From the IMG/VR virus record IMGVR_UViG_3300045988_013117: 44,370 nucleotides of DNA, one strand, 5' to 3'. This document shows positions 1 to 44,370 of the stretch, in pieces. The position numbers and the translations under genes are program-made. The notes beneath the pieces are model-generated. The model was given only the letters and a program-made list of their open reading frames with translations. It did no database searches and was not told the DNA's origin. Source of the stretch: a virus. Numbering within the stretch: the stretch's first letter is position 1; every line of letters begins with the position of its first letter.

Positions 1-77
1 TCACGCCGCTTGGCGTATCGCTGGAAGGTCAGGATGTTTCTTTTGGTGAAAACCGGAACCGGGGTGGAAACGGGCGG
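1..77. repeat. Terminal overlap: identical copy of 44294..44370 (circular contig closure)
   Basis: Base-by-base comparison shows that the first 77 nt equal the last 77 nt. Confidence 0.95.
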
Positions 78-125
78 GGCCGCTTCCTGATCCGGGGTTT
101 TCTTCTTTCGTGTGGTGGTAGCCAT
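1..125 (-). CDS. 5' portion of a 73-aa ORF split by the linearisation point (small protein between tail terminator and sheath, XkzB position)
   Basis: The ATG at 125..123 directly follows the stop of the 126..560 gene. The frame continues across the junction into 44293..44197. Assembled product: MATTTRKKKTPDQEAAPPVSTPVPVFTKRNILTFQRYAKRRDLLSVLLEDGKEYTMEQVDSLLQNFFKKGKVN. Confidence 0.55.
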   Translation of the reverse strand, partial: MATTTRKKKTPDQEAAPPVSTPVPVFTKRNILTFQRYAKRR

Positions 126-560
126 TTATTCCCCTCCAATCGTTCCAACCTCGGTTTCCAAGGTTTCCATATAGGTTTCTTCCGTGGGCCGGATCATGGG
201 CAAGTTGTAGTTCACAAAGAAATGAAGAACATTGTCCACAACCTCATAGTTCACACTGGTTCCGTGAAGCTGATCCCCATTGGGAAGGGTAATGAAGTCC
301 AAAACTTCAATCAGCTTTTCAGCAACCGTGAACATTTCCGCATTATTGCCGGGGGCGCTGGGGAAATACTGAATGTCAAATGGGTTTCGCTTGATAAACC
401 GCCGCCCAAGCATGGGGGTAACTTCCGGTTGCAAAACGGCAATCAAAAAACAGGGTTCTTCCAAACCCTGTTCCACATCATTCTGAAAAATTTCATATTC
501 ATCCCCAAAGGCGGCATTCAGCGCCATTGAAATTCCTTTGATAATTTCATTAAGCATCAA
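126..560 (-). CDS. Tail terminator / tail completion-like protein (XkdJ/YqbJ position)
   Basis: A 144-aa ORF that is the last full-size gene of the connector block, separated from the sheath only by the 73-aa junction ORF. It overlaps the upstream gp10-like gene. The call rests on synteny. Confidence 0.5.
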   Translation of the reverse strand: MMLNEIIKGISMALNAAFGDEYEIFQNDVEQGLEEPCFLIAVLQPEVTPMLGRRFIKRNPFDIQYFPSAPGNNAEMFTVAEKLIEVLDFITLPNGDQLHGTSVNYEVVDNVLHFFVNYNLPMIRPTEETYMETLETEVGTIGGE

Positions 561-1032
561 AACACCCCTTCAGGAACTTATACAACTTCTTTTCCAGAAT
601 TTTTGGGGCTTGCTGTTCCAACTCTTGTGTGGAAATGGTCAGCATATAACGCCCCTTCACCCAATTCTTCTTCAGCACCATTCCGCCTTCAGCGTCAGGA
701 TCATAAACAAAGCGGTCACTTTCCCAATAACCGGGGATGAACCGTCCCGGCTGTTGCCGGTGGCCGTATTCGACATAAGACGCATACTGAAGGTTATTCA
801 GCACAACAACAGTGTAATGGGTTCCACGGTGGCCCACAGGCATTACCGCCCAAGCATCCCGCAAAGTCCCATATACAACCGGTGTCCGCTTCACAACCTT
901 GTTCAGCAAACGCCCCGCCAAGTCTTGGGCGGCTTGGCGGCAAAACCTATCCAAATCAGCCCCCATCAGCTTTTCCAGCCGTTCATTCAACTGTTCCATT
1001 TGGCGGAAATCGCATCTTCCCCATTTACCCAT
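550..1032 (-). CDS. HK97 gp10-family head-tail joining protein
   Basis: A 160-aa ORF. Its N-terminal region (RQMEQLNERLEKL...LAGRLLNKVVKRTPV..G.LR) resembles the gp10 family, and its position after the head-closure gene fits. Confidence 0.65.
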   Translation of the reverse strand: MGKWGRCDFRQMEQLNERLEKLMGADLDRFCRQAAQDLAGRLLNKVVKRTPVVYGTLRDAWAVMPVGHRGTHYTVVVLNNLQYASYVEYGHRQQPGRFIPGYWESDRFVYDPDAEGGMVLKKNWVKGRYMLTISTQELEQQAPKILEKKLYKFLKGCFDA

Positions 1033-1397
1033 CAGGCATACCCCTTGAACGGAACAAGCGGAATTTCTTGATGGTTGGTGAATACCCCCGCTTCACCGCT
1101 CTTGGAATAGGTGAATGTTCTTTCAAGGTCATTGAACCGTGTCACCACGATTTTACAACCAGCGGGGATTTTTACATCAGGGGAAATGAACAGCTTCACA
1201 GCTTGGGAAACTGCGGCCACGGGATCACCCGTGCTTGAAGTTAAGGTTTCAAAAGACAGTTTACAGGGTTGATCCTGAAGAAGCGGCTTTTCTTCAAAAT
1301 CAGTAAGGTGGGTGGTTGGATCGGTGACTTTCTCTTTTACAAAGATGGAACACCGATCCTTCCACAGCCGTTCAAGGGCTTTTCTGTGTGCGTTCAC
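1032..1397 (-). CDS. Head closure / head-tail adaptor protein
   Basis: A 121-aa ORF with size and position typical of a PBSX YqbH-like adaptor. Its start and stop overlap the flanking genes. Confidence 0.55.
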   Translation of the reverse strand: MNAHRKALERLWKDRCSIFVKEKVTDPTTHLTDFEEKPLLQDQPCKLSFETLTSSTGDPVAAVSQAVKLFISPDVKIPAGCKIVVTRFNDLERTFTYSKSGEAGVFTNHQEIPLVPFKGYA

Positions 1398-1774
1398 CAG
1401 ACAAGCCGCCTGAATCGGTAAAATTCACGGGTTCGGCCATTGATCAGATAAGAAATCAAGGCATCCAACCTCTGTTCAGGGGTTGAACTGCCATCACCAA
1501 TGGCAAAAACCGTGTTGGTATCGCCTTCCTGAATTTGTTTGATAGCCGCATCAAGATCAAACCCATCCAACTGCCCGGAAACTTTCTTCATGTTCAGGTA
1601 TTCGCCCACGGCCATATAAACGGCCACGCTTACCAGCCCTTCAGGAAGTTCACTTTGGTTGGTTTCATTCTGAACCCTATACTGAACATTGCGGATCACA
1701 ATATCAAGCAAGGGATCATCAGCGGCCCCCGTCACGCCAAGGGCCGCAAGCATAGAAACAACTTCTTCACGCAA
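1394..1774 (-). CDS. gp6-like head-tail connector protein
   Basis: A 126-aa ORF placed right after the capsid block, as expected for a connector. The true start may be internal. Confidence 0.5.
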   Translation of the reverse strand: MREEVVSMLAALGVTGAADDPLLDIVIRNVQYRVQNETNQSELPEGLVSVAVYMAVGEYLNMKKVSGQLDGFDLDAAIKQIQEGDTNTVFAIGDGSSTPEQRLDALISYLINGRTREFYRFRRLVW

Positions 1775-1791
1775 CGGGGATCACCGCCTTC

Positions 1792-2097
1792 TTAGTCATC
1801 GTTGCCGGTTTCCGCCGCCTGAATAGCGGCCAAAATGTCAGCCTTCTTGGTGGCTTCCCCAAGGTCAATGCCGTTGGTGGCGGCATATTCCTTCAGTTCA
1901 TCCACGGTCATTTTCTTCAGGGGGTCAGCCTGAACTTCCACCTGATCCGGCTCACCTTCCACGGTGTAGCCTTTGGCTCTCAAAATGTCAGCCTTGGCGG
2001 TGTCATTGGTATAGGCCACCCCCCGATTGAAGATAGCCACACATTCACCGTTGGCCCACACAGCGCCAAACTTCTGTTTACCGGTGATCTTATACAT
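1792..2097 (-). CDS. Small head-associated protein with a Rho-N/HeH-like C-terminal helix-hairpin (DELKEYAATNGIDLGEATKKADILAAIQ)
   Basis: A 101-aa ORF immediately downstream of the major capsid gene, carrying the quoted motif. Confidence 0.5.
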   Translation of the reverse strand: MYKITGKQKFGAVWANGECVAIFNRGVAYTNDTAKADILRAKGYTVEGEPDQVEVQADPLKKMTVDELKEYAATNGIDLGEATKKADILAAIQAAETGNDD

Positions 2098-2110
2098 GGG
2101 TCATACCTCC

Positions 2111-3088
2111 TTACGCCCGGCCAGTGTAATCAAGGCCGGTAATGGAACCGTGCAGGAAGGCGGGGCCGTGGTCAAGGCCGATTTCACCATAAATCTGCTT
2201 CTTTTCGGCGGCACCGGTCTTTGCCAAATCTTCAAGGAACAGCGTACCCTTGCCGGGAACATCCTGAAAGACAGGCGCACAGGCGGAAACATCAGCGATC
2301 AGAATACGATCATTGGGAACAAAGGGGTTGTAGGCAACGCCCATCTTGAAGAAGTCGGTTTCCAGTTCGGTGATGTTCATGCCGCCGATATTGCGGGAAG
2401 CGGGGGTGTTGTAGCCCAACTGCTTTTCATACAGGGCGGTGATTCTCTGCTTCTGATCAGAACCACAGAACAGAACCATGTTGCCGAACATGGCACCGGC
2501 ATCAGCCATAGCCTTGAACAACTGCTTCAGAAGGTCAACGGAAATGGCCGCATCACCAGCGGCAATGGTGGTGCCGGTGGAACACAGTTCAAACATACCA
2601 CGGGTTTTGTTGGCCTGATTGGAAGCGGTGGCCTTGTTGAAGGTGCCGTTCAGGAAGGTGAATTCCACATCACGGGCAATCTTCTTCAGGCGCTGGGCAA
2701 CCTGCCAATCCAGTTCAGAAGTGGGGTTGGCCGCCTGACCAGCGGTGTTCAGGCCGGACAGCTTGCCACGGTTCGCCATCTTTGCATAGGTGATGGTGAT
2801 AGCCTCGTGGAAGATTTGGGTCACATTGGTTTTCTGCTCACGAACCAGCGCAGTTGCGGCGGGGGCAGTTTCAGACGCATCTTCAGTGATAGCAGGCTGG
2901 GCCGCTTCAGGGAATTCATAGAGCTGACCGGTGGGGAACTCGTCATTTTCAGTTTTCATGCCACCGGACAAGCCGCCGATCATGGACAGGAAGGGGGTCT
3001 GCATGGGGGAAGCGGTGAACAGATCACCGGCAAAATTGGGAAGATTGAAAGTGTTACCAGTTCCAGTGATATTGACAGGCATAATCAA
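2111..3088 (-). CDS. Major capsid protein (HK97-fold, scaffold-dependent type)
   Basis: A 325-aa ORF following the scaffold gene. Composition and size are typical of a major capsid protein. Confidence 0.8.
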   Translation of the reverse strand: MIMPVNITGTGNTFNLPNFAGDLFTASPMQTPFLSMIGGLSGGMKTENDEFPTGQLYEFPEAAQPAITEDASETAPAATALVREQKTNVTQIFHEAITITYAKMANRGKLSGLNTAGQAANPTSELDWQVAQRLKKIARDVEFTFLNGTFNKATASNQANKTRGMFELCSTGTTIAAGDAAISVDLLKQLFKAMADAGAMFGNMVLFCGSDQKQRITALYEKQLGYNTPASRNIGGMNITELETDFFKMGVAYNPFVPNDRILIADVSACAPVFQDVPGKGTLFLEDLAKTGAAEKKQIYGEIGLDHGPAFLHGSITGLDYTGRA

Positions 3089-3118
3089 ACATCCTTTCTT
3101 GTGTCAAAATTTTTCAGA

Positions 3119-3775
3119 TTAGAAAAGCTGAATGCCTTCAGCGGCGGCTTCTCTCTTGATTGCCACAGCCAAGGCGGAATTTCCAGCTTTCCGGGCATCA
3201 GCCAGACGGGTTTCATAACCGCTGGTTTTGGGATCGGGTGGGGTGGTTACGCTTCCAGCGGGGGAAGTGCCGGAAACAGTGGGGGTGGTGTTGGTATCCG
3301 CCTTGAAAAGAAAGCTGGTGCCTTCACCCTTCACCAGCTTGCCGATTTCATCAGACAGGCCGGGAATGGTGCCATCATCAGAAACCGTGGCCTTCTCCAA
3401 AAATGCAGTCAGAAGGGGGCGAACCGTGGCCGGGTTGATTGCCTTGGCATCCTTCAGGGCGGAATCCACAGCGTTATCAATCTTCAGCTTCTTCAGTTCG
3501 GCATCATGCTTCTTCTGCTGATCGGTGTTGGCCGTTTGCAGTTCGGTGATTTGATTTTTCAGGGCTTCCACATCACCGGTGGACTTCTGAAGGGCTTCAA
3601 GCTGGGAATCCCGCTCCTTGATGGTGGCCTTTGCGGTCTGAAGTTCCGTGTTGACCTCATTAAACCGGGTCTTGGGAACAAAAGAACCGTTCAAGGCTTC
3701 CATCACCTTTGTTGCCTGATCTTCAGTCAAGCCCATAGCCATCAAACTTTCTTTGGTCATAGCAAATACCTCCAT
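3119..3775 (-). CDS. Scaffolding protein (GP20/DUF4355-like coiled coil)
   Basis: A 218-aa ORF rich in Glu/Lys/Ala coiled coil, lying between the MuF and capsid genes. Confidence 0.75.
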   Translation of the reverse strand: MEVFAMTKESLMAMGLTEDQATKVMEALNGSFVPKTRFNEVNTELQTAKATIKERDSQLEALQKSTGDVEALKNQITELQTANTDQQKKHDAELKKLKIDNAVDSALKDAKAINPATVRPLLTAFLEKATVSDDGTIPGLSDEIGKLVKGEGTSFLFKADTNTTPTVSGTSPAGSVTTPPDPKTSGYETRLADARKAGNSALAVAIKREAAAEGIQLF

Positions 3776-3864
3776 TACAAAATCCTTTTTTACCGTGGGT
3801 CAGGAACCACGATTTCCCCCGGCTCACTTTACCGCCCAAACCGGGAAAGGGGCGAATGGGTATG

Positions 3865-3895
3865 AAAAAACCACCACCGGCAACGCCGGGGGTGG
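3865..3895 (-). terminator. Rho-independent terminator (minus strand)
   Basis: The minus-strand RNA reads CCACCCCCGG-CGUUG-CCGGUGGUGG followed by UUUUUU. The stem is 9 bp with one mismatch. Confidence 0.65.
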
Positions 3896-3896
3896 C

Positions 3897-4049
3897 TCAT
3901 TCAACAATATTGTTTTGTTCATTCTCTTTCAGGCGCTTCATATAGGCTTCAAATTCTTCCACCACTTCCGGGGGTGCGCCTTCCTTCAGGTGCCAATTAT
4001 CAACTTCAGGCACAAACCATTCACTTGTGAAAAAATTGGGCATCGGCAT
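3897..4049 (-). CDS. Small 50-aa acidic protein, candidate partner/immunity protein of the upstream MuF-metallopeptidase
   Basis: This ORF is too short for the supplied ORF track. Its ATG at 4049 lies 1 nt after the MuF stop codon. Product: MPMPNFFTSEWFVPEVDNWHLKEGAPPEVVEEFEAYMKRLKENEQNNIVE. The terminator follows immediately. Confidence 0.45.
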   Translation of the reverse strand: MPMPNFFTSEWFVPEVDNWHLKEGAPPEVVEEFEAYMKRLKENEQNNIVE

Positions 4050-4050
4050 C

Positions 4051-5802
4051 TTATTTCATCCCCTTCATCAATTCCAAAAGCTGTTTACCAAATTCCACCG
4101 CAACGGGACGGGGGTTCTCACTATCCATCCATTCACAGAAGCATTCAGCAAACCATTCTTGGGCATCTTGGGTGGCGTAGCCGCTCACCGCTGTTCTGGT
4201 GTCGGAAACTTTCAACCCACAAGCCTTCATCACCTTGGGGCGAAGATAAGCGGAAACCTTCTTGGCTCTCCATCCATTCAATCCGGCCAACTGGTGGATC
4301 ACAGAAAGGTAATCATCCACCGCATGGCCCAATTCATGGGTGACGATGGAACCATAAGTGGTTCCCGCTGGGTGGAAACCGTGGGCCAAATCATTTGCAT
4401 AAAGTCTGGTCAATTTCTCCACATCGGAAAAATAGGAAGTGTTCACGGCAATTCCACCACGCCCCAAGCCATAAGAACATTGGGCATAAGTTCCACCGGC
4501 CAAGCGTTGGGCATTGATAGAATTCAGTTGCCCCCGCAATTCAGGAAGGCGGTTGAACACATTTTCATGGGCCTTGAAAATAGCCTTGGCGGTATCAACA
4601 TCACACCCTTGCAAAGAAAGAAGCTGGTTCCCATCAAATGGGCTTCCATCTGGAAGGGTAGTCTGATAAAACCACCCTTGTTCTTTCATTAAGGCTTCCA
4701 CTTCTTCAACTGTGGTGCATTCATCCACCGTTTTCATTATAGCGCCCATGGTGGCAACCGTCAAACCATCCTTCACGCCATCCACAAAAGCCTTCTTCCA
4801 TTGGGTAAAGGTCATGTTGGCGGGAACATAGTAAACTTCCCCATCAGCATTCCGGGCGGCTCTTTCGCCTTCCATATCGTCATAATAGGGGCAAGTGGTT
4901 CCCCGGCAATTCGGGTGGAAGGGGGGGACAGTCACACCGGGTTCATATTGGGAAAGTGGGATCACCTTTCCATCAAGGGGCTGACAGATAGGGCAAGTAC
5001 GGGAATCCAGCGTTTCCACAATTTCAATCTGTTCAACTCCCAAATCTTTATACATTTGGGTTTTGGAAACAGCATTGAAATAGGTGGTTTCTGTGTGAAC
5101 CAGCCGCCTTGCCTTGTAGCGGGAAGTTCCAAACTTCTTTTGAATGGCCGTGATAATCTTGGAAGGTGGATCACCCCGCAACATTCCTTGAATCAGTTCC
5201 TTGTTTACGGTGTCCACCAATTCCGCCTTATTCGTCCAACAGCGATCCCGGAAGGTCTTTCCGTCTGTTGTCCAAGGTTTTGAAAGCAATGTTTCAAGTT
5301 TCTTCTGGTTCAGGGCGGTGAAATCCCATCCAAGGCCAATTCCCTTCTGAACTTCAAAGGCTCCACGGGTGTACCCATTGGAAATCACATCCTTCAGAAG
5401 ATCATCAATCCCATCCACCTGATTTCCATACAGAAGTTCAATCTGTTGTTGAATCTGAAATTGGATAGCTTCAAGGCGGCTGACATGAAAACGGGTAGAA
5501 GCGTTTTCCAGCTTCTTGATCCATTCTTCTGAAAGGTTGGCTTTTTGTGCGGCCTTCACATACTGTTCCGCTGTCCACTTGAATTCTTCAAGCTGTCCGG
5601 CAGTCAGCATTTTCCGGGCTTCTGCCAAAGTAACATTGTTGTTGGTGGCAAAACGCTGATACCAACTTTCAATGTCCTTTTGAACTGTTTGTTCAGCTTC
5701 CCGGTAAATATCTTCAAGGCTCTGAAGGTATTCATCAGTTTGTTTGTGGGCCGCTTCTTCAAGAACGGAGAACCGGCCCCGCCAATAGTCAGCATTTTTC
5801 AC
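4051..5802 (-). CDS. Minor head protein (SPP1 gp7 / Mu F family) fused to a C-terminal HExxH zincin metallopeptidase-like domain
   Basis: The N-terminal ~310 aa carry the MuF hallmarks (TETTYFN..., DSRTCPICQPLDG, PPFHPNCRGT). The C-terminal part carries HELGH (4324..4338) and a downstream QEWFAECF, similar to the HEFGH...EFFAEAF arrangement of anthrax lethal-factor-like M34 peptidases as I recall it. Confidence 0.8.
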   Translation of the reverse strand: MKNADYWRGRFSVLEEAAHKQTDEYLQSLEDIYREAEQTVQKDIESWYQRFATNNNVTLAEARKMLTAGQLEEFKWTAEQYVKAAQKANLSEEWIKKLENASTRFHVSRLEAIQFQIQQQIELLYGNQVDGIDDLLKDVISNGYTRGAFEVQKGIGLGWDFTALNQKKLETLLSKPWTTDGKTFRDRCWTNKAELVDTVNKELIQGMLRGDPPSKIITAIQKKFGTSRYKARRLVHTETTYFNAVSKTQMYKDLGVEQIEIVETLDSRTCPICQPLDGKVIPLSQYEPGVTVPPFHPNCRGTTCPYYDDMEGERAARNADGEVYYVPANMTFTQWKKAFVDGVKDGLTVATMGAIMKTVDECTTVEEVEALMKEQGWFYQTTLPDGSPFDGNQLLSLQGCDVDTAKAIFKAHENVFNRLPELRGQLNSINAQRLAGGTYAQCSYGLGRGGIAVNTSYFSDVEKLTRLYANDLAHGFHPAGTTYGSIVTHELGHAVDDYLSVIHQLAGLNGWRAKKVSAYLRPKVMKACGLKVSDTRTAVSGYATQDAQEWFAECFCEWMDSENPRPVAVEFGKQLLELMKGMK

Positions 5803-5825
5803 GGGGTCACACTCCCTTCTTGGTA

Positions 5826-5900
5826 TGGCTGGGATGGTTGGAATCGAACCAACGGATCAGGGGGTCAAAACCCCTTGCCTTACCTCTTGGCTACACCCCA
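5826..5900 (-). tRNA. tRNA-Gln (anticodon UUG), CCA encoded
   Basis: Hand-folded cloverleaf: acceptor UGGGGUG/CAUCCCA, anticodon stem AGGGG/CCCCU with loop UUUUGAC, T arm GUUGG-UUCGAUU-CCAAC. It closely resembles bacterial tRNA-Gln. Confidence 0.9.
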
Positions 5901-5904
5901 ATAT

Positions 5905-5990
5905 TGGTGCTGAAGGTGGGATTTGAACCCACACGCCTTGCGGCAACGGATTTTGAATCCGCCGTGTCTGCCTATTCCATCCACTTCAGC
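5905..5990 (-). tRNA. tRNA-Leu (anticodon CAA), long variable arm, CCA encoded
   Basis: Acceptor GCUGAAG/CUUCAGC, anticodon stem GCGGA/UCCGU with loop UUCAAAA, a long extra arm (UGCCGCAAGGCGU), and T arm GUGGG-UUCAAAU-CCCAC. Confidence 0.9.
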
Positions 5991-5995
5991 GTAAA

Positions 5996-6070
5996 TGGTG
6001 ACGCATACGGGAATTGAACCCGTGTTACCGCCGTGAAAGGGCGGTGTCTTAACCTCTTGACCAATGCGCC
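5996..6070 (-). tRNA. tRNA-Glu (anticodon UUC), CCA encoded
   Basis: Acceptor GGCGCAU/AUGCGUC and anticodon stem CCGCC/GGCGG with loop CUUUCAC. The body is nearly identical to Bacillus-type tRNA-Glu as I recall it. Confidence 0.9.
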
Positions 6071-6073
6071 ATG

Positions 6074-6151
6074 TGGTGCCGGGGAAGGGAATTGCACCCT
6101 TGACCGGGGGAAGGAGGTGAACCCCCGGCCCCGCCCCATTATTGCCCCGGC
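6074..6151 (-). ncRNA. Non-canonical tRNA-like RNA, fourth member of the array; its 11-nt loop contains the anti-SD sequence CACCUCCUU
   Basis: A 78-nt element with acceptor GCCGGGG/CCCCGGC, discriminator A, encoded CCA, and T-like arm AAGGG-UGCAAUU-CCCUU. There is no foldable D arm. The anticodon arm is replaced by a 9-bp GC helix (GGCCGGGGG/CCCCCGGUC) capped by UUCACCUCCUU. Confidence 0.45.
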
Positions 6152-6168
6152 ATATAGGAAGGCGGGGA

Positions 6169-7644
6169 TTATTCTTCCCCGCCTTCAGGATCATTGTTTT
6201 TGGGTACATTCCCAAAGGCTCCGGCATATTCATCAACGGCTTCTTGCTTTTCCTTCTGAAGCCGTTCCAATTCCTTCTTCACATCGGTTGTCCACGGGTG
6301 CTGTCCAACAATGGTTTCATTGGACAGAATACCAACAGAAGAAGCGCAATTTGCGATTGCTTCAGATTCATTGATCAGAATATCCCGGTTGAAGATCACA
6401 GTAACTTCTTCATTCTCAAAGTCACCTTCACCTTTCGTTTTCATATCTTGGTTGATGAACCAAAGAAGCTGTTCAAAAGCCGCTTGAAATTCCGTTTCCA
6501 TGCCGTTTGCATCAAGGTCAATGTCAGAATACATGGATTGGATGTTCATTTGATTGGGGTTCCCGCTCATACGATCATCCTTGGCATCATAGCCACGGGC
6601 GTTTTCAATCAAGGCTTTCTTGAACACTTCCAAAATGGCTTTGTAGTTTTCAGAATTGACTTCCACGGTCAGGGTTTCAACCCCGCCATCATCCCGAACT
6701 TTCACGGCTCCAAAAGCGGCCAGATTGTGCCGGAACTCCCCAAGGTTTTCACCATCGTAATTCTTCAGAATCAAAATGGTGTTCCGTGCGTCCTCTTGCA
6801 TATTGTTTTCAAAGTCGGAAAGCATGGTGTTAATGCCATCCTGAAGGGATTTCACCCGCATGATCAGCGGGGTTTCCTGTTTGTTGTACTTGAACGGGAT
6901 CAGGGGAAAGCGATCCCAAGCATAGGCTTCCGGGCCATCCTTGCCTTGAACCGTGATATAGGGGGCATAATCTCCAAGTTCAACATCAGGAATCAGGGTT
7001 GAACCATCAAGCACATAACGGTAAATCCCATCAGGCTTGTAAAGTTCCACCCGTTCAACCAACTTCTTTGTGATCCCGTCCCAAACTTCCTGAAGGTACA
7101 ATCTTGCGGCGGCATCCAGCTTGGTATGATCATCGTCAGCCCAAAACGGCAAAACCTGATAGGCCGGGAAGCGCCGGAAAGAAAGAACGCCTTTTTCATC
7201 GTAATAGATGAACAACCAGCAAAGCCCACCATTGAAGGCATCTTCACCAAGGTATTTCAGGGTTCTTTGAAAGGCGGAATTGAACCGTTTCTTCAGCAAG
7301 GCCGAATAGGTATTATTTTCACAGTCAAAAGTAACCGGCTTACCCAAAAGATAGTTGGTTTTCTGATCCACCATCTTTGCATACTGGTTATCAATCACCT
7401 TGTTATTGGGAAGGTTGTCAACCACTTGCAACTTCCCATCAGGCCCAATGGCCGTTCTTTTCCGGTCAAGAATATCATGCTTTCCATCATAGTAGCGATC
7501 ACCGGTGATTTGGGCCATCCGTTCCGGTGACTTCTTCCAAGCGGCAATTTCCCGGCCAAAGAATTCAAGTTCCGTCAGGCCACGGCCAGCCCCTTCTTCA
7601 ATCAGGCGATTGATCCGGGCGGTTTCAGTATTCAGAAATAGCAT
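6169..7644 (-). CDS. Portal protein (SPP1 gp6-like)
   Basis: A 491-aa ORF between terL and the MuF gene, with a typical N-terminal region and acidic C-terminus. A GGAAGGTGA SD precedes the ATG. Confidence 0.9.
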   Translation of the reverse strand: MLFLNTETARINRLIEEGAGRGLTELEFFGREIAAWKKSPERMAQITGDRYYDGKHDILDRKRTAIGPDGKLQVVDNLPNNKVIDNQYAKMVDQKTNYLLGKPVTFDCENNTYSALLKKRFNSAFQRTLKYLGEDAFNGGLCWLFIYYDEKGVLSFRRFPAYQVLPFWADDDHTKLDAAARLYLQEVWDGITKKLVERVELYKPDGIYRYVLDGSTLIPDVELGDYAPYITVQGKDGPEAYAWDRFPLIPFKYNKQETPLIMRVKSLQDGINTMLSDFENNMQEDARNTILILKNYDGENLGEFRHNLAAFGAVKVRDDGGVETLTVEVNSENYKAILEVFKKALIENARGYDAKDDRMSGNPNQMNIQSMYSDIDLDANGMETEFQAAFEQLLWFINQDMKTKGEGDFENEEVTVIFNRDILINESEAIANCASSVGILSNETIVGQHPWTTDVKKELERLQKEKQEAVDEYAGAFGNVPKNNDPEGGEE

Positions 7645-7838
7645 TCAATCACCTTCCTTTTGTGGGGGGGGGCTTGGAATCCAATGGGGCGCTGTCTGGA
7701 TTTCTCCAAGATCAGCGTTTGATTGGACAGTTCCACTTCAATCTTCAAAGTTTTATAGGGCAAGCGTTCAGCCCATTGTTCAATCTTTTTCAAAATCTGC
7801 TGTTGCTCAAACATGGGCCGTTCCTTCCTATTGCTCAA
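7632..7838 (-). CDS. Small hypothetical protein between terL and portal
   Basis: A 68-aa ORF. The start is uncertain (an internal MFEQQQ is possible). It contains a C9 run on the coding strand. Confidence 0.35.
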   Translation of the reverse strand: MSNRKERPMFEQQQILKKIEQWAERLPYKTLKIEVELSNQTLILEKSRQRPIGFQAPPHKRKVIECYF

Positions 7839-7892
7839 TAAACACAGACCCCCGGAAACACTTGATTTCCGGGGCCTGTTGTTACTACCGTG

Positions 7893-9224
7893 TTACTCAA
7901 AGCTAAAGGCAGAACCAACCAGCATATCTTCAAGGGCATAACGCATAGCGTCCATCAGGTGGTTAAAATCATCAATGGGAATGTTGATCTTGGTTCCAAA
8001 CTTATCTTCATCCCAAGTGTAGTTTGAAATTTCAGTGATGAAGTTCACACACCGGGGATGAATGATGATGGTATAGCCTTGAATGTACTGAATGCCATTG
8101 TTCACGCTGTCCTTGCCCTTCCGGGCGGCTCTGATACGATGAAGGCCAGCTTCCCGCAATTCGTCAATGCTCTTGGGTTCCGCACAATCGGCCTTGATCC
8201 GTTCCTTGGCATAGCCCATAGCCGTTACCCGGTCACAAATGGCCCGGTTGGTCAAGGCTTTTTCATACAGTTCATCAAATACCCAAATGGTCTTTTCTTC
8301 CTTGCTAACAAGCCCACAGAAAAGCGCCGTTGGGTCATTGGTATAACCAAAGTCAAGGCCAAAGGCGGATTTCACACCAGCCTTGGCGCTTACTTCCTTC
8401 ACATTGAAGGATTCTTCCCGCCAGTTCTCAAAGATCAGACCATCCACAATACCCCAACCACCAAGGCCAGCCACTTTATAGCGCCGGGGGTTGGTTTCCT
8501 TCATAGTCTGGAAAACCTTCAGATCAGCTTCATCCAGCCATTCATTACACAGATAATTGGTGGTGGTTGCGAAAATCTGACCATCAGGGGAAATCCAGCT
8601 ATCATGGAATTTGTAAACGGGGTTCCCTTGGGCATCCTTGCCGGTGATTTCTCCAAAGAACCGTTTCCTGATCCAATGCTTTTCATTCCACGGGTTGAAA
8701 GTCAAAGTGATTTGCTTGAACAGGCCGGTTTCTTCCGGGATAGCACCACGGATGGATTCATCAAGCATATTGAAATCATCTTCATTCATGATTTCATAGG
8801 CTTCTTCAATCCAGCACCAGCACAAATAGCCAATTTCAACCGTGATGGAAGTAACCTTCAGGGGATCATCAAGGCCCCTGAAGTAAATCTTCTGACCGGT
8901 TGGAATATAGGTCATTTCAAGGGGGCTTTCTTTGACTTCCCAATAAGACTGAACCCCAAGCCGGTTTATTGCCCACTTCAATTCCGTGAAACAGCTATCC
9001 TTCAAGGTTCTGAACACTTTACGAACCACAAGGGTATTGGCTTCCGGGTATTGCATCATTCTTTTGATGATGTTCAGGGCCGTGGTTTTGGATTTCTTTG
9101 AAGCACGGGAACCCTTACAAACCCGGTAACGGCCTTTGAAGTTCCAATAAGTGGCGTAACCTTTGCCCACCACTTCAGGAAGGCGGATCACCTTTGCTTT
9201 GGGGTTAATCTTCAAGTTGATCAT
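7893..9224 (-). CDS. terL: Terminase large subunit (PBSX/XtmB-like)
   Basis: The ORF is open to 9284, but the ATG at 9224 (MINLKINPKAK...) has a G-rich SD and overlaps the terS end. An ATPase region (KGSRASKKSKT) is followed by a nuclease region. Confidence 0.9.
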   Translation of the reverse strand: MINLKINPKAKVIRLPEVVGKGYATYWNFKGRYRVCKGSRASKKSKTTALNIIKRMMQYPEANTLVVRKVFRTLKDSCFTELKWAINRLGVQSYWEVKESPLEMTYIPTGQKIYFRGLDDPLKVTSITVEIGYLCWCWIEEAYEIMNEDDFNMLDESIRGAIPEETGLFKQITLTFNPWNEKHWIRKRFFGEITGKDAQGNPVYKFHDSWISPDGQIFATTTNYLCNEWLDEADLKVFQTMKETNPRRYKVAGLGGWGIVDGLIFENWREESFNVKEVSAKAGVKSAFGLDFGYTNDPTALFCGLVSKEEKTIWVFDELYEKALTNRAICDRVTAMGYAKERIKADCAEPKSIDELREAGLHRIRAARKGKDSVNNGIQYIQGYTIIIHPRCVNFITEISNYTWDEDKFGTKINIPIDDFNHLMDAMRYALEDMLVGSAFSFE

Positions 9225-9627
9225 CCCCCATGATAACCACGGGAACAGCGCCGCCCAAATCCATTTTGTCACTGAACAGGGCATAACGCTTGCCGATCAA
9301 TTCAGCGGCCTTGATCCGTTCTTTTGCGGAAACCTCAATATCCGTGATTGTCTGAATGCCATCACCGGCCAGCTTCAAAACCTGTTCGGTATGCTCACCC
9401 CGCATCACAGCGGTAAGGTATTCAAGAACTTCTTGGGCATCGGCAATCTTGGCGGAATGAAGTTTTTCAAGTTCGGTGTCAATGTACTGCTTCAGGTCAA
9501 CAAAAGTCAGCAATCTTTGTCCGATACTCTTTGCGGTCTTGGGCGAATACCCGGCCTTAATCGCCGCATCGGTAGCGTTGCCGCTGATCAGGTATTCATC
9601 ACAAAACTTCCGTTGTCTGGTGTTCAC
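9205..9627 (-). CDS. terS: Terminase small subunit (Terminase_2-like)
   Basis: A 140-aa ORF whose N-terminus (RQRKFCDEYLISGNATDAAIKAGYSPKTA) is the typical HTH of this family. It uses a GTG start with an AAAGGGGG SD. Confidence 0.85.
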   Translation of the reverse strand: MNTRQRKFCDEYLISGNATDAAIKAGYSPKTAKSIGQRLLTFVDLKQYIDTELEKLHSAKIADAQEVLEYLTAVMRGEHTEQVLKLAGDGIQTITDIEVSAKERIKAAELIGKRYALFSDKMDLGGAVPVVIMGDDQLED

Positions 9628-9716
9628 AGGTATTCACCCCCTTTTTCAGCATAGAAAAAGCGCCCCCGGTGTCCCCGTTGGCGCAATTTCATACATACAG
9701 AATATCAGAAAAAATA

Positions 9717-10184
9717 CTAAACTTTCAACCGGTCACTATCAACTTTTAGAAAGTCAGCGTTGGCGGTACAGAATGACAGCAAAGCCTTACCGTGAATTTC
9801 AAAAAGCCATTGGGTGGTGTATTCAAATTCTGCCGCTAAATCCTCCCATTTTTTCATCTGGATATATCGCCCGATCAAAACATTCTGCTGATCAAGGTCA
9901 GGAATTTTTCCGATCCGATTGAAGGCATCCTTCTTCATATCAACAAGTTCATCAATCCGGGCATTTATATCATCTTCAAGGGCAATGATCTTCACAACCG
10001 TTTCACCTAAAGTATCTTTTGCGCCGGAAGTCTGTACCTTGTCGGGCTTCAGCTCATAATTTTGGCTGGTCAAGCTGGAACGCAAGGTGTTCACTGTATC
10101 TGTCAACCGCTGGATCAAGCGATCAGTTTTCCGAATTTGGGAAAAGTAATCCTTGGCCCTTTGGCAAAGTTCTTTTTCAGTCAC
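9717..10184 (-). CDS. Sigma-70 region-4-like late transcription regulator (DUF1492/ArpU/RinA-type position)
   Basis: A 155-aa ORF directly upstream of terS. Its C-terminal segment QNVLIGRYIQMKKWEDLAAEFEYTTQWLFEIHGKALLSF looks like a sigma r4 HTH. Confidence 0.55.
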   Translation of the reverse strand: MTEKELCQRAKDYFSQIRKTDRLIQRLTDTVNTLRSSLTSQNYELKPDKVQTSGAKDTLGETVVKIIALEDDINARIDELVDMKKDAFNRIGKIPDLDQQNVLIGRYIQMKKWEDLAAEFEYTTQWLFEIHGKALLSFCTANADFLKVDSDRLKV

Positions 10185-10257
10185 TATGTATCACACATCC
10201 TTTCAGATCATGTTGAATGGGGTCAAAGACACACAGCATCAGGGTTTCCGGGATTTC

Positions 10258-10367
10258 CTTCAACATTCAAGATCAAAAGCGCATTCTTCACTATATAGGT
10301 TTTTTTCTTACTATATATTTTTTTCTTTTATTTGAATTGAATATATGCACCATCTTGAATGTTGAAG
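10258..10367. repeat. Copy A of an AT-rich element bounded by 16-bp inverted repeats (CTTCAACATTCAAGAT ... ATCTTGAATGTTGAAG)
   Basis: The inverted repeats lie at 10258..10273 and 10352..10367. A 34-nt core at 10314..10347 is identical to 26949..26982. Confidence 0.85.
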
Positions 10368-10482
10368 AATTTTCCCAAAAAGCAAGGTATATCAAGGGTT
10401 TCCACCCCTTCAATATCCATTCACTATTCCAACCACAACCGCTGAAGTGTTTTGGCGGAGGCGTTTTCTTGAAAGTTAATTT

Positions 10483-10740
10483 TCAAAAGTGAAAAATCCG
10501 GTATATCAGCGCCTTCACTCTGACCTTGAAGAACATCCAGCGCAGTTTCCACCAAAACTTCTTTGGGGCCTTTCCAACAAAAGTTATTGAAAAGTCATCA
10601 AGGATGGGTGGAAAATCAGATGGATCAGCTTCCATTGGAATTTTGATTTCTTGAATGCTGATCACTTCAGCAATCGGTTCACCATTAATATACAGGGTTC
10701 CAGTTCTGGTGTTATTCTCCGGCCCCATCATCCACCACAC
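10483..10740 (-). CDS. Hypothetical protein
   Basis: An 85-aa ORF in the same orientation as the surrounding operon. No motif recognised. Confidence 0.4.
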   Translation of the reverse strand: MWWMMGPENNTRTGTLYINGEPIAEVISIQEIKIPMEADPSDFPPILDDFSITFVGKAPKKFWWKLRWMFFKVRVKALIYRIFHF

Positions 10741-10894
10741 CCTTTTTGAAGTATTGCGCCGGGGTCATTTTCGTTACGGTGATCTTGATCACATTGGGAT
10801 TGTTCAAAAGGTCGATAGCTTCTTCAAGGGTGGCGGAATCATTTTTATAATCGAAAACCGCCTTCCCCGAAGCATATTGAAACTTAATTTTCAA
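10712..10894 (-). CDS. Hypothetical protein
   Basis: A 60-aa ORF tightly packed with its neighbours. Confidence 0.4.
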   Translation of the reverse strand: MKIKFQYASGKAVFDYKNDSATLEEAIDLLNNPNVIKITVTKMTPAQYFKKGVVDDGAGE

Positions 10895-11100
10895 CGGTAT
10901 TCCCTCCCGGTCTTTTTGTCCTTCAGTTCAACCCGATTCAACAGGTCATAACCGGCCAAGCGGATAATGTACTTCAGAACAAAGATCAAGGTGTTCAGGC
11001 GCTTTTGCTGTTCATCTTCTTCCCGAATGATAGGCTTCAGCCCTTCATAAGCCGTAGGGTCAGCATACCCTTCTTTGTTCTGCCAAGGTTTAGTTCCCAC
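10891..11100 (-). CDS. Hypothetical protein
   Basis: A 69-aa ORF with a 4-nt overlap with the downstream gene. Confidence 0.45.
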   Translation of the reverse strand: MGTKPWQNKEGYADPTAYEGLKPIIREEDEQQKRLNTLIFVLKYIIRLAGYDLLNRVELKDKKTGREYR

Positions 11101-11458
11101 GATCCTTCAACCTCCCATCTGAAACAATAGTGATCCCGGTTTCTTCCTTCAGGGTTTTGTGAATATCTTCAAGGGATACATAACCTTTTTCAAAGCTATC
11201 ATACAGTTCAAGAACAGCATCCGTGAACCGTTCACACCGAACCGGGCCGAAACCAAACTTATCATGAAGGATCATCACCGGCAATCCCAACATCAGAAGG
11301 AAGGCTTTGTTGGCCGCATCCTTGGAAGCGTCCTGTTTGATCTTTTCAACATCCGCCGCTTTGATATTCACCACGGGTTCTTTTTTAACCGGAAGCCCCG
11401 CTTTCTTGGCTTTCCGCCGTTCAGCCCTGTTCATGGTATTCACTCCAAATATCATCAA
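11090..11458 (-). CDS. Hypothetical protein
   Basis: A 122-aa ORF with a basic N-terminus (RAERRKAKKAG). The start is uncertain. Confidence 0.45.
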   Translation of the reverse strand: MMIFGVNTMNRAERRKAKKAGLPVKKEPVVNIKAADVEKIKQDASKDAANKAFLLMLGLPVMILHDKFGFGPVRCERFTDAVLELYDSFEKGYVSLEDIHKTLKEETGITIVSDGRLKDRGN

Positions 11459-12080
11459 AGCAAACCGGGATCATGGAATGAACTTTGTCCAGAAGGATCA
11501 GGGCCACTTCCCGCATCTGCGGGTGTGCGGCGGGGGAACAGCGCAACTTCAGGAAGTGCCGCCACTCCCGAATGTCAGCGGTCATAACCACTTCCGTTTT
11601 CAGGCTGTTGGGCAGAACAGAACGGGCTTCTTGCGGGGTAAGACGCTTTGTGTTTCCATTCAACAGCCTGAAATAATAGGCTTCTGCCATTTCACACGCA
11701 TCCCGCCATACAACATAGCTTCCAGTTCCATCTTCCAAAAAGCAAGGCTTGATCACGGTGATTTCAGAACCAAAGCCTTCCTTGGAATAGTTGCAGTATC
11801 GGGTGGATTCTTGGCAATATGCCGCCAGCCGGTGCCGAACAATTTCATGGGAAACCCCACGATCACAAATGAACTTGACCGTGAAGGAACAGTGTTCCAG
11901 AACTGCTTCATGGCCCCGTTTGATGATCCCGGCCACGAATGCCGGGGCGCTGGTGTCGGTGATCTTGGCTTCAGACTTATAGCAAACCCGCCCACACTGT
12001 TCAAGGTGCTTCAGAATTGCGGCCCCATCAATCGGGGTGATAAATTCCACATCAGCATTGATAATCTTCATGGTGTTCAT
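11421..12080 (-). CDS. thyX: FAD-dependent thymidylate synthase ThyX
   Basis: The ThyX signature HEIVRHRLAAYCQESTRY (RHR...S..ES.RY) and a downstream W..F..LR motif are present. The ORF is 219 aa. Confidence 0.85.
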   Translation of the reverse strand: MNTMKIINADVEFITPIDGAAILKHLEQCGRVCYKSEAKITDTSAPAFVAGIIKRGHEAVLEHCSFTVKFICDRGVSHEIVRHRLAAYCQESTRYCNYSKEGFGSEITVIKPCFLEDGTGSYVVWRDACEMAEAYYFRLLNGNTKRLTPQEARSVLPNSLKTEVVMTADIREWRHFLKLRCSPAAHPQMREVALILLDKVHSMIPVCFDDIWSEYHEQG

Positions 12081-12535
12081 CCTTTCTTCTGGTAAGCATC
12101 ATATCTCTGATCATTCAGCCGGGAACAATGGCCGCACACAGAATCATTCCAAGGGCGGTTGATATTTGCACAGCCTTCACACGGATCACCAATGGTTCTG
12201 GTTGGTATGTCCTGAAGTTCCGGGTGTTTGATTTCCATGTAAAGGGCAAACAGGATATTCCAAGCCGCCGCCCGAAGGTGGGGTTCATCCTTCATACCTA
12301 TCATGTACTTGGCAAGGTGGCGGAAGGCCGAATCAATCAGGCTGTGAATGGGAATGCCCTTTTCACAGTTGCGTTCCCCGTACTTCAGCGCCCCTTCTTC
12401 ACAATGCTTGGAAACTTCCACAAGGGCTTCCCACGGCAATAAATCCATGCGGCCTTTGCCGGTGTGCATATCCCGAACCGCCCCGGTATCAAACCGGGTG
12501 CGCTCTCCGCTATCTTTGATTTCCATTTCAATCAT
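12077..12535 (-). CDS. dATP/dGTP pyrophosphohydrolase-like protein (DUF5664/MazG-like all-alpha NTP-PPase)
   Basis: The start is taken at MIEMEIKD. Its ATG overlaps the primase stop (ATGATTGA), with GGAAAGG upstream. Motifs RFDTGAVRD...GKGRMDLLP...GALKYGERN are present. The 95-codon upstream extension in the ORF track overlaps the primase gene and is rejected. Confidence 0.65.
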   Translation of the reverse strand: MIEMEIKDSGERTRFDTGAVRDMHTGKGRMDLLPWEALVEVSKHCEEGALKYGERNCEKGIPIHSLIDSAFRHLAKYMIGMKDEPHLRAAAWNILFALYMEIKHPELQDIPTRTIGDPCEGCANINRPWNDSVCGHCSRLNDQRYDAYQKKG

Positions 12536-14429
12536 CCTTTCCGGTAACAAATACCCGACATTTTCCAAGTCGGTTGATCCACTTATCAACAATGATGAAC
12601 CCACAGCGTTTAGTGATTTGCCGTGAAAATTCAATGTTGGAAAGGGCTTGGAAGTTATTAGAAATACAGTATTCCTTATACTTCCGGTAAACTGTTTTTG
12701 TGGGTTCATTTTCAATACCTTCAAGCCCAACTTCTTTGATGAAGCCAATGATGGGGTTGTTGTTCTGTTCATATTCGTCAAGCTGTCCCTGAACTCTGCT
12801 GGAAGTGGTGAACTTGGCATTCATCAGAACCCGGCGCAAGGCTTTCAGCCCCAACAAAATCAGATATTCCATTGAATCTTGTTCACACAATTCATCCTTG
12901 ATGAATGGGCGGAAATCAGGATCATTGGGGGTAAACTTGGCATCAAATGGGACGATCACCAGCCGCCTTTGAACGGCTCCGGTCTTATCCTTCATGCGGG
13001 GAATGTTGTTGGCGCTGAACAGGAATTTGGCATAGTTGTTGAATTCAAAGGGGTCTTGGCCTTTTCGCTCCACATTCACCCGGTCACCGGTCACCAGCTT
13101 CTTGAATACAGAAGCATTGGCAATGAATTCATCCCCAATATCATCACCAATGTTCGCCAGCTTTCCGAAAAGTTCAGCGGTTTTGAACCTGTCCCCAAGT
13201 TCCTTCAGGTCAAGTGAAGCAATATTCCGATCCCCCAACATATTCTTGACCACATGAAGGAAGGTTGATTTGCCGTTGCTCTTGTCGCCAATCAGGATGA
13301 AGGCTTTGCCAAGTTCATTGCGCCGGTAAAGGCAATAACCAACCATTTCTTCCAGCAAAGCCCGAACTTCAGGATCATTACAGGCAAGCCGGTTCAGGGT
13401 GTAATCCAGAAGTTCATTATGTGCGGCGGGGTTGTAAGGCCAAGGAATCTTATTGGTGATCACAATATCCGGTGTAAACTCGCTGAAAGAATCATCACGG
13501 ATATTGTAAAGGCCATTGCTGAAGGCAATCACATTGGGGTTGGTGGCTCTGGTTTCTCCCTCTGTCTGGAACATTACTTCCAAATAGGACAACACTTCTG
13601 ACCGGTGCGCCCGTTTCAGGTTGGGAATGTGCTTGATCATTTGGGCTTCAATTTCCATAGCGCCGGGAACATAGATACCATCCCGGTAAATGTGAAGCTG
13701 GTTATTGATCTTTACAATGTGATTATTGTTCTTCAGATACACCGCAAACTTATCAAACAGAAAGGTTTTATCCTTGAAGAAGATAGGTTTCTTGAATGCT
13801 TCATCCCGAAGGATGGTTTCAAGTTCCCGATCCGGCAAAGGATCATCAAGAATATACCGGTTGATCATGCGGATGGTTTCACGGGCTTCTTCTTTGGTGA
13901 AGTCCTCGCTTTGAAGCGTCAGAATATAGTTGAACAGGGCTTGGTTCCGTCCGTCCCCGGCTCTCATATCCAAGAACTTCATGCTGGTTTTTACCGGGGT
14001 AAGCCATTTGGGAAGGTCTTGAATATCATCTTCCGGGCAATCCAGAAGAACTTCCCGATCCACCCCATTGAAGCGCATAATGGCATAACTGTTGTTCCGG
14101 CCAACCTTGGCATCTGTTTCAATACCAAGCGCCAAGGTTTGCTTTGTCCAGCTTTTTTCCACATACCCTTCCGGGTTTCTGAAATAGAAGTGCTTTCCCC
14201 GTGTGGTCTTATACACCCGGCATTTCAGGCCCAAATCCTGAACAATCTGGAAAAGAAGATCACTGGTTTCCGCATCATCCACATCAATCAGAATTGTTTC
14301 TTCTCCAAGAATTCCGGCGTATTCGTCAAGGTCTTGAACATCTTCAAGGCGGTTCAATCTTTTCCGCCCTTTGAATTTTTCAAGGCATTGCTTGTCCTTT
14401 GTCGGTACATATCCCCGAAAAAGTTGCAT
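12528..14429 (-). CDS. Primase-helicase (prim-pol N-terminal domain plus P4/D5-type SF3 helicase)
   Basis: A 633-aa ORF with Walker A GDKSNGKST and P4-family C-terminal architecture. Confidence 0.85.
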   Translation of the reverse strand: MQLFRGYVPTKDKQCLEKFKGRKRLNRLEDVQDLDEYAGILGEETILIDVDDAETSDLLFQIVQDLGLKCRVYKTTRGKHFYFRNPEGYVEKSWTKQTLALGIETDAKVGRNNSYAIMRFNGVDREVLLDCPEDDIQDLPKWLTPVKTSMKFLDMRAGDGRNQALFNYILTLQSEDFTKEEARETIRMINRYILDDPLPDRELETILRDEAFKKPIFFKDKTFLFDKFAVYLKNNNHIVKINNQLHIYRDGIYVPGAMEIEAQMIKHIPNLKRAHRSEVLSYLEVMFQTEGETRATNPNVIAFSNGLYNIRDDSFSEFTPDIVITNKIPWPYNPAAHNELLDYTLNRLACNDPEVRALLEEMVGYCLYRRNELGKAFILIGDKSNGKSTFLHVVKNMLGDRNIASLDLKELGDRFKTAELFGKLANIGDDIGDEFIANASVFKKLVTGDRVNVERKGQDPFEFNNYAKFLFSANNIPRMKDKTGAVQRRLVIVPFDAKFTPNDPDFRPFIKDELCEQDSMEYLILLGLKALRRVLMNAKFTTSSRVQGQLDEYEQNNNPIIGFIKEVGLEGIENEPTKTVYRKYKEYCISNNFQALSNIEFSRQITKRCGFIIVDKWINRLGKCRVFVTGKDD

Positions 14430-14432
14430 GGT

Positions 14433-16250
14433 TCAGATCCCCCCCCCATCCTTTTGAACTCCAAAATCAGACAACCGGCTCCAAGCCGTATCAATGTAAT
14501 ATTGTTTATCCAGTTCATCAGGAATGGGGAGATTGGTCACATCATCATTGATGAAGAAACAATGCTCCGGGGTGTTGGCAAACTGTTCCGGGTTTTTCTG
14601 CCGCCCCTTTACAACCTTCCCGGACACTTTGAACAATCCGCCCTTGGAATGATCCTTGGAAGCAAACACCCTAAAGGTTTTATCCGTCTGAACTTCACCG
14701 CCCCGGAACCGTTTAACGGTCTTGGAACGGCCCTTTTCATCCCTGATTTTCTCCATAGTGATCACCGGGGAATAAAGTGCATATTTGTATTTGCTGGAAA
14801 CCTTAACCACTTTTTGAAAATCCCGAAGGGAATTACAGTTTTCAATAGTTTCTTCCGGGGTGGTTCCATACAGGAAGAAAGAAATAATGGCCTGATTGAC
14901 AATGGGAAGATCATAGTCCAGATCAGAAAGTTTCTTCACATAGGCCCCCTTACATTTCCACCGGGGCTTTCCCTTTTCGTCCCGTAACGGGCCAGCGGGG
15001 ACAATCAGGTAATTGTTCACATCCTTCTGAAACACCTTTTGGAATTCATCAAATTCCAGCCGCATACCGGTTCTTTCTTCCCACTCCCAACAAATATCAT
15101 CAACCAAATCAAAATCTTCATAGCGGCGCAATTTGATCAAAATACCATCGGTGTTGCTCTGGATAATGTCACAGTAATCTTCCAACCGTTCAATCAAATC
15201 CAGAAGAAGAAGCTGACCACCAACACACACATTATTTGCTTGTCGGGGATCATACATGGCATTGTGGCGATCCTTCATAGCCCCATAGGTGCTGTTCAGA
15301 ACGATCTTGTAAGGCTGTTGCATGGGGTTCTTTTCTGCCTTCAGCTTCAGGCGGGTGTGGTAAATTTCATCATACTTGGCCGGGTCTGCAACATTCCGGC
15401 TGATCCATCCATACCGAAGCATCAAAGAAGGATAATAGGAAGCCACATCAACATTGACATACCAGCCTTCCCCAAAGTATTTGGGGGTTGCTCCATGTAG
15501 CCCACCCCAAGCAAACACATGGGGAACCCCGGCCACTTCAATTTCAAGAGATTTGGAATAGTCCCGGTTCAAGGGGTTTTTATACCAGTTCAAAACCTCT
15601 GTATAGCGTTCAATCCGCAAGGTTTCCGGGAACTGGATTTCAAATTCATCATTATGATCCCGTTGAACCGCTCCAAGGATTTTGGCGGAAAGCTGGGCTT
15701 TTGTCCGTCCAATATCGGAAATGGGAAGGTTGAAGGCTTTCACCAGTGACATTTGGGCATCAAATTCATCTTCTTTACGCCGCAACCATACTTCCACAGT
15801 TTCTTCCACATCATGGCGGCAATATTTGACCGTTTCAGCCAATTCTTCTTCCGTCAATGGGCGGTCAATGTCGAAGGGAACCGTGGTTTCTTTGATGGAA
15901 TGCCCCATGAAGGCTTCCAGCGCCTTCAGGCTAATGGGTGGGTTCGGCATCACATCATAGTTGATCAAGGGGTAATTTCTAAACAGGCTGGAAAACCTAT
16001 AACCGGGCTTATCCTGAAGGATGATCCAATCATTCACCTGTTTGGGATTGAACCCGCACAAGATACCCTTCAAAATGTACTGATCATAGTTCCGGCTGTT
16101 ATATCCGGCCCAAATGGTGCCTTTTTGCTTCTCATAGAAGCGGCTCAATTTTTCAGGGTCATTGATGATCACGGTTTCTTCCTTGGCGTTCAGGTCTATC
16201 AGCACCACCAGCCAATCATAAGCGAACACCTCGAAATCATAAAAGATCAT
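14433..16250 (-). CDS. Family B DNA polymerase
   Basis: Motifs seen: Exo I FYDFEVF, motif A DVASYYPSLM, motif B KIVLNSTYG, motif C-like SNTDGI. The ATG at 16250 is preferred over the GTG at 16262. Confidence 0.8.
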   Translation of the reverse strand: MIFYDFEVFAYDWLVVLIDLNAKEETVIINDPEKLSRFYEKQKGTIWAGYNSRNYDQYILKGILCGFNPKQVNDWIILQDKPGYRFSSLFRNYPLINYDVMPNPPISLKALEAFMGHSIKETTVPFDIDRPLTEEELAETVKYCRHDVEETVEVWLRRKEDEFDAQMSLVKAFNLPISDIGRTKAQLSAKILGAVQRDHNDEFEIQFPETLRIERYTEVLNWYKNPLNRDYSKSLEIEVAGVPHVFAWGGLHGATPKYFGEGWYVNVDVASYYPSLMLRYGWISRNVADPAKYDEIYHTRLKLKAEKNPMQQPYKIVLNSTYGAMKDRHNAMYDPRQANNVCVGGQLLLLDLIERLEDYCDIIQSNTDGILIKLRRYEDFDLVDDICWEWEERTGMRLEFDEFQKVFQKDVNNYLIVPAGPLRDEKGKPRWKCKGAYVKKLSDLDYDLPIVNQAIISFFLYGTTPEETIENCNSLRDFQKVVKVSSKYKYALYSPVITMEKIRDEKGRSKTVKRFRGGEVQTDKTFRVFASKDHSKGGLFKVSGKVVKGRQKNPEQFANTPEHCFFINDDVTNLPIPDELDKQYYIDTAWSRLSDFGVQKDGGGI

Positions 16251-16379
16251 CTTTTCACCCACTTTCTAAATGTACTTTCGGTGAATCAGTGGAAACAGCC
16301 CCGCCACGGGAAGGCTTCACCTTGGGGCCAACCGGGGCAAGCGCCCCGGCCTTGAAAGTTAAGGTTCAAACCCGGCTTG

Positions 16380-16395
16380 GTGTCCTTTAGGACAC
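16380..16395. promoter_or_regulatory. 16-bp palindromic operator GTGTCCTTTAGGACAC
   Basis: A perfect 6-4-6 palindrome located 4 nt downstream of a minus-strand -10 element. It is one of three copies of this site. Confidence 0.55.
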
Positions 16396-16399
16396 TTTT

Positions 16400-16428
16400 A
16401 TTGTAAAAAAATTTTCGCCGGTTTTCAA
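16400..16428 (-). promoter_or_regulatory. Sigma-70-like promoter TTGAAA-17-TACAAT reading into the polymerase operon
   Basis: On the minus strand the -35 is at 16428..16423 and the -10 at 16405..16400. Confidence 0.5.
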
Positions 16429-16895
16429 TCCTCAACTTCAAAAACTTCATCAATGGTGATGGAATTGAAACGGGAATCATCGTAATCCACCGCATATTCC
16501 AACTTTCCATCAATGGCTTCCGCAATGTCAAGGACAAGCTGGGAAAACTGCTTGTAGCTGGTGAAGCTGACCGGAATCCCGGAATCCAGCTTATCAAGGA
16601 ATCCCATAGCGGAAGCAATCATGTTCTTGTCGTTCTTGGTGCCGTACAGAACACGGTTCATGAAAAGGCGCTGGTTCTTATACTCGCCGGAAAGAATCTT
16701 AAAGGACACGGCCAGCATGGGGCGGTTGGGGTCTGCCTTGGTTCCCTTGATTTCCATGCTCTCCACACGGGCTTCATACTTACCAGCGGGAATGGTGGGG
16801 AAATCCCCGCCGCCGTTCTTCTTGGCTTCCTCCACATCGGCCTGAAGGCCCTTCAGATCAACAGTACGATCAATCTTGTCAAAGTCGATAGCCAT
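16425..16895 (-). CDS. DUF669-family protein (recombination/ssDNA-binding module component)
   Basis: A 156-aa ORF with a layout typical of DUF669 as recalled (GKYEARVESMEIKGTK....PMLAVSFKI). It is adjacent to the nuclease/ATPase gene. Confidence 0.65.
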   Translation of the reverse strand: MAIDFDKIDRTVDLKGLQADVEEAKKNGGGDFPTIPAGKYEARVESMEIKGTKADPNRPMLAVSFKILSGEYKNQRLFMNRVLYGTKNDKNMIASAMGFLDKLDSGIPVSFTSYKQFSQLVLDIAEAIDGKLEYAVDYDDSRFNSITIDEVFEVED

Positions 16896-16919
16896 AATAA
16901 ATTTCCTCCTAAATGTATT

Positions 16920-17147
16920 TTAGATATGCTTCAGAATGTCCAACAGGCCGGTTATTGCCTTGGCGGTTGTTTCCGCCTTCTTGAAGGTGGCCTGTTCCTC
17001 GTCAGTAGGGGTGAACCCTTCCACCGGCTTGAACAGTTCATCGGTTAGGATGGTTTCAAACAGGTGATCAGTGGCCGCTTCCGCCATCAGTTCACAGAAA
17101 TCATCATGCTTTTGGGCATACATGATTACCGCTTCCTTTGCGGCCAT
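16920..17147 (-). CDS. Hypothetical protein (no recognisable SD)
   Basis: A 75-aa ORF. See the homopolymer finding for a possible fusion with the upstream small ORF. Confidence 0.45.
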   Translation of the reverse strand: MAAKEAVIMYAQKHDDFCELMAEAATDHLFETILTDELFKPVEGFTPTDEEQATFKKAETTAKAITGLLDILKHI

Positions 17148-17161
17148 TTTATGAAGGGTAA

Positions 17162-17278
17162 TCAGAAAATCCGGGTCAGCACCGGGCGGGGGGGGATCAG
17201 GTTTGCGGTAACAGTGATCTTGCGGAAAAGGCCCCGCTTTTCCATTTCCTCTTTGAACTGCTTCAGGGAATCACACAT
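17162..17278 (-). CDS. Small 38-aa ORF with a strong GGAGG SD, containing a C8 run on the coding strand
   Basis: Not in the ORF track. GGAGGTAAAGACC precedes the ATG at 17278. Product: MCDSLKQFKEEMEKRGLFRKITVTANLIPPRPVLTRIF. Confidence 0.4.
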   Translation of the reverse strand: MCDSLKQFKEEMEKRGLFRKITVTANLIPPRPVLTRIF

Positions 17279-17290
17279 GGTCTTTACCTC

Positions 17291-17644
17291 CTAAATCTGA
17301 TTGGAAATAATCTTTCCGATTTCTTTCACGGAATGGGCGATCTTTTGACGGTTCACCCGGTTCCCTTGAAGAACTTCCATAATAGCGGCGGCTTCTGTCT
17401 GAATATCCTGAAAGGCTCTGCGGTTGCTGTCCAAGCTGGATTCAAAGGCAACCAAATCAGTATTTACCTTCCGGCTGGTATAATCAGCGGCCTTTTCCGC
17501 TTGCTCCACATGGGTTCTTAACCATTTTGCGGCATCATAGCCCATGCGATCTTCCACCAGTTCAAGGAAATGGCGGAATTCAAACAGTGTGTGAACTGAA
17601 CCATCATTCAGACTGATCACACAAGGACAAGGATCAATCTTCAT
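17291..17644 (-). CDS. Hypothetical protein
   Basis: A 117-aa ORF whose start overlaps the stop of the upstream gene. Confidence 0.5.
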   Translation of the reverse strand: MKIDPCPCVISLNDGSVHTLFEFRHFLELVEDRMGYDAAKWLRTHVEQAEKAADYTSRKVNTDLVAFESSLDSNRRAFQDIQTEAAAIMEVLQGNRVNRQKIAHSVKEIGKIISNQI

Positions 17645-19578
17645 CAGGCATCACGCTTCTTCCGGGTACGCCGGGGCGGGTTCACATCCATCTTGGGTGC
17701 GGGTTCCTCTGCCTTGGGGCGATCCCACAGGGGGCAAGCATCGGGGCCGCCTTCCTTGTGGCAACAATGGGCGGCATCAATGCTGGGGCAAAGAGGGATT
17801 TCCGGGTTGTCCCGGTTCTGCTGGAAAATCCGGTCACCATCCGGGCATTTGGGAAGGCTGGTGGTGTCGGGTTCTGTCTGCTCCACAGGGGCGGAATCAT
17901 CCACTTCACCACCGCCCGGTGTAAATGTACCATTGGGATCATCAACCGCTTCAGGATCAGGGGCCGGGGCTTCTTCTGCTTTGGGCTTTCTTCCCCGTCT
18001 GCTGGGCCGCTGTTCGCCGCTGTCAGCCGTTTCAGGTGCCGGGGTTGCCGGGGTATTGCCGCCGTGTTTCATGGCTCCTGCGGCCCTCTGGTTGGCTTCC
18101 TCATAGACTTCACAGAAGGCTTCATAATCCAGCGGGATTTCCTTGTTGTGAACGGTCAGCCGCCCACCGCCAAAGATAACTTCAGAAGTCTTGAAGGAAA
18201 GCACCCGGTCATTATCATCCGCCACGATCCGGGCCACAAGGTCAACCATACCGGCAACCTTATTGGCAACCTTTTCCCGAAGGTTCGGGCGAATAGAACT
18301 GATCTTGTCACCGCTCTTGCGGGTCAAATCCCGGCTTCTGTCCTCATGGCTGATCAGGATGATGTTTTCATAGTCCAGACTGACCAGCCGCTTGATGGTG
18401 TTCAGGAATTCAGAAGTAACCATATCCCACGCCCGGAAGGAATCATCACTTTCATGCTTCCAGCCCTGCCGATCACAGATATACACCCGGCAAGCCTCAT
18501 AGGTATCTTCCAGAAGGTCAACCACAATGGTTTTGAAGTCGTTCTGTTTCTTCTCCAACTCGGCCACGGCATCAGCAAAGACTTCCCAAGCCAAGTACCG
18601 CTTGGTCAACCGCCCTTCCACCGTCACGGTGTCCCGAATGGCGATATAGGGGGCATCCACAAACTTGATGTTGCCATCCGTGTTCAGCATCAGGGGATCA
18701 GGGAATTGATTGGCAAAGAAGGTCTTGCCGCTGAAGGGTGCGCCGTAAAGCCATACAACCTTCTTTTTGGTGGCGTTCAGGTTACGCCGTTCATTTTTGG
18801 GGAGTAACATATAGTTCCATCCTTTCTCACAGTATTCTTGATATTCACACCAACCGCAAAAGTGGTTAGGGTTCTTGGGGAAATCGGCGGCTTCAACCAT
18901 GTGCTTCACATCGGTTAAAAAGCCAATGATTTTCATGGGGTCATACTGAACAGGCATCAAATATGGTTCAGCTTCTTTCAAAGCGTCCTGCAATCTGTCC
19001 CGAAATTGCATCAGGGTTTCCGTTTTCTTCTGCCTGATCTTCACCTTGGGGACAATCAGGAAATACATATTCCTGATCCGGTGGCCGGGATGGGTCAGTT
19101 CATACCAATACTTGTATTCGTGAAGCTGACCGGAAACGGAATAGCTTTTTCCGTTATTGGAATACTTGAAGTCATACAGATCAAATACTTGAACATTTCC
19201 ACCCCACCGGTTATCAGGATGTTCCGGGGCCATCCATCCAACAGGAACCAGATAATCCATGAACCCGGTGAAATCAGAATCCCCAATGGGAAGTTCAAAG
19301 GTGCCGCCCGGTGGTAATAGGGCCTTTGCCTTTGGGATCATGGCTTCCAACTTCATCATTTCATGAATGTGATCATCCGTCAGAATGGGGAAGCTGGATT
19401 GATAGAAGTCAAGGGCCTGTTCAATCCCTTCTTCAATGCCGGTATGAAGTGCGGTGCCAAGAATCAAGGCATTATCCGGTTCAGTGTCCGGGATGGTGTT
19501 CAGCCCTTCCACATATCGCAAGCGGTATCGGTATGGGCATTTATTAAAGAGATCAACCCGGCTGTGGGAAACTCGCAT
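17644..19578 (-). CDS. Fusion protein: Cas4/RecB-like PD-(D/E)XK nuclease with Fe-S cysteines, plus a Sak4-like P-loop ATPase, plus a Pro/Glu/Cys-rich tail
   Basis: The N-terminus has NKCPYRYRL, DLYDFKY and CGWCEYQEYC. The middle has the Walker A YGAPFSGKT. The C-terminal ~140 aa are low complexity. Confidence 0.75.
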   Translation of the reverse strand: MRVSHSRVDLFNKCPYRYRLRYVEGLNTIPDTEPDNALILGTALHTGIEEGIEQALDFYQSSFPILTDDHIHEMMKLEAMIPKAKALLPPGGTFELPIGDSDFTGFMDYLVPVGWMAPEHPDNRWGGNVQVFDLYDFKYSNNGKSYSVSGQLHEYKYWYELTHPGHRIRNMYFLIVPKVKIRQKKTETLMQFRDRLQDALKEAEPYLMPVQYDPMKIIGFLTDVKHMVEAADFPKNPNHFCGWCEYQEYCEKGWNYMLLPKNERRNLNATKKKVVWLYGAPFSGKTFFANQFPDPLMLNTDGNIKFVDAPYIAIRDTVTVEGRLTKRYLAWEVFADAVAELEKKQNDFKTIVVDLLEDTYEACRVYICDRQGWKHESDDSFRAWDMVTSEFLNTIKRLVSLDYENIILISHEDRSRDLTRKSGDKISSIRPNLREKVANKVAGMVDLVARIVADDNDRVLSFKTSEVIFGGGRLTVHNKEIPLDYEAFCEVYEEANQRAAGAMKHGGNTPATPAPETADSGEQRPSRRGRKPKAEEAPAPDPEAVDDPNGTFTPGGGEVDDSAPVEQTEPDTTSLPKCPDGDRIFQQNRDNPEIPLCPSIDAAHCCHKEGGPDACPLWDRPKAEEPAPKMDVNPPRRTRKKRDA

Positions 19579-19916
19579 TGTTTCACCCCTTTCACAATTT
19601 TTTTAAAGGTTTCAAAGCCTTCCGGGTACAGGATGAAGCCAAAGCAACCGGAATTATTGATTTGGGCCAGATTGCGCTTCTGAAGTTCTGAAGGGGTGCC
19701 GTTGGTGGCTTTCAGTTCAACTTCAAGAGTGATCCCCTTCACAACAATCTTCATATCAGGAAGGCCGCTTTTCACATACCTTCCGCCGCCCCAACGCTTT
19801 TCCCAATACCCACAGGGTGGGGTTCCCATCCGGTCAACTGGTTCCCCCAAGGGATAAACCCCTTCACTTTTCAACCACTCCTTCAGACGGTTTTCAAAGT
19901 TTTTTTCACCGGCCAC
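19500..19916 (-). CDS. VRR-NUC / Holliday-junction-resolvase-like nuclease
   Basis: The motif GLPDMKIVVKGITLEVELKATNGTPSELQ fits a PD...ExK core. Its 3' end overlaps the next gene by 79 nt. Confidence 0.65.
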   Translation of the reverse strand: MAGEKNFENRLKEWLKSEGVYPLGEPVDRMGTPPCGYWEKRWGGGRYVKSGLPDMKIVVKGITLEVELKATNGTPSELQKRNLAQINNSGCFGFILYPEGFETFKKIVKGVKQCEFPTAGLISLINAHTDTACDMWKG

Positions 19917-19919
19917 GCT

Positions 19920-20204
19920 TCATCCCTCCAACAACTTAATCAGGTTGTGAATTCCACGGGTTTGAAGGCCCTGAATTTTGCCGGTTCCGGCATAGAACTG
20001 AAACAGTTGATCATCAGACTTCCGCCAGCAATGGAAATGGCCGGTCTGCGGGTTCTTCAACTGGTATTCAATCCCGTGGGCTTCAAATTGCTGGATAGCA
20101 TAAGCGATCCGATCAGGGTTCTTGGAAACCCGTTCTTGGTGGTTCCGGTGGGCGTGTTCCTTCAGGGCATCCCAAAATTCATCCCTTGGCATCATCTTCA
20201 CCAC
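19920..20204 (-). CDS. Hypothetical protein
   Basis: A 94-aa ORF within the operon. Confidence 0.5.
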   Translation of the reverse strand: MVKMMPRDEFWDALKEHAHRNHQERVSKNPDRIAYAIQQFEAHGIEYQLKNPQTGHFHCWRKSDDQLFQFYAGTGKIQGLQTRGIHNLIKLLEG

Positions 20205-20646
20205 CCTTCAGGGTGATCTTCACATAACCGGCCTTGGCGCTGGATTTGGAGCATTCCGCCGCAATAGCGGGGTATTTCTTCTTCAGTTTGACGGAATCAA
20301 TTCCGGTAGTCGTGGTGGGTTCAACCAAAGTCAGGTTCAACACATCACTTTCAAACTTCTTGATCCCAAACTTCACCATAGCATCATACAAGGCCGCTTT
20401 CATGGTCTTTTCTTGCTCCTCAATGGCCTTTTTGTGGGCTGTCAGGGAAGCAATGGCGTTCAGGGTGGCAAGCTGGGATTGCTGGAATTCCTGAAGGCTG
20501 GTTTCTTCATCAAAGGTTGCAGTCCCACATTTATCAGGATGTTCCGAACAGGCATCGGGGCAAGTGTGGAAGCTGGGGCATTTATGGCAACACCCATCAA
20601 ACTTCCCCAAGGGACAGGGGTTTTCACATTTGATCATTGTTTGCAC
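20179..20646 (-). CDS. Hypothetical protein with Cys-rich N-terminus (CENPCPLGKFDGCCHKCPSFHTCPDAC)
   Basis: A 155-aa ORF with a Cys cluster followed by a helical region. Confidence 0.5.
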   Translation of the reverse strand: MQTMIKCENPCPLGKFDGCCHKCPSFHTCPDACSEHPDKCGTATFDEETSLQEFQQSQLATLNAIASLTAHKKAIEEQEKTMKAALYDAMVKFGIKKFESDVLNLTLVEPTTTTGIDSVKLKKKYPAIAAECSKSSAKAGYVKITLKGGEDDAKG

Positions 20647-21205
20647 CTTCTTTCAAATAAACATCATGATACTGAAGCCCAAATTCACGGGCCGCTTCAT
20701 GATCATCAAAGTAAATGTCAATCAGGTTTTCCCCATACTTATCAACCACCCATGAAGAAGTTCTGTCCTGAACTATGTAGGTTCCAACCCCTTCAATTTC
20801 CACAACAGTTCCAAAGGGTAGCGGGGAAGCACAGGAAACGCCGGCAACCAGTTCTTCACCGGAAGCGCCATAAACAATTCCATCAGGCCGGTTTTCAGCC
20901 CACTTACCGCAACAGATTTCACAAGAACAATAGGCGGTGATCCTGAATTCTCCTAAATATTCCGGTTCCGGCTCCACAGTAACTTCCGGCATAGGGATCA
21001 CAGATTGGGTGGGCTGAACTTCAGTGGATTGGGAAGGCTCTTGGTTCGGCTCCACCTTCACCCCATCAAAGGCAAGCGCCGTAAGCCGCCCAAGGATGAA
21101 CCCAACCACCAGCCCAAACAGAAGGGCAACGGTGAACATCCGTCTGAACCATCTGTTCCTTTTAGCCTTTTGGGTGGCTATCCTCGTATTTTCTGAACAG
21201 TTCAT
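20624..21205 (-). CDS. Membrane-anchored 3D-domain protein (MltA/RlpA-like cell-wall-binding or lytic domain)
   Basis: It has an N-terminal TM segment (FTVALLFGLVVGFILG) and a C-terminal FRITAYCSCEICCGKW...G.YIVQDR motif. Confidence 0.7.
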   Translation of the reverse strand: MNCSENTRIATQKAKRNRWFRRMFTVALLFGLVVGFILGRLTALAFDGVKVEPNQEPSQSTEVQPTQSVIPMPEVTVEPEPEYLGEFRITAYCSCEICCGKWAENRPDGIVYGASGEELVAGVSCASPLPFGTVVEIEGVGTYIVQDRTSSWVVDKYGENLIDIYFDDHEAAREFGLQYHDVYLKEGANNDQM

Positions 21206-22511
21206 CGTTGTAATCCTTTCTCATTTGCAAAGTGGAATATATATCTTCTTCCACGGTTCCGGGGCAAATCATCCAGTAATAGAAACATGGGCGATCTTGA
21301 CCAATGCGGTGAATCCGCTTTTGGGATTGCTCCCACAGTTCCCACCCTTGGGGAAGGCTGAAATAGATGATCTTATTGGCCTTCTGGAAGTTTCCACCCA
21401 TAGCCCCGGCTTGATATTGAATGAAGGTCACAGAATTGGAATGGAAGTTATAGGCCCCCAAATCCTTGACTTCACCAGACAGGATAGAAACAGGGCGGTT
21501 CATAGCCTTCACAATCCCTTTCATGCGCTCCATTTCTTCTGTAAAGTTATAGAACACAAGTAAGCGATCTTCCGTACTTTCCACCAGTTCCCGGAAAGCC
21601 TTATACCGGCTCGGATTATATAGGCCGCAAAGCTGACGGGCATACAAGCGGCGGGTCAAGCTGGTGTCACCAATCAATTCCCGCTCATAGCTTTCATTGG
21701 AACCCCAAAAATCTGAATCAAGTTCAAATTCTTGAAGGGTAGCGGTGTTTATGCTGATCACTCGATCCTTCCAGAACTTCCAATATTCCTTTGCTGGGGG
21801 CGTTCTGACCGGGATCATGGTTCTTTCAGGAAGGTAAATCCCGGCATCATCAGTGGTCATAAACACGGCCCCATGTTCGGCCAGCTTCTTCTTCAGACGA
21901 TCAACATTTTTATAGCCGATGATCTTCTGCCGCCAAAACCCATCATCTTCAACCCATTCCGTTTGAATGTACTGCTTCCAGAACAATTCCTTGGATATGC
22001 CCCACCCCAAAAGTTGGCATTGGCTCCACAGCTTTTCATATTTGCCGCCGGTGGGAGTACCAGAAAGAAGAATCACATTTTCAGGGTTCAAGGAAAGAAT
22101 GAACTTTGAACGCTTGGCGGTTTCGTTCTGGATCAGTGAACTTTCATCAAGCATCAGCGTAAACCCGGAAAGGGTTTTCAAAATCTTCCGTCTGAAGGTC
22201 AGTTCATAGTTGATCACGCCGATCATCAAAGTGGGAACTTCATGCTGAACCTGTTCCATGAACCATTTGAAGGTTTTTGGTTTGGTCAGATCAAAAACAC
22301 AGTTCCGGGTGTAATAGGTTTGAAAATGTTCAATCCAATCAGGAACCTTTGAACACTGACACACCACCAGATTGATCCGGGTGTTCAACTTCTTCATCTT
22401 TTCTGAACCAACAAAGGTTTTCCCAAGGCCCATATCAAGATAATAGGCGCATCGGTTATGGCCTTCTGTCTGGTCAAGGGCCTGTTGCTGGTGCTGGAAC
22501 AGCGTAATCAT
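21162..22511 (-). CDS. SNF2-family helicase
   Basis: Motifs seen: Walker A-like MGLGKT, DESS box (LMLDESSLIQN), and C-terminal helicase motifs (QKRIHRIGQ). Confidence 0.85.
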   Translation of the reverse strand: MITLFQHQQQALDQTEGHNRCAYYLDMGLGKTFVGSEKMKKLNTRINLVVCQCSKVPDWIEHFQTYYTRNCVFDLTKPKTFKWFMEQVQHEVPTLMIGVINYELTFRRKILKTLSGFTLMLDESSLIQNETAKRSKFILSLNPENVILLSGTPTGGKYEKLWSQCQLLGWGISKELFWKQYIQTEWVEDDGFWRQKIIGYKNVDRLKKKLAEHGAVFMTTDDAGIYLPERTMIPVRTPPAKEYWKFWKDRVISINTATLQEFELDSDFWGSNESYERELIGDTSLTRRLYARQLCGLYNPSRYKAFRELVESTEDRLLVFYNFTEEMERMKGIVKAMNRPVSILSGEVKDLGAYNFHSNSVTFIQYQAGAMGGNFQKANKIIYFSLPQGWELWEQSQKRIHRIGQDRPCFYYWMICPGTVEEDIYSTLQMRKDYNDELFRKYEDSHPKG

Positions 22512-22885
22512 AAGGCTTCAGGCGCTTCAATCATGGAAAGGTAGTTTTCCACATTTACGCCACGGGAAAGAAGTTCAGCTTTCAGCGCCATTCCCAAGGG
22601 GCTGTTCAGCGCATAGGCGCTAATCTGTTCGGGCGTCATGGAAGTGATGTTGAACAAAGATTGTTTCACCATTCCAGAATGACCAACCCCGAAGGGATCA
22701 AAGGGGCAACAATCAGGGGTTGCTTCAATATCACGAACCACCATAGCCACCACCACGGCGGGGCGGTTCTTCAGCATCTTCACAGTATTCAACAGGTGAT
22801 CAGTTTCCATTTCCACGGGGCGGAAAGCCTGTCCACCGGCTCCAATCCACAGGTTCCCTTCAAAACGGGTTTTCATGTGCATCAT
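22508..22885 (-). CDS. Hypothetical protein
   Basis: A 125-aa ORF that overlaps its neighbour by 4 nt. Confidence 0.5.
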   Translation of the reverse strand: MMHMKTRFEGNLWIGAGGQAFRPVEMETDHLLNTVKMLKNRPAVVVAMVVRDIEATPDCCPFDPFGVGHSGMVKQSLFNITSMTPEQISAYALNSPLGMALKAELLSRGVNVENYLSMIEAPEAL

Positions 22886-22892
22886 CCTTTCT

Positions 22893-23336
22893 TTAGGCGG
22901 TCAGTCCAAAGAAGCTGTTGAACGCTTCAGCGCCCACATACTCCCTGAACTTGGTGGGGTTAATGTAATAGTTCCAGTTGTTCCCGGTTCCGGGAACCGC
23001 ATTGCCAAAGGGGAGAAGGCCACGCTGAAGGCCGATCCGCACAAACTGATCAGATTTGCCCATACACCGGGCCGCTTCCCTTATGGTGATCTTCTTCACC
23101 GGGGGCGGGGCATCCTTAACCGGTGCGCCGCCATAGCCCATCAGGAATTCAAAGGTTGTGCCGGTGGCATCGGCCAAAGCCTTCACCCGCTCCGGGCCGG
23201 GGGTGTTCTTCCCGGAAAGATACTGACTGATTGCGGCCTTGGAAGCCCCGGCCTTTTCAGAAAGGGCGGATTGGCTCATATCGGCCTGTTCCATAGCGTA
23301 CTTCAAACGCTCTGCAAAAGTGGCATTCATGGTCAT
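22893..23336 (-). CDS. XRE-family HTH DNA-binding protein
   Basis: The N-terminal segment FAERLKYAMEQADMSQSALSEKAGASKAAISQYLSGKNTP is a typical HTH_3. Confidence 0.7.
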   Translation of the reverse strand: MTMNATFAERLKYAMEQADMSQSALSEKAGASKAAISQYLSGKNTPGPERVKALADATGTTFEFLMGYGGAPVKDAPPPVKKITIREAARCMGKSDQFVRIGLQRGLLPFGNAVPGTGNNWNYYINPTKFREYVGAEAFNSFFGLTA

Positions 23337-23342
23337 AACCTC

Positions 23343-24200
23343 CTATTTGTTTTGTGGGAATCCAGCTTCTTCAAGCCGTTTCCGAAGTTCAGACATAAAT
23401 TCACGGGTTCGATTGATTGGAAGGCCAGCGGCAAGCCGTTCTTCTTCAAAGGAAAAACGGATTTCCAGTTCATCAACCGAATAATCAGCCCGGAAAGTTC
23501 GCCAAGTTTGGTGTTCCATATCCAATAACTTTGCCCACAGATCAGGGAAATGTTTTCGTAATTGTCGCAATTCTCGAAGGCTCTGTAACGGGCAACACCA
23601 ACAGGAAACTCTGTGGAAAATCTCATACAAGCCGCCCCAATCAAAGCTGTGATCATAGCAATATTTCAGGCAATCGGCTTCCGTCCATCCCCATTCCATA
23701 AGAGGATATTTGAAAGATTCATTCCGGTTATTATCTCGGTACAAGCGGTGTTCCTCACCTTTGGCAAAACCAATTATTGAAACAAGATGGTAATGTTGGG
23801 CTAACCGGTTTTTGTATGTATCAAGCAAGGCCGTTTTTAATAGCCCGGTACACCACCGACACCTTGGGCCGGGCCATCCAGCGCCCAATCTTCCATCTTT
23901 TCGGGGTCTTTCAAACATGATTTCCTCAAAGGATTTTTCAGATTTTAACCGTGTGAACTTGATCCCGGCTTCCGTGAAAATCTGTTCAAGGCGGTTGATA
24001 TGATCAACCATTGCGGGAAACTCCATTCCAGTGTCACAATAAATGACTTCATGCAACGGATATGTAATAGGGTCTTTCTTATGGCGGTTCAGCCATTCAA
24101 GGCCAAGGGCGGTGGAATCCTTACCGCCTGAAAGGGATAGCACCCAATATTCCGGTAGCCCCCCCCCGTTACCGGGACGGGACAGGGAAGGCTTCTTCAT
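23343..24200 (-). CDS. PAPS-reductase-like PP-loop ATPase family protein
   Basis: It carries the PP-loop SLSGGKDS and a C-terminal CWCCP. The start is set at MKKPSLS (24200), preceded by GGGAGGG. The upstream extension overlaps the preceding gene. Confidence 0.8.
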   Translation of the reverse strand: MKKPSLSRPGNGGGLPEYWVLSLSGGKDSTALGLEWLNRHKKDPITYPLHEVIYCDTGMEFPAMVDHINRLEQIFTEAGIKFTRLKSEKSFEEIMFERPRKDGRLGAGWPGPRCRWCTGLLKTALLDTYKNRLAQHYHLVSIIGFAKGEEHRLYRDNNRNESFKYPLMEWGWTEADCLKYCYDHSFDWGGLYEIFHRVSCWCCPLQSLRELRQLRKHFPDLWAKLLDMEHQTWRTFRADYSVDELEIRFSFEEERLAAGLPINRTREFMSELRKRLEEAGFPQNK

Positions 24201-24204
24201 CGGT

Positions 24205-24573
24205 TCAGCCCTCCCAATACTGATCAACCAGCTTATGGGCCAGTTCCGGGCCAAGTGTCTGAACCCAATCTTTTCGGGCTTGCTTGGCTTCATCTTCCTT
24301 TTCGGCTTGTTCCGCCACATAATCCCGGTTCAAGGTGTCCGGGTGATAGTAGCGGACAATGGGGGTTCCCCCGTCCACATTGGAAATGGTCAGCTTGATC
24401 CGGCCATTGTGATTAAACCAATCATTTTCACACCGGATTTCCAGCCCTTCAGGGCCGGTGGAAGCCTTGAAAATCGCCACATCAGACGGGGTGGCTTCCT
24501 GCTTGATGTTCAACCGGGGGTGAATCCGGCTGATCAGTTCCCAAGCCTTCCGCTTGGTCAGCTTCACATTCAT
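24205..24573 (-). CDS. Hypothetical protein
   Basis: A 122-aa ORF with an AAGGAGG SD upstream of the ATG. Confidence 0.55.
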   Translation of the reverse strand: MNVKLTKRKAWELISRIHPRLNIKQEATPSDVAIFKASTGPEGLEIRCENDWFNHNGRIKLTISNVDGGTPIVRYYHPDTLNRDYVAEQAEKEDEAKQARKDWVQTLGPELAHKLVDQYWEG

Positions 24574-24589
24574 TGAACTTCAAACCTCC

Positions 24590-24748
24590 TTACTTCAAAC
24601 GCTTCAGGTAATGCCCCTGATCATCCTTACCAACCGTATAGCGGGAACCGGGGAACTGCTGTTCCAGCATGATCTTCCGCTTCATGGCATCGGCATGGGT
24701 ATTGATCCCGCTCCGGGATTTCAACCCCACAAACAAATTGAAAATCAT
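24590..24748 (-). CDS. Small 52-aa hypothetical ORF
   Basis: Not in the ORF track. It exactly fills the gap between the two neighbouring genes. Product: MIFNLFVGLKSRSGINTHADAMKRKIMLEQQFPGSRYTVGKDDQGHYLKRLK. Confidence 0.35.
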   Translation of the reverse strand: MIFNLFVGLKSRSGINTHADAMKRKIMLEQQFPGSRYTVGKDDQGHYLKRLK

Positions 24749-25363
24749 TTAGCATTCCTCCTGAAACTCACAGTCACAGTCCGCACAGATCACACGAACT
24801 TCTTTTGTGGCTCTGATAATGGCCCCGCAACAGGGGCAAACATACTTCCGGGAACTCGAACCGCCCTTACTGGAACCCTTCAACCCAAGGGGCCGTGGTC
24901 TTACAAGGGTGAAACCCTGTTTTCCAAGGCTCTGAACAAATTCAAGGGCTTCCGGGGAAAGTGTGGTTTTATACCATCCGTACTTTTCACCCTTCTCCAC
25001 CGTCAGCCCGTGGGCTTCAGCGGTTTCCTTGAACTTCTTGTTGTGGTAGGTTCCAGAACGGGAAGTGTCCTGAACACCGTCCTGAAGGTTCTGAAGATGA
25101 ACCATTTCATGAATCAGGGTTCCACAAGTTTCTTCAAAGGGGCGGTTCAGATATTCGGCACACAGATTGATTTCATAGTGGCCTTCATCTTCCCCGGCCT
25201 TCCAAGCCTTCCAGCCGGTACACCATCCATAGGCCCCACGGGTATGATCCGGGGAAACAGTGATCACGGGCTTTTCCAACCCACCATCAAAGAAGCGGGT
25301 GTTGAACTTTGAAAACAAATTTTCAAGTTCTTCAATGACCGGTTTCAGGCTTACTTCATTCAT
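24749..25363 (-). CDS. SprT-like zinc metalloprotease domain protein with C-terminal zinc ribbon
   Basis: It carries HEMVH (LIHEMVHLQN) and a C-terminal CPCCG...CADCDC. Confidence 0.75.
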   Translation of the reverse strand: MNEVSLKPVIEELENLFSKFNTRFFDGGLEKPVITVSPDHTRGAYGWCTGWKAWKAGEDEGHYEINLCAEYLNRPFEETCGTLIHEMVHLQNLQDGVQDTSRSGTYHNKKFKETAEAHGLTVEKGEKYGWYKTTLSPEALEFVQSLGKQGFTLVRPRPLGLKGSSKGGSSSRKYVCPCCGAIIRATKEVRVICADCDCEFQEEC

Positions 25364-25380
25364 GGCTCATTCCTCCGCTG

Positions 25381-25396
25381 TGTCTTTTAGGACACT
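25381..25396. promoter_or_regulatory. 16-bp palindromic operator-like site GTGTCTTTTAGGACAC
   Basis: The same motif as at 16380 and 25623. It overlaps the last codons of the cro-like gene. The flanking TTTT..GTAAAAAAA is also shared with the 16380 copy. Confidence 0.45.
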
Positions 25397-25596
25397 TTTT
25401 CAGTAAAAAAAATTCCCATAGGGCTTTTCAGATCCAGAATGTCAACGATCTTCTGAATCTCGCTTTGGGTGAACTCCGATTCACCATTGCACTTGCGATA
25501 GAAGGCAGATCGGGAAATCCCAAGCATGGCACACATATCGGATTTGCTGATGTTGTGCTTCATCATTTCATATTCCAGCCGTGCCTTATCCATCAT
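25387..25596 (-). CDS. Cro-like HTH regulator
   Basis: A 69-aa ORF, the first gene of the minus-strand early operon and divergent from the repressor. HTH: SKSDMCAMLGISRSAFYRKCNG. Confidence 0.7.
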   Translation of the reverse strand: MMDKARLEYEMMKHNISKSDMCAMLGISRSAFYRKCNGESEFTQSEIQKIVDILDLKSPMGIFFTEKVS

Positions 25597-25622
25597 TTCA
25601 CTTCCTTCCTGTCTGCTTGGTT

Positions 25623-25638
25623 GTGTCGTTTAGGACAC
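25623..25638. promoter_or_regulatory. 16-bp operator GTGTCGTTTAGGACAC at the early (PR-like) promoter
   Basis: It lies 5 nt downstream of the -10 of the TTGACA-16-TATTAT promoter. Confidence 0.55.
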
Positions 25639-25643
25639 TTTCA

Positions 25644-25671
25644 TAATAGCACAGCGGTTCACCGGTGTCAA
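25644..25671 (-). promoter_or_regulatory. Early lytic promoter TTGACA-16-TATTAT (PR-like)
   Basis: On the minus strand the -35 is at 25671..25666 and the -10 at 25649..25644. An AT-rich tract lies upstream. Confidence 0.65.
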
Positions 25672-25720
25672 CCCCGTTTTTGTCTTAAAAGAAACTTTTT
25701 TATTTTTATTGAATTTTATG

Positions 25721-25749
25721 TTGCATAAAAGACACAAACATGATATATT
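25721..25749 (+). promoter_or_regulatory. Repressor promoter TTGCAT-17-TATATT (PRM-like)
   Basis: On the plus strand the -35 is at 25721..25726 and the -10 at 25744..25749. The ATG at 25780 is preceded by GAAAGGGG. Confidence 0.5.
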
Positions 25750-25779
25750 GGTAGTAACACAAGAAAGGGGTGTAAACAC

Positions 25780-26421
25780 ATGGCCGGTAACGATATGGCC
25801 CAAAAAATAAAGGATTTACGCATATCCCAAAACCTTACACTTGAACAGGTCGCCAATGAAGTTGGTGTTGGAAAAAGCACGGTCAGAAAATGGGAAACTG
25901 GTATGATTGCCAATATGCGCCGTGATAAAATCGCTTCCCTTGCAAAAGCCCTTCACACCACCCCGGCCTATTTGATGGGCTGGATAGATGAACCACATCG
26001 GGAAATTACAGTGGACAACCTTTTTCGGATTGAAACAAAGCAATTCCCGCTTTTGGGAAATATCGCTTGTGGGGAACCGATCTTTGCAGAACAGAATTTT
26101 GAAGCCTATGTTGAAGCCGGGGCCAATGTCCATGCTGACTTCTGCTTACGGGCAAAAGGTGATAGCATGATAGGGGCCAGAATTCAGGATGGGGATATTG
26201 TATTCATCAAAAAACAAGAAATGGTAGATGATGGTGAAATTGCCGCCGTTCTGATCGAAGATGAAGCCACCTTGAAGCGGGTGTATTATGATCAGGAATC
26301 CGGGGTTCTTCAGCTTTTTGCAGAAAACCCTAAATATAAAACCATGCGCTTCACCGGTGAAGAACTGGATCATATCAGAATTTTAGGGAAGGCAGTTGCC
26401 TTCCAAAGTGATGTTAAATAA
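25780..26421 (+). CDS. CI/LexA-like repressor (XRE HTH plus S24 peptidase domain)
   Basis: It has an N-terminal HTH (LTLEQVANEVGVGKSTVRKWE) and a C-terminal GDSM...K autocleavage domain. Confidence 0.9.
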   Translation: MAGNDMAQKIKDLRISQNLTLEQVANEVGVGKSTVRKWETGMIANMRRDKIASLAKALHTTPAYLMGWIDEPHREITVDNLFRIETKQFPLLGNIACGEPIFAEQNFEAYVEAGANVHADFCLRAKGDSMIGARIQDGDIVFIKKQEMVDDGEIAAVLIEDEATLKRVYYDQESGVLQLFAENPKYKTMRFTGEELDHIRILGKAVAFQSDVK

Positions 26422-26424
26422 GGG

Positions 26425-26895
26425 GTGATCATTTTGTTCGGTAAGAAAAAAGAATTTGCGGCTGTTGGCCCTCTGGTTGACGGGTTGCCGGTTCCAGCTT
26501 TAACGCCAATCATTGCAAAGTTGATCCCGGAAGGGTTCAATTTGAAAGCCTTGACCGGAACCAAAAAAGAGAACTGGAAGGAATTCAATTTGTCACTGAA
26601 TAAGGTTCAAAATGTTCAGTTAATGAATGAACGGGAAATCCAACAGGTGATCCAGCAATCAGTTCCGGGAATGGTCTTGGGTGCGGCGGCTTTCGGTGCG
26701 TTAGGGGCTATGGTTGGCGGAAGGGTTCAGACAAAAGAGAAAATCAAGGTTTCCACCCTTCTTGTGATTGATTATGAATCCGATGGAGCCAAACAAATTG
26801 TTTTGAATGTGTCCGACAATCTGAAGGACAGTGAACAAGTGGTGAAGCAATTTCAAAGCATGAAGCCTGTTCAGAATTCCCCGGTTCAGCTTTGA
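26425..26895 (+). CDS. Hypothetical lysogeny-module protein with a Gly-zipper membrane segment (GMVLGAAAFGALGAMVGG)
   Basis: A 156-aa ORF starting 3 nt after the repressor gene. The exact start codon is uncertain. Confidence 0.5.
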   Translation: MIILFGKKKEFAAVGPLVDGLPVPALTPIIAKLIPEGFNLKALTGTKKENWKEFNLSLNKVQNVQLMNEREIQQVIQQSVPGMVLGAAAFGALGAMVGGRVQTKEKIKVSTLLVIDYESDGAKQIVLNVSDNLKDSEQVVKQFQSMKPVQNSPVQL

Positions 26896-26898
26896 CAA

Positions 26899-27004
26899 TC
26901 CTTCAACATTCAAGATCAGAACTCTATCACTGTATTTTTCTACTTCTTTATATTTTTTTCTTTTATTTGAATTGAATATATGAATGATCTTGAATGTTGA
27001 AGGA
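26899..27004. repeat. Copy B of the AT-rich inverted-repeat element (20-bp perfect IRs)
   Basis: The left IR TCCTTCAACATTCAAGATCA is at 26899..26918 and its exact reverse complement at 26985..27004. The core 26949..26982 is identical to 10314..10347. Confidence 0.85.
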
Positions 27005-27064
27005 AGGACACATGAAACCATTCTGACACATGGATTTCATAGGGCTTCAACATCTATTCAAGAT

Positions 27065-27107
27065 AAAAAAAATGACCGCCCCCGGTGGTGGCACACCGGA
27101 AGCGGTC
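27065..27107 (-). terminator. Strong rho-independent terminator (minus strand)
   Basis: The minus-strand RNA reads GACCGC-UU-CCGGUG-UGCCAC-CACCGG-GG-GCGGUC, then A, then UUUUUUUU. Confidence 0.65.
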
Positions 27108-27150
27108 AGGCGAAACAAAACCCGTTTGAAGTTAATGTTTCAATCCCCAT
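27065..27150 (-). ncRNA. Candidate ~85-nt small RNA (or leaderless 14-codon micro-ORF) antisense to the integrase leader
   Basis: An extended -10 (TGaTATAAT) occupies 27164..27156 on the minus strand. The terminator at 27065..27107 lies about 45 nt downstream of the predicted start. Confidence 0.3.
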
Positions 27151-27214
27151 TGAACATTATATCACACCGGGTTTGGTTTTGCATACCCTTTTTCCTGAAA
27201 GGCTGGGTGATATA

Positions 27215-28228
27215 ATGCGAAATCCAAATGGGTATGGGACAGTTGCGAAACTGTCAGGCAATCGCCGCCGCCCATTCATTGTGAAGAAAGTGATTGGATG
27301 GAATGACAAGGGCCATCCAATTTATGAGATCATAGGCTACACAGAAACCCGTGAAGCTGGAAATATGTTGTTGGCGGAATACAACCGTGATCCGTGGGAT
27401 GTTGACCGGGCCAAAATCACAGTGAAAGAACTGTTTGAACTCTGGAAGGAAAAGAAGGCCCCCAAGCTGGGGGAATCTAACCGTTCATCTTTGTGTTCAG
27501 CGTTCAAGCATTGTTCAGCGTTGTGGGAAAAGCCCTATAAACAAATTCGATCCTACCAAATGCAAGAAACCATTGACGGGTGCGGGAAGGGATATAGCAC
27601 CCAAGCGGCGATCAAGAACCTTTGGGGCCATCTTGACCGGTTCGCTTTGGAAATGGATATAATCAACCGGTGCTTTTCTGATCTTCTTACTTCTGATCCA
27701 ATTCCACCAACCAGCCGCCTTCCATTCAGCAAGGATGAAGTCAAAAAGGTTTGGGCGCATCAGGAACAGCCTTGGGTTGATACCGTCCTGATCCTGATAT
27801 ATTCCGGGTGGCGGATCAGTGAACTTCTGAATTTGAAGCCTGAAGATATTGACCTTCAGGCCGGGACGATGAAGGGCGGAACCAAAACCAAAGCCGGTAA
27901 AAATCGGCTGGTGCCTATTCACTCTAAGATCAGGCCATTGGTTGAAGCCCGTCTTGCTGAAAGTGGCCCCCGTCTGATCAGCTATAACGGAAAGGCTTGT
28001 TCTCAAACTCAATACCGGATTTTTTGGGCGGATATTATGAAGGCTCTTGGAATGACACACACCCCGCATGAATGCCGCCACACCTTTGAAAGTCAACTGG
28101 ACAGCGCCGGGGCAAACCGGAAGTGTATTGATCTTCTAATGGGTCATGTGTCCAAAGACACGGGAAACCGGGTCTATAATCATAAGACTTTGGACGAATT
28201 GAAAGCCGCCGTGGAACTGGTGGAATAG
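27215..28228 (+). CDS. int: Tyrosine integrase
   Basis: The start is taken at MRNPNGYGTVAKLSGNRRRPF. The catalytic region carries HECRHTF...LMGH...Y. The 77-codon upstream extension in the ORF track is rejected. Confidence 0.9.
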   Translation: MRNPNGYGTVAKLSGNRRRPFIVKKVIGWNDKGHPIYEIIGYTETREAGNMLLAEYNRDPWDVDRAKITVKELFELWKEKKAPKLGESNRSSLCSAFKHCSALWEKPYKQIRSYQMQETIDGCGKGYSTQAAIKNLWGHLDRFALEMDIINRCFSDLLTSDPIPPTSRLPFSKDEVKKVWAHQEQPWVDTVLILIYSGWRISELLNLKPEDIDLQAGTMKGGTKTKAGKNRLVPIHSKIRPLVEARLAESGPRLISYNGKACSQTQYRIFWADIMKALGMTHTPHECRHTFESQLDSAGANRKCIDLLMGHVSKDTGNRVYNHKTLDELKAAVELVE

Positions 28229-28288
28229 GGGTTCAAAGTGGTGAACATTATAAGCCGTTGAACACTGAACTAATAACACGATAGTAAC

Positions 28289-28340
28289 AAAAAAGGCGGG
28301 AACCCCTGAAAATACAAGGGTTCCCGCTTCTTCTGTGTTT
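28289..28340. terminator. Bidirectional rho-independent terminator between int and endolysin
   Basis: The stem GCGGGAACCC/GGGTTCCCGC (28296..28305 and 28318..28327) is flanked by A6 upstream and a T-rich tract downstream. Confidence 0.7.
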
Positions 28341-28456
28341 ATTGTACCATGAATTAGTATGCTCTGCAACGCTCCGAAGCGCCCAAATACTGAACATTTC
28401 AGCCCGTTGAAAGTGGGGTAAATCGGGGGCGATAGTAACACACTAATAACACGGTA

Positions 28457-29269
28457 TCACGCCTTTTTTGCATAGTCAAGGCTGATCCATCCGGCCCCGC
28501 TTTTCAGCTTTCCCCATTTGGTGGCCCCGGTGCCGGTGCTTTCTGCCACGATGGTATAAACACCGGGTTTGATGAAGCCATTCTTCCCGTAATTGGTGCC
28601 GGGGCCTTTTCTGATATACAGATCAGAAATAGTCACCCGCACAAGATAAGGGGTCACAGCGCCACCAGCGCCGCCCGTGGCGCTGTTTCCGGTGCTGGGG
28701 GTAGTAGTTCCACCCCCGCCCGTAGAAGTGCCGCCAGAAAGCCGCCTGTTGACCTCTGCGGCAATTTCATCATGAAGGTTATAAAGATAATCACCGGGGC
28801 AAGCCTTATTAGCAAACCACCGGTGAACCGTCATAACCATTTCATTTGCCTTGGGGGTATAGGCAAGGGTTTTGTTCTTGTCCCCGAACCACAGGATTTT
28901 AGTTTTCCCGTTGCGCTTGCAAATATCGGTCACAAGGTCAAGAAGGCCGGAATATGCCTGATCCGTAACCTTGTAAGGGTGGGTGGTATCACTCGCAACC
29001 TCAATGGTTACGGCTCTGTTATCGTTGGCGCTGGAAGAACTGCACCAAGAACGATCCTTTTCTTCCACATACATTCCAACCCGGCCATCCTTGCCAATGC
29101 CATAGTTGGAAGAAGCCTGTTTGGAAGTGGGGGCAAAGATGTTCCCAAGGGTTTCAACCGTACACTGACCAACCACACAATGAATGGTGATCCGGTCAAT
29201 GGCATGGTTGCGGGGGCTGGTTTTGTTGGGGGAAATTTTGGTGTAGCTGACAAGATTACTGTTGCTCAT
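28457..29269 (-). CDS. Endolysin: N-acetylmuramoyl-L-alanine amidase (amidase_2/PGRP-like) plus C-terminal SH3b
   Basis: The N-terminal amidase region (ITIHCVVGQ...NYGIG.DGR...AVTIEVA) is joined by a Gly/Thr linker to an SH3-like tail (YIRKGPGTNY...GWISLDY). Confidence 0.85.
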   Translation of the reverse strand: MSNSNLVSYTKISPNKTSPRNHAIDRITIHCVVGQCTVETLGNIFAPTSKQASSNYGIGKDGRVGMYVEEKDRSWCSSSSANDNRAVTIEVASDTTHPYKVTDQAYSGLLDLVTDICKRNGKTKILWFGDKNKTLAYTPKANEMVMTVHRWFANKACPGDYLYNLHDEIAAEVNRRLSGGTSTGGGGTTTPSTGNSATGGAGGAVTPYLVRVTISDLYIRKGPGTNYGKNGFIKPGVYTIVAESTGTGATKWGKLKSGAGWISLDYAKKA

Positions 29270-29633
29270 TTTCGGTGTCCTCCTTTACAGGTTCAAGGGT
29301 GGGAATTTCTTCATAGTTCACAACCTTGGTCATATCACACAGGGTATCAATCAGATTGCCAAGGGCTTCAGTGTCAACCGGATAGTTGATATATTCGGCG
29401 GAAGTCTGAACCATAGCCATCACCCATTCCTTACGGGTTGCGCCATCGGAAAACTTTTGTTCCGCTTCTTCCATCAAACTGACTACCAGCCCCAACAAAG
29501 CGGCCCAATTCTTTTCTTGGGTGGCTTTCTTCACATACTCCACCAGCTTGTAGGCCAAGGGAACACAGGTGGCAAGGCCGGTCAAAACGGCCACAATCAG
29601 GGAAATAATCTGTTCAGCGTTCATGGTGTTCAT
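29256..29633 (-). CDS. Holin (LL-H family-like)
   Basis: A 125-aa ORF with an N-terminal TM segment followed by a helical domain. It lies immediately upstream of, and overlaps, the endolysin gene. Confidence 0.65.
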   Translation of the reverse strand: MNTMNAEQIISLIVAVLTGLATCVPLAYKLVEYVKKATQEKNWAALLGLVVSLMEEAEQKFSDGATRKEWVMAMVQTSAEYINYPVDTEALGNLIDTLCDMTKVVNYEEIPTLEPVKEDTENEQQ

Positions 29634-29639
29634 CCTTTC

Positions 29640-29897
29640 TTATAATTCTTTTGCGTCATTGTAAACTTCCGGGCCATACTGTTTTCGCAGTTTGATCCGG
29701 TTTTCAGCTTTTGCCTTGGAGTAATAGAAGCCTGTTGCCGTGGCCAGTTCAGCAAATATGGCCGGGATCAGATATGCAAGGGGTGAAGTGTCCCCGGTTC
29801 TCCAAACAATGGCAAGAGTAAAGGCCGTTACAATCAATGTAACGGCCCCTATACATCCCAATAATACTTTGGAGAATTCCCGCTTTTTAGCCCTCAT
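29640..29897 (-). CDS. Small two-TM membrane protein (holin/antiholin candidate)
   Basis: An 85-aa ORF with two hydrophobic segments and a charged C-terminus. Confidence 0.5.
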   Translation of the reverse strand: MRAKKREFSKVLLGCIGAVTLIVTAFTLAIVWRTGDTSPLAYLIPAIFAELATATGFYYSKAKAENRIKLRKQYGPEVYNDAKEL

Positions 29898-30201
29898 TTA
29901 CCGGGGCTGTTGGAAGTTCCAAGAATTTTTCATGAAGATCATCCATTACCCCGTTCACCCCCAAAGAATGATATTGCTTCCAGCAGTTTTCAAAATTTTC
30001 CCTTGCATAGATCGGGGCATATCCCCGCTCTGACCACTTATTGAAATCACTGATCATTTGGCTTCTCAAAAGGGCCTGAACTCCCGCTTTCAGGGCCTTG
30101 GAATCTTCTGAATTGTGCTTGATCAGGGTGTGAAGGTATTTGAAAATCCCGGCAATCACAGCGGGAACCCCAAGCAAGCACAACCATTGGTAAACCGTCA
30201 T
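29887..30201 (-). CDS. N-terminally membrane-anchored small protein
   Basis: A 104-aa ORF with one N-terminal TM segment, located in the lysis cassette. Confidence 0.45.
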   Translation of the reverse strand: MTVYQWLCLLGVPAVIAGIFKYLHTLIKHNSEDSKALKAGVQALLRSQMISDFNKWSERGYAPIYARENFENCWKQYHSLGVNGVMDDLHEKFLELPTAPVNEG

Positions 30202-30205
30202 TGGA

Positions 30206-30607
30206 TCACCCCTTTCTGATCAGGTCAAAGATATGTTGCAAATCTTCAACCGGGGCATTGTAGAAGGCGTAATTCCAAAGCCAATGATCTTCATGTTCCG
30301 GCCTTTTGTATTTCTGACAAAGGGGATCGGCCCAAATCTTATTCCACCGGTTCTGGTGGTTTTTGTCCCGCCGCTCCAACTGGATCAGGATAGCAGATAC
30401 CAAATCGCCCCGTTCCCGCCCCCGGCCATCATCGTTCTGACTGAAGAAGTCAAAAGCGTTTTGGCTGGTGATCCCGCAAATTTGCTTCCCATTCCACATA
30501 AGAAAACCGCCCTGATTGATCAAGGCGGTTCCATACGGAATATTTACATGGCCGCAAATGGCATCAAACTTGGCCCGTTTTCGGGCGATATACCGGTTAT
30601 ACTCCAT
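30206..30607 (-). CDS. Hypothetical protein
   Basis: A 133-aa ORF with no recognised motif. Confidence 0.5.
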   Translation of the reverse strand: MEYNRYIARKRAKFDAICGHVNIPYGTALINQGGFLMWNGKQICGITSQNAFDFFSQNDDGRGRERGDLVSAILIQLERRDKNHQNRWNKIWADPLCQKYKRPEHEDHWLWNYAFYNAPVEDLQHIFDLIRKG

Positions 30608-31214
30608 CGGTTACTTCCTCCCATCCATATACGCCGGGTTCCCAAACATTGTTATCCACCGTAGAAGTCCAATGCTTCCCGTTGTGGCTCACCTTTGCGC
30701 CCAAGGAATACGAATCGTGCGCTCCGATGGGGGCGATCCATTCGGGCCATTCTTCAGCCGGATCACTCGTTTTGCTCCAAAGGCTGGGGGCTTCCGGGGG
30801 TGTCCAACCTTCTTGGGAAGTGTGATCCTGAACACACTTGTAAAGGGTTCCATCATAGCGCCGGATTTGTCCGGTTTTGTAGTTGATGGGGAATGCCCAT
30901 TCTGCAAAAAGTTCAGCGTGTTCCGCCGCTGTCACAAGGTCAATGCTTCCGGCTTCTGTCAAAGTCACAAACATGATCCCGCCAGTATCGGTGGCCTTCT
31001 GGATTTCTGCACCCCCATCAGTTTCTTCCAAGCTGACAGTTTCCAGCCCTTCCAAGCTGTCCCGGCCAAGCAAATGGTACGGTGTCCCTTCAAAAACAAT
31101 GCCCGAAGCATTCTGCTCCGGGCAAAGGACATAGCAACCATTTTCGGCCTGCATGATATAGTTCAATTTTTCGGTCAAGCCAAGGCTTGCACCATCTTTG
31201 ATGATTCTGAACAT
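30597..31214 (-). CDS. Tail-associated protein with two CBM5/12-like carbohydrate-binding repeats
   Basis: The C-terminal repeats are YKTGQIRRYDGTLYKCVQDHTSQEGWTPPEAPSLW and YSLGAKVSHNGKHWTSTVDNNVWEPGVYGW. Confidence 0.6.
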   Translation of the reverse strand: MFRIIKDGASLGLTEKLNYIMQAENGCYVLCPEQNASGIVFEGTPYHLLGRDSLEGLETVSLEETDGGAEIQKATDTGGIMFVTLTEAGSIDLVTAAEHAELFAEWAFPINYKTGQIRRYDGTLYKCVQDHTSQEGWTPPEAPSLWSKTSDPAEEWPEWIAPIGAHDSYSLGAKVSHNGKHWTSTVDNNVWEPGVYGWEEVTDGV

Positions 31215-32347
31215 TTTGCACCTCCGAAAAAGATAGCATGATAAAGCCGCCGCAACTTCAGCAACCGTCCATGATCATTGAAGTTTCGGTAATATGCGCT
31301 TTGACATTCCATGTACTGTTCAATATCAGAAAACAACCGCTTCCCTTCCACAAACTCCCGGTGGAACAGTTTCAACTTTCGTCTTGCCCGTTTCACACCG
31401 TCCCGGCTTCCATTCACCTTGATCTTTCCCGTTTCCGTCAGCGTGAACCGTGCCTTGCAGAATCGGAAGGGTTTTGTCAGGGGAATGATTTTGCATTTGC
31501 GTTTGTTCACCCGTATTCCAGCGGCTTCAAACCGCCGAACAATTTCATGCCCAAGTTTCTTCAGGGCTTCCACATCTGGAAGGATTAAATAATAATCGTC
31601 CATGTAGTGGCCGAAACAGTGAACCCCGGCTTGGCATTTGATCCAATTATCTATTGCGCTGGGCATTGCCACCATTTCCTGTTGGGATGGTTCCACGCCC
31701 AAGGGCAAGCCCCGGCCCGGTGTCGGGCAAGGGGATGTTTGGATCACCATATCAGCCAAGGCCCGAAGATCAGGGTTTGGAATGAATTCTTGGTGCCGCT
31801 GATATAAAAGCGCATGGGGCGCATTTGGGAAGAAGCCCTTCAAATCCAACAGCAACACAGCACCTTCCCGGCCATAGCGCCGGAAGTGCCAATGAAGCTG
31901 TTCCTTCAATCGCCTGAAATGCCAGTGAAGCCCCTTGTTCCTTTGGCTTGCCCCATTGTCATAGATCATACAGGGGTTATACAACGGAATCAGAACTTCA
32001 TTACAAAGAACCTTGTGGATTTGCCGATCAGTGATATGTGGGGCATCTATGGGGCGAACCTTTCCACGCTCCCGCAAAGTAAAATGGGTACACTTCATAG
32101 GCTTCCAAGCCTGATCCAAAACATTCTTCCGGCGCTTGGCTGTCCCGGAAAACAGGTGGGCTTCAAAGTTTTGAACACTTTGCTTCCATCGTACCCCGTT
32201 ACAGCATTTGCGCCCATAGAAGAACATCTTGCGATAGCTGAAAACCTTGTTGATTGGCCCAAGTGCATCACACCGGGCCTGTTTTCTTTCTTGCCGCTTG
32301 ACTTTGCGGCGCTGGTATCTTGCTTCATGCCGTTCTTGGCTTGTCAT
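31175..32347 (-). CDS. DGR reverse transcriptase
   Basis: It carries the RT motif YMDDYYLI and the DGR-type LGxxxSQ motif (LPLGVEPSQQ). It lies directly downstream of the TR. The start is uncertain: M at 32347 is preferred, but the ORF is open to 32446. Confidence 0.9.
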   Translation of the reverse strand: MTSQERHEARYQRRKVKRQERKQARCDALGPINKVFSYRKMFFYGRKCCNGVRWKQSVQNFEAHLFSGTAKRRKNVLDQAWKPMKCTHFTLRERGKVRPIDAPHITDRQIHKVLCNEVLIPLYNPCMIYDNGASQRNKGLHWHFRRLKEQLHWHFRRYGREGAVLLLDLKGFFPNAPHALLYQRHQEFIPNPDLRALADMVIQTSPCPTPGRGLPLGVEPSQQEMVAMPSAIDNWIKCQAGVHCFGHYMDDYYLILPDVEALKKLGHEIVRRFEAAGIRVNKRKCKIIPLTKPFRFCKARFTLTETGKIKVNGSRDGVKRARRKLKLFHREFVEGKRLFSDIEQYMECQSAYYRNFNDHGRLLKLRRLYHAIFFGGAKCSESSKMVQALA

Positions 32348-32590
32348 AATAAAAAAGTATTCGCCTTTCGTACAGATATTTTGTAGGGTGCCATCTAATC
32401 TGCTTTGCCCCGACACATGAAATGGGTTAGACACATACCCCACCATGCAAGAAGCGTCCGTGTAAGGGCATCAAAGGGCAGTTTTAGGGATTTACACCCA
32501 AGGAAGTGCAACTCCTTTTACATCGGTCGTCTTTCACCTGAAATCCAAAAGCCGGTTTTCTGCTACTCCATTTGACCGTGTATATTTGCA

Positions 32591-32715
32591 AAATCCGGGC
32601 CGCAACCCACCAGAATTGTTAGCGTTATTGTTGTTGTAGTTGCCATCAGTCCAAACAATCATGAAATTGTTATTGTTGTTGTAATTAGGAGAACGAAGGC
32701 CCCACCAAACCGCCG
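32591..32715 (-). repeat. DGR template repeat (TR)
   Basis: A gap-free 125-nt alignment to 33394..33518. All 13 mismatches fall at TR adenines on the coding (minus) strand. The TR is rich in AAY codons. Confidence 0.9.
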
Positions 32716-32749
32716 AAGGAAACATTCACAGTTGCACACCTAATGAAAA

Positions 32750-33214
32750 TCATGCTTTTTGCTTTCCGCTTACATTTTTGATAGCCCCTTTCAGAAGTTC
32801 ATTTTCCTTGTCGATCAGCTCACCTAAATTTTGGGCCATTTTATCCAGCTTTTCCACGGCATCTTTGGATTTTACCGCAACGCCTTTGGAATTGGTAAAT
32901 GCCCCTTCCGGGTTCTGATTCAGGATCAAATAGCAATGGGTCAGGCGCACATCAAGCGCCATAAGGGAAGCCCTTGCTTCAAGCAAGTGTGCCTTCCGCA
33001 ACTCAATCCGCTGGGAATCTGAAGGGTAAATGCTGTTGGCTTTTTCAGCGTGATCAATCACTTCCCCGGCCAGCTTTGCAACCGGTTCAGCAATCAGACG
33101 GGAATACCTTGCAGATAAGCGGGTAAGAAAATTGATGGTTTCAATGTAAATTTGGTTGGCCGTGTTGATGAACTCGGCCTTGCTTGTGGTTCTTTTTTGC
33201 TTCAATACTGACAT
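32750..33214 (-). CDS. avd: Avd-like accessory variability determinant (four-helix-bundle protein)
   Basis: A 154-aa predicted all-helical basic protein positioned between VR and TR, as in the Bordetella phage BPP-1 cassette. A GGAAAGGGGTGA SD precedes the ATG. Confidence 0.7.
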   Translation of the reverse strand: MSVLKQKRTTSKAEFINTANQIYIETINFLTRLSARYSRLIAEPVAKLAGEVIDHAEKANSIYPSDSQRIELRKAHLLEARASLMALDVRLTHCYLILNQNPEGAFTNSKGVAVKSKDAVEKLDKMAQNLGELIDKENELLKGAIKNVSGKQKA

Positions 33215-33244
33215 AGATTCACCCCTTTCCGGGCCATCTTTTCA

Positions 33245-33273
33245 AGTATAGCACAAAACCACGAAAAAGCCAA
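33245..33273 (-). promoter_or_regulatory. Candidate promoter for avd-TR-RT: TTGGCT-17-(TGc)TATACT
   Basis: On the minus strand the -35 is at 33273..33268 and the -10 at 33250..33245, with a TG extension. Confidence 0.4.
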
Positions 33274-33336
33274 TTTTCAAAATTTGCGTCGGGCGCTTAC
33301 GCGCCCATTATTTTTTTTATTTTGTCCGTCCCGGAA

Positions 33337-33356
33337 CCGCCCCCTTGCGGGGGCGG
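33337..33356. other. GC-rich 8-bp hairpin with a 4-nt loop just downstream of the VR
   Basis: The sequence CCGCCCCC-TTGC-GGGGGCGG lies 28 nt beyond the tail-fibre stop codon. Confidence 0.6.
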
Positions 33357-33384
33357 GATGGGGGCCGGATCATCCTGCGGGGGA

Positions 33385-35241
33385 TTAGGCGGCAAAGCCG
33401 GGCCGCAACCCACCAGAATAGTAAGCGTAATAGTTGGTGTAGGTGCCATCAGTCCAAACAATCACGAAATCGGTAGTGTTGGTGTAATAAGGAGAACGAA
33501 GGCCCCACCAAACCGCCGTGGACACGGCGGAATGTTTATAGGCAACCTTACTGTTACCAGCCTTATAGTAATCATACTGAAGTTGACTATTCTGTTCATA
33601 TTGATTGGCCCAATTTCTTGTGCCGAACACTTCAAACTCTGCCAGATCAAACAGATAATCAGTTGTAGCAGTAACCGCCCCGGAAGTATTGGAAGCATTA
33701 CCGGTGTTGTCGGTGTACTTGGTTACAGGTTGCATCACGGCTCGCAAGTCAGCGGGAAGCGCCGCCATAAGGCTGTTGGAAACCGGGCTGGTAGGGGTTC
33801 CACTGTTCCCGTACAGGGTAGAACGCTTATAACAGGATTTCCAACCACCGCTATTGCTGTTGTTCGGGTTCCAGTTAAAATATCCGTTACTACTCTGACC
33901 GCTGTTATATTGAGCATCACACAGGGCAACCGGGGTGGTTCCAATTTTTCCAATCTGGAAGTGAATTCGGTTGCTTCCTTCTCTGGAAGCGTTATGATTG
34001 AAGCCCAAGATGAAAACATTGATGGAAAGATTACTGAAGGTGGTGTTTCCAACCTTGCCATTGATGGTGATGGGCTTCATATCACCAACCGCCCAATAGT
34101 TGGCCCCTTGTCCGGCGCTACTCACTTGCCGGATAGTTGCCCAACTGTTTTCAGAAAGGGTTCTGGTTGGGTATGTCACTTTCACAGAACAGGTCTTACT
34201 TGCGGGGGCTGTGTGATTGGTGCCAGCGGCCACGCTGACGGTCACTGTGGCGTTTCCGTTGGCTTTGGCGGTAACAGTAACCACATTCCCGGAAACGCTC
34301 ACAGAAGCCACGCTGGGGGCGCTGGAAACGGCGCTGATAACACCATCCCCGGCCCGTGTAACTGTGATGGTGTCGGTCTGCTTGCCAACATTCAGATCAA
34401 TGGAAGATTTGTTCAAAGAAAGGCTTCCAGCGGCCTTTCCAATCGTCCAAGCAACAGTTTTGGCGTTGGTGGTTCCATCGTTCCATTTGTAGTTTGCGCC
34501 GGGGGTGAAGGTGGCGTTGTAGCTTCCGGCATTGGTGCCGCTGGTAGTTCCCCCAAGGGTCATTTTCCCGGAATCATAGTTGGCCCAAGTGGGGCTTTGG
34601 GCGGCTCCGGTATAGGTAAGGCTTCCACTTTGAGAAGGAACCGGCATAGAAGCCCTTCCAATCGTCCATGTGACTTCCCGTGCCGTTTTGCTTCCATCAC
34701 TCCATTGGTATTTTTCTTTCGGGGTGAAGGTTGCCGTATAGGTTCCCGCATTGGTGCCGGTAGTCACACCGCCAAGGGTCAAAGCGTTGGGATCATAGCT
34801 GTTCCAAGAAGGGCTTTGGGCTTGCCCGTTATAGGTCAGGGTTCCGTTCTGTGTGGGAACCACATTGATAGTGAATGCAATGCTGTTCACAGCTTCCAAG
34901 GCCGCATCAGCGGCATCTTGGGCATTCTGCGCCGCTTCCACACAGGTGTTGATCTGCCCCAACAGATAGGGGTGGGCTTCTTTATCTTCATTGTGGGTTT
35001 TTACCTTGCTTTCGGCGGTTCCCTTCTGGTCATAGTTCATTTCAGGAAGTTGTTCAGCCGGAACCTTCCCATCTACCAAATCGGCCTTGTTTTTCTGCCC
35101 GTCCTGAAGGTTTTTGATACCATCGGCATTTTCTTTCAGGGCGGCATCAATCTTGTCCATGTTGCCGTTCTGAACTTCAACATCATAAAATTCAGAAGCA
35201 AGGGGCTTGGTCAATTTGTAATTTTCGGTTTGATTTGCCAT
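33385..35241 (-). CDS. Tail fibre / receptor-binding protein, DGR target (VR at the C-terminus)
   Basis: A 618-aa ORF following the XkdU-like gene. It contains two tandem ~70-aa repeats (34432..34866), a Big_2-like Ig domain, and a C-terminal WWGLRSP...GLRPGF variable region. Confidence 0.85.
   Translation of the reverse strand: MANQTENYKLTKPLASEFYDVEVQNGNMDKIDAALKENADGIKNLQDGQKNKADLVDGKVPAEQLPEMNYDQKGTAESKVKTHNEDKEAHPYLLGQINTCVEAAQNAQDAADAALEAVNSIAFTINVVPTQNGTLTYNGQAQSPSWNSYDPNALTLGGVTTGTNAGTYTATFTPKEKYQWSDGSKTAREVTWTIGRASMPVPSQSGSLTYTGAAQSPTWANYDSGKMTLGGTTSGTNAGSYNATFTPGANYKWNDGTTNAKTVAWTIGKAAGSLSLNKSSIDLNVGKQTDTITVTRAGDGVISAVSSAPSVASVSVSGNVVTVTAKANGNATVTVSVAAGTNHTAPASKTCSVKVTYPTRTLSENSWATIRQVSSAGQGANYWAVGDMKPITINGKVGNTTFSNLSINVFILGFNHNASREGSNRIHFQIGKIGTTPVALCDAQYNSGQSSNGYFNWNPNNSNSGGWKSCYKRSTLYGNSGTPTSPVSNSLMAALPADLRAVMQPVTKYTDNTGNASNTSGAVTATTDYLFDLAEFEVFGTRNWANQYEQNSQLQYDYYKAGNSKVAYKHSAVSTAVWWGLRSPYYTNTTDFVIVWTDGTYTNYYAYYSGGLRPGFAA
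33394..33518 (-). repeat. DGR variable repeat (VR)
   Basis: The counterpart of the TR. It encodes residues ~575-617 of the tail fibre. Confidence 0.9.
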
Positions 35242-35783
35242 CAGTTCATTACCTCATTTCTCATTTGGTCATGGGTGTATGCGGCAAGCTGGGCATGGGT
35301 GAACCGTCCAAGTTCAGCATGGGTATTATAAAGCTGAAGAAGGGTCACAATCAGATTTTGCGGAACCACCCGATCCAACAGTGATTCAACATCACTAAAG
35401 TTGTTTTTTGCCGCCAGCCCAATTTTCACAATAAGCTGATAGGTTCCTTCCATCACTTCAGCCGAATAATTCCCGGAACCGCAAAGGGTTTCAAGAATAT
35501 TTCTCAACTGCGGAAGTGTGTATGGAAGTTCTTCATTCAATCGGGTCAGAATACGGAACCGGCGATCTTCCAAGGTGTCTGTTCCCTTGGGGGTGATCCC
35601 CAAAATCTTTTCCCATCTGGACAGGCCCAAATTACCAGCCGTGGAAATGAACTGATTATTCAGAAGATTATCAGAAGAACCCCAAGCGGATTCAAATTCC
35701 GGTTGTTCGGCTTCTGAAATCCCTTTGAATTCCGCATAATCCCGGACAACATAGGGAAGATAATTGATCAGTTTTCTATCCAC
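35241..35783 (-). CDS. XkdU/YmfQ-like tail protein (DUF2313)
   Basis: A 180-aa ORF with a family-typical N-terminus (LINYLPYVVRDYAEFKGI), positioned after the baseplate J gene. Confidence 0.7.
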   Translation of the reverse strand: MDRKLINYLPYVVRDYAEFKGISEAEQPEFESAWGSSDNLLNNQFISTAGNLGLSRWEKILGITPKGTDTLEDRRFRILTRLNEELPYTLPQLRNILETLCGSGNYSAEVMEGTYQLIVKIGLAAKNNFSDVESLLDRVVPQNLIVTLLQLYNTHAELGRFTHAQLAAYTHDQMRNEVMN

Positions 35784-35797
35784 TTTCCATCACCCCT

Positions 35798-37030
35798 TCA
35801 TGCGTTGATCGTGATAACGCTGGGGGAAATGGAACCCAATACCGGGATATGGTCAAGTTCCAAAGTGAAGTTGGAAGCCTCGTCATTGATTTTTGTATTG
35901 GCAATATCCAGAATACCGGAAATGCCCAACAACCGGCTTTCAATTTGGCTGATACGAACCACAAGGGGTTCCGTCTGATCCGCCCAACTTTCTGCCAGTT
36001 CTGTAAAATAACTTTCAATGGCTTCCGTCACATATCCCGAAACATCGTCCCAATCCCAATCCCGCTGGTAATACAAAGAAAAGGCCAAATTCACCGTTTC
36101 TTCTTGAACACCTTCCACCCTAACAACATGACCGATGGGGGCAATTCCAACGCCTTCCCCCGCATTCTGAAGGGGATCAACGGCGGTTTGAACCTGTTCC
36201 ACCAAAGACGGGGAAGGAACCGTGAAAGTGCTGTTGATGATCACCAGCTTCACGGTTCCGCCAACGGTCAATTTATTGTTTTGGGCGGCATAGAACACCG
36301 CATCCAGCCAGCTTTTCACCGCTTCAGGAACATCAGAAAGGCCGCTGATCCATTCGGAAGTTCCTTCCGGGGGAATCATTTCAGCCGGGGAAAAATCGCT
36401 ATTCCAAGCCCGGTAAACCTTCACACCACCCACGCCGGGAATGGCGTTGACCTTTTCAATATAGTCAATGCGGTTTCCGCCGAAGGCTTGGGCGTTCAAG
36501 CTGTTGAAATAACGCTGTCTGAAAACCTCGGTATCTTCTTCATCTTCACCCGGAACCAAAATGGAAGTAATGGTGCAAGTCTGAAGGCCATCCACATATT
36601 CAATGGGGATCACCGTTCCGGTGCAGTTGTTCCCGGCTTCACCAGCCGTTTCACAGGTCAGTTCATAATTACCATTCCCACGATCAGCGGAAACATAGTA
36701 ATTCAGTTCACCGATGGAAAAGCGGGTATTCATGGGAAGAAACAAGGTTGTGGGAGTAATCGCCATCTGCAAAATTGCGGGGCTTGCCGGTTGCGGGGAA
36801 AGGCCCCGTTCACCGGCTCTTTGGATCAGATAGGGGCGGCTTGCGGTATCGGCAAAGGTTTCATTCAGCACCGTATCAAGGGCAATATACAGATTTTGCA
36901 GTTCCACAGCGGCGGGGGCGTTCCCAAGCCACACCAGCGATCCTTCACGGGTGTCAAGATTGCTGTTGATAGACAGCGCCTTTTGAAGCATCCGGGCAAG
37001 GATCACTTCATAGGTCTGCGCTTCATACAT
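35798..37030 (-). CDS. Baseplate J-like protein (XkdT)
   Basis: A 410-aa ORF assigned by synteny and size. Confidence 0.8.
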   Translation of the reverse strand: MYEAQTYEVILARMLQKALSINSNLDTREGSLVWLGNAPAAVELQNLYIALDTVLNETFADTASRPYLIQRAGERGLSPQPASPAILQMAITPTTLFLPMNTRFSIGELNYYVSADRGNGNYELTCETAGEAGNNCTGTVIPIEYVDGLQTCTITSILVPGEDEEDTEVFRQRYFNSLNAQAFGGNRIDYIEKVNAIPGVGGVKVYRAWNSDFSPAEMIPPEGTSEWISGLSDVPEAVKSWLDAVFYAAQNNKLTVGGTVKLVIINSTFTVPSPSLVEQVQTAVDPLQNAGEGVGIAPIGHVVRVEGVQEETVNLAFSLYYQRDWDWDDVSGYVTEAIESYFTELAESWADQTEPLVVRISQIESRLLGISGILDIANTKINDEASNFTLELDHIPVLGSISPSVITINA

Positions 37031-37437
37031 TAGATTTCAACCCCCATTTCTGTATTGATTTCACCAAAAATGCTGACCACCGTGAAAGTGGTCAGCACCT
37101 TTTTCTTGTTCACTTCAAATTGAAAATTTTCAACGGCGGTGATCCGGTCATCCTGAAGCAAGGCTTCCCGAACCCGCCGTTCAATTTCAGGAATACAGTA
37201 TTCCACATCTTGCCCAATCAGATTGTGAAGTTCCACACCATAGTTCCAAGAATGGATCAGCCATTCATAGCGTTCAGTGTTCAGAATCAAATACACCGCT
37301 TGTTCAACGGCTTGAATCTGATCAATGGTTCCAATGATGGTCAAGCTATTATGGTTCATGCGGAAGGTTCTGCTGGGAAGCGTTTCAAACTCAAAATCCT
37401 GCCGCAAATCATCCCCGGTCTGTGGGATCATAGCCAT
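37030..37437 (-). CDS. XkdS-like baseplate protein (DUF2634, gp25/W-like)
   Basis: The start is set at MAMIPQTGDD (37437), preceded by GAAGGGGG. The longer ORF-track start overlaps the upstream gene. Confidence 0.65.
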   Translation of the reverse strand: MAMIPQTGDDLRQDFEFETLPSRTFRMNHNSLTIIGTIDQIQAVEQAVYLILNTERYEWLIHSWNYGVELHNLIGQDVEYCIPEIERRVREALLQDDRITAVENFQFEVNKKKVLTTFTVVSIFGEINTEMGVEI

Positions 37438-37874
37438 TCCCCCTTCAAGGCCGGGTTCGCTTTGATACGATCCAGCACTACAAATTTTTTGCCCTTCTGC
37501 ATCCGGGCCAGAAGCACCCAATCACCAACCACAAGGGCATTATGAACTTTGAATTTCTTTCGCCCCTGAATGGGGTGGTTGTGGTTTATGGGGGTTGCTT
37601 CACCGCCCCCGGTATAGGTATCAACAACCGGGTGGCCGTGGCTGATCACCACCGTTTGGTGGGAAACCGTCATATCCACTTCATAATCAGTGACATTCCG
37701 GGTCAGTACCAACATTTTTTCTGTGTAGATTGCTTTCTGATCCACTTGGATTTTCAGCGGTGAAGCGGAAATCACTTCACCAAACAACAGATTCACGGGT
37801 TTTCCAGCTTCCACGGCTTCCACAGCCGCCTTTTTTACTACTTCCACAGCATTAGGCAATGAATTCACCCCCAA
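37428..37874 (-). CDS. XkdR-like baseplate/spike protein (DUF2577)
   Basis: A 148-aa ORF assigned by synteny. Confidence 0.6.
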   Translation of the reverse strand: MGVNSLPNAVEVVKKAAVEAVEAGKPVNLLFGEVISASPLKIQVDQKAIYTEKMLVLTRNVTDYEVDMTVSHQTVVISHGHPVVDTYTGGGEATPINHNHPIQGRKKFKVHNALVVGDWVLLARMQKGKKFVVLDRIKANPALKGEWL

Positions 37875-38811
37875 TCAAATCAAGTTCCATCCGGTGTTCA
37901 TTATCCTTGAAAGTGTGGGTGACTTTGTTCACCACCATGAAATTGTTGGTGATTATATCCCCAAGGTTCAGGGCAACCACCACGGCGCTTCCGGCTCTTA
38001 CCCGAACATCCCCAAACGCATCTTGGATGGTCAAGCGTCTGGTTTTTTGGTCATACAATTTCAATAGGGCATCCGCCTTGGCGGAAGCACCGGTTTTGGT
38101 CTGGATTTCTTCAAAATACTGAAGAACGCCCCATTGGTTGATTTTTTCACCGTCTTGGGCCACATACAATTCCCGCTTGCCGGTTTCCTCGTTGTTATAG
38201 GCCAGCTTAATTTTATTATAGGTCTGATCATCAATGCTGGATTCATAACTGAAATTTTCACCGGTTTCTTCATCAATCAGAAGATCAAGTTTCATGGAAT
38301 TGATGTTTTTCAAGGTCAGCTTTCCAACATCATCATAAAGAACAAACAGTTGCTTGGTATTCATCAGGGTTTCATCCAAAGCATTCTGAATCATATCAAA
38401 CAGGGTTTGGTTTTCTTCCACGATGGTTTCAATGGTGTACCCGGTATCTTCCACATCACCAAGGTTCAACTGGAAATCGGTTGCCAACCGTTTCAGAAGA
38501 TCAGAAGCCTTCAGCCCTTCTTCTGTCAAAGTGTCCTTGTTCTTCAGGTATCGCAACTGATCAAAAGCCACAACATCAATGGTGGGGCCTTTGCCCCGCT
38601 TTTTCTTGAAAACGAATCCATAAAACATGGGGGTTCCGTCAACCGTCAGCTTCACCGGATCACCTTCTTGGAAGTTTAGTCCGGCGCACTTGACAACGGT
38701 AAATTCCAGCTTTCCGGGGGTTCCTTTGCGCTCCAAGGTCAGCTTGGCCCCTTCTTCAACAACCGGATATTGAATTGTACTGCCGTGTTGAATGAACAGT
38801 TCAACGGCCAA
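37852..38811 (-). CDS. XkdQ-like tail/baseplate hub protein (late control D-like)
   Basis: A 319-aa ORF located after the LysM protein. Confidence 0.7.
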   Translation of the reverse strand: MAVELFIQHGSTIQYPVVEEGAKLTLERKGTPGKLEFTVVKCAGLNFQEGDPVKLTVDGTPMFYGFVFKKKRGKGPTIDVVAFDQLRYLKNKDTLTEEGLKASDLLKRLATDFQLNLGDVEDTGYTIETIVEENQTLFDMIQNALDETLMNTKQLFVLYDDVGKLTLKNINSMKLDLLIDEETGENFSYESSIDDQTYNKIKLAYNNEETGKRELYVAQDGEKINQWGVLQYFEEIQTKTGASAKADALLKLYDQKTRRLTIQDAFGDVRVRAGSAVVVALNLGDIITNNFMVVNKVTHTFKDNEHRMELDLIGGEFIA

Positions 38812-38826
38812 ACAGAATCACCCCTT

Positions 38827-39498
38827 TCAGGAAGGCAAAGTAAGAACCTGATTAGGATAAATCAAATTAGGGTTCTTGATTTTATCCTTGTTCAGATTAT
38901 AAATTTCAGTGTACCGGGAACCGTCCCCAAGATATTTCTTGGCAATATTCCAAAGACAATCCCCGGATTTTACGGTATAGGTGGTAGTTTTGGGGGCGGT
39001 GGCGGTAGGCCGGGGGGCTTCTTGAACCGTTGCCTTGGGCGGCTCTGCGGGGGTAGCCGGTTGTTTGATGGTTACGGTCTTGGTTCCATAGGCTTTGTAT
39101 TGCTTCAGGTTCACTTTCACCTTCACATCAAACCCGGCCCCGGCATCATCCGTGATTTCATAGTTTTCCATTCCAACTGTCAGGTTGGTATAGAAGAACA
39201 TCCCGCCATTGGGCCTTTGCCGGTTCAAAATCCATTGGAAAGGCTCTTTGCTGGTTTTCAACCGCTCAAACAAAGAAAGGTAATAGCTTGCGGATTGCGC
39301 CCCGCCATTGGTAAAAGGATAGGAAACTTGGGGAAGCAACAGTTCAAAAGACACATCAGACAGGCCAGCGGCTTTCAAAATGTTGATTTCTTCCCCATTG
39401 ATCAGGGTCATGGTTTTATTTTGGTTATTGATCTTCACAGTTACTTTGGAAGGGGTGATGGGCATAAGCACACCACCCAAATACATTTTGTATGCCAT
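38827..39498 (-). CDS. LysM-domain tail protein (XkdP-like)
   Basis: It carries a C-terminal LysM motif: YTVKSGDCLWNIAKKYLGDGSRYTEIYNLNKDKIKNPNLIYPNQVLTLP. Confidence 0.8.
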   Translation of the reverse strand: MAYKMYLGGVLMPITPSKVTVKINNQNKTMTLINGEEINILKAAGLSDVSFELLLPQVSYPFTNGGAQSASYYLSLFERLKTSKEPFQWILNRQRPNGGMFFYTNLTVGMENYEITDDAGAGFDVKVKVNLKQYKAYGTKTVTIKQPATPAEPPKATVQEAPRPTATAPKTTTYTVKSGDCLWNIAKKYLGDGSRYTEIYNLNKDKIKNPNLIYPNQVLTLPS

Positions 39499-41642
39499 TA
39501 CTCATGCACCCCTTCTTCAGAAACATCCAGCTTTTCAGCAAAATCATTGGCCCAAGCATCCATGATCCCGTCAAGATCGGTGTCATTGGAAATGTGGTTT
39601 TCATTGTGCTGTTCAACATGAATTTCAGCCGTGGTGAACCGGTTGATTGCTTCACGCTCGGCAATATCCCGCAAATAGGCCAAATCTTCTTCCGCAATGT
39701 CAAGGGCATCACTCATAGCGGCGGTGTTCCCCGCCGTGTCCCCGGTGTTGCCATAGATACCATCAAGGGTGTTGCCAAGATTGAAGGCATCCAGCCCATC
39801 AGCGGCCCCCAAGCTGTCCATTGCGGAAAAGTCGAACAAGCCGCCCACGGTATCTTCCACACCTTGGCCGAACTCATAGCCCATATCAAAAGCGGCCCCG
39901 TATTCAAACCGGCCCAACTTCATATCATCGGCGTTCAGCTTTTCCATGACTTCTTCACCCTTGCCGAAGGTGGAATCCACCCAACCGCCCAAGCTGTCAC
40001 GCCAGCCTTGGACGGAACCGGCAAGATTAGAACCAAAGATGGTATCAATGGCCGAAGCCAACGCTTGAAGCACGGAAAGAACAGTGTCCGCCAAATCGAA
40101 GAACAGGCGGCAAACTGCCCCAACCGGATCATTGAAAACATTCCCGATGAAGTTTGCAACGGTTCCCACAAGGTTATAGATCATCACAAATACATCCACA
40201 ACCAAGTTCCACAAGGCAATGAAGATGTTTCCGATGAACGCCAACGCCGCCATGAATGCGCCGCAAATCAGGCCGGTTGCAGAAACGCTTGTACCAGCAA
40301 ACTTATTGACCGCCGCCACAGCCGCATAGAACAGGGCTACAAGGGCAATCACCAGAATGATGATCCATACCAAGGGGCAAGCATACAGGGCCGCATTTAG
40401 GCCGTATTGCGCCGCCGTTTCAGCGGCGGTGGCCGCTGTCAATGCGCCGGTTGCGGCAAGCTGGATCATCTTTGCCCCGGCCATAGCGATATGAATTCCC
40501 TTGGTGATAAGGGCCACAGAATTTGCGGCCATCTGCGCCCCGTAGTACACCAACAAAGCCCCGGCCACACCATAGATGATGGGAGAAAGCCACGACCAGT
40601 TATCCACCACCAATGCGGCCCCGCCAATCAGAAGATCAAGAACCCAAGTGGCAACAGAAGCGATCCCGGCAAGGCCATTGATAATCCCATCCGTTACTTG
40701 GGTAAACCGTTCACTATTTCCAATCTGATTGATCTTGGTCAGGATCGGGGCAAAGATGGAAAGGGCCTTGTTCTGCATGGAAGTCCAAATCTGCGCCCAA
40801 GTCTTGGGCATAGATTCAAACTTTGCATTGGTTTCATCAGCGGCGGCAAACATAGCGTTTTTCACCACTTCAGCGGTAATCAAACCTTGTTCCGCATAAG
40901 ACTTGATGGAACCTTCTGCAATACCCATATAGCTTTCAATGGCTCTTGCAATTCCGGGGGCATTTTCCAAAATGGAATTCAATTCTTCACCACGCAAAGC
41001 ACCAGCGGCCATAGCTTGGGTAAGCTGAAGCATTGCGGCGGATTGACCTTGGGCAGAAGCGCCGCCGATTACAAATTGCTTGTTGATTTGCTCCATGAAA
41101 GCAATGATTTCATCCGTGCCATTAAAGGCGGATTTTGCATTGCTCCCCATACTCGCAACGGCGGAAGCAGTATCAAAATAGGCAGATCGGGAACGCTGGG
41201 CGGAAGCCATGATTTTCTTTTCCAGTTCTCCCACGGAACCGCCATCATCCACAATCAAATTCAACCGGGCCTTGGTGCTTGCCAAGGTGTCAGATAGGCC
41301 AAGGATTTTCTTTGTTGCCGCCAAACCGCCCACCGTGGCCGCAATTCCTTTCAGCTTGCCCCACAAACCATCAGCGGCGGTGGTGCCATCCCTGATCCTC
41401 CGGTTGAATCGGTCTTGCTGGTTGCCAGCTTCCCGGATATTTTCTTCAATTTCATCAAAGGCGGCCCCGGCTCTTGCCAATTCTTCACGGGCTTCACGAA
41501 TGGCCGAAGTATCAACCGAATTACCGGAAGCCCTTTGCATAGCTTCAAAGCTGTTCAGCACAATGTTCATGGCCTTGTGCATTGCCTGAAGGGGGGCGGT
41601 TACACCATCATAAAGGGCGATAGCGGTTCTAATGGTTGCCAA
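39498..41642 (-). CDS. Tail tape measure protein
   Basis: A 714-aa ORF rich in Ala/Gly helices and TM-like segments. It uses a TTG start with an AAGGTGA SD and follows the chaperone genes. Confidence 0.85.
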   Translation of the reverse strand: MATIRTAIALYDGVTAPLQAMHKAMNIVLNSFEAMQRASGNSVDTSAIREAREELARAGAAFDEIEENIREAGNQQDRFNRRIRDGTTAADGLWGKLKGIAATVGGLAATKKILGLSDTLASTKARLNLIVDDGGSVGELEKKIMASAQRSRSAYFDTASAVASMGSNAKSAFNGTDEIIAFMEQINKQFVIGGASAQGQSAAMLQLTQAMAAGALRGEELNSILENAPGIARAIESYMGIAEGSIKSYAEQGLITAEVVKNAMFAAADETNAKFESMPKTWAQIWTSMQNKALSIFAPILTKINQIGNSERFTQVTDGIINGLAGIASVATWVLDLLIGGAALVVDNWSWLSPIIYGVAGALLVYYGAQMAANSVALITKGIHIAMAGAKMIQLAATGALTAATAAETAAQYGLNAALYACPLVWIIILVIALVALFYAAVAAVNKFAGTSVSATGLICGAFMAALAFIGNIFIALWNLVVDVFVMIYNLVGTVANFIGNVFNDPVGAVCRLFFDLADTVLSVLQALASAIDTIFGSNLAGSVQGWRDSLGGWVDSTFGKGEEVMEKLNADDMKLGRFEYGAAFDMGYEFGQGVEDTVGGLFDFSAMDSLGAADGLDAFNLGNTLDGIYGNTGDTAGNTAAMSDALDIAEEDLAYLRDIAEREAINRFTTAEIHVEQHNENHISNDTDLDGIMDAWANDFAEKLDVSEEGVHE

Positions 41643-41687
41643 TAGGGGTTCACCTTCTTTCCAAAGGAAAAAGGCCGGGGCCAGCGT

Positions 41688-42310
41688 TTACCGCTTCCGG
41701 CCCCGGCGCTTCTTTCGTTCAAGTTCTTTTTGCTTTTTCTTTTCCCGTTCAACCCGAACATCAATAGCGGCAATAATGAACGCCCGTTCCTGCCGGTCAA
41801 GGTTGAAAAACTGGGAAGGTGTCAAATGAAGTTCATGAAGGCAATAGTAAGCAATGTTCGCTTCACCATCACCTTCTTCAATTAGTTTTTTGCTTCATCC
41901 ACCTCATCCTGAAGGGTGGTTTCAAAGCCGCAAACCTCCTGAACCTTGGTCAGATAGTCGGCATACTCGCCGGGGGTCAGCATGGTTTTCAGAAGGGCTT
42001 CAGCACCCATAACACCATAGCTGTCCTGAAGTTCCTTGTCATTCAGGTTGGGGAACACGGTACAGGCCACCGCCAGCTTGCCAAGGTACATATCATAGTC
42101 GGTTTCCTTCTGGTACTGATTTTTCTTGCCGGGAACGGGAACCCGCTTGGCACAGGATTTCCGAAGGGCTTCATCCTCGGTGCCGGTGATAGCTTTGATT
42201 TCCCATTCAATGGGCTTCTTGGTGGTTTCGTCCACAAAGCGTTTGGAAACCGCAAACTTCACATTTTCGACCTTCAGGGCGTTTTTCGCCAGAAATGCAG
42301 AAAGGCTCAT
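41688..42310 (-). CDS. Tail assembly chaperone -1 frameshift product (G-T-like)
   Basis: The slippery heptamer A_AAA_AAC (41891..41885) ends on the last sense codon. The -1 frame stays open for 65 codons to the TAA at 41690..41688 and has no start codon of its own. Confidence 0.55.
41882..42310 (-). CDS. Tail assembly chaperone (XkdN-like)
   Basis: A 142-aa ORF between the tube and tape measure genes. Confidence 0.75.
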   Translation of the reverse strand: MSLSAFLAKNALKVENVKFAVSKRFVDETTKKPIEWEIKAITGTEDEALRKSCAKRVPVPGKKNQYQKETDYDMYLGKLAVACTVFPNLNDKELQDSYGVMGAEALLKTMLTPGEYADYLTKVQEVCGFETTLQDEVDEAKN

Positions 42311-42388
42311 TGTTAAATTCCTCCTATTTTGTGATTATAAAAGAAAAAACCCGCCCACATTCTCAAAATGGGGCGGGTTTTGACAGTG

Positions 42389-42859
42389 TTACTCCATTCC
42401 CGCCAGCAAATTGAAGGTTTCGGGCATCTCGAAATCCTCAAAGGTGAAGTCCATATCTTCATCCAAGTATTCCGCATCAGCGTCAAACTTGGTCAGAATG
42501 CCGCCATCAATGTTGCAATCCTTCAGGATCACGGTTTGACGGCCCACAGAAGAAGTGGGATCTTCATTGGTCACCTGAATGTCAAAATAGACATCCTCAC
42601 CGGTGTCCTTATACCGCTTCATCATTTCACGGAAAATGCTGGTGTTGTAATGGAAAGTTGCGGAACCCGTACCAGTCCAGCCGGTGGCCTTGTTACCCTT
42701 GCCGGTCTTGCCCAAAATGGGAACTTCCGTCTTGTTCTTCTCAAAGTTGGCTTCAAGGTTGATAGCCTGCATGAAGTTGTAACGGTTTCCTTCAATGGTC
42801 ACAAAGCATTCCGCCAAAGAAGCGGAAATGGCATCTTTGGCGTTCATCACAGTTGCCAT
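42389..42859 (-). CDS. Tail tube protein (XkdM-like)
   Basis: A 156-aa ORF directly after the sheath gene. Confidence 0.85.
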   Translation of the reverse strand: MATVMNAKDAISASLAECFVTIEGNRYNFMQAINLEANFEKNKTEVPILGKTGKGNKATGWTGTGSATFHYNTSIFREMMKRYKDTGEDVYFDIQVTNEDPTSSVGRQTVILKDCNIDGGILTKFDADAEYLDEDMDFTFEDFEMPETFNLLAGME

Positions 42860-42878
42860 AGTTCAAACCCTCCTTCCT

Positions 42879-44195
42879 TTACTGAACATAGACGGTCATG
42901 TAAAGCTGGGCCATAGCGTTGACCGGGGTAACATAGTCAGCCACCACCACGGCCTTCTTGGTGTCGCCTTGTGCAACCGTCACATTGTCCGGGCTGAAGT
43001 TCTCAATGGCCCGGATATTCTGAAGTTCCTGATGGTGCTTCACAATGTCATTCCAAAGGCTGATCCGCCCGGAAGCATCGTTGGGAACCTTGCCAATGTA
43101 CTTGGTTCCAAACAGAACCGCAATATCATTGGCGATCTGATCCAGAACCCGGATGGTCTGATTGCTGGAAAAGTCGGAAGATTTTTCATCCGTGATGGAA
43201 GTGAAGGTGTTAATATCCTCCAAAACCACCACATTATCATCCACCAGATGGAACATGAAGGAACCTTCCGTGATACCGGCTTCCAGTTCGCTTTGGGTGT
43301 AATCGGTATCAACAGAATATTCACCGTCATAATCCATGTTGGTTGCAGACTTGTTCACAGCGGTTCCGGCCACCACGCCGGTTGCCCAAGGGATCAGGGC
43401 GGGGTTTTCGGTATCACCCACAAGGCCGTTTTTCACGCTCACAACGCCTTCATAATCGGCCAGATTGCGGAAGCAAACCACTTGAAACTTCTTGCCCACA
43501 TCGTCCCGCATACGCTTACAGAAGGAAGCAAACAGGGCGGTAATGGTGGGATTGGTGGACAGGCAACCCATAGCGTTGAAGGTATAGGCTTCCATCTTAT
43601 CCAAATAGGTTTGGAAAGTGGCATCCTCAACCGTGCCATTGGTGCCGCTGGTCAAGGGGGTGCTTGCCGTAAGGTCAAGGCTTGCCCCGGTGTTGAAGTC
43701 CACATAATCATTGTTCTTCAGGTCAGACATTTTGGAAATGGCCTTTTGCTGATCCACCTGAAGGGTTCCAAGGAAAGTGGAAACATCATACAGGGCCGAA
43801 TCCTCTTGGCTGTTCTCATTGGCTTCAATGACAATCCGAAGATCATTGCCACGGGTGCCGGGGTATTTGGCCGTTGCATAGGTGCAAGTGGCCTTCACGC
43901 CGGAAGTATTCAGGCGGAAGAAGTGAACCTTCTTGGCATGAAGGAAAATTTCACGCATGGGCTTCAGTTCATCCGCCGTGTACGCATATCCGAAAATCTT
44001 TTGGGAATTCTTCTGGAAATCCCCAAGTTCAACGGTGATAACCTCACCTTCAGGCCCCCAATTCATATCAAGGGGGATCGTTGCAATACCACGATCAGAA
44101 AGGGTGGCGCTTGCGCTTGCAACAGAAATGAAGTTGATATATGCACCGGGCAGAATTTTGTTCTGCGTCAAAAAAGTGCCGCCGCCAAGGGCCAT
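42879..44195 (-). CDS. Contractile tail sheath protein (XkdK-like)
   Basis: A 438-aa ORF with the typical sheath N-terminus MALGGGTFLTQNKILPGAYINF. Confidence 0.9.
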   Translation of the reverse strand: MALGGGTFLTQNKILPGAYINFISVASASATLSDRGIATIPLDMNWGPEGEVITVELGDFQKNSQKIFGYAYTADELKPMREIFLHAKKVHFFRLNTSGVKATCTYATAKYPGTRGNDLRIVIEANENSQEDSALYDVSTFLGTLQVDQQKAISKMSDLKNNDYVDFNTGASLDLTASTPLTSGTNGTVEDATFQTYLDKMEAYTFNAMGCLSTNPTITALFASFCKRMRDDVGKKFQVVCFRNLADYEGVVSVKNGLVGDTENPALIPWATGVVAGTAVNKSATNMDYDGEYSVDTDYTQSELEAGITEGSFMFHLVDDNVVVLEDINTFTSITDEKSSDFSSNQTIRVLDQIANDIAVLFGTKYIGKVPNDASGRISLWNDIVKHHQELQNIRAIENFSPDNVTVAQGDTKKAVVVADYVTPVNAMAQLYMTVYVQ

Positions 44196-44196
44196 A

Positions 44197-44370
44197 TCAA
44201 TTCACCTTTCCTTTCTTGAAAAAATTCTGAAGCAAGCTGTCCACCTGCTCCATTGTGTATTCCTTGCCATCTTCCAGAAGGACGGACAGAAGATCACGCC
44301 GCTTGGCGTATCGCTGGAAGGTCAGGATGTTTCTTTTGGTGAAAACCGGAACCGGGGTGGAAACGGGCGG
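44197..44370 (-). CDS. 3' portion of the 73-aa junction-spanning ORF (44294..44370 duplicates 1..77)
   Basis: The TGA stop is at 44199..44197, 1 nt before the sheath ATG. The same frame continues from 125..1. Confidence 0.55.
   Translation of the reverse strand, partial: PPVSTPVPVFTKRNILTFQRYAKRRDLLSVLLEDGKEYTMEQVDSLLQNFFKKGKVN
44294..44370. repeat. Terminal overlap, identical to 1..77
   Basis: Direct comparison of the two ends. Confidence 0.95.

Follow-up and report, generated by a model that had tools for sequence, protein, structure and literature searches.

A 44.3-kb Myovirus Genome of Gut Oscillospiraceae Very Probably Carries a Complete Diversity-Generating Retroelement

Organization of the Locus and the Target Gene

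[quoted passage not shown]

Table 1. Features of the putative diversity-generating retroelement (DGR) in the window.
Feature	Position	Strand	Basis or remark
DGR reverse transcriptase, 390 aa	31175..32347	-	open frame reaches 32446
RT-2 RNA (Rfam RF03077), 238 nt	32343..32580	-	between TR and RT
TR	32591..32715	-	33 adenines; 13 AAY codons
Accessory gene, 154 aa, pI 9.4, phrog_30516	32750..33214	-	ORF between VR and TR
Promoter-like site TTGGCT-17-TATACT with TG	33245..33273	-	consensus scan; upstream of accessory gene
GC-rich hairpin/cruciform	33337..33356	-	37 nt beyond VR repeat end
VR	33394..33518	-	last ~42 codons of 618-aa target; starts at residue 576
DGR target gene, 618 aa	33385..35241	-	ORF; probable tail fibre/receptor-binding protein
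C-terminal DUF6273/C-type-lectin-like domain	aa 358-618, nt 33385-34170	-	Pfam and AF2

The target gene lies directly behind Baseplate_J and Mu Gp48-like genes, and in its product an N-terminal region is followed by a tandem pair of Ig-like repeats, one Ig-like domain, and the C-terminal DUF6273 domain (Pfam match at residues 460-616). The AF2 model of residues 358-618 (pLDDT 95.9) has a single significant match in PDB, the T. ramosa IgA peptidase 9qa6 (E 7e-7), whose N-terminal domain has been described as a C-type lectin-like core (PMC12237041). The DUF6273 domain thus looks C-type-lectin-like as modeled, one of the folds anticipated in an earlier note on this DNA. The same note had the DGR rewriting a tail-fibre C-terminus: the VR does make up the last codons of the target, whereas "tail fibre" is itself an assignment from context. 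The target is probably a tail fibre or receptor-binding protein, judging from its place after the baseplate genes and from how a relative is annotated; the homologue in phage Taranis is annotated "DGR target" (PMC5883640).

The Accessory Protein in the avd Position

For the 154-aa helical protein that had been placed in the Avd position, the ORF, its place, and its helices were all recovered, but its identity as avd is positional, with no Avd model matching it directly. Searches of Pfam, NCBIfam, PADLOC, and PDB yielded no direct Avd match, and the models PF22296, PF05635, and phrog_3206 likewise did not match. Among 49 members of the accessory family, none has a Pfam match at E ≤ 1, and hhalign of the accessory profile against the bAvd family returned a probability of 0.35%. 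The AF2 model (pLDDT 90.8) nevertheless shows four long helices; its best PDB match by TM-score is 2gsc, a PF05635 representative (PMC10053308), and ranks 2, 3, 4, and 6 of its BFVD structural matches are labeled "Avd-like protein," with marginal Foldseek E-values in both searches (0.005-0.2). The calculated pI is 9.43, as against 9.55 for bAvd. The accessory family also aligns by hhalign with the "Avd" (orf23) of the Roseburia phage Shimadzu (E 7.5e-5 over 127 columns), and orf23 and bAvd both match phrog_3206, "Avd protein of DGR." Overall, fold, charge, synteny, and this transitive link through Shimadzu support a divergent Avd-like four-helix bundle.

An unrelated small phage protein could instead occupy the space between VR and TR, in a DGR lineage that works without Avd. 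Such a reading is in keeping with the failure of both HMM and profile-profile comparisons to connect the protein directly to known Avds, with the report of Cornuault et al. that Taranis has no Avd homologue (PMC5883640), with the DGR lineages lacking avd described by Wu et al. (PMC5758913), and with the four-helix bundle being a common fold. We consider it unlikely, however, as the place of the gene between the DUF6273 target and TR/RT-2/RT is kept down to 34-38% identity (34% for the full synteny of accessory gene, target, TR, RT-2, and RT) and in every one of the 18 species genomes that have sufficient sequence. Moreover, a pI of 9.4 is typical of Avd (PMC5758913), the best PDB match by TM-score and four of the six top viral structural matches are Avd-family proteins, and the alignment with Shimadzu orf23 points the same way.

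The TR/VR Repeat Pair and its Variation Across Related Sequences

Both a script and a repeat search aligned TR with VR without gaps over 125 nt. All 13 mismatches fall at a plus-strand T of the TR, i.e., an adenine on the coding (minus) strand; the chance of 13 out of 13 mismatches landing on the 33 adenines among 125 positions is P = 3.7e-9 (hypergeometric). The repeat coordinates, mismatch positions, and adenine count given in the earlier note were reproduced exactly, re-alignment again confined the mismatches to TR adenines, and the recomputed translations gave the same 12 non-synonymous changes and one synonymous change (GGA to GGC). Taking all 13 mismatches as traces of mutagenesis holds for 12 of them: the 3′-most, at 32594, is an identical A-to-C difference in every relative examined, and is a fixed TR/VR difference marking the repeat boundary and no mutagenesis event, so that 12 informative mismatches remain. 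The mutable TR adenines span 32616-32686, and the VR stretch that truly varies is 33419-33489. By codon position, the TR adenines number 16 at the first, 16 at the second, and one at the third. By computation, no TR adenine can be substituted so as to give a stop codon, and ~6e18 protein variants are theoretically possible. A repeat search of the full window found no further copies of VR or TR.

The hairpin near the VR reads, on its sense strand, CCGCCCCC-GCAA-GGGGGCGG, with an 8-bp stem and a 4-nt loop. Most relatives keep it; the eight distinct stems found by script show compensatory changes, the loop is GCAA, GGAA, GAAA, or GTAA, and the distance from the VR is 27-42 nt in nearly all of them (the outlier being L016). 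Elements of this class were shown to be required in BPP-1 (PMC3240598), and by analogy the hairpin is probably a target-recognition element, although its loop has a second base that does not fit the published GRNA consensus and, at 37 nt, it lies slightly farther from the VR than the published 4-34 bp (PMC3240598). The promoter-like site may start a transcript running through the accessory gene, TR, RNA, and RT.

Ten independent public contigs from different samples, each encoding an identical 154-aa accessory protein, were compared. The TR is identical at 125 of 125 positions in all ten, and the VR differs in each. In the nine VRs that can be aligned gap-free, every variable column (30/30) is a TR adenine, 31 of the 33 TR adenines are changed, and the 92 non-adenine positions show zero variation. 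TR/VR comparison in 14 species-level genomes gave 196 mismatches, 189 of them at A. A constant TR beside a VR that is different in each contig implies recent, repeated homing in this lineage. The DGR in the window is almost certainly working.

It is also conceivable that the cassette is a relic, its VR diversified in the past and the system now inactive, for example because it is regulated or subtly defective. The RT frame is indeed disrupted in four of the ten near-identical contigs and the VR carries indels in two, which points to either dead copies or assembly errors, and the window genome is one consensus sequence. By contrast, the RT frame of the window is intact, with YMDD and LGVEPSQ, the accessory gene is preceded by a good ribosome-binding site, RT-2 is full-length, the hairpin is present, and the VR is in frame. 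Together with a constant TR and unique VRs across contigs, this makes a relic very improbable.

There is virtually no likelihood that the two repeats arose by normal mutation of plain paralogous segments or of a gene-conversion tract: the open frame around the TR (32534-32725, 63 aa) does resemble the target C-terminus in translation, and one public annotation (L011) calls this frame a gene, but this reading is refuted by mismatches restricted to the adenines of one copy (P 3.7e-9), by 92 constant positions among nine VRs that vary at adenines only, by adenines that avoid codon position 3, and by one copy that is frozen in all ten contigs, whose RT genes diverge by 1.1-2.3%, while the other is hypervariable.

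The Reverse Transcriptase and the RT-2 RNA

The RT ORF contains both motifs noted earlier, YMDD (31595-31606) and LGxxxSQ (LGVEPSQ, 31682-31702). The full ORF (31175-32446) would encode 423 aa; because its first 33 codons overlap the RT-2 RNA, the start is probably at the ATG at 32347, giving 390 aa. The protein matches RVT_1 and phrog_1423 (E 1.4e-72), which holds DGR RTs (bioRxiv 10.1101/2025.08.05.668817). BPP-1 bRT (8ub7_A) is the only reverse transcriptase among its PDB sequence matches up to E = 10, BLASTP against Brt gives 26% identity (E 6e-14), and its [I/L/V]GxxxSQ motif aligns with IGSLTSQ of bRT. The earlier note had called the LGxxxSQ motif DGR-type, and the RT does group with the DGR RT of BPP-1, away from group II intron and retron RTs. 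A group II intron, retron, or defence RT (DRT/Abi) lying beside the repeats by coincidence has a negligible probability and is refuted, since the weak, partial matches to TIGR04416 group II RT/maturase (50.7 bits, cut-off 300), Drt3a (22, cut-off 200), and UG models are not accompanied by group II intron or retron RNA families in the window, the TIGR04416 and Drt3a scores are far under their cut-offs, no PDB reverse transcriptase other than bRT is matched, and the motif ends in SQ, not SP.

The RT-2 RNA matches its Rfam model full-length at 165 bits (gathering score 40). Its place between TR and the DGR RT is the same in the window and in all relatives whose sequence suffices to judge it: five phage records, 18/18 species genomes, 6/6 contigs of distant members, Shimadzu, and MT837512. 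Weinberg et al. (2017) noted RT motifs only as near RT genes and tied RT-10 to a DGR but made no such link for RT-2 (PMC5737381); the literature searched held no paper assigning RT-2 to DGRs. BPP-1 has its Sp RNA between TR and RT (PMC6182149; bioRxiv 10.1101/2023.10.23.563531). By this analogy, RT-2 probably corresponds to the spacer RNA of BPP-1, which primes cDNA synthesis and restricts it; a search for a TR:RNA priming duplex gave no convincing one.

Overall Reading and Proposed Mechanism

The earlier note had proposed a complete DGR with VR, avd position, TR, and RT, and the TR/VR pattern, the contig comparison, the RT affinity, and the predicted fold all agree with it. Positions 31175-35241 are thus very probably a complete DGR of the Faecalibacterium/Roseburia-phage type, in a 44.3-kb myovirus of gut Oscillospiraceae.

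We infer steps 1-4 of the mechanism from the BPP-1 paradigm, whereas the anatomy and the outcome were seen in the window and its relatives. (1) The minus-strand operon of accessory gene, TR, RT-2 RNA, and RT would be transcribed. (2) The RT and the basic four-helix accessory protein, as a very divergent Avd, would bind TR plus RT-2 RNA, and cDNA synthesis would begin near the TR 3′ end, upstream of the fixed GGA/GGC difference. (3) Copying would be faithful except opposite adenines, where any nucleotide may enter. (4) The cDNA would replace the VR in the last codons of the target, with homing guided by the shared GC-rich 3′ repeat segment and the GC hairpin (GNAA loop) 37 nt downstream. Up to 19 codons, 13 of them AAY, could be altered on the C-type-lectin-like C-terminal domain, giving a phage population with differing receptor-binding tips.

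Comparison with Known DGRs

This type of DGR has been described in Taranis, Pioen, Roos, and Shimadzu, and the window is an ordinary example. The Faecalibacterium phages Taranis, Pioen, and Roos (PMC5883640, PMC11792537), like the window phage myovirus (pro)phages of gut Oscillospiraceae, share its cassette of DUF6273 target, small basic protein, TR, RT-2, and RT, with identities of 69% (RT), 78-79% (accessory protein), and 56-58% (target, over residues 121-616). At the DNA level, megablast found no similarity beyond one 4.4-kb fragment. The N-terminal 120 aa of the target, which in the window directly follows the gp48-like baseplate gene, differ from those of this group, and the hairpin loop is GGAA in the group and GCAA in the window. 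Taranis has 15 of 16 TR/VR mismatches at TR adenines and an Arc-like gene between target and accessory gene, where the window has no extra ORF; the Pioen pair aligns only with gaps. The published papers gave no Avd for Taranis and assigned its target no function (PMC5883640, PMC11792537).

The prototype BPP-1 (mtd-avd-TR-brt) and the window agree in gene order and in the adenine-specific TR-to-VR logic. In each, the VR forms the 3′ end of the gene for a receptor-binding protein (a probable one in the window) whose fold is of the C-type-lectin type, and a GC hairpin with a loop of 4 nt follows the VR; the accessory protein is small and basic, and a structured RNA separates TR from RT. The RTs, however, are just 26% identical, the accessory protein has no detectable sequence relation to bAvd, and the target domain is DUF6273 rather than Mtd/FGE-like. 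The RNA is RT-2 (222 model positions), as against RF03022 Phage_DGR (127) for the BPP-1 spacer, and the hairpin lies 37 nt from the repeat, whereas in BPP-1 it directly follows the mtd stop codon.

Shimadzu (LR596903) is much more distant from the window than the Faecalibacterium phages (RT 35% identical), yet its genes follow Baseplate_J and P2_I in the same order, its target is likewise a DUF6273 protein, named "tail fibre protein," and RT-2 is present (145 bits). Its accessory protein (136 aa, annotated "Avd") matches phrog_3206 directly, unlike that of the window, and it has a second, remote VR where the window has one VR only. Mutagenesis of the Shimadzu VRs has been observed in virion reads and in mice (bioRxiv 10.1101/575076).

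Template and Variable Repeats

The cassette on the minus strand of the window is a bona fide diversity-generating retroelement (DGR), and the earlier note, which had proposed a complete DGR from the sequence alone, stands with amendments. As described there, the template repeat (TR) and the variable repeat (VR) align over 125 nt without gaps and with 13 mismatches. All 13 fall on the 33 adenines of the TR (T on the plus strand; P = 3.7e-9 by chance); mismatches at other TR bases, which that note had named as evidence against its reading, were not seen upon re-alignment. In the frame of the target, 16 of the TR adenines occupy the first codon position, 16 the second and one the third, and the TR contains 13 AAY codons. 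No stop codon can be reached by substitution of TR adenines, and the 19 mutable codons correspond to a theoretical repertoire of ~6e18 protein variants. The VR encodes residues 576-616 of the 618-aa target, i.e., the 3' end of its coding sequence. Twelve of its differences from the TR replace an amino acid and one is synonymous. Neither a second VR nor a further copy of either repeat end was found in the window. It should be mentioned that the TR lies inside an open frame of 63 aa; one NCBI assembly (public contig L011, 4490-4681) lists this frame as a gene, with a DUF6273 score, an annotation artefact that stems from the template repeat.

We compared ten contigs from different samples, all of which encode exactly the same 154-aa accessory protein as the window. 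Their TRs are identical to that of the window (125/125 in all ten), whereas the VR is different in each. Nine of the VRs can be aligned without gaps; in this set, the variable columns all correspond to TR adenines (30/30), none of the 92 non-adenine positions varies, and 31 of the 33 adenines have been hit; the two that never changed belong to the conserved WTDG scaffold, one in its ACT and one in its GAT codon. Since the reverse transcriptase (RT) genes of these contigs diverge by 1.1-2.3% from that of the window, the frozen TR and hypervariable VR are not an artefact of identical genomes. An invariant TR beside a hypervariable VR among close genomes is the pattern of unidirectional transfer, and the VR sequence differences between samples suggest that the DGR is very probably active. 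In more distant relatives, mismatches are at A in 15 of 16 cases in the Faecalibacterium phage Taranis, in 13/13 and 16/16 in two others, and in 189 of 196 across 14 species-representative bacterial genomes.

The 3'-most mismatch, at 32594 (GGA in the TR, GGC in the VR), is the same A-to-C change in all ten contigs and is also present in Taranis, in the Faecalibacterium phage Pioen, in Dulem virus 34 and in MT835543; it is a fixed difference at the repeat boundary. In the prototype Bordetella phage BPP-1, cDNA synthesis is initiated at TR G117, which is 17 nt short of the TR end (bioRxiv 10.1101/2023.10.23.563531), and by analogy position 32594 probably lies beyond the cDNA initiation point. 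Indels between contigs occur in the 600 nt upstream of the VR. In addition, a frameshift or stop codon interrupts the RT gene in four of the ten near-identical contigs (L008, L015, L016, and L017), the VR of L009 carries a 5-nt duplication, and that of L015 a 1-nt insertion with an in-frame TAG. These disruptions are either decayed copies or consensus errors in hypervariable or long-read assembly.

Features of the DGR cassette and of its surroundings (window coordinates)
Feature	Coordinates	Strand	Remarks
Terminal identity	1-77 and 44294-44370		77 nt
tRNA cluster	5826-6070	-	Gln-TTG, Leu-CAA, Glu-TTC; between Mu-F-like and portal genes
CBM_5_12 gene	30597-31214	-	205 aa
RT	31175-32347	-	390 aa
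Open extension of RT frame	32347-32446	-	33 codons
RT-2 RNA	32343-32580	-	RF03077
Open frame over TR	32534-32725	-	63 aa
TR	32591-32715	-	125 nt
Accessory gene	32750-33214	-	154 aa, phrog_30516
MSVLKxKR N-terminus	33185-33214	-	residues 1-10 of accessory protein
GC hairpin	33337-33356	-	8-bp GC stem, GCAA loop, 37 nt beyond repeat
Interval between VR and hairpin	33357-33393	-	conserved motif incl. target stop codon
Target gene	33385-35241	-	618 aa
VR	33394-33518	-	125 nt
Tandem repeats in target gene	34433-34861	-	two of 219 nt, ~75% identical

The Accessory Protein and the Avd Question

The 154-aa protein encoded between VR and TR had been called "avd" in the earlier note; fold, charge, synteny and a tentative transitive link favor this name, although the protein has no direct match to any Avd sequence model. 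It matched no Pfam, NCBIfam or PADLOC model and no Avd among PDB sequences, and the only PHROG that it matched is phrog_30516, of unknown function. The family comprises 391 representatives at 50% clustering, and the exact protein occurs in 827 blocks of a public assembly index. None of 49 diverse family members matched PF22296 or PF05635 at E <= 1, while the positive control bAvd, the Avd of BPP-1, scored 123 bits on PF22296 in the same library. A family profile of these 49 members found no Avd in the PDB, and hhalign against bAvd alone and against a 35-sequence bAvd alignment gave probabilities <1% (0.35% for the bAvd family). Because the Pfam, PDB-profile and hhalign tests failed, the protein cannot be placed among Avd proteins by sequence, and this fits the result of Cornuault et al., whose analysis of Taranis yielded no Avd (PMC5883640).

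The AF2 model of the protein (pLDDT 90.8) consists of four long helices and is thus a predicted small four-helix bundle. By TM-score its best PDB match is 2gsc (probability 1.0, TM 0.81 on target/0.63), which has been cited as a PF05635 representative and bAvd homologue (PMC10053308). In the BFVD viral structure library, entries named "Avd-like protein" appear at ranks 2, 3, 4, and 6 (E 0.005-0.06). The E-values of the structural matches are marginal (0.005-0.2 overall), and four-helix bundles are common folds. The protein is basic (pI 9.43; bAvd 9.55) and encoded next to the TR; Avd proteins generally have a pI of 9.5 +/- 0.7 (PMC5758913). Even at 34-38% identity, family members lie with the A-mutated VR of a DUF6273 target on one side and the TR, RT-2 RNA and RT on the other. 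The tentative transitive link runs through the Roseburia phage Shimadzu, in which orf23 was annotated as "Avd" by its depositors: hhalign aligned the family profile with orf23 over 127 columns (25% identity, E 7.5e-5, probability 62%), orf23 matches both phrog_3206, "Avd protein of DGR" (E 2.5e-7), and phrog_30516 (E 0.036), and bAvd matches phrog_3206 at E 9e-29. Searches of orf23 against the bAvd alignment and the PDB returned nothing, and Avd links were found only via the PHROG and structure routes.

Taken together, the fold, structural matches, pI, synteny and Shimadzu/PHROG link make it quite likely that the 154-aa protein is a very divergent Avd homologue. The protein may instead be a non-homologous analogue of Avd. 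As a divergent homologue, it would probably also account for the "missing" Avd of Taranis-type elements. The N-terminus of the protein, MSVLKxKR, hardly varies within the family, even among members that share only 34% identity, and has a disordered prediction (pLDDT <50). This stretch is a candidate RT- or RNA-binding peptide.

The RT-2 RNA Between TR and RT

An RT-2 RNA (Rfam RF03077) begins 11 nt after the TR and matches the full length of the model (positions 1-222) with 165.1 bits against a gathering threshold of 40. RT-2 occupies the corresponding position in Taranis, Pioen, Dulem virus 34, MT835543, and MT839857, in Shimadzu and MT837512, in all six contigs with distant members of the accessory family, and in 18 of 18 species genomes with enough sequence. 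By contrast, the TR-to-brt interval of BPP-1 holds a different family, RF03022 Phage_DGR (104.7 bits), described as motif RT-10 by Weinberg et al. (PMC5737381). In BPP-1, RF03022 corresponds to the spacer RNA, which both primes the cDNA and confines its synthesis to the DGR RNA (PMC6182149; bioRxiv 10.1101/2023.10.23.563531). RF03022 was unmatched at 32200-33400 of the window, where an E-value-mode scan listed only RT-2 and one chance match, and the TR-adjacent RNA of the window is almost twice as large as the BPP-1 spacer.

In its 2017 description, RT-2 had no assigned function, and the DGR membership of RT motifs other than RT-10 was a matter of speculation (PMC5737381); no paper assigning RT-2 to DGRs was found in the library searched. 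Its position and co-occurrence suggest that RT-2 fills the role of the spacer RNA here. RNAduplex searches at seven divergent loci for a TR:RNA priming duplex like TR117-129:Sp47-56 of BPP-1 gave inconsistent results, none of them convincing. A candidate duplex between UGCAA in the TR flank and the conserved UUGCA of RT-2 was dropped, as it is uncompensated in one public contig (L003).

The Reverse Transcriptase

The RT matches RVT_1 and phrog_1423 (E 1.4e-72), the PHROG of DGR RTs (bioRxiv 10.1101/2025.08.05.668817), and the sole reverse transcriptase among its PDB sequence matches up to E = 10 is 8ub7 chain A. Its identity as bRT of BPP-1 follows from chain B, which in these entries is named "Avd" and matches Bbp7 of BPP-1. 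BLASTP against Brt gave 26% identity (E 6e-14), with LGVEPSQ aligned with IGSLTSQ of bRT, and YMDD with YMDD. With its [I/L/V]GxxxSQ and YxDD motifs, its place adjacent to the repeats, the PDB match and phrog_1423, the sequence points to an RT of the DGR clade. Scores of the defence-RT models on it are weak, which speaks against a defence RT, and a group II intron RT can be dismissed with 50.7 bits on TIGR04416 against a cut-off of 300; no group II intron or retron RNA families were found in the window.

The RT frame is open for 33 codons upstream of the ATG at 32347, across the RT-2 RNA, and public gene calls in near-identical contigs (L009-L014) take this long form (419-423 aa). The long-form start is probably mis-called. 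Most likely the RT starts at 32347 (MTSQERH...), as the annotated Taranis gene does, since RT-2 runs through the initial 33 codons of the long ORF, its 3' end reaching that ATG. The 3' end of the RT gene is overlapped by 40 nt by a gene for a protein with two CBM_5_12 carbohydrate-binding modules. A CBM_5_12 gene also follows the RT in MT835543 and in a distant contig (L022), and the protein may be a second host- or cell-wall-binding protein tied to the cassette.

The Target Protein and a Probable Target-Site Hairpin

The target gene comes straight after those for Baseplate_J and a Mu Gp48-like protein, a position where tail fibres are usually encoded; its Shimadzu homologue is annotated as a tail fibre and carries a tail-collar-fibre N-terminus. 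Gene order and this annotation suggest that the target is a tail fibre. Its C-terminal 261 aa (DUF6273) were modeled with a pLDDT of 95.9, and the sole significant PDB match of this model is the T. ramosa IgA peptidase 9qa6 (E 7e-7, 285 columns); C-type lectins and the C-terminal domain of Legionella Lcl come next, with weak local matches. In 9qa6, the 291-residue N-terminal domain is, according to its authors, a C-type lectin-like core resembling Lcl (PMC12237041), and the match of the target appears to fall on this domain. Because of the 9qa6 match and its authors' description, the modeled target domain is regarded as C-type-lectin-like, like those of other DGR targets, which bears out the suggestion of a C-type-lectin fold made beforehand. 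The VR is at the 3' end of the target gene, on this predicted C-type-lectin-like fold. The N-terminal 357 aa of the target returned nothing from the PDB. Two tandem repeats within the target gene encode two Ig-like modules (weak He_PIG) upstream of a Big_2-like domain.

Downstream of the VR is a GC-rich inverted repeat with a 4-nt loop, and homing in BPP-1 requires a hairpin of this class (PMC3240598). The hairpin is kept in most relatives, with compensatory changes among eight distinct stems and GNAA loops. The published loop is GRNA at a distance of 4-34 (PMC3240598), whereas the loop in the window reads GNRA and the distance exceeds that range. In L033, a MAG of an uncultured Clostridia, the hairpin also follows the VR by 37 nt and has the same stem as in the window, with a sense-strand loop of TTGC rather than GCAA, as if inverted. 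The interval between VR and hairpin contains a conserved motif, CTAATC(C/G)CC(C)GCAG, also present in Taranis, Pioen, Dulem virus 34, and MT835543, and this motif may be part of an IMH-like target signal.

Relationship to Known DGRs

The element is a new case of the type already described for the Faecalibacterium phages Taranis, Pioen, and Roos. A more distant DGR of the same type is that of Shimadzu, which has been observed in action (bioRxiv 10.1101/575076). Compared with BPP-1, the way of working is the same, but the window differs in the family of its TR-adjacent RNA and in an accessory protein that is missed by standard Avd models. Whether the RT-2 RNA and the phrog_30516 protein together make up a separate DGR ribonucleoprotein design is a proposal that we hold tentatively, leaning slightly against it; if it holds, RT-2 would provide cis-priming and processivity for a large lineage of gut-phage DGRs, and "avd-less" DGR lineages would in fact have cryptic Avd-like proteins.

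Among gut phages such an element is ordinary, and it adds little as a DGR; DGRs of the present type are among the commonest hypermutation systems of human-gut phages. Assigning RT-2 and phrog_30516 to DGR function would be a modest but useful addition. The clean complete genome ties RT-2, a motif hitherto without an assigned function, to the position of the DGR priming RNA, and the DUF6273 target domain to a C-type-lectin-like fold. The Avd, RT-2 and DUF6273 points would improve DGR annotation pipelines, and they single out another RNP whose mechanism can be compared with that of BPP-1.

The Host Phage Genome

The two ends of the window are identical, as in a circular assembly with a k-mer overlap, and the window therefore represents a complete circular phage genome of 44,293 bp. 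It encodes a myovirus tail (sheath, tape measure, and baseplate) along with a terminase, a portal, a Mu-F-like protein, a replication module, and an amidase. A DNA-level search of the phage collection returned one short fragment only; relatives are integrated in the genomes of Pseudoflavonifractor, Faecousia, Faecalibacterium, Colidextribacter, and other Oscillospiraceae.
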